Positions 1-12,295 of a stretch of 12,295 nucleotides of DNA are shown here, piece after piece. Source of the stretch: a virus (taxonomy: Duplodnaviria > Heunggongvirae > Uroviricota > Caudoviricetes); the IMG/VR virus record IMGVR_UViG_2740892233_000003, one strand, 5' to 3'. The notes below the pieces were generated by a model. The model had not been told where the DNA came from. It made no database searches and saw only the letters and a list, made by a program, of their open reading frames with translations. Numbering within the stretch: the stretch's first letter is position 1; each line of letters starts with the position of its first letter. The position numbers and the translations under genes were made by a program.

Positions 1-130
1 TCTTCGATTCATGACAGCCAATCATCTTTGCCAGACCGCGCTGGGTAAGCGTTGACAGGTTGATGAGTAAATCTGTTTCTGCGCGATCAATTTCTCGCTG
101 TGTTAGCTTGCTGTAACTTGCTTGTGCCAT
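1..130 (-). CDS. cII: CII-family transcriptional activator, N-terminal 43 codons only (runs off the window start)
   Basis: Reverse-strand translation from ATG at 130 gives MAQASYSKLTQREIDRAETDLLINLSTLTQRGLAKMIGCHESK, near-identical to the N-terminus of the complete CII-like ORF at 2299-2589. Lies downstream of cro and nutR as in lambda. Confidence 0.7.
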   Translation of the reverse strand, partial: MAQASYSKLTQREIDRAETDLLINLSTLTQRGLAKMIGCHESK

Positions 131-191
131 TTGTTAATTTTCCTATATTGATATATAGCGGCACACCCAGTGGATTTGCCGCTGATGTTTG

Positions 192-233
192 CTCACCCGG
201 TTAGAGGTGAAAGGCCAGAACTGTTAAAGAGCA
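192..233 (-). promoter_or_regulatory. nutR-like site of module 1 (boxA plus boxB hairpin) on the cro/cII transcript
   Basis: Reverse strand reads TGCTCTTTAACA (boxA-like) followed by TTCACCTCTAACCGGGTGAG, a stem-loop (UCACC / GGUGA). As I recall it, this matches the phi21-type boxB. Position between cro and cII is correct for nutR. Confidence 0.5.
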
Positions 234-239
234 ATTTAC

Positions 240-425
240 TTATGCCGCTTGGCGGTAAGCACTTTCTTGATACTTCAGGGCGCCAGCTGTAACGATTTCC
301 AATCGATAGGCGTCTTTCTCTGGGATAACTTCTTTCCACTGAGAGACTGCTGCATCGCTAATGCCTAGTGCTTTAGCAACAGCACGCTGGGTTCCGAAGT
401 GGTCAATAACATCTTTTTTGTACAT
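240..425 (-). CDS. cro: Cro repressor, P22-type (61 aa)
   Basis: Translation MYKKDVIDHFGTQRAVAKALGISDAAVSQWKEVIPEKDAYRLEIVTAGALKYQESAYRQAA matches my memory of P22 Cro almost residue for residue. Divergent from the c2 repressor across an operator region. Confidence 0.85.
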   Translation of the reverse strand: MYKKDVIDHFGTQRAVAKALGISDAAVSQWKEVIPEKDAYRLEIVTAGALKYQESAYRQAA

Positions 426-439
426 AGACTCGCTCCGAA

Positions 440-505
440 ATTAAAGAACACTTAAATTATCCACCAAAGGAATCTTAAGTCAAGTTTATTTAAGATGTCT
501 TAACT
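440..505. promoter_or_regulatory. OR operator/promoter region of module 1 (three P22-type 18-bp operators, pR/pRM)
   Basis: Three sites fit the P22 operator pattern ANTNAAG-N4-CTTNANT: 440-457 ATTAAAGAACACTTAAAT, 463-480 ACCAAAGGAATCTTAAGT, 488-505 ATTTAAGATGTCTTAACT. The last abuts the c2 start codon. Confidence 0.65.
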
Positions 506-1156
506 ATGAATACACAACTGATGGGTGAGCGTATTCGCGCTCGCAGAAAAGAACTCAAGATTAGGCAGGCTGCCCTTGGCAAGATGGTTGGCGTGTCTAA
601 TGTTGCTATTTCCCAATGGGAGCGATCTGAAACTGAGCCCAATGGCGAAAACCTATTGGCCTTAGCCAAGGCTTTGCAGTGCTCCCCTGATTACCTGTTG
701 AAAGGAGAGGATAGTCTTTCAAACATTGCCTATCACAGCAGGCATGATCCAAGAGGTTCGTATCCTCTAATTAGTTGGGTAAGCGCAGGATGTTGGATGG
801 AAGCTGTAGAGCCATATCATAGGCGTGCAATAGATAACTGGTACGACACAACGGTAGATTGTTCTGAAGACTCTTTTTGGCTCGACGTTAAAGGTGATTC
901 AATGACTGCCCCGGCAGGACTGAGTATTCCTGAAGGGATGATTATTCTCGTCGACCCAGAAGTCGAACCACGTAATGGAAAGCTGGTAGTCGCCAAACTT
1001 GAAGGAGAAAACGAGGCGACATTCAAAAAGTTAGTTATTGATGCCGGTAGAAAATTCCTGAAACCACTCAATCCACAATACCCAATGATTGAAATCAATG
1101 GGAACTGTAAAATCATTGGCGTTGTCGTTGATGCCAAGCTAGCAAACCTTCCTTAA
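506..1156 (+). CDS. c2: C2 repressor, P22-type, LexA/S24 peptidase family (216 aa)
   Basis: Translation MNTQLMGERIRARRKELKIRQAALGKMVGVSNVAISQWERSETEPNGENLLALAKALQC... is near-identical to my memory of P22 C2. N-terminal HTH, C-terminal S24 autocleavage domain with GDSM motif and catalytic Lys. Confidence 0.9.
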   Translation: MNTQLMGERIRARRKELKIRQAALGKMVGVSNVAISQWERSETEPNGENLLALAKALQCSPDYLLKGEDSLSNIAYHSRHDPRGSYPLISWVSAGCWMEAVEPYHRRAIDNWYDTTVDCSEDSFWLDVKGDSMTAPAGLSIPEGMIILVDPEVEPRNGKLVVAKLEGENEATFKKLVIDAGRKFLKPLNPQYPMIEINGNCKIIGVVVDAKLANLP

Positions 1157-1180
1157 GGGGCTTTCGCCCCTTTTTTATTT
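1157..1180 (+). terminator. Rho-independent terminator after c2
   Basis: GGGGC-tttc-GCCCC hairpin followed by TTTTTTATTT, directly after the c2 stop codon. Confidence 0.7.
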
Positions 1181-1220
1181 CCCGTTAAAAATCAAAGACA
1201 AACTAAATTCGCGCCCATAA

Positions 1221-1274
1221 AATTAAGTTTTCTTCAAAAATGCACTTGACCAAAAAATTAAGAGGTCTTAAATT
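1221..1274 (+). promoter_or_regulatory. OL operators and pL promoter of module 1
   Basis: P22-type operator-like sites AATTAAGTTTTCTTCAAA (1221-1238) and AATTAAGAGGTCTTAAAT (1256-1273). TTGACC -35 at 1246-1251 and TAAATT -10 at 1269-1274 with 17-bp spacing, reading toward N. Confidence 0.55.
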
Positions 1275-1320
1275 TAAGCCGTCAGCAGGAGGCTGGAAGC
1301 CAAACGGAACAGATTGGCAG

Positions 1321-1359
1321 GCTCTTTAACATCGACGAACTCTCAACCTAACCGTTGAG
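1321..1359 (+). promoter_or_regulatory. nutL-like site of module 1 (boxA GCTCTTTAACA plus boxB hairpin)
   Basis: boxA-like GCTCTTTAACA at 1321-1331. Hairpin CTCAAC-ctaacc-GTTGAG at 1342-1359, in the pL leader upstream of N. Confidence 0.55.
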
Positions 1360-1470
1360 ACCAGAACTTGAGTGGTTTTGGGGATGGCGCGAATTGCAGC
1401 TGCAAGACAGCGATCGAGAAGATAAGCACCTCGACGCGTCATGCGCCAAAGCCACTTAAAGGAGACCATC

Positions 1471-1776
1471 ATGGTAACCATTGTCTGGAAAGAATCCAAA
1501 GGTACGGCAAAAAGCCGCTACAAAGCTCGCAGAGCAGAACTTATTGCCGAGCGACGCAGTAATGAAGCACTGGCGCGAAAAATTGCGCTAAAGCTCTCTG
1601 GTTGCGTCAGAGCAGACAAAGCAGCATCACTAGGAAGCCTTTGCTGCAAGAAGAAAGAAGAAGTTGTTCGAAAAAATAGAAGTATTTATTACAAGGATTC
1701 AAACCCATTAGGAAACAAAATACATGCAGTCCAAAAAATAAAATTGTACAGTAAACTACCGTACGGTGCTTATTGA
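1471..1776 (+). CDS. N: N-type transcription antiterminator with phi21-like arginine-rich motif (101 aa)
   Basis: AGGAG 6 nt upstream of ATG 1471. Translation MVTIVWKESKGTAKSRYKARRAELIAERR... contains GTAKSRYKARRAELIAERR, which I recall as the phi21 N boxB-binding peptide. First gene after pL and nutL. The upstream ATG at 1441 has no ribosome-binding site. Confidence 0.75.
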   Translation: MVTIVWKESKGTAKSRYKARRAELIAERRSNEALARKIALKLSGCVRADKAASLGSLCCKKKEEVVRKNRSIYYKDSNPLGNKIHAVQKIKLYSKLPYGAY

Positions 1777-1784
1777 GTATGCTT

Positions 1785-2117
1785 ATGGTGAAAAAGACTA
1801 TTTATGTTAATCCTGACCGCGGACAAAACAGAAAAGTATCTGATAGAGGTCTTACATCTCGAGACAGGAGGAGAATAGCGAGATGGGAAAAGAGGATAGC
1901 ATATGCATTAAAAAACGGTGTAACACCTGGATTTAATGCTATAGATGACGGTCCTGAATATAAGATTAATGAAGACCCAATGGACAAAGTTGACAAAGCA
2001 TTAGCAACACCATTTCCTCGCGATGTCGAAAAAATTGAAGATGAAAAATATGAGGATGTAATGCACAGAGTTGTTAATCACGCTCACCAACGAAATCCAA
2101 ATAAAAAATGGTCATAG
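1785..2117 (+). CDS. nun: Nun-like transcription termination / phage exclusion factor (HK022 Nun homolog, 110 aa)
   Basis: Translation MVKKTIYVNPDRGQNRKVSDRGLTSRDRRRIARWEKRIAYALKNGV...HAHQRNPNKKWS. Arginine-rich motif SRDRRRIARWEKRIAYALK and the C-terminal KKWS tail (penultimate Trp) are the hallmarks of HK022 Nun as I remember it. Start is 8 nt after the N stop. Confidence 0.8.
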   Translation: MVKKTIYVNPDRGQNRKVSDRGLTSRDRRRIARWEKRIAYALKNGVTPGFNAIDDGPEYKINEDPMDKVDKALATPFPRDVEKIEDEKYEDVMHRVVNHAHQRNPNKKWS

Positions 2118-2137
2118 CCCACTTCGGTGGGTTTTTT
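2118..2137 (+). terminator. Rho-independent terminator after nun
   Basis: CCCAC-ttcg-GTGGG hairpin followed by TTTTTT, immediately after the stop codon. Confidence 0.7.
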
Positions 2138-2288
2138 ATTGGCTGAACTAACCTAATTTATTACAGCAAGCCACGCAGTGAAATGGGTGTGACTTGTGTT
2201 GGTCGCCAGAAAATGAAATTAGGCAGCAAACCACTTATTTGAGGTGAGATATGACAAAATCATGGAGCGTACCTTTTCCTGAATCAGN

Positions 2289-2298
2289 NNNNNNNNNC
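2289..2298. other. Run of 10 N (assembly gap or masked bases)
   Basis: Literal n characters. The flanks are not collinear: a + strand gene start (RBS GAGGTGA, ATG 2251) on the left, the 3' end of a - strand cII on the right. Confidence 0.95.
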
Positions 2299-2589
2299 CA
2301 TCTGGATTTGTTCAGAACGCTCGGTCTTGCACACCGGGCGTTTTTTATTGGTGAGTCCATCAAGCGCATACTTAAAAGCTCTGCTAATCGGACTGATGTC
2401 TGATGCCATTCCGAAAGCACACAAGACCGAAGCAATAAATCTCCAGTCCGTTCTGCTTATCTTCGATTCATGACAGCCAATCATCTTTGCCAGACCGCGC
2501 TGGGTAAGCGTTGACAGGTTGATAAGTAAATCTGTTTCTGCGCGATCAACATCACGCTGTGATAGTTTGCTGTAACTTGTTTGTTCCAT
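2299..2589 (-). CDS. cII: CII-family transcriptional activator, module 2 (C-terminal few codons and stop lost in the N run)
   Basis: Translation MEQTSYSKLSQRDVDRAETDLLINLSTLTQRGLAKMIGCHESKISRTDWRF...LTNKKRPVCKTERSEQIQM. The C-terminal NKKRP...TERSEQIQM matches the lambda CII C-terminus as I recall it. ATG at 2589. Confidence 0.75.
2460..2589. repeat. 130-bp near-identical copy of window positions 1-130 (cII 5' coding region)
   Basis: Direct comparison of the two stretches shows only a handful of mismatches. Both encode CII N-termini. Confidence 0.9.
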
Positions 2590-2674
2590 TTCTTAAGATT
2601 TCCAATAGTGAATAGCTAGTTGAAAGGTATGCGTGGAAACGCATATGGCCTTAGTTGGTCAGATATCTTGGAAC

Positions 2675-2720
2675 TCGCTTTTCAGCGACGTAGGACGAAT
2701 GTCCGTTGTTACAAAGAGCG
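2675..2720 (-). promoter_or_regulatory. nutR-like site of module 2 (boxA CGCTCTTTGTAACA plus boxB TCGCTGAAAAGCGA, read on the - strand)
   Basis: Reverse complement of 2707-2720 is CGCTCTTTGTAACA. Reverse complement of 2675-2688 is TCGCTGAAAAGCGA, a GAAAA-loop hairpin like lambda boxB. Lies between the cro-like gene and cII. Confidence 0.45.
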
Positions 2721-2727
2721 GGGTTAC

Positions 2728-2961
2728 TTATGCTGCTGATGCTCTACGCGATACGAACACCAGATTTTCCTTTTTCACAGGTTTATAACCCGTGAAATTA
2801 CGAGTGGCTTCTTCGATTGCATTCGCTTTATCTGGGGAAGCTCTTCGAAACCCATATACAATCTGATCAAGATAGCCAACTGAAGTATTCGCTAATGCGG
2901 CGAGTCGCTTCCATTCCTCACTAGAAGCCTCTTTTCGCCAGCGTAGTAGTTCATTACTCAT
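2728..2961 (-). CDS. Cro-like HTH DNA-binding regulator of module 2 (77 aa)
   Basis: Divergently placed from the repressor across an operator region. GGAGG ribosome-binding site upstream. Small HTH-like protein. Called by position and size, not by recognised sequence identity. Confidence 0.6.
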   Translation of the reverse strand: MSNELLRWRKEASSEEWKRLAALANTSVGYLDQIVYGFRRASPDKANAIEEATRNFTGYKPVKKENLVFVSRRASAA

Positions 2962-2970
2962 TAGTGCCTC

Positions 2971-3058
2971 CGTTTATCACACAGAGCGACTTTACCATTT
3001 TGATAAATAAAACGCAATGAAGATTTATCAAAATGCATATTTATCCATTTGCTAAATA
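2971..3058. promoter_or_regulatory. OR operator/promoter region of module 2 (TTTATCA-type half-sites)
   Basis: Repeated TTTATCA / TGATAAA half-sites. Perfect 11-bp inverted repeat TTTTGATAAAT (2998-3008) and ATTTATCAAAA (3023-3033). Further copies at 2973-2979 and 3040-3049. Confidence 0.45.
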
Positions 3059-3074
3059 GAGGGAGAATCGTGGG

Positions 3075-3779
3075 ATGGAAAACAAAGATATTCGCAAATC
3101 GAATCTGGCGTTTTTGCTAGATGAGCATAAAAAAATCGCGGGTAACACTAATGCAAGCTTTGCCGATAAGCTTGGAGTTAGCCCTTCTCAACTCACGCAA
3201 GTCTCCGGTGAAAAAAGCACTCGAAACATAGGGGATAAACTAGCAAGAAAATTCGAAGCCGCACTTGGGTTACCTAATGGGTGGCTTGATTTGGTACATG
3301 ATGTAACACCAATTGCATCATGCTCAGATTCTTTAACTTTTGTCGGTCAGGTAAGAAAAGGGTTAGTGCGCGTGGTTGGTGAGGCAATTCTTGGTGTTGA
3401 TGGTGCCATCGAGATGACCGAAGAGCGCGATGGGTGGCTCAATATTTATAGCGATGATCCAGATGCCTTTGGTCTTCGTGTGAAAGGAGACAGCATGTGG
3501 CCCAGAATAAAATCAGGAGAATATGTACTCATTGAGCCTAACACCAAAGTATTCCCGGGGGATGAGGTGTTTGTCAGAACTGTTGAAGGACACAACATGA
3601 TCAAAGTTCTTGGCTATGACAGAGATGGAGAATACCAATTTACAAGCATCAACCAGGACCACAGGCCAATAACGTTGCCTTATCATCAAGTAGCAAAGGT
3701 GGAGTATGTGGCTGGTATTCTGAAGCAATCTCGCCATCTGGATGACATCGAGGCAAGGGAGTGGCTGAAAAGTTCGTGA
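3075..3779 (+). CDS. cI: CI-type prophage repressor, LexA/S24 peptidase family (234 aa), different specificity from module 1
   Basis: GAGGGAG ribosome-binding site. N-terminal HTH region. C-terminal S24 domain with VKGDSMWPRIKSGEYVLIEP (Ser nucleophile in GDSM, Lys general base). Confidence 0.85.
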   Translation: MENKDIRKSNLAFLLDEHKKIAGNTNASFADKLGVSPSQLTQVSGEKSTRNIGDKLARKFEAALGLPNGWLDLVHDVTPIASCSDSLTFVGQVRKGLVRVVGEAILGVDGAIEMTEERDGWLNIYSDDPDAFGLRVKGDSMWPRIKSGEYVLIEPNTKVFPGDEVFVRTVEGHNMIKVLGYDRDGEYQFTSINQDHRPITLPYHQVAKVEYVAGILKQSRHLDDIEAREWLKSS

Positions 3780-4047
3780 CTTCATCGTCACATAGCTGGT
3801 AACCAGTGGCCTGAAGAGACGTTTGGGTGATGTGATAGAGATCATTATTCAATTCGATTGAGAAAAATCATCATAAGGTTTATATCCATTTATTAGATTT
3901 TATGTGTATAAATAGTTAAAAATGCACGATGTAGAGATATTTGTGCTTAACATCAATTAATCATTGCTAAATCGTGCTTATTGTTCAGAAATCGCCCAAG
4001 TCATATTGAAAATCTGTTGGCGAACACCTATATAAGGAGTATAGTTA

Positions 4048-4410
4048 GTGACCCAAAACGTATTGCCAATCAACAAGAGCTTGCATGACCGAGCTGTTGA
4101 TGAATTTAATCGTCTGCATGGAACAATGATTGGCGAGATTAGTGCAATGCTGAAAACAGCTAAAGTAGCGCCATTGGTGGATCTTCGTAAGAAAGATCCT
4201 ACCTTTTCGAACGTTGTCGCAGAATTACGGACATTCAGAGACGTATGTAATGCTCTGCTCCCATACTTTCGTGTAGATAAGACCAGCGAAATCGCTGTCA
4301 TCGATAAGTTACTTATACTGGCTAATGACCTGGCTCAAGCCATCGATGCTGACGATCCTGACGCATTGTGCGCAGCAATAGCAGCCCTTGATGTTGAGCC
4401 TTACATTTAA
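4048..4410 (+). CDS. Hypothetical protein (120 aa), first gene of a two-gene cassette in the repressor-to-pL slot
   Basis: GTG start at 4048 with AGGAG 8 nt upstream. No recognisable motif. Preceded by about 270 bp of AT-rich DNA. Sits where lambda carries rexAB. Confidence 0.55.
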   Translation: MTQNVLPINKSLHDRAVDEFNRLHGTMIGEISAMLKTAKVAPLVDLRKKDPTFSNVVAELRTFRDVCNALLPYFRVDKTSEIAVIDKLLILANDLAQAIDADDPDALCAAIAALDVEPYI

Positions 4411-4425
4411 ACGAGGGGAAAAAAA

Positions 4426-4554
4426 ATGACTAAAGCGTTTGACTATACTGCCGTTAGTAAGCTTTTGGCTGAAATGCGCGGATGTGTAGAGCGCGTTCAA
4501 AATCTACGCCGCGACTTTGAAGCTCACATCAATCATTCACAAAAAGCGGCTTGA
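4426..4554 (+). CDS. Small hypothetical protein (42 aa), second gene of the cassette
   Basis: GAGGGG ribosome-binding site, then ATG 4426. Translation MTKAFDYTAVSKLLAEMRGCVERVQNLRRDFEAHINHSQKAA. Starts 15 nt after the upstream stop and is followed by a terminator. Absent from the ORF track because it is under 60 aa. Confidence 0.4.
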   Translation: MTKAFDYTAVSKLLAEMRGCVERVQNLRRDFEAHINHSQKAA

Positions 4555-4573
4555 TACTTAAGTTAGATGACAG

Positions 4574-4602
4574 AACCCGGCCTCAGCGCCGGGTTTTCTT
4601 TG
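4574..4602 (+). terminator. Rho-independent terminator closing the two-gene cassette
   Basis: CCCGGC-ctcagc-GCCGGG hairpin followed by TTTTCTTTG. Confidence 0.65.
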
Positions 4603-4782
4603 CCTCACGATCCCCACACCTAATAACACCTTAACCAATTGTATTTATTGAAAAATTGATAGATACAACTTTCTAAACCACGAAATTCTGATCCCCCTCA
4701 AGTCTCTTCATTCCTTCTGATAAATTCCCGCAATCAAATAAAAAACCATAATAATCAACAGGATATTTGAAAACCCAAACAA

Positions 4783-4826
4783 TTTATCATTTTGCTATTG
4801 CCATCAGTTTATCATTTCGATAAAGT
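4783..4826 (+). promoter_or_regulatory. OL operators and pL promoter of module 2
   Basis: TTTATCATTT motif twice (4783-4794, 4808-4819), matching the OR half-sites of this module. -35 TTGCCA at 4798-4803 and -10 TAAAGT at 4821-4826, 17-bp spacer. The downstream leader is homologous to the module-1 pL leader. Confidence 0.45.
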
Positions 4827-4837
4827 CAACTCATCAG

Positions 4838-4887
4838 CAGGACGCTGTAAGCCAAACGGAGCAGACTGGCAGGCTCTTTAAACAACG
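4838..4887. repeat. Conserved pL leader / boxA segment shared with 1283-1332
   Basis: GCAGGA(g/c)GCTG(g/t)AAGCCAAACGGA(a/g)CAGA(t/c)TGGCAGGCTCTTTAA is shared between the two modules. Confidence 0.8.
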
Positions 4888-4918
4888 TCGAACACTCGAC
4901 TACGTGGCTGAAAAGCCA
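4872..4918 (+). promoter_or_regulatory. nutL-like site of module 2 (boxA GGCTCTTTAAACA plus boxB TGGCTGAAAAGCCA)
   Basis: boxA-like at 4872-4884. GAAAA-loop hairpin at 4905-4918. A second small hairpin GTCGA-acac-TCGAC lies between them at 4887-4900. Confidence 0.5.
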
Positions 4919-5016
4919 GATCACCCAACCACATAAGCTGTGGGATGCAATGCCGAAGTAACCGTCTCAGGAGGAGCTTCGAGATTGCATCGCCAAAGTT
5001 TATTCGGGAGGAATCT

Positions 5017-5289
5017 ATGTCCAGAAAAACAGAATTTAAAGGCACCGCAGCTTCTCGCCGTAGAGCTCGTCGCGCAAACCTGCAAAGTCAGGAGGCGATT
5101 AGCTCCGACAAGCTACACAGGCCAACCCCTTCACGAGTGGTCTTGCAATGCAAGCGCAAACCAGCAATGAGAGCAGAAGTTATAACTCTGACAACGTTGA
5201 CCAGAAAATATGAAGGTTCAACTTGTCTTCCAAACGTAGCCATTTACGCGGCAGGCTACCGGAAATCAAAACAACTGACAGCGAGGTGA
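5017..5289 (+). CDS. N: N-type antiterminator, P22 gp24-like (90 aa)
   Basis: GGGAGGA ribosome-binding site before ATG 5017. N-terminal arginine-rich motif TAASRRRARRANLQ. C-terminus ...AIYAAGYRKSKQLTAR resembles what I recall of the P22 gene 24 product. The upstream in-frame ATG at 4945 has no ribosome-binding site. Confidence 0.7.
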   Translation: MSRKTEFKGTAASRRRARRANLQSQEAISSDKLHRPTPSRVVLQCKRKPAMRAEVITLTTLTRKYEGSTCLPNVAIYAAGYRKSKQLTAR

Positions 5290-5312
5290 CGATCCCCCCC
5301 GCCGTAGAGGAA

Positions 5313-5852
5313 CTAAATTAGCTCATCAGCTTTACCAGCAAAGCGCATATAACACTCATGGAACCAGACGTCAGGTATAACAAATTTCTCTTTACCTGAC
5401 GCGCTGTAAGTCACACCTGAGCGATGGAGAAGGCCTTTTCTCATAAGAGATAAAGCGACCGGATCGCCGTGCTTAAGTACGATTTTGTTATTTGCCATAA
5501 CAGCAAATGCTAAAACCTCTTTTTCCTGAATACTCAGAGAATTGAATAGGCGCTCAGTCTCCACAATTACTTTAGCCTCATCTCTCTTACTGAGATATTT
5601 TTTATATCTGTCTGAAGATGCCAGAAATATAAACTCCATCCCCCTGTTCAGAACATAACTGATACACAAAAGCATTGCGTAATACATCCAGTGATCTGGA
5701 AGTATTTCGGGGTTCCTTATATCTACCCACTCTTTAATTGATGCTGGGGTGATTATTATCAAGGCAATTAAAATAATAAGCATATGAATTAACTGTTGTA
5801 GCGTAAGACCACGCAGGAAGAAACGTAATAGTTCCTGCCACCAGTTACTCAT
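5313..5852 (-). CDS. sieB: SieB-like superinfection exclusion membrane protein (179 aa)
   Basis: Encoded antisense to the pL operon, convergent with N, as sieB is in lambda and P22. Hydrophobic segments LIHMLIILIALIIITPA and YYAMLLCISYVL near the N-terminus. Size fits. Identification is positional and architectural. Confidence 0.55.
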   Translation of the reverse strand: MSNWWQELLRFFLRGLTLQQLIHMLIILIALIIITPASIKEWVDIRNPEILPDHWMYYAMLLCISYVLNRGMEFIFLASSDRYKKYLSKRDEAKVIVETERLFNSLSIQEKEVLAFAVMANNKIVLKHGDPVALSLMRKGLLHRSGVTYSASGKEKFVIPDVWFHECYMRFAGKADELI

Positions 5853-6070
5853 CGGTGAATCTCCATCATTCTCTCTGTAGGGGTGAATAGAGTTTATCCG
5901 ATTTCTCGCTGTAGGGGTACACGAGAACCACCGAGCCTGATGTGGTTAAAAGACAGGCATACGAATAAACACTGCACTGTGTATTCATTCCAACGAGTGA
6001 ATACACGGAGCAATGTCGCTCGTAACTAAACAGGAGCCGACTTGTTCTGATTATTGGAAATCTTCTTTGC

Positions 6071-6096
6071 CCTCCAGTGTGAGGGCAATTTTTTTG
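6071..6096 (+). terminator. Rho-independent terminator immediately upstream of a strong ribosome-binding site
   Basis: GCCCTC-cagtgt-GAGGGC hairpin, then A plus TTTTTTT, followed at once by GACGGAGGA and ATG 6108. Confidence 0.6.
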
Positions 6097-6215
6097 ACGG
6101 AGGATATATGAGTGAAGTAACAGATTTAGTTGTTATTGAAAAAGCAAATGCAATGACTGTAATTTAGTCTGCCGACCAGATTGAAGAAATTCTTCAAAAG
6201 GTTGAACGTGAAGTT

Positions 6216-7076
6216 ATGTCCTTTGTGCCTGATATCACAACGGCAAAGGGCAGAAAGGAGATCGCTTATCTGGCGTATAAAGTTGCGCAGACGAAAACAT
6301 ATCTCGATGGTCTTGGCAAAGACCTTGTTGCTGAACTGAAGGAAATTCCAAAGCTAATTGATGCTAACCGCAAGACAGTGCGCGATCGCCTTGATGAACT
6401 GAAAGCCAAGGCGCGCCAGCCTCTTACTGATTATGAGGAAGAACAGGCGCGGATTAAAGCCGAAGAAGAAGCTAAGGCAGCAGCTGAAGCTCTCGCAAAG
6501 CAAATTGAGTCTGACCATGAAATAGCGATTTTGATGGATCGCGAATTTGACCGCCAAAGAGAAGAGGCAAGACTCAAAGCGGAGCAGGAAAAGCGAGAGC
6601 ATGAAGAACGCTTAAAAAGAGAAGCTGAAGAGAAAGCCAGAGCTGAAGCCGAAGCAAAGGCAAAAGCCGAAATTGAAGCAGCAGCAAGGCGAGAAGCAGA
6701 AGCTAAGGCCGCAGAGGAACGTGCAGAGCGTGAACGCATTGAAGCCGAGCAACGAGCACAGCGCGAAGCAAAAGAGGCAGCAGAACGAGCTGAAAGAGAA
6801 AAGCATGCGGCAATTGAAGCAGAACGCCGTAAAGCACAGGAGGAGGCAGAACGAATCCTGCGCGAGGCTGAAGCAAAAGAGCAAGCCAGAATAGCAGAAG
6901 AAAAAAGAATCAAGGACGAAGAAGAGCGTAGAGCAAAGGATAAAGCTCACCGGAAAGAAGTAAATAACAAAATACTTGCTGACCTTATCAAGGTTGGCGC
7001 ATCAGAAGATGTTGCTAAAAATATCATAACAGCCATCGTAAAAGGCGAATTATTCGCAACAAAAATAACCTACTAA
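6216..7076 (+). CDS. Highly charged coiled-coil / low-complexity protein (286 aa as drawn); an in-frame upstream start at 6108 is cut by a TAG at 6165
   Basis: Long ORF with a central A/E/K/R-rich repeat region (KAEEEAKAAAEA..., AEAEAKAKAEIEAAARREAEAKAAEE...). The strong-RBS ATG at 6108 is in the same frame but separated by one amber codon. ATG 6216 has only a weak ribosome-binding site. Confidence 0.6.
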   Translation: MSFVPDITTAKGRKEIAYLAYKVAQTKTYLDGLGKDLVAELKEIPKLIDANRKTVRDRLDELKAKARQPLTDYEEEQARIKAEEEAKAAAEALAKQIESDHEIAILMDREFDRQREEARLKAEQEKREHEERLKREAEEKARAEAEAKAKAEIEAAARREAEAKAAEERAERERIEAEQRAQREAKEAAERAEREKHAAIEAERRKAQEEAERILREAEAKEQARIAEEKRIKDEEERRAKDKAHRKEVNNKILADLIKVGASEDVAKNIITAIVKGELFATKITY

Positions 7077-7100
7077 TAAAACCAACATAAGGAACCACCC

Positions 7101-7232
7101 ATGATTTACGCAATCGCGGGAGGCGCTCGCATGGGTGCCTTCCAATTAAATGAATCTTTACTTGAACGAATCACCCGTAAATTACGTGACGGATGGAAAA
7201 GAGTTGAGGTCTTATTATGCGCAATGAAATAG
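7101..7232 (+). CDS. cIII: CIII-like protein (FtsH inhibitor / CII stabiliser), copy 1 (43 aa)
   Basis: Translation MIYAIAGGARMGAFQLNESLLERITRKLRDGWKRVEVLLCAMK. The core ESLLERITRKLRDGWKR is identical to the lambda CIII central helix as I recall it. Confidence 0.7.
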   Translation: MIYAIAGGARMGAFQLNESLLERITRKLRDGWKRVEVLLCAMK

Positions 7233-7348
7233 CCATCAATCACCAGATGCTTCGTGCTGCACAGAACAAGGCAGTAATAGCCCGATTTATTGGTGATTCA
7301 AAAATGTGGCTTGAAGCAAATAAAGCGATGAAATCAGCTATCAACCTN
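7217..7348 (+). CDS. kil: Kil-like protein, copy 1 (3' end lost in the N run)
   Basis: Start overlaps the cIII stop. Translation MRNEIAINHQMLRAAQNKAVIARFIGDSKMWLEANKAMKSAINL... The IA.FIGD.KM segment resembles lambda Kil. Near-identical to the complete copy at 7895-8047. Confidence 0.55.
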
Positions 7349-7358
7349 NNNNNNNNNA
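7349..7358. other. Run of 10 N (assembly gap or masked bases)
   Basis: Literal n characters, inside a duplicated cIII-kil module. The right flank 7359-7388 repeats the terminator-tail and RBS cassette of 6078-6107. Confidence 0.95.
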
Positions 7359-7388
7359 TGTGAGGGCGATTTTTTTGACGGAGGAAAT

Positions 7389-7700
7389 ATGAAATTACGT
7401 GTCTGGCATATCCCGCAAGTACCTATGAAACCGTTCATTGCAGAAGTGGCAAGTGTTGAAGAGGGTGTTCGCCTGATGGGCGCACTGGCTGATTATGACG
7501 CCTTTCAGTATGACAACAACATCAAGCCTGATTACTGCAATGCTAACGGCCTTGAGATGTGGGATGAGAGCCTTACCGATGAAGATTTATCAGAGGTGGG
7601 GCTTACTGATCGCTGGGTGGATTGGTACAGCGAATGCCAATGTTACGACGACCCACGTAAATATCTCGAAAGCCTGAAAGAAGAAACATCAGCCGCCTAA
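7389..7700 (+). CDS. Hypothetical acidic protein (103 aa)
   Basis: GGAGGA ribosome-binding site and ATG 7389. Translation MKLRVWHIPQVPMKPFIAEV...WVDWYSECQCYDDPRKYLESLKEETSAA. No recognised family. Confidence 0.55.
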   Translation: MKLRVWHIPQVPMKPFIAEVASVEEGVRLMGALADYDAFQYDNNIKPDYCNANGLEMWDESLTDEDLSEVGLTDRWVDWYSECQCYDDPRKYLESLKEETSAA

Positions 7701-7775
7701 GCGCGGCTTTACCGCATACCAATAACGCTTCACTCGAGGCGTTTTCGTTATGCAATCAAATATAAGGAGTTACCC

Positions 7776-7910
7776 ATGATGCACTTTCAGCTCGCGGGTA
7801 GCGGCGTCATGTCCGCTTTCTACCCGCACGAATCTGAATTATCACGCCGAGTTAAACAATTAATTAGAGCAGCAAAGAAACAACTGGAGGCGTTATGCGC
7901 AATGAAATAG
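7776..7910 (+). CDS. CIII-like protein, divergent copy 2 (44 aa)
   Basis: AGGAG ribosome-binding site. Translation MMHFQLAGSGVMSAFYPHESELSRRVKQLIRAAKKQLEALCAMK. Same architecture and the same C-terminal LCAMK overlap with kil as copy 1, but the core is diverged. Confidence 0.5.
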   Translation: MMHFQLAGSGVMSAFYPHESELSRRVKQLIRAAKKQLEALCAMK

Positions 7911-8047
7911 CCATTAATCACCAGATGCTTCGTGCGGCACAAAACAAAGCAGTAATAGCCAGATTTATTGGTGATTCAAAAATGTGGCTTGAAGCAAATA
8001 AAGCGATGAAATCAGCTATCAACCTTCCGTGGTATCGCAGGAAATGA
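7895..8047 (+). CDS. kil: Kil-like protein, complete copy 2 (50 aa)
   Basis: Start overlaps the stop of the cIII-like ORF. Translation MRNEIAINHQMLRAAQNKAVIARFIGDSKMWLEANKAMKSAINLPWYRRK. Confidence 0.65.
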   Translation: MRNEIAINHQMLRAAQNKAVIARFIGDSKMWLEANKAMKSAINLPWYRRK

Positions 8048-8214
8048 GTTTCACAGATAACTGGTCAGACGAAGAATTCATTCGTCAGATGAAAGAATTA
8101 ATCGGTAACGAAGGAGATATTCATGTCACTTGCAACCACAGTGAAGGAGAGCAAGTTACAGAGACGCATGTACACGCAGCAGGCGTTAATGTATCGCCAG
8201 AAGGGAGATCGTGA
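8044..8214 (+). CDS. Small hypothetical protein (56 aa) between kil and erf; the position of P22 arf
   Basis: ATG 8044 overlaps the kil stop (ATGA). Acidic protein MSFTDNWSDEEFIRQMKELIGNEGDIHV... Called by position only. A GTG start at 8029 is also possible. Confidence 0.4.
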   Translation: MSFTDNWSDEEFIRQMKELIGNEGDIHVTCNHSEGEQVTETHVHAAGVNVSPEGRS

Positions 8215-8303
8215 AGGTGTTCGCGTATTTTTAAATGCGGCAAAGACTGAAGTATTAAATCAGCGTTATTTCCTTGGGCCATGCCCATTCTGAGAACAAA
8301 CAT

Positions 8304-8909
8304 ATGAGCAAAGACTTTTACGCAAGACTGGCAGCTATTCAGGAGAACTTGAACGCGCCAAAGAATCAGTACAACTCATTCGGTAAATATAAATACAGAA
8401 GCTGCGAAGACATTCTTGAAGGCGTTAAGCCGTTACTGAATGGCCTGTTTTTATCAATCAGCGATGAAGTTGTGTTGATTGGTGATCGGTATTATGTGAA
8501 AGCCACGGCAACTATTACCGATGGCGAAAACAGTCATACGGCAACCGCTCTTGCACGAGAGGAAGAAAGCAAGAAAGGAATGGATTCTGCACAAGTTACG
8601 GGAGCTACAAGCTCTTATGCACGCAAGTATTGCCTCAATGGTTTGTTCGGCATTGATGATGCGAAAGATGCAGATACCGACGAGCATAAACATCAGCAGA
8701 ACGCAGCAGCAAAGCAATCAAAACCATCACCTACACCTGAACAGGTTCTAAAAGCATTCACTGACGCAGCAATGCAGAAAAACACCGTAGAAGAGCTTAA
8801 ACAGGCGTTCGCCAAAGCGTGGAAGATGCTCGAAGGCACACCGGAGCAGCACAAAGCGCAGGACGTTTACAACATCAGACGAGACGAATTAGAAGGAGCT
8901 GCTGCTTAA
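8304..8909 (+). CDS. erf: Erf-family single-strand annealing recombinase (201 aa)
   Basis: Translation MSKDFYARLAAIQENLNAPKNQYNSFGKYKYRSCEDILEGVKPLL... is typical of the ERF family (P22 Erf-like). The start could instead be the upstream in-frame ATG at 8274. Confidence 0.8.
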   Translation: MSKDFYARLAAIQENLNAPKNQYNSFGKYKYRSCEDILEGVKPLLNGLFLSISDEVVLIGDRYYVKATATITDGENSHTATALAREEESKKGMDSAQVTGATSSYARKYCLNGLFGIDDAKDADTDEHKHQQNAAAKQSKPSPTPEQVLKAFTDAAMQKNTVEELKQAFAKAWKMLEGTPEQHKAQDVYNIRRDELEGAAA

Positions 8910-9292
8910 TGGCACATTCGATTACTGTAAGACTAAACAAGCCCGCAAGAGAGTTTCAGACCGGGGAAAATATCGGATTCAACATCCGTGCTGGCGTTCA
9001 GTATTACGATCGCCAGACAAAAAAGAAAGAATGGACAAACTACAGCGCCGTTGTATTTGCCAAGCCGGGAGCGCAAGCGGATTACTACCGTAGTGTTCTT
9101 GTTGAAGGTGGCATTGTGGAAATTACCGGAGAAAACATCAGGGTTGATGTTTATCAGGGGCAAAATGGTCAATCAATCACTCTTGAATTACTGAATGCAA
9201 AGATTGGATTTGCAGCTTCAGGAAATGGCCCGCAGCAGCAAAGTAGTAACCAGCAGAACACTCCTGTATACGACGATTCCATCCCATTCTGA
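8909..9292 (+). CDS. ssb: Single-stranded DNA-binding protein, SSB-like (127 aa)
   Basis: ATG overlaps the erf stop (TAATG). C-terminal acidic tail ...PVYDDSIPF is the SSB partner-binding tail signature. The Gln/Asn-rich linker before it is SSB-like. Confidence 0.6.
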   Translation: MAHSITVRLNKPAREFQTGENIGFNIRAGVQYYDRQTKKKEWTNYSAVVFAKPGAQADYYRSVLVEGGIVEITGENIRVDVYQGQNGQSITLELLNAKIGFAASGNGPQQQSSNQQNTPVYDDSIPF

Positions 9293-9315
9293 TTTAGAAA
9301 AATAAGGATTTAATT

Positions 9316-9609
9316 ATGCCAGCGCCTCTGTATGGTGCGGATGACCCACGCCGCTGTTCCGGCAATTCCGTATCGGAGGTGCTGGATAAATTCAGAAAAA
9401 ACTACGATCGGATAATGTCGCTACCGCAGGAAACGAAAGAGGAAAAGGAATTTCGCCATTGTATATGGCTTGCAGAGAAAGAAGAACGCGAGCGAATTTA
9501 CCAGACATCAATCCGACCATTCCGCAAAGCCACATATACCCACTTCCCTGAAATTGACCCGCGCCTGCGTAATTACCGCTCACGCTATGGCGCTATCAGT
9601 AATGACTGA
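9316..9609 (+). CDS. Hypothetical protein (97 aa)
   Basis: Ribosome-binding site and ATG 9316. Size and position after the recombination genes are reminiscent of P22 Abc2 (anti-RecBCD). I cannot confirm this from the sequence. Confidence 0.5.
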
Positions 9610-9619
9610 GGAATTTACC

Positions 9620-9784
9620 ATGAGAGGACTTGCATACAATCCCGGCATTCTTCCGGCAGAAATGATTATTCGCCAACGCGCAAAGCCAATGCCATCGAGA
9701 GAGGAATTGCTTAAGAGAAAGAGTTTCGGTTCTGTTAATGACAACAAATATCTGAATGCGATGTGGCGGAGTGGGAAGAAATGA
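9620..9784 (+). CDS. Small hypothetical protein (54 aa)
   Basis: GAGGA ribosome-binding site 7 nt upstream of ATG 9620. Basic protein. Its stop overlaps the next start. Confidence 0.4.
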
Positions 9785-10338
9785 AACAAATGACACTAAT
9801 TGAGATGGATGGTTTTCTGAAAGGTAAATGCATCCCAAGTGATTTAAAGGTTGACGAAACAAACGATGAATATCTTGTCCGTAAGTTCGGTGAACTTGAA
9901 TCAAAACTAGAAACGGCGTTGCGGGAGTGTCGTTCTGCTGGAATCACGATTGATAACCTTGAGGCTAAATGCGCGAAGATGGCTGCTGAAAATTCCTCGC
10001 TTAAGCAATCTGAGAAGGAATTTAATGACTTTTGTCGTGAGGAGTTTAGCGAATGGGAAGATGATATTACTGAAACCCCAGCCACCGATGCTTTTCTGGC
10101 TGAAGTGAAGACTGAAGCACGCAAGGAGGGCGCTTACTTTGTGGCGAACAGAATGCTGGCTGCCTGGGAAGCTGGTTTTATTGATGATACTGCGAAGAAC
10201 GCCGCTGATATTGCCCGGATGATTCTTACCTCTACTGAGTTTATGGCCAATGCGCCGGAAGGCGATTTTGACCGTTCATTCTCTGATGGCGTTCTCGAAG
10301 ATATCGCCGAACAGCTTCGTAAAGGAGTCATCCAATGA
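9781..10338 (+). CDS. Hypothetical acidic phage early protein (185 aa)
   Basis: ATG 9781 with GGAG upstream, overlapping the previous stop (ATGA). The ORF-track start at 9763 is a GTG with no ribosome-binding site. Confidence 0.5.
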
Positions 10339-10892
10339 GCAAGATTGACTATCAGGCACTGCGTGAGGCGGCAGAGCGTGCAATTCCGGCAATGGAACGC
10401 CTGTTAATGTTGCCAGTTGATGATGATTTGTTAACTGAACAGGAACTTAAGGATTACGGTGTGGATATTGATGCGCTCAACGCCTTCAAATTTCTGACCG
10501 GGCCAGAAACCGTGCTGGCACTACTGGATGAACGGGAAAGAAACCAGCAATACATCAAACGCCGCGACCAGAAGAACGAGGATATTGCTCTTACGGTTGG
10601 GAAGCTGCGTGTTGAGCTTGAAGCCGTGCAGAAGACATCAGCGGCACGAATCGAAGCTATAGACCGCACTCACAAAATGTTCCAGCGTGAAAAAGATCGA
10701 GCCGATGCCGCAGAGAAGTGCATAGCAGAACTGTCTGCTAGCCACAGCAAATTGCGCGACACAATGGCTGGCATCCACAACACAATCCGAATGGATGGCG
10801 GCTATACGCCACTGGCAGCAATCCTTAACGCTGCTAAACGCGCATATGAAGAATCAGCAAGCGCAGCTGGCATTCGCATCAAAGGAGAGTGA
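10335..10892 (+). CDS. Hypothetical phage early protein, possibly Ea22-like (185 aa)
   Basis: AGGAG ribosome-binding site. ATG overlaps the upstream stop. Predicted coiled-coil centre. The N-terminus [14 protein letters not shown] resembles prophage Ea22-like proteins as I recall them, with low certainty. Confidence 0.45.
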   Translation: MSKIDYQALREAAERAIPAMERLLMLPVDDDLLTEQELKDYGVDIDALNAFKFLTGPETVLALLDERERNQQYIKRRDQKNEDIALTVGKLRVELEAVQKTSAARIEAIDRTHKMFQREKDRADAAEKCIAELSASHSKLRDTMAGIHNTIRMDGGYTPLAAILNAAKRAYEESASAAGIRIKGE

Positions 10893-10893
10893 T

Positions 10894-11511
10894 ATGAGCA
10901 CTATCACTAAAGAACGTATCGAATTGTTCATTAAATCCCCGCTTGATAACGGACTTACTAGTGGCGAACAAATGGAACTGGCACGGATTGCTCTGGCATC
11001 GCTGGAAGCAAAACCAATAGGTGCATTCCACATTGCAGAACAGCAAGTTGACGGCACAAGTGACTACCTCAAGGATGGAGAATGGCCTATTGATAATGGA
11101 ATTATTGAGGTCTACGCCGCTCCGCCAGTACCGGTAGTACCTGCTGCATTACCTGAGAACGACGATGAGGACGGGCATGACATTGATTATCTTGATCCAT
11201 CTGAAGTTTACGCGCTTGGGCGAACAGCTGGCTGGAACGCCTGCCGCGCCGCCATGCTTCAGGGTAAATCAGAACAACCACAAAACGCACAACAAAATAT
11301 TCCGGAAAATATTCCCGGTGGCAACTCTCCGGTAACTCCGGATGGTTGGGTTATGGTGCCGAAGGAGTTAACCCCGGAAATGATGAGAGCCGTTCAGATT
11401 AGAAGTGAGCTTGGAGGGTATGCTACTTCCAATCTATCTGGTGCATACAATATGTTTTCTGAGTTCTGGAATGTTGCTGTCTCAGCTGCGCCTAAGGTGG
11501 ATGATTTATGA
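10894..11511 (+). CDS. Hypothetical protein (205 aa)
   Basis: AAAGGAGAG ribosome-binding site 6 nt before ATG 10894. The ORF-track start at 10795 overlaps the previous gene and has no ribosome-binding site. Confidence 0.5.
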   Translation: MSTITKERIELFIKSPLDNGLTSGEQMELARIALASLEAKPIGAFHIAEQQVDGTSDYLKDGEWPIDNGIIEVYAAPPVPVVPAALPENDDEDGHDIDYLDPSEVYALGRTAGWNACRAAMLQGKSEQPQNAQQNIPENIPGGNSPVTPDGWVMVPKELTPEMMRAVQIRSELGGYATSNLSGAYNMFSEFWNVAVSAAPKVDDL

Positions 11512-11810
11512 ATCTATATCGCTGCCCATTCTGTGGTTCCACTGTGCTTAACATCGGATACTCATTCAGTATCAGAGGGAAAATGCGCTATGTGTCATGC
11601 AAATGTGGTGCCCAAGGACCAGAAAAACGAACTAGATCTGAAGCGATTTCTTCATGGAATAGTCGAATGAAAGTATGGGTTTATGATCCAGAAACAATAT
11701 TAAACGTTGAAGAGCGCAGGAGAACAGAAGTCTATATTCATAACCTTAATGAAGATGGATTTGCACCAGTGCTTGTAAAGGCTACTCCGCAGGAGGTTAA
11801 CCGTGGCTAA
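11508..11810 (+). CDS. Lar-family-like zinc-ribbon protein (putative restriction alleviation), 100 aa
   Basis: N-terminal CPFCGS ... CKCGA zinc-ribbon motif followed by AISSWNSR, which resembles the Lar restriction-alleviation family. Start overlaps the previous stop (ATGA). Confidence 0.5.
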   Translation: MNLYRCPFCGSTVLNIGYSFSIRGKMRYVSCKCGAQGPEKRTRSEAISSWNSRMKVWVYDPETILNVEERRRTEVYIHNLNEDGFAPVLVKATPQEVNRG

Positions 11811-12087
11811 CCTACAACTTGCCGTCAAAGGTGAATACTTCGATGCCATGATTCGAGGAGAGAAAACGGAAGAGTATCGCCTGTGTAATGACTATTGGAA
11901 TAAGCGAATTATGTTCCGGGAGTATGACCGCCTGATTATCACAAAGGGATATCCGAAGCGCGACGATTCCAGCCGCAGAATTGATGTTCCGTATGACGGA
12001 TATGAAATCAAGACAATCACACATCCGCACTTCGGTGATAAACCGGTAAAGGTGTTCGCGATAAAGGTGAATATCGGCAATGAATAA
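11803..12087 (+). CDS. Hypothetical protein, possibly ASCH/PUA-like fold (94 aa)
   Basis: GTG start with AGGAGG 6 nt upstream, overlapping the previous stop. The fold guess rests on a weak pattern only. Confidence 0.45.
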   Translation: MANLQLAVKGEYFDAMIRGEKTEEYRLCNDYWNKRIMFREYDRLIITKGYPKRDDSSRRIDVPYDGYEIKTITHPHFGDKPVKVFAIKVNIGNE

Positions 12088-12159
12088 CAATCCTCGCACT
12101 CGCGGGGATTTCTTTTATCTGAACTCGCTACGGCGGATTTTGTTTTATGGAGATGATAA

Positions 12160-12295
12160 ATGCACTTCCGAGTCACAGGTGAATGGAATGGAGAACCATT
12201 CAACAGAGTTATCGAAGCAGAGAACATCAATGACTGCTATGACCACTGGATGATATGGGCGCAGATAGCACATGCAGACGTAACCAATATTCGAA
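12160..12295 (+). CDS. Hypothetical protein, 5' part only (runs off the window end)
   Basis: GGAGA ribosome-binding site before ATG 12160. Open frame to the window end (MHFRVTGEWNGEPFNRVIEAENINDCYDHWMIWAQIAHADVTNIR...). Confidence 0.4.
   Translation, partial: MHFRVTGEWNGEPFNRVIEAENINDCYDHWMIWAQIAHADVTNIR

Follow-up and report, generated by a model that had tools for sequence, protein, structure and literature searches.

Immunity regions related to the two modules

The immunity region of phage 21 (imm21), which is also present in lambda imm21, in DE3 of BL21(DE3), and in mEp235 and HK629, is arranged in the order cII-cro-OR-cI-OL-pL-nutL-N. The annotation of phage 21 notes a similarity of its Cro to that of Salmonella phage P22, whose immC region (C2/Cro) represents the same operator architecture and the same Pfam family, P22_Cro. 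A different set of CI, Cro and operators oR1-oR3 has been annotated in the Stx phage vB_EcoS_ST2-8624 (KU238070.1), and this type is also found in Stx2a_WGPS9 and in many Stx1a phages. In EHEC, paralogous prophage sequences are not resolvable with short reads (PMC5359411).

The window analysed here (the whole 12,295-nt stretch) is apparently one complete short-read scaffold. In agreement with the preliminary description, it contains two lambdoid immunity modules, both complete and identically oriented. Their side-by-side position is an assembly artefact made of known parts and not a real feature, and the window is almost certainly a scaffold chimera of separate prophages within one polylysogenic E. 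coli genome.

Layout of the scaffold

Inspection of the whole window revealed two 10-N spacers, the first of which had earlier been placed one base off, at 2289-2298. They delimit three contigs:

1-2287, contig S1: fragment of the imm21-type prophage P1, found beside yfaA/gyrA in closed genomes
2288-2297, N spacer 1: artificial join between S1 and S2, whose flanks are adjacent in no closed genome
2298-7347, contig S2: piece of prophage P2, which lies at ybhC (lambda att side)
7348-7357, N spacer 2: join between S2 and S3
7358-12295, contig S3: third prophage P3 (torI/int side) at the start, P2-type sequence at the end

The first join had been described as not collinear, which is indeed the case. 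A 471-nt ORF (WP_000167595.1) is represented by its first 37 nt only (2251-2287, + strand), after which S1 ends and the 3' end of a - strand cII gene follows across the spacer. S2 starts 8 nt inside this 3' end (L002 6001 in the closed-genome locus, where cII of P2 is annotated at L002 5993-6292), leaving cII without its last 8 nt. In closed genomes, the ORF is whole (L001 14251-14721) and the sequence of S1 runs on through it into DUF2528-cIII-kil-gam-bet-exo-xis-int-yfaA.

Module 1 carries the immunity region of phage 21

The features of the first module, located on S1, are as follows:

1-130, - strand: 5' portion of the P1 cII gene, truncated where the scaffold begins (L001 12001-12130 of the CII gene at 11834-12130)
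240-425, - strand: cro, phage 21 type (Pfam P22_Cro, E 5.7e-28; 61/61 aa as in phage 21 Cro)
440-457, 463-480 and 488-505: OR of imm21, three 18-bp operators with 100% DNA identity to the annotated phage 21 OR
483 to 456, - strand: pR-like promoter within OR (promoter scan)
506-1156, + strand: cI repressor, phage 21 type, 216 aa (HTH_3 and Peptidase_S24; 216/216 aa as in the phage 21 frame)
1192-1209 (weak), 1221-1238 and 1256-1273: OL of imm21, transferred from the phage 21 OL1-3 annotation (99% identical)
1246-1274, + strand: pL-like promoter (promoter scan)
1321-1328 (boxA) and 1341-1360 (boxB hairpin), + strand: nutL, phage 21 type, transferred from the phage 21 annotation
1471-1776, + strand: N antiterminator, phage 21 type at the N-terminus, an annotated CDS in closed genomes

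This module has the same gene order as phage 21 and shares 98.7% DNA identity with it over window positions 131-1470, including 100% in the OR region and 99% in the OL/pL/nutL region. The 18-bp operators of the pattern ANTNAAG-N4-CTTNANT, which had been proposed from the letters of the window, are present at both OR and OL, with exact matches at 440-457, 488-505 and 1256-1273 (0.01 expected by chance) and one mismatch each at 463-480 and 1221-1238, all of them at positions annotated as OR or OL in phage 21. The boxB hairpin of nutL is predicted at -8 kcal/mol. The module departs from phage 21 in residing within prophages of EHEC-type chromosomes and in the genes that follow N. In addition, N itself diverges after residue 57; up to that point, arginine-rich motif included, the two proteins are identical, and their overall identity is 80%.

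The earlier designation of the module as P22-type holds for the Cro family and the operator pattern, whereas by identity the module belongs to the phage 21 type. An assignment to P22 itself was rejected on the basis of the best 15 matches, which included no Salmonella phage (the full list has 34 Salmonella phage matches). The matches with 98.6-98.7% identity were all phage 21-type Escherichia records, and identity fell to 85.3% at the fourteenth and fifteenth matches, also Escherichia phages. Judged by its sequence, module 1 is the already known imm21 region.

Module 2 carries the CI, Cro and OR of an Stx phage

The second module occupies the left part of S2 and is followed there by sieB:

2298-2589, - strand: cII of P2 without its last 8 nt (Pfam Phage_CII, E 5.9e-35)
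2728-2961, - strand: Cro, ST2-8624 type, 77 aa (75/77 aa as in the annotated Cro of vB_EcoS_ST2-8624)
2993-3009, 3019-3035 and 3042-3058: OR, operators transferred from the KU238070.1 annotation (ST2-8624)
3075-3779, + strand: CI repressor, S24, 234 aa (233/234 aa as in CI of vB_EcoS_ST2-8624)
4783-4826: OL/pL, with TTTATCA at 4783 and 4808 and a perfect palindrome at 4808-4824
4798-4826: pL-like promoter (promoter scan)
4821-4881, + strand: pL leader ending in boxA, the latter by analogy with phage 21
5017-5289, + strand: N antiterminator (Pfam N_peptide, E 8e-32; CDS at L002 8720-8992)
5313-5852, - strand: sieB, superinfection exclusion (Pfam SieB, E 1.5e-19; RefSeq annotation)

The 77-aa Cro (2728-2961) has no Pfam match, and the Peptidase_S24 domain of CI (E 3.8e-16) places this repressor in the LexA-like self-cleaving class. 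The presence of TTTATCA-type operators, also noted previously, was borne out by 11 copies of this heptamer against 2.9 expected, six of which are grouped at 2973-3030 and 4718-4814, as well as by the 17-bp sequence TTTATC-N5-GATAAA at 2991-3007, 3040-3056 and 4808-4824. The OR region is 95% identical to that of ST2-8624 over 126 nt, with oR1 and oR3 almost unaltered. However, only 62% of window positions 2590-5020 aligns with ST2-8624, and the genes between CI and N, pL, and N itself are different. Thus, it is the CI/Cro/OR set of module 2 that is, from its residues and operators, the one already known from vB_EcoS_ST2-8624.

The two modules differ in specificity, as had been suggested, and their repressors resemble each other only in the core of S24 (34% across 61 aa). 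They share the two stretches reported before, which had been given as a near-identical 130 bp in cII and about 50 bp in the pL leader; the alignments extend over 1-137 and 2460-2596 (93% identity) and over 1269-1329 and 4821-4881 (85%), respectively. Each module alone would represent a textbook lambdoid switch, in which a LexA-like self-cleaving S24 repressor is predicted to act on tripartite OR and OL, with cro transcribed divergently, cII behind cro, and pL-nutL-N serving antitermination.

Positions of the contigs in closed genomes

A search of 5,426 complete E. coli genomes for at least 80% of the window in one place returned no collinear copy (0/5,426). The best whole-window places cover 78%, which corresponds to S2 plus S3 from 7893 on, and S1 beyond its cII repeat is in none of these places. 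Taken separately, S1 matches NZ_CP074961.1 2372511-2374797 as well as many O26/O111-type genomes at 100% identity, and S2 matches NZ_CP074961.1 3961468-3966517, NZ_AP027159.1 894316-899365 and about 60 further genomes among the matches listed, likewise at 100%. In the 27 closed genomes common to the best 60 matches of each contig, all of EHEC type with 99.9-100% identity and serving as proxies for the source strain rather than being the source strain itself, S1 and S2 are 1.59-2.32 Mb apart and on opposite strands (27/27).

In closed genomes, O-P-ren lies before S2 and erf...xis-int-ybhC after it, and S2 leads directly into the equivalent of position 8026 onwards, without 7358-7892. No stx gene was found in the stretch examined of the ybhC host prophage. 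The first 703 nt of S3 are 100% identical to the third prophage, which has its own cII/cro/XRE repressor. Positions 7358-8716 are identical to P3 as present in strains 11368 (O26:H11) and 2313, and positions 9349-12295 to the ybhC prophage of strain 11368; no single closed prophage matches S3 end to end (99.35% to P3, 99.7% to the P2 type). All three prophages, P1, P2 and P3, are present in one closed strain, 2313.

Among the closest relatives of these pieces are the resident prophages of EHEC O26:H11/O111:H11 (for example, strains 2313, NZ_AP027159.1; 01_3327, NZ_CP074961.1; 11368, NC_013361.1), which share 99.9-100% identity with the contigs S1 and S2 and with the initial part of S3. In contrast to the window, these genomes have the pieces in three separate, non-adjacent prophages. 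The preliminary description had considered two prophages to be joined; the prophages are indeed separate, but three of them are mixed.

Contig ends and assembly footprint

In strain 2313, P1 and P2 share a repeat of 2,572 nt (95.9% identity), P3 and P2 one of 2,084 nt (96.9%), and P1 and P3 one of 696 nt (98.9%), which includes the 471-nt ORF. All four internal contig ends fall within these repeats, and each end of every contig coincides with the edge of a repeat shared between prophages. The first 64 nt of the window are exactly those at 2460-2523, the last 64 nt of S1 are exactly those of the P3 copy, the last 64 nt of S2 are exactly those at 7962-8025, and the last 64 nt of the window again equal the P3 copy, from which the sequence last deviates at 12231. 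S2 begins on the first base at which P2 and P1 differ, and S3 begins on a base that separates P3 from the P2 copy. Four ends with exactly 64 nt in common beyond the last distinguishing base and two starts on such a base make up the footprint of a de Bruijn graph with k=65.

Velvet fills gaps shorter than 10 bp with 10 Ns and gives later nodes without their first k-1 bases, an output format that our literature search did not confirm. From these features we infer a Velvet-like assembler with k=65. Misjoined scaffolds from short-read de Bruijn assemblies likewise have N spacers, ends at repeat edges, a constant k-1 overlap and parts from distant loci. Compared with them, the window has nothing unusual, except that the linearised arms are complete immunity modules, which mimic a double-immunity phage.

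Origin of the double-immunity arrangement

The source was probably one polylysogenic E. coli of the EHEC/aEPEC type (O26/O111/O103-like), from which three de Bruijn-graph contigs of different lambdoid prophages would have been set in series with 10-N spacers. Mosaic lambdoid prophages have near-identical blocks in common, here ren-P-O-cII, the 471-nt ORF and kil-erf, so the assembler would have collapsed these blocks. The unique immunity modules would then have become parallel arms between common nodes, which the scaffolder linearised serially. This may also be the reason why the right end of S1 was placed beside the left end of S2; no repeat directly linking these two ends is known. The possibility, raised from the window alone, that shared repeats led to related prophages being joined in one scaffold is thus strongly supported by the distance of 1.6-2.3 Mb between the pieces, the lack of any collinear copy and the 64-nt footprint.

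A chimera of different strains or of free phages from a mixed sample (metagenome, virome or contaminated culture) appears very improbable. It would account for the imperfect match of S3 to any single closed prophage, but one genome suffices, given that strain 2313 holds P1, P2 and P3 and that S1 and S2 co-occur, at 99.9-100% identity, in at least 27 closed genomes, and nothing in the window demands a second strain.

The other reading offered earlier was a real tandem or recombinant prophage with two heteroimmune modules about 2.5 kb apart, conferring double immunity from one element. The completeness and common orientation of the modules would fit such an element, and lambdoid prophages do recombine through common blocks, as exemplified by a natural P3/P2-type mosaic in the closed strain 99_0288. 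However, this reading finds no support in the genome search (0/5,426 collinear; 27/27 distant and on opposite strands), and the graph footprint at the contig ends also argues against it. The junction itself is an N run with no uninterrupted sequence, where codon 12 of the 471-nt ORF would be fused to the cII 3' end without homology, the nearest P1/P2 homology being elsewhere, in O-cII. Given the standard lambdoid order, the immunity regions of tandemly integrated prophages would be expected to be separated by int/att and by late genes spanning more than 30 kb. We consider the chance of a real join to be negligible. Equally remote is an illegitimate-recombination product confined to the source strain, with imm21 (cII'-cro-cI-N) directly upstream of the ST2-8624-type module and a few bases hidden by the N run, which, if true, would be a single element with two heteroimmune repressors. 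With the modules assigned to separate prophages of one genome, the real chromosome is predicted to owe its immunity to two phage types to two different prophages rather than to a single element.

Two immunity modules in a scaffold of three contigs

Inspection of the sequence showed that the window is interrupted at 2288-2297 and at 7348-7357 by runs of exactly 10 Ns each, the first of which had been placed one base off (2289-2298) in the preliminary description. These runs separate three contigs:

1-2287: S1, contig left of the first N run
2298-7347: S2, contig between the N runs
7358-12295: S3, contig right of the second N run

S1 and S2 each hold an immunity region (modules 1 and 2, respectively), confirming the earlier observation of two such modules. 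The stretches they were said to share were also recovered, with 93% identity in cII (1-137 versus 2460-2596) and 85% in the pL leader (1269-1329 versus 4821-4881). Similarity between the two repressors is confined to the S24 core (34% over 61 amino acids), which bears out the different specificity assigned to the modules and predicts that they are heteroimmune. The composition profile of the window has no informative break at the joins. An Rfam search of the window at the gathering threshold gave no match and thus, from that library, no support for oop or nut RNAs. The annotated features of the modules are as follows:

240-425, minus strand: Cro, P22_Cro family (Pfam)
506-1156, plus strand: repressor with HTH_3 and Peptidase_S24 domains (Pfam)
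2298-2589, minus strand: Phage_CII gene (Pfam)
2728-2961, minus strand: 77-amino-acid protein in the Cro position
3075-3779, plus strand: S24 repressor (Pfam)
5017-5289: N protein, lambda family (Pfam)
5313-5852, minus strand: sieB (Pfam)

Judged from its sequence, module 1 is a known immunity region, that of phage 21. Window positions 131-1470 show 98.7% DNA identity to phage 21, lambda imm21, the DE3 prophage, mEp235 and HK629. In comparison with phage 21, in whose record OR, OL, pL, boxA and boxB are each annotated individually, the repressor reading frame (216/216) and Cro (61/61) are identical, as is the OR region (100%), with 99% identity across OL/pL/boxA/boxB. The 18-bp pattern ANTNAAG-N4-CTTNANT has exact matches at 440-457, 488-505 and 1256-1273 (0.01 expected); allowing one mismatch adds 463-480 and 1221-1238. 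Predicted promoters overlap OR (pR-like) and the final OL site (pL-like), and a terminator is predicted 3' of the repressor gene; RNA folding gave the expected boxB hairpin of the phage 21 type. The N protein (1471-1776) is identical to that of phage 21 over residues 1-57, including the arginine-rich motif of the RNA-binding arm, and diverges thereafter (80% identity overall), which places a mosaic boundary within the N gene. The earlier label "P22-type" is therefore right for the protein family, in agreement with the P22_Cro assignment and the phage 21 annotation, but not for the specificity, which is imm21. Outside module 1, the operator pattern occurs with one mismatch at 7145-7162 and 9171-9188; since 0.7 such matches are expected by chance, these are probably not operators.

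Module 2 is, at the sequence level, the CI/Cro/OR set of the Stx phage vB_EcoS_ST2-8624, also already known. CI (233/234) and Cro (75/77) are nearly identical to those of this phage, its annotated oR1-oR3 region is 95% identical, and the same set is present in many Stx1a and Stx2a phages. TTTATCA-type sites cluster at 2973-3056 and 4718-4824. RNA folding of the module 2 leader revealed no clear boxB, with two candidates at 4887-4900 and 4905-4918.

At the very left edge of S2, the plus strand at 2314-2344 contains a strong hairpin and T run resembling a terminator. It is antisense to the cII 3' end and has the position and appearance of the lambda oop RNA terminator, but no Rfam match at the gathering threshold. 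Further along S2, a gene for a Glu/Ala/Lys/Arg-rich TolA-like protein (6108-7076) has internal repeats of 27-37 nt each at 6462-6906 and an in-frame TAG at codon 20 (6165-6167). The closed genomes with a 100% match to S2 have this stop too, and their annotation treats the gene as an internally stopped pseudogene; the stop is thus not a sequencing error of this scaffold.

Location of the contigs in closed genomes

Each contig and the whole window were searched against 5,426 complete E. coli genomes, none of which carries at least 80% of the window in one place. In the best places, which cover 78%, S2 runs straight into the counterpart of 7893-12295, and S1 content is limited to the short cII repeat. 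S1 is present at full length and 100% identity in many O26:H11, O111:H11 and related genomes, and S2 at full length in 68 genomes. In all 27 genomes common to the best 60 S1 matches and the best 60 S2 matches, the two contigs lie on opposite strands, 1.59-2.32 Mb apart on the circular chromosome. S1 belongs to an imm21 prophage (P1) adjoining yfaA/gyrA, with the order ren-P-O-cII-cro-cI-N-...-471-nt ORF-DUF2528-cIII-kil-gam-bet-exo-...-xis-int, and S2 to a prophage (P2) adjoining ybhC, with the order ren-P-O-cII-cro-cI-...-N-sieB-tolA-like-cIII-kil-erf-...-xis-int.

Over its first 703 nt, S3 has 100% identity to a third prophage (P3). This prophage carries a cII, a cro and an XRE-type repressor of its own, ends at torI/int and lies ~169 kb from the S1 prophage in O26:H11 strain 11368. 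S3 is identical to P3 from 7358 to 8716 and to the strain 11368 ybhC prophage from 9349 to 12295, with the changeover inside 71 nt of exactly shared sequence (8646-8716) in the erf gene. The closed strain 99_0288 carries a natural mosaic of the P3/P2 type that switches elsewhere (~9910-9966), and S3 may thus reflect either genuine recombination or a path error of the assembler. S3 was rejected as a continuation of the S1 prophage: in closed genomes S1 leads to lambda Red (gam-bet-exo), whereas S3 carries erf.

Strain 11368 could not serve as sole reference for all contigs, as its ybhC prophage lacks the whole immunity module, and strains 2313 and 01_3327 were used instead. In 11368, a 3,081-nt deletion corresponding to window 2552-5632 (L005, NC_013361.1 899084-899564) fuses partial sieB to partial cII and thereby takes out cro, the repressor, both operators and N. 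The module is intact in the ybhC prophage of other closed strains. IS600, another IS3-family element or ISVsa5 interrupts the S2 match in ~10 closed genomes, dividing it in two and marking this part of the ybhC prophage as a recurrent IS target.

Repeats and contig ends

Closed strain 2313 (NZ_AP027159.1) contains all three prophages. They share blocks of 2,572 nt between P1 and P2 (95.9%, ren-P-O-cII), 696 nt between P1 and P3 (98.9%, 471-nt ORF) and 2,084 nt between P3 and P2 (96.9%, kil-erf onwards), and all internal contig ends fall in these repeats. At the first N run, the 471-nt gene (WP_000167595.1) that starts at 2251 on the plus strand is cut after 37 nt; it runs on past this point in every closed genome. 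To the right of the run, cII is 8 nt short at its 3' end.

The window starts exactly 64 nt ahead of the first difference between the cII copies (1-64 is identical to 2460-2523). S1 ends exactly 64 nt past the last P1/P3 difference, S2 exactly 64 nt past its last difference from the S3 copy (7284-7347 is identical to 7962-8025), and the window exactly 64 nt past 12231, the last difference from the P3 copy. The first base of S2 is the first P2/P1 difference, and S3 opens on a base at which P3 differs from the P2 copy at 6077. Of the six checks, those of the window start and the S2 end need only the window itself. In a de Bruijn graph, unique contigs end k-1 bases past the last distinguishing base, and a constant 64-nt tail is what k=65 would give. 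Left ends on a distinguishing base fit an output in which nodes after the first lose their first k-1 bases. Velvet writes nodes in that format and fills gaps shorter than 10 bp with 10 Ns; a literature search on this 10-N convention retrieved nothing relevant. Both outer ends carry the same footprint, suggesting that the window is probably a whole scaffold. Scans of viral_contigs and genome_contigs for the exact junction, Ns included, had no match; as a local trial confirmed that N in the query matches N in the target, this scaffold is probably missing from both collections.

Origin of the double-immunity arrangement

We conclude with high confidence that the window is a scaffold chimera of separate prophages and its double immunity an artefact, a conclusion that holds whether or not the assembler was Velvet. 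Its parts are real and known, namely an imm21 and a Stx-phage-type immunity region. On their left, S1 and S2 would each be bounded by collapsed sequence shared by P1 and P2, and on their right by shared sequence leading towards S3, S1 through the P1/P3 repeat (L007 8324-9019, with the S3 start at 9001) and S2 through the kil repeat. The scaffolder most likely placed S1 and S2 in series, both seeming to lie upstream of S3. Paralogous EHEC prophage sequence is well recognised to be beyond the resolution of short reads (PMC5359411).

A mixed sample could also have supplied pieces from more than one genome, but this is very improbable and unnecessary because single closed genomes hold all parts. 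Least probable is a real composite prophage: given the gene order in closed genomes, a tandem double lysogen should have its immunity regions separated by int, att and the entire late region, and a homologous recombinant should have its joint inside shared sequence rather than at the observed points. Between the two origins proposed in the preliminary description, the collinearity search (0/5,426), the distant loci (27/27) and the 64-nt ends strongly favour prophages scaffolded together over a real double-immunity prophage.

Implications

The biology of the window restates what is known, as EHEC-type strains already were known to hold several heteroimmune lambdoid prophages with long near-identical blocks in common, and the main value of the case is as a warning. 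Where a genome has several mosaic prophages, as in polylysogenic E. coli, short-read scaffolding can string alternative modules of different prophages in series and so simulate nonexistent phages with "double immunity" or duplicated regulators. Three cheap checks decided the case, expose such artefacts and are its useful outcome; they could be automated for any finding across an N run: whether its flanks are repeated elsewhere in the same scaffold, whether contig ends carry a constant k-1 stretch of exactly shared sequence, and whether the pieces lie at distant loci in closed relatives.

The imm21 and ybhC prophages share a 2.6-kb block (ren-P-O-cII) with 96% identity (L006 16371-18926 versus L008 4758-7317) and lie in inverted orientation ~2 Mb apart in 27/27 closed genomes. 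Large chromosomal inversions have been reported for O157 prophages (PMC8743559), and this inverted, distant block is a possible candidate substrate for such events.

Follow-up and report, generated by a model that had tools for sequence, protein, structure and literature searches.

How can a prophage that depends on an N antiterminator also carry Nun, how would it express that protein as a lysogen, and why would it not arrest its own transcription? The question is raised by a stretch of viral DNA of 12,295 nucleotides (IMGVR_UViG_2740892233_000003; the whole stretch is called the window here), in which an earlier, sequence-only reading had placed an N gene and a Nun-like gene back to back in one pL operon. 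Nun targets the boxB hairpin of lambda nut RNA (PMC4124055; PMC5386594), and its sole known role is to exclude lambda and lambda imm434, whose nut sites are the same (PMC4124055). Phage HK022, its source, is commonly said to have substituted N by Nun (PMC9378689). In the window, the sequence elements are each identical to a characterised counterpart. With a probability of about 85%, we read the locus as a prophage of phage 21 N/nut specificity that carries an autonomous nun unit on the 3' end of its N gene. From these identities we infer that the nun promoter would be active, that lambda would be excluded and that self-arrest would not occur in this prophage.

The window and its immunity region

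The window was scaffolded from three contigs, with N10 gaps at 2288-2297 and 7348-7357. Repeated lambdoid sequences stand at the contig ends: 1-137 recurs as 2460-2596 (the 5' end of cII), and 7215-7347 recurs as 7893-8025 (a small ORF). Because of the gaps and of the contigs ending in repeats, adjacency in the scaffold is not evidence for the physical linkage of its three modules. The first contig (1-2287) wholly contains the N-nun tandem. It comes from a lambdoid prophage of the mEp235 / EHEC O26-O103 type and covers the immunity and early-left region. Its minus strand carries the 5' end of cII and the cro gene. The features upstream of N are as follows.

193 to 232, minus strand: nutR of module 1, with boxA-R at 225-232 and the boxB-R hairpin at 193-210 (UCACCUCUAACCGGGUGA); exact matches to phage 21 (OL657228), the hairpin also found by folding
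240 to 425, minus strand: cro-like gene of P22/phage 21 type, 61 aa (ORF list; the mEp235 equivalent is noted as similar to P22 Cro)
506 to 1156, plus strand: prophage repressor of P22 C2 / phage 21 cI type, 216 aa (ORF list; in mEp235 the corresponding gene carries the annotation "prophage repressor, similar to P22 C2")
1155 to 1180, plus strand: intrinsic terminator after the repressor gene (terminator scan; folding energy -12.1 kcal/mol, z = -2.9; phage 21 has an annotated terminator of identical sequence there)
1192 to 1274, plus strand: operators OL3, OL2 and OL1 with pL (OL3 and OL2 identical to the phage 21 annotation, OL1 with 1 mismatch; promoter scan)
1321 to 1360, plus strand: nutL, with boxA-L at 1321-1328 (GCTCTTTA) and boxB-L at 1341-1360; exact matches to the phage 21 boxA-L and nutL stem-loop

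The promoter scan placed the -35 element of pL (TTGACC) at 1246-1251 and its -10 element (TAAATT) at 1269-1274, with a 17-bp spacer. Cognate boxA and boxB elements, exact copies of phage 21 nutL and nutR, thus lie downstream of both pL and pR. By folding, boxB-L (UCUCAAC-CUAACC-GUUGAGA) has a 7-bp stem and the hexaloop CUAACC, and boxB-R has a 6-bp stem and the loop UAACCG. A scan of the window against Rfam gave no matches. The O26:H11 equivalent of the repressor is a LexA family protein according to RefSeq.

The other two modules of the scaffold match Stx1a-type prophages. Module 2 has nut sites of the H-19B type, nutL at 4873-4918 and nutR at 2654-2700 on the minus strand. In each, a boxA is joined by a small hairpin that covaries and by a boxB whose GAAA tetraloop (UGGCU-GAAA-AGCCA and UCGCU-GAAA-AGCGA) resembles the lambda GAAAA loop.

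A phage-21-type N and HK022 Nun side by side

The tandem itself and the sequence that follows it comprise five features.

1471 to 1776, plus strand: N antiterminator gene, 101 aa (phrog_271 and identity to phage 21 N; annotated as N in mEp235)
1724 to 1752, plus strand: PNun, the repressor-independent nun promoter predicted here (29/29 identical to the "nun gene promoter" of the O276 record)
1785 to 2117, plus strand: nun, encoding 110 aa from the ATG at 1785 or 112 aa from the in-frame ATG at 1779
2116 to 2141, plus strand: intrinsic terminator of the nun unit, CCCAC-UUCG-GUGGG followed by U6 (terminator scan and fold)
2156 to 2242, plus strand: non-functional remnant of a phage-21-type N 3' end, which translates as IYYSKPRSEMGVTCVGRQKMKLGSKPLI up to a stop codon; this is the phage 21 N C-terminus save one I-to-M change

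The sequence-only reading had recognized, after the pL leader, an N gene with the arginine-rich motif of phage 21, and comparison with phage 21 N bears this out. Residues 1-57, which cover the arginine-rich motif and the NusA-side region, are identical to those of phage 21 N; the protein contains GTAKSRYKARRAELIAERR. Residues 8-29 are identical (22/22) to the peptide in structure 1NYB, in which the arginine-rich motif of phage 21 N was solved with its own boxB. The family phrog_271, "anti-termination protein N-like", aligns to residues 1-99 (E = 4.6e-31), and on the Pfam N_peptide model N scored below the threshold. The C-terminal region, the part of N that interacts with RNA polymerase, is a variant of the YKDSNPLGNKIHAVQK type, residues 58-101 differing from phage 21. 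The C-terminus of this live N (…RKNRSIYYKDSNPLGNKIHAVQKIKLYSKLPYGAY) represents a second allele, YKDSNPxGNKIHAVQK, which is also found in the N proteins of a metagenomic phage (L012) and of a Logan contig (L010) described below. An N with this variant region may be fully functional, as the viability of mEp235-type phages suggests.

The gene that begins 8 nt past the N stop codon had been taken as essentially HK022 Nun, and so it is when aligned over the arginine-rich motif and the C-terminal tail. Over 112 residues the product shares 99.1% identity with HK022 Nun, and it matches chain N of the cryo-EM structure 6ALG at 108/109 positions. The ATG at 1785 yields the MVKK... protein used in 6ALG, and the annotations of X16093 and mEp235 begin the gene at the ATG at 1779, 2 nt past the N stop, giving 112 aa. 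The arginine-rich motif SRDRRRIARWEKRIAYALK is present, and residues 22-47 match the 1HJI peptide, that of Nun on lambda boxB, at 26/26 positions. The C-terminus, ...VVNHAHQRNPNKKWS, is identical to that of 6ALG chain N and includes KKWS; K106, K107 and the penultimate W108, which are required for Nun arrest (PMC4124055), are all kept. The family phrog_5632, "Nun-like transcription termination factor", spans the protein end to end (1-112 of 112, E = 4.5e-71); Pfam has no model of a Nun family. The nun gene is closed by its own terminator, whose stem differs from that of HK022 by a compensatory change in both arms (CCCAC/GUGGG vs CCCGC/GCGGG). The end of the tandem had earlier been set at 2137, which falls inside this terminator hairpin and its U-tract (2116-2141).

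The target of Nun and the probable sparing of the resident phage

On the preferred reading, the arginine-rich motif of Nun would bind the boxB of lambda-type nut RNA on a superinfecting phage, and the C-terminal KKW segment would then freeze RNA polymerase. The resident phage would be spared because its boxB loops, CUAACC and UAACCG, would be seen by its own N and not by Nun. That the resident nut hairpins are not of the lambda type had been proposed from the sequence, and it agrees with their exact identity to phage 21. We found no lambda-type boxB in the window, nor in any of 13 other loci, which include all the Nun-carrying contexts examined; the boxB of the metagenomic phage L012 is of yet another type. 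Since the Nun peptide is the one solved on lambda boxB and the resident nut hairpins are those of phage 21, self-arrest is probably avoided. In 1987, Robert et al. are said to have observed, with lambda hybrids, that Nun does not act on the phage 21 nut site.

The target might also be sought nearer by. In polylysogenic EHEC strains, Nun could mainly act on co-resident or related Stx-type prophages whose boxB has a GAAA loop, modulating their induction besides or instead of excluding lambda. The boxB hairpins of nutL and nutR in module 2, U(G/C)GCU-GAAA-AGC(C/G)A with a stem pair that covaries between the two sites, come close to the lambda GAAAA type, and at least 12 complete genomes have, at 100% identity, both the pL-N region of module 2 and, elsewhere on the chromosome, the N-nun stretch. 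We nevertheless regard this as unlikely: it would have to be assumed that Nun binds a tetraloop boxB or the module 2 stem, the stable co-residence of such prophages suggests that there is no lethal conflict, and the specificity of Nun has been described as limited to lambda-type nut sites (PMC4124055).

A predicted promoter for nun within the N gene

It had been pointed out from the sequence that N and nun lie too close together for a separate promoter to fit between them, so that the expression of nun in a lysogen was unclear. The first part of this statement holds, as there is no intergenic promoter. The difficulty itself is resolved by the GenBank record O276 of the HK022 immunity region, in which a nun promoter is annotated that ends 27 bp before the nun ATG. 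The same sequence, identical at 29/29 positions, lies in the window inside the 3' end of the N ORF, where a search for a promoter had indeed been advised. The predicted -35 element (ATGCAG, 1724-1729) and -10 element (TACAGT, 1747-1752) are separated by a 17-bp spacer and fall within N codons 85-94. The assignment of PNun relies on the O276 annotation and on King et al. 2000 (cited in PMC5386594), whose title speaks of the constitutive expression of nun from a repressed prophage. The match of PNun to consensus is poor (2/6 for the -35 and 4/6 for the -10), and a generic sigma-70 scan, which requires 4/6 matches in each hexamer, reported neither PNun nor any other promoter between 1275 and 2117. 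Because of this requirement and the weak -35, the silence of the scan is not evidence against PNun. In the 2000 study of King et al., PNun reportedly lies just upstream of the coding sequence, and its transcripts are reported to end downstream of nun.

As PNun overlaps the coding sequence of N, its conservation alone proves little, and codon usage was compared as well. Both hexamers are unchanged in phage PA28. They are also unchanged in the metagenomic phage L012, where only two spacer bases differ, although its Nun shares 65% identity and its N is unrelated over the first two thirds. Among codons for the same residue in L012, 2/10 are synonymously changed across the promoter and 7/12 just upstream of it, a small contrast. 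In two controls with no nun downstream, the N gene of the Logan contig L010 and the N remnant of a Citrobacter braakii contig (L009), NKIHAVQK is encoded by other codons and both hexamers are lost. Both codon comparisons, small as their numbers are, point the same way, in that they would favour a constraint on PNun of its own.

If PNun is active, we propose the following course. In the lysogen, the repressor would shut pL, and the terminator after the repressor gene would stop read-through; PNun would fire constitutively and give a short nun transcript ending at the terminator at 2116-2141. During lytic growth, nun would also be transcribed from pL, since N-modified polymerase would pass the nun terminator. 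We also considered whether nun might be expressed in the lysogen by read-through of the repressor transcript (pRM), and set this aside, because the strong terminator at 1155-1180 directly follows the repressor gene.

A further possibility is that nun is expressed solely as part of the pL operon, in lytic growth, and stays silent in the lysogen, acting only in mixed infections or having no role in exclusion by lysogens. Such an arrangement would suit a gene in the same orientation as N, 8 nt after it and with no promoter in between, and the empty sigma-70 scan fits it too. It is, however, very improbable in our view, given that the HK022 nun promoter is present base for base inside N, that its hexamers are conserved only where nun follows, and that nun has a dedicated terminator immediately behind it, as befits an autonomous unit; the constitutive expression announced in the title of King et al. 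2000 (PMC5386594) also speaks against it.

The N-nun tandem in other phages and genomes

The sequence-only reading was right that one phage carries both N and Nun, and this is not unusual. The arrangement is already known, in the sense that it is annotated in sequenced phages, and it is common in Escherichia coli. Over a stretch of 1,044 bp that begins at the repressor terminator and extends past nun, the window is 98.8% identical to phage mEp235, whose record of 2012 names the first gene of the pair "antitermination protein N" and the second "transcription termination factor Nun". The tandem is also present in mEpX1, Kapi1, PDP110P1, PA28, 06-3462 and about 12 Stx1a-converting phages. We further counted its occurrence in 5,426 complete E. 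coli genomes, at a coverage of at least 80%.

nun: 219 of 5,426 genomes
N-nun-remnant stretch: 213 of 5,426 genomes
HK022-type pL-putL-nun junction: 1 of 5,426 genomes

With 213 of the 219 nun-carrying genomes on one side and a single genome on the other, nun is normally at home in the tandem, and HK022 stands out as the exception. Copies of the tandem that are 100% identical to that of the window occur, for example, in O26:H11 strain 11368 and in O103 strain RM8385. That the window is an assembly artefact, as its two N10 gaps and its contigs ending at repeats might suggest, or that nun is a decaying passenger without function, is scarcely credible: the tandem lies in one contig and is found contiguous and 100% identical in many complete genomes, so that the gaps do not affect it and the artefact is refuted, it recurs at 98-99% identity in isolated phages, and the nun ORF, promoter and terminator are intact, with no frameshifts or promoter lesions, around a protein 99% identical to a characterised Nun.

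Two groups of relatives can be compared with the window in more detail. In mEp235 and mEpX1, as in Kapi1 and PDP110P1, the gene order is the same and DNA identity reaches 98-99% over the pL-nutL-N-nun-remnant stretch. From mEp235 the window differs by few substitutions, and beyond the N remnant it follows the sequence of PA28 and the O26 prophage instead. PA28 (Traversvirus) and the Stx1a-converting phages have the same tandem and the same N remnant, at 90.5% DNA identity and with a Nun that is 93.8% identical; they differ from the window in their repressor and immunity region, in a left recombination junction situated further 3' in N, and in a 1-nt deletion that lengthens the N ORF. In PA28 (L003, 2689-3334), this deletion near the end of N creates a 113-codon N ORF that overlaps nun. 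The RefSeq record of PA28 contains only a 138-nt "Nun-like" CDS, yet tblastn aligns the full 112-residue Nun in one piece, at 93.8%.

In the finished genomes listed, such as NC_013361.1 (L007, 6031-6677), RefSeq (PGAP) calls both N and Nun "hypothetical protein", even where they are 100% identical to those of the window, and these labels may be why the pairing looks unfamiliar. In the open-access literature, we found no discussion of N and Nun in one phage, of Nun-like proteins or of the N remnant of HK022. One practical outcome concerns annotation: behind two genes labelled as hypothetical by RefSeq, hundreds of EHEC genomes have a phage-21-type N and a fully intact Nun.

Origin of the nun unit

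Phage 21 shares with the window the pL operators, boxA, boxB, leader and N residues 1-57, all identical or nearly so, and it differs in having no nun and in having the other allele of the N C-terminal region. Its sequence matches the window in two pieces, which flank the nun unit. A 10-bp direct repeat (ATTTATTACA, encoding IYY) is found at 1684-1693 and at 2156-2165; by the positions of these repeats, the insert relative to phage 21 measures 472 bp.

The resemblance to HK022 lies in the nun unit. Here the two phages share a Nun that is 99% identical, with an identical RNA-binding peptide and arrest tail, the PNun hexamers and spacer, and a terminator directly after nun. Upstream of nun, HK022, O276 and HK75 have kept 112/116 bases of the N 3' end that is seen in the window. 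The difference is in what this DNA is: in HK022 it is a non-coding remnant that is preceded by putL, and in the window it forms the 3' end of a live, intact N that follows nutL. HK022 relies on put RNA for antitermination and has no N, and its downstream flank is IS903, where the window has the remnant of the N 3' end.

Together with PNun and its own terminator, nun forms what looks like a self-contained promoter-gene-terminator unit, and by its sequence this unit behaves as a "moron" that N bears at its 3' end. Phage 21, which matches on both sides of the unit, lacks it, and both a predicted promoter and a terminator of its own are found; what is unusual for a moron is that the promoter lies inside the coding sequence of the upstream gene. 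We suggest that nun travels with the variant N 3' end that contains its promoter, and that recombination within the N gene would have brought it into a phage-21-type N, whose former 3' end stayed behind as the remnant. The left junction inside N is at one place in mEp235 and the window and at another in PA28, as homologous exchange within N would lead one to expect. On this view, HK022 would be derived from an N-nun phage in which nutL and the front of N were replaced by put. The comparison also corrects the view of HK022 as a swap of N for Nun: in the collections searched, nun almost always accompanies N, with its predicted promoter overlapping the N coding sequence.

Nun-like proteins with other heads

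The C-terminal motif of Nun is rare: a profile search of 1.84 billion representative proteins returned it in only 16 clusters. The N-termini of these clusters carry varied arginine-rich motifs, and an N that adjoins a divergent Nun-like gene usually has a different head from it. The pattern suggests that Nun-like proteins may be a small family of nut-targeted arrest factors. A wider proposal would be that nun is a mobile unit riding on N 3' ends, with its promoter in the last N codons and HK022 as a derived form, and that the arrest tail VVNHAHQR-P-KKW on varied heads makes up a family of decoy anti-N proteins directed against the nut sites of competitors. We put this forward tentatively, at somewhat less than even odds. 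If it were true, prophages would use exclusion by transcription arrest against one another more generally than in the single case of HK022 against lambda, and this could matter for Stx induction in polylysogenic EHEC.

The individual loci vary in their layout. In the Hafnia phage Pocitis76 (L008, OL512804, 2240-3180), two Nun-like ORFs come after N, both with the Nun C-terminal motif but with different arginine-rich heads: ORF43 begins after a gap of 3 nt, and ORF42 comes after ORF43. The N-terminus of ORF42 is P22/phage 21-like, and the heads of ORF43 and of P0023 pass the Pfam threshold for the lambda N36 peptide. At two loci (L014 and L015), a Nun-like gene follows a P22-type N after a gap of 18 nt; at a third (L016), the gap between N, or an N-like ORF, and the Nun-like gene is 1 nt.

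The Logan contig L010 (ERR3406188, 2385-3940) is from an HK022-like put phage in which nun is followed by a second Nun-like ORF (97 aa), whose head resembles that of phage 21 N. After these come a terminator and a long structured leader, and then a full-length lambda-like N (Pfam N36). A lambda-type N together with Nun would seem a paradox. The conflict is not demonstrated, as an HK022-type putL lies upstream of nun and there is no lambda-type boxB in the 5.3 kb of the contig.

In the Citrobacter braakii contig L009 (MTJW01000031, 594-1060), a nun with 65% identity stands directly before 45 codons left over from the 3' end of an N gene, which mirrors the arrangement in the window. Lastly, a 286-aa ORF in module 2 (6216-7076 of the window) is very rich in Glu, Ala, Lys and Arg, contains internal 37-nt repeats and has the look of a coiled coil.

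What the first reader, a model, noticed from the sequence alone, without database searches (positions are those of the whole stretch)
3780..4602. Self-contained two-gene cassette in the repressor-to-pL slot: candidate lysogen-expressed exclusion or defence module
Between the CI-type repressor (ends 3779) and OL/pL (about 4783) lies about 270 bp of AT-rich DNA, then a 120-aa gene (GTG 4048, strong AGGAG) and a 42-aa gene (4426-4554), closed by a strong intrinsic terminator (4574-4602). This is the position where lambda carries rexAB, and where lambdoid phages carry lysogenic-conversion and abortive-infection genes transcribed with or next to the repressor while pL is off. Neither protein resembles anything I recognise. 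The AT-rich leader contains TTTATATCCATTT (3878-3890), which echoes the TTTATCCATTTGC operator half-site of this module, so the cassette may be repressor-regulated. Its own terminator and AT-rich flank fit a horizontally acquired moron.
Basis: partly seen in the sequence, partly recalled or inferred. Interest (0 to 1): 0.72.

Follow-up and report, generated by a model that had tools for sequence, protein, structure and literature searches.

The report
Uncharacterised two-gene prophage cargo cassette
Just after the repressor gene of a lambda-like prophage sits a mobile two-gene cassette of unknown function, in a slot where sister phages carry a known anti-phage system, so it is a reasonable but untested candidate for a new defence module.

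Summary
A 120-aa gene (4048-4410) and a 42-aa gene (4426-4554) lie between an H-19B-type cI (3075-3779) and OL/pL (4783-4826). An AT-rich leader precedes them and an intrinsic terminator (4573-4602) follows.

Both genes are real: dN/dS is 0.05-0.4, and they occur as a pair in every relative I examined, from E. coli to Proteus, Vibrio and Gilliamella. In about 40 of 46 loci the pair lies 200-450 bp downstream of a prophage repressor, behind at least 9 different CI types and a P2-type C repressor.

The cargo has sharp boundaries (about 3834 and 4574). Phages with the same cI (H-19B, BP-4795, ST2-8624) carry a HigB/HigA/SecB-like toxin-antitoxin-chaperone defence system in exactly that slot.

Neither protein matches Pfam, NCBIfam, PADLOC or any solved structure. 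Both are soluble and helical. The small one is a single amphipathic helix that always ends in KAA, like an ssrA degradation tag.

The proposed operator echo at 3878-3890 is no better than chance.

Function is untested. My best guess is a lysogen-expressed cytoplasmic defence module with toxin-antitoxin-like logic. I rate it moderately interesting.

The parts
3075..3779 (+). H-19B-type CI repressor gene (234 aa), the upstream neighbour. pRM read-through is a likely source of cassette transcription.
   Evidence: Pfam Peptidase_S24, E 3.8e-16. About 95% DNA identity to H-19B-type Stx phages. OR1 at 2991-3007 and OR3 at 3040-3056. No terminator-like site between 3780 and 4047.
3792..3830 (+). In-frame relic of a lambda-type cI 3' end (IAGNQWPEETFG*). 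It belongs to the backbone and forms the left docking site of the cargo slot.
   Evidence: Translation. Shared by H-19B, BP-4795, ST2-8624 and AU5Stx1 up to about 3833. Intact cI genes ending in QWPEETFG/QWPEETFE directly precede the cassette in L018, L009 and L041.
3834..4047 (+). AT-rich leader of the cargo (28.6% GC). It includes a candidate extended -10 promoter, TGTATAAAT, at 3905-3913.
   Evidence: Composition. The left junction with the backbone is at 3832-3834. Parts of it are conserved in other contexts, including non-immunity sites such as L007. No conserved RNA structure.
3881..3897 (.). It is a chance-level partial match, not an operator.
   Evidence: 8.2 bits against 18.7-21.6 for true operators. 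518 of 2000 shuffles reach this score. The sequence does not co-vary with the cI type.
4003..4059 (+). Highly conserved promoter-like block overlapping the ribosome-binding site and start codon. One pair is TTGAAA (4006-4011), 17 nt, TATATA (4029-4034). A second pair is TTGGCG (4017-4022), 17 nt, TATAGT (4040-4045). The Shine-Dalgarno AAGGAG is at 4034-4039.
   Evidence: One search found the second pair. The 28-nt core (4026-4053) is 22-28/28 identical in cassettes whose proteins share only 45-53% identity. In L043 the block lies about 55 nt upstream of a new ATG.
4048..4410 (+). 120-aa gene (WP_000193240.1, phrog_13858). It encodes an acidic (pI 4.9), soluble helical-bundle protein with a conserved C-terminal P-Y-I tail.
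4426..4554 (+). 42-aa gene (WP_000158654.1, phrog_12503). It encodes a single amphipathic helix with an invariant Cys20 and a C-terminal KAA. It has its own Shine-Dalgarno GAGGGG at 4413-4418.
   Evidence: Present 12-19 nt after the large gene in every locus where the search found it. The KAA or QAA end is kept in Proteus, Vibrio and Gilliamella partners. dN/dS 0.06-0.41. AF2 pLDDT 94, helix over residues 7-41.
4573..4602 (+). Intrinsic terminator that closes the operon, equivalent to lambda tImm. It is also the right docking site of the slot.
   Evidence: Fold. Backbone identity with H-19B-type phages resumes at 4575. A terminator follows the small gene in every related context but one, with compensatory stem changes.
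4783..4826 (+). OL2 (4783-4799), OL1 (4808-4824) and pL. This is the downstream boundary of the immunity-region slot.
   Evidence: The N gene (5017-5289) matches Pfam N_peptide at E 8e-32.

Best explanation
Shown:
- Bases 3834-4574 are a mobile accessory operon, a moron. It sits in the cargo slot between cI and the tImm-like terminator of an H-19B-immunity lambdoid prophage.
- In E. coli O103 RM8385 this prophage is integrated next to ybhC.
- The operon encodes two soluble cytoplasmic helical proteins that are always inherited together.
- The first is a 120-aa acidic helical bundle ending in P-Y-I.
- The second is a 42-aa single amphipathic helix ending in K-A-A.

Inferred, roughly 0.8:
- The operon is transcribed rightward in the lysogen. 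The source would be read-through from pRM (and pRE), as for lambda cI-rexA-rexB, and/or its own conserved promoter block.
- Transcription stops at the terminator before OL/pL.
- The two proteins form a complex, with the small helix docking on the bundle.

Inferred, about 0.45:
- The function is protection of the lysogen against other phages, acting inside the cell rather than at the membrane.

Speculative, about 0.2:
- The logic resembles a toxin-antitoxin system.
- The KAA tail would make the small protein a short-lived ClpXP or FtsH substrate.
- Phage-induced shut-off of host expression, or interference with proteases, would then change the ratio of the two partners and release the active one.
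For: Cargo status:
- The junctions with the backbone are exact, and H-19B, BP-4795, ST2-8624 and AU5Stx1 carry three alternative cargos behind the same cI.
- The core is present, always intact and at least 99% identical, in only 89 of 5426 complete E. coli genomes.

Link to lysogenic transcription units:
- The pair lies 200-450 bp downstream of a CI repressor in about 40 of 46 loci, behind at least 9 CI C-terminal types.
- It lies after the repressor of Proteus phage Pm34.
- It lies after a P2-type C repressor and before int in Gilliamella.

Autonomy:
- It also occurs next to tail-fibre or acyltransferase genes, or at other non-repressor sites, in L007, L014 and L045, and in a Vibrio island.
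- A promoter-like block precedes it in most enterobacterial loci and a terminator follows it almost everywhere.

The slot holds defence genes:
- The sister cargo matches PD-Lambda-2_A (E 2.5e-42), PD-Lambda-2_B (E 3.8e-50) and PD-T4-9_C (E 3.2e-11), and its first gene is HigB-like.
- These are validated abortive-infection systems (PMC9519451).
- The cI-to-N region is a known mosaic hotspot that holds rexAB and bstA (PMC8585504).

Cytoplasmic partners:
- Neither protein has a transmembrane segment.
- The small protein is one long amphipathic helix whose invariant residues lie on one face.
- The KAA end is conserved where the rest of the sequence is unrecognisable.
- From established knowledge: C-terminal Ala-Ala with a free carboxylate is the core of the ssrA and RseA(1-108) ClpX recognition signals.
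Against: - There is no expression, toxicity or phage-resistance data.
- There is no homology to any defence, toxin or antitoxin family.
- The fold is a generic helical bundle with no conserved catalytic-looking residues.
- Position alone does not prove defence, because lysogenic-conversion genes of other kinds also occupy such slots.
- The better conserved promoter-like pair would start transcription just after the GTG, which the simple model does not explain.
- The degron reading of KAA rests on analogy only. The tail could instead be a docking motif.
- In complete E. coli genomes no copy has lost one gene, so no natural experiment reveals toxicity.
Confidence: 0.45

Rival explanations
1. It is a lysogenic-conversion module that alters host physiology or gene regulation and has no role against phages. 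For example, it could be a small regulatory complex that binds a host protein such as a nucleoid-associated protein, a protease or a sigma factor.
For: - Both proteins look like binders, not enzymes.
- The layout of a roughly 120-aa helical protein followed by a small Cys-containing helical protein recalls tomB-hha.
- The E. coli hosts are mostly EHEC/STEC lineages from cattle and humans, where prophage regulators affect virulence.
Against: - No homology to TomB or Hha: hhalign probability is 1%, and neither window protein matched Pfam YbaJ or HHA.
- The pair occurs in very different hosts (Proteus, Xenorhabdus, Pantoea, Gilliamella, Vibrio). This fits a phage-directed role better than a niche-specific host one.
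Confidence: 0.22
2. It is an accessory of the lysogeny switch itself. The pair would modulate repressor stability, induction threshold or establishment of lysogeny, for example by titrating or redirecting ClpXP, FtsH or RecA activity.
For: - It associates tightly with repressor genes of two unrelated classes, the S24-type CI and the P2-type C.
- The protease-tag-like KAA tail is conserved.
- pRE and pRM would express it both during establishment and during maintenance (inference from lambda).
Against: - It works behind at least 9 different CI types and also away from any repressor, in L007, L014, L015, L045 and Vibrio. It therefore cannot depend on one specific repressor.
- Most phages of the same immunity group lack it.
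Confidence: 0.13
3. It is a plain addiction (post-segregational killing) toxin-antitoxin pair that stabilises the prophage, with no defence role.
For: - Two small co-transcribed genes are always kept together.
- One partner is possibly labile because of its KAA end.
- Every E. coli copy is intact.
Against: - There is no recognisable toxin or DNA-binding antitoxin fold.
- Integrated prophages gain little from addiction.
- Toxin-antitoxin systems in this slot that have been tested act as defence (PMC9519451).
Confidence: 0.1
4. It is a counter-defence (anti-immune) module that the phage uses during infection.
For: Small soluble binder proteins are typical of anti-defence genes.
Against: It lies upstream of OL/pL and is cut off from the early lytic operon by a terminator. 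It sits in the unit that is transcribed when lytic genes are off. Anti-defence genes of lambdoid phages lie in the pL or pR operons.
Confidence: 0.05

Closest known systems
Lambda rexA-rexB (with terminator tImm)
   Same: Same position and orientation: immediately downstream of cI, upstream of OL/pL, closed by an intrinsic terminator. Two genes. Presumably co-transcribed with the repressor in lysogens.
   Different: No sequence or fold relationship. RexB is a polytopic membrane protein, whereas both proteins here are soluble. The genes are far smaller (120 and 42 aa, against 279 and 144 aa).
HigB/HigA/SecB-like toxin-antitoxin-chaperone cargo of H-19B, BP-4795 and ST2-8624 (PD-Lambda-2 / PD-T4-9 CmdTAC-like)
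   Same: It occupies exactly the same slot behind the same cI, between the same left junction (about 3833) and the same terminator. It is a small multi-gene operon of toxin-antitoxin type.
   Different: The proteins are unrelated. That cargo has a recognisable RelE/HigB toxin and an HTH antitoxin. This cassette has neither.
BstA-aba of Salmonella prophage BTP1
   Same: Encoded downstream of cI in the cI-to-N hotspot, highly expressed in lysogens, and closed by its own terminator. Its self-immunity element aba spans 29 bp upstream plus the first 34 bp of the gene (PMC8585504). That recalls the ultra-conserved block around this cassette's start codon.
   Different: BstA is a single large DNA-binding protein. 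There is no homology. Nothing shows that the conserved block here has an aba-like role.
tomB-hha (type VII toxin-antitoxin)
   Same: A helical protein of about 120 aa is followed by a small helical protein with a single conserved cysteine.
   Different: hhalign probability is 1%, with only an IDEYL pentapeptide shared. The window proteins gave no Pfam YbaJ or HHA match. The small protein here is 42 aa and one helix, not the 72-aa four-helix Hha.
Toxin-first antitoxin-labile defence pairs such as rnlA-rnlB
   Same: This is the proposed logic only: a second, smaller, protease-sensitive partner whose decay after phage-induced shut-off frees the first partner.
   Different: No homology. Lability and toxicity are untested here.

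Membership tests
Moron (accessory gene unit of lambdoid phages, in the Hendrix/Juhala sense) | Present in some phages and absent from close relatives, inserted between genes that are otherwise adjacent | tested here: met
   Same cI and same terminator, but different or minimal cargo in H-19B, BP-4795, ST2-8624 and AU5Stx1. The slot is empty in the window's other immunity region (cI 506-1156, N-like gene from 1441).
Moron (accessory gene unit of lambdoid phages, in the Hendrix/Juhala sense) | Own factor-independent terminator | tested here: met
   Hairpin plus T-run at 4573-4602. A terminator follows the small gene in every related context but one.
Moron (accessory gene unit of lambdoid phages, in the Hendrix/Juhala sense) | Own promoter | tested here: inconclusive
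   Two conserved sigma-70-like pairs lie at 4006-4045 and an extended -10 at 3905-3913. There are no TSS data, and the best conserved pair would start transcription after the GTG.
Moron (accessory gene unit of lambdoid phages, in the Hendrix/Juhala sense) | Expressed from the repressed prophage | not testable with these tools
   Needs RNA-seq or TSS mapping of a lysogen.
RexAB-type exclusion | RexA-like sensor plus RexB-like membrane channel | tested here: not met
   No Pfam or PADLOC hit. The highest 19-residue hydropathy is 1.22 and 0.34, so there is no transmembrane segment.
Known anti-phage defence systems (PADLOC-DB 2.0.0) | Match to any model of a known or candidate defence protein | tested here: not met
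   No families at E up to 10 for either protein. The Vibrio homologues also gave none.
Type II toxin-antitoxin system | Two adjacent, co-oriented, tightly spaced small genes that are conserved as a pair | tested here: met
   A 12-19 nt gap and strict co-occurrence.
Type II toxin-antitoxin system | Recognisable toxin fold and DNA-binding antitoxin | tested here: not met
   No Pfam or NCBIfam match. Only generic helical-bundle structure hits.
Type II toxin-antitoxin system | One partner toxic alone, the other labile and neutralising | not testable with these tools
   Only the conserved KAA C-terminus hints at lability.
TomB-Hha | Homology to the YbaJ (PF10757) and HHA (PF05321) families | tested here: not met
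   hhalign probability is 1%. The window proteins have no Pfam hit, while genuine TomB and Hha score 1e-65 and 8e-40.

The most novel reading that the evidence does not exclude
The pair would be the founding member of a new family of cytoplasmic two-component anti-phage systems carried in the lysogenic operons of both lambdoid and P2-like prophages. A 40-aa single-helix micro-protein with an ssrA-like KAA tail would serve as a protease-coupled infection sensor or timer for a helical-bundle effector. The ultra-conserved DNA block at the start codon would act as its control or self-immunity element.
Probability: 0.15. Interest if true: 0.72.

Novelty: new member of a known kind. Interest (0 to 1): 0.5.

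Why it matters
The region between cI and N is a proven reservoir of prophage-encoded immunity, holding rexAB, stk, bstA and PD-Lambda-2/CmdTAC-like systems.

This cassette is a compact, widely travelled occupant of that slot. It has no characterised relative, and it is absent from PADLOC 2.0.0 and from every isolated-phage genome searched except Proteus phage Pm34.

If it is a defence system, it would add a very small new family (about 160 codons in total). It offers a simple, testable handle: the KAA tail and the 120-aa binder. It would also help explain phage-susceptibility differences among O26, O103 and O111 STEC lineages.

If it is not a defence system, it is still a clean example of cassette exchange by recombination between a conserved cI 3' end and tImm.

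Tried and rejected
1. Repressor control through the operator echo at 3878-3890. Rejected: 8.2 bits against at least 18.7 for true operators, 26% of shuffles equal it, and the same leader sits behind a different cI DNA-binding domain.
2. Known families. Pfam, NCBIfam and PADLOC gave nothing. PHROGs gave only unknown-function families.
3. Structure-based annotation.
   - Foldseek against BFVD gave nothing at E up to 0.001.
   - A PDB profile search hit only designed helical proteins.
   - The afdb50 library was unavailable.
4. HEPN-like toxin. There is no conserved Rx4-6H motif in the 31-sequence alignment.
5. TomB-Hha homology. Rejected.
6. Leader RNA element or sRNA.
   - Rfam gave only a sub-threshold sroD hit over the terminator (19.8 bits against a cut-off of 50).
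   - RNAalifold gave -1.8 kcal/mol with no covariation.
7. Membrane-based exclusion. Rejected: no transmembrane segments.
8. Complex prediction.
9. Literature. No paper or supplement in the library mentions WP_000193240 or WP_000158654.
10. Natural knock-outs as a read-out of toxicity. All 101 E. coli copies are full length. Only one IMG/VR contig (L046) has a deletion, and it removes parts of both genes.

Full report
**Setting.** The window is a scaffold of three pieces joined by runs of ten N, at 2288-2297 and 7348-7357. The finding lies wholly inside the middle piece.
- That piece is the immunity region of a lambdoid prophage of the H-19B type.
- Its genes are cII (2284-2589, minus), cro (2728-2961, minus), cI (3075-3779, plus; Peptidase_S24), N (5017-5289, plus; Pfam N_peptide E 8e-32) and sieB (5313-5852, minus).
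- The operators annotated in GQ499358 map to OR1 2991-3007, OR3 3040-3056, OL2 4783-4799 and OL1 4808-4824. A pL-like promoter lies at 4798-4826.
- The same DNA occurs at 100% identity in E. coli O103 RM8385. There it belongs to a prophage integrated next to ybhC, and PGAP calls the two genes hypothetical proteins WP_000193240.1 and WP_000158654.1.

**Observation.**
- The leader is 268 bp and AT-rich: 33% GC, and 28.6% for 3835-4047, against 44% for the window.
- The 120-aa ORF starts at GTG 4048, behind AAGGAG at 4034-4039. The 42-aa ORF runs 4426-4554, behind GAGGGG.
- A hairpin with a 9-bp GC-rich stem and a T-run lies at 4573-4602, with a centroid energy of -16 kcal/mol and z = -2.5.
- The exception is the operator echo. 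I scored the leader with a matrix built from the four true operators. The best leader site (3881-3897) scores 8.2 bits, against 18.7-21.6 for the operators.
- 518 of 2000 dinucleotide shuffles of the leader do as well.
- The identical leader also follows a cI with a different N-terminal DNA-binding domain in L026.

**The genes are real and form an obligate pair.**
- The 120-aa protein belongs to a small family: 14 clusters by word search and 36 representatives among 1.84 billion proteins.
- Family members are nearly all 104-130 aa. Conserved motifs are GEISxMLxxAKLxP near the N-terminus and AIAALDxKPYI at the very C-terminus.
- dN/dS is 0.05-0.14 for the large gene and 0.06-0.41 for the small one. 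Synonymous sites are often saturated.
- A small ORF follows 12-19 nt after the large one in every locus I fetched where the search could detect it. These loci come from E. coli, Enterobacter, Citrobacter, Serratia, Hafnia, Pantoea and Xenorhabdus.
- Proteus phage Pm34 carries the pair as gp26 and gp27. Vibrio parahaemolyticus and Gilliamella carry it too.

**The cassette is swappable cargo with exact boundaries.**
- H-19B, BP-4795, ST2-8624 and AU5Stx1 share the backbone with the window up to about 3833, and again from 4575, the first base of the terminator stem.
- The shared left flank contains an in-frame relic of a lambda-type cI C-terminus, IAGNQWPEETFG*, at 3792-3830.
- In other phages the cassette follows an intact cI that ends in QWPEETFG or QWPEETFE.
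- The slot therefore appears to exchange cargo by recombination between the conserved cI 3' end and the tImm-like terminator.
- In H-19B, BP-4795 and ST2-8624 the slot holds three genes. These match Pfam HigB_toxin (E 4.5e-30), PADLOC PD-Lambda-2_A (E 2.5e-42), PD-Lambda-2_B (E 3.8e-50) and PD-T4-9_C (E 3.2e-11).
- That makes the sister cargo a toxin-antitoxin-chaperone type system. Members of this type were shown to give abortive-infection defence (PMC9519451).
- The cI-to-N interval is already described as a mosaic hotspot that holds rexAB and bstA (PMC8585504).

**Distribution.**
- The cargo core (3840-4570) is present in 89 of 5426 complete E. coli genomes, at 101 places. It is always full length and at least 99% identical.
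- Isolated phages essentially lack it. Only Pm34 has a homologue, at 52% identity.
- In about 40 of 46 loci the pair lies 200-450 bp downstream of a CI repressor, and those repressors have at least nine different C-terminal types.
- In Gilliamella P2-like prophages a 32%-identical pair lies between a P2-type C repressor (PF07022) and int.
- Exceptions exist. The pair lies beside tail-fibre or acyltransferase genes or in other non-repressor settings in Pantoea, Serratia and an IMG/VR contig, away from any repressor in Xenorhabdus, and in a Vibrio island of large ORFans.
- A terminator follows the small gene in every locus but one (Pm34). The stem sequences differ but the pairing is kept.
- The unit is therefore autonomous, yet it strongly prefers lysogenic transcription units.

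**Regulatory anatomy.**
- A block from about -45 to +12 around the start codon is far better conserved than the coding sequence.
- The 28-nt core CCTATATAAGGAGTATAGTTAGTGACCC (4026-4053) is 22-28/28 identical in cassettes whose proteins share only 45-53% identity.
- The block contains two promoter-like pairs, offset by 11 bp. The first is TTGAAA-17-TATATA, with a predicted start near 4041. The second is TTGGCG-17-TATAGT, with a predicted start near 4052.
- The second pair has a perfect TATAAT in L015, L035 and L043. In L043 the block lies about 55 nt upstream of a new ATG.
- The N-terminal 26 codons are clearly translated, because they show synonymous variation. A start near 4052 is therefore puzzling.
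- The conserved AAGGAG implies that transcripts from further upstream are translated. Candidate sources are pRM read-through (no terminator was found in 3780-4047) or an extended -10 at 3905-3913.
- No RNA structure is conserved in the leader.
- I cannot tell whether the block is a promoter, an autoregulatory operator, a recombination joint or an aba-like DNA element.

**The proteins.**
- Neither protein matches Pfam, NCBIfam or PADLOC.
- The large protein is acidic (pI 4.9) and has no transmembrane segment.
- It is modelled as a helical bundle with pLDDT 82 and pTM 0.72. Only generic bundle matches were found.
- Its invariant residues are mostly hydrophobic or structural. This suggests a binder and not an enzyme.
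- The small protein is modelled as one continuous helix, residues 7-41, with pLDDT 94.
- Its invariant residues (L14, M17, C20, V24, L27) follow a heptad-like stripe. It probably docks on a partner, most simply on the large protein.
- Every small partner ends in KAA, or once in QAA, with synonymous codon variation.
- This includes the Vibrio (49 aa...TAKAA) and Gilliamella (38 aa...QNKAA) versions, whose remaining sequence is unrecognisable.
- From established knowledge, a C-terminal Ala-Ala with a free carboxylate is the core ClpX recognition signal of the ssrA tag and of RseA(1-108). Non-polar tails also target proteins to FtsH.
- I take this as a lead, not as a demonstration, that the small protein is short-lived.

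**Interpretation.**
- I am about 90% confident in the anatomy: a mobile two-gene operon in the rex-equivalent slot.
- Expression in lysogens and formation of a heterocomplex are likely, but both are inferred.
- Defence against superinfecting phages is the most probable role, at about 0.45. The reasons are the slot, the sister cargo, the preference for repressor operons in two unrelated phage families, and the spread across diverse hosts.
- A toxin-antitoxin-like mechanism with a protease-sensitive small partner is speculative, at about 0.2.
- The rivals are a host-physiology modulator (0.22), an accessory of the lysogeny switch (0.13), a pure addiction module (0.10) and counter-defence (0.05).

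**Verdict.** This is a genuine, conserved and uncharacterised cargo cassette. It is a new member of a known kind, the lysogen-side morons of the cI-to-N hotspot, and a sensible candidate for a phage-challenge experiment. It is of moderate interest until a phenotype is shown.

Noticed in passing
window 2288-2297 and 7348-7357: Two runs of ten N show that the window is a scaffold of three contigs. The joins fall inside cII and inside kil, genes shared by co-resident lambdoid prophages. The three pieces therefore need not be physically contiguous.
   Followed up: partly
window 240-1776: The first piece carries a second, different immunity region: a cro-like gene at 240-425 (minus), an S24-type cI at 506-1156 (plus) and an N-like gene at 1441-1776 (plus). 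Its cI-to-N interval is only 284 bp, so the slot is empty. This is a built-in contrast to the occupied slot at 3780-4602.
   Followed up: partly
window 3792-3830: An in-frame relic of a lambda-type cI C-terminus (IAGNQWPEETFG*) follows the stop codon of the H-19B-type cI. H-19B, BP-4795, ST2-8624 and AU5Stx1 share it. It is probably the recombination anchor for cargo exchange.
   Followed up: yes
L011 (H-19B, AF034975) 1516-3000; L012 (BP-4795) 1651-2992: The cargo in the same slot of H-19B, BP-4795 and ST2-8624 is a HigB-like toxin, an HTH antitoxin and a SecB-like protein (PADLOC PD-Lambda-2_A, PD-Lambda-2_B and PD-T4-9_C). The H-19B record annotates no gene there.
   Followed up: yes
window 4026-4053: A 28-nt core spanning the Shine-Dalgarno sequence and start codon is 22-28/28 identical in cassettes whose proteins are only 45-53% identical. 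The best conserved promoter-like pair would start transcription after the GTG. This remains unexplained.
   Followed up: partly
window 5313-5852 (minus): A SieB superinfection-exclusion gene (Pfam E 1.5e-19) lies right after N, so this prophage carries at least one known exclusion function close to the cassette.
   Followed up: no
window 7217-7347 and 7895-8047: The kil coding sequence appears twice, once cut by the N run and once complete. This fits overlapping contig ends from similar prophages.
   Followed up: no
L046 2813-3014: One IMG/VR contig has a deletion of about 300 bp that joins codon 36 or so of the 120-aa gene to codon 11 or so of the 42-aa gene. It is the only disrupted copy I saw, and it could be an assembly artefact.
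   Followed up: no
L048-L050 (Vibrio parahaemolyticus) 2369-10315: The distant homologue pair (104 aa and 49 aa) sits among four ORFs of about 660-830 aa that have no Pfam hit; the three I scanned have no PADLOC hit either. The island has different left flanks in different strains, so it may be an uncharacterised variable or defence island.
   Followed up: partly
L004-L006, L009, L013, L029, L036, L043 (about 4560-4900, minus strand): In many non-E. coli loci a 63-76-aa gene on the opposite strand lies between the cassette's terminator and pL. It is recorded as DUF2767 (PF10965) in the Pantoea loci L009 and L010. This window has no such gene.
   Followed up: no
window 4507-4601: A weak Rfam sroD match (19.8 bits against a gathering score of 50, E 0.48) overlaps the end of the small gene and the terminator. 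I judge it a chance match.
   Followed up: yes
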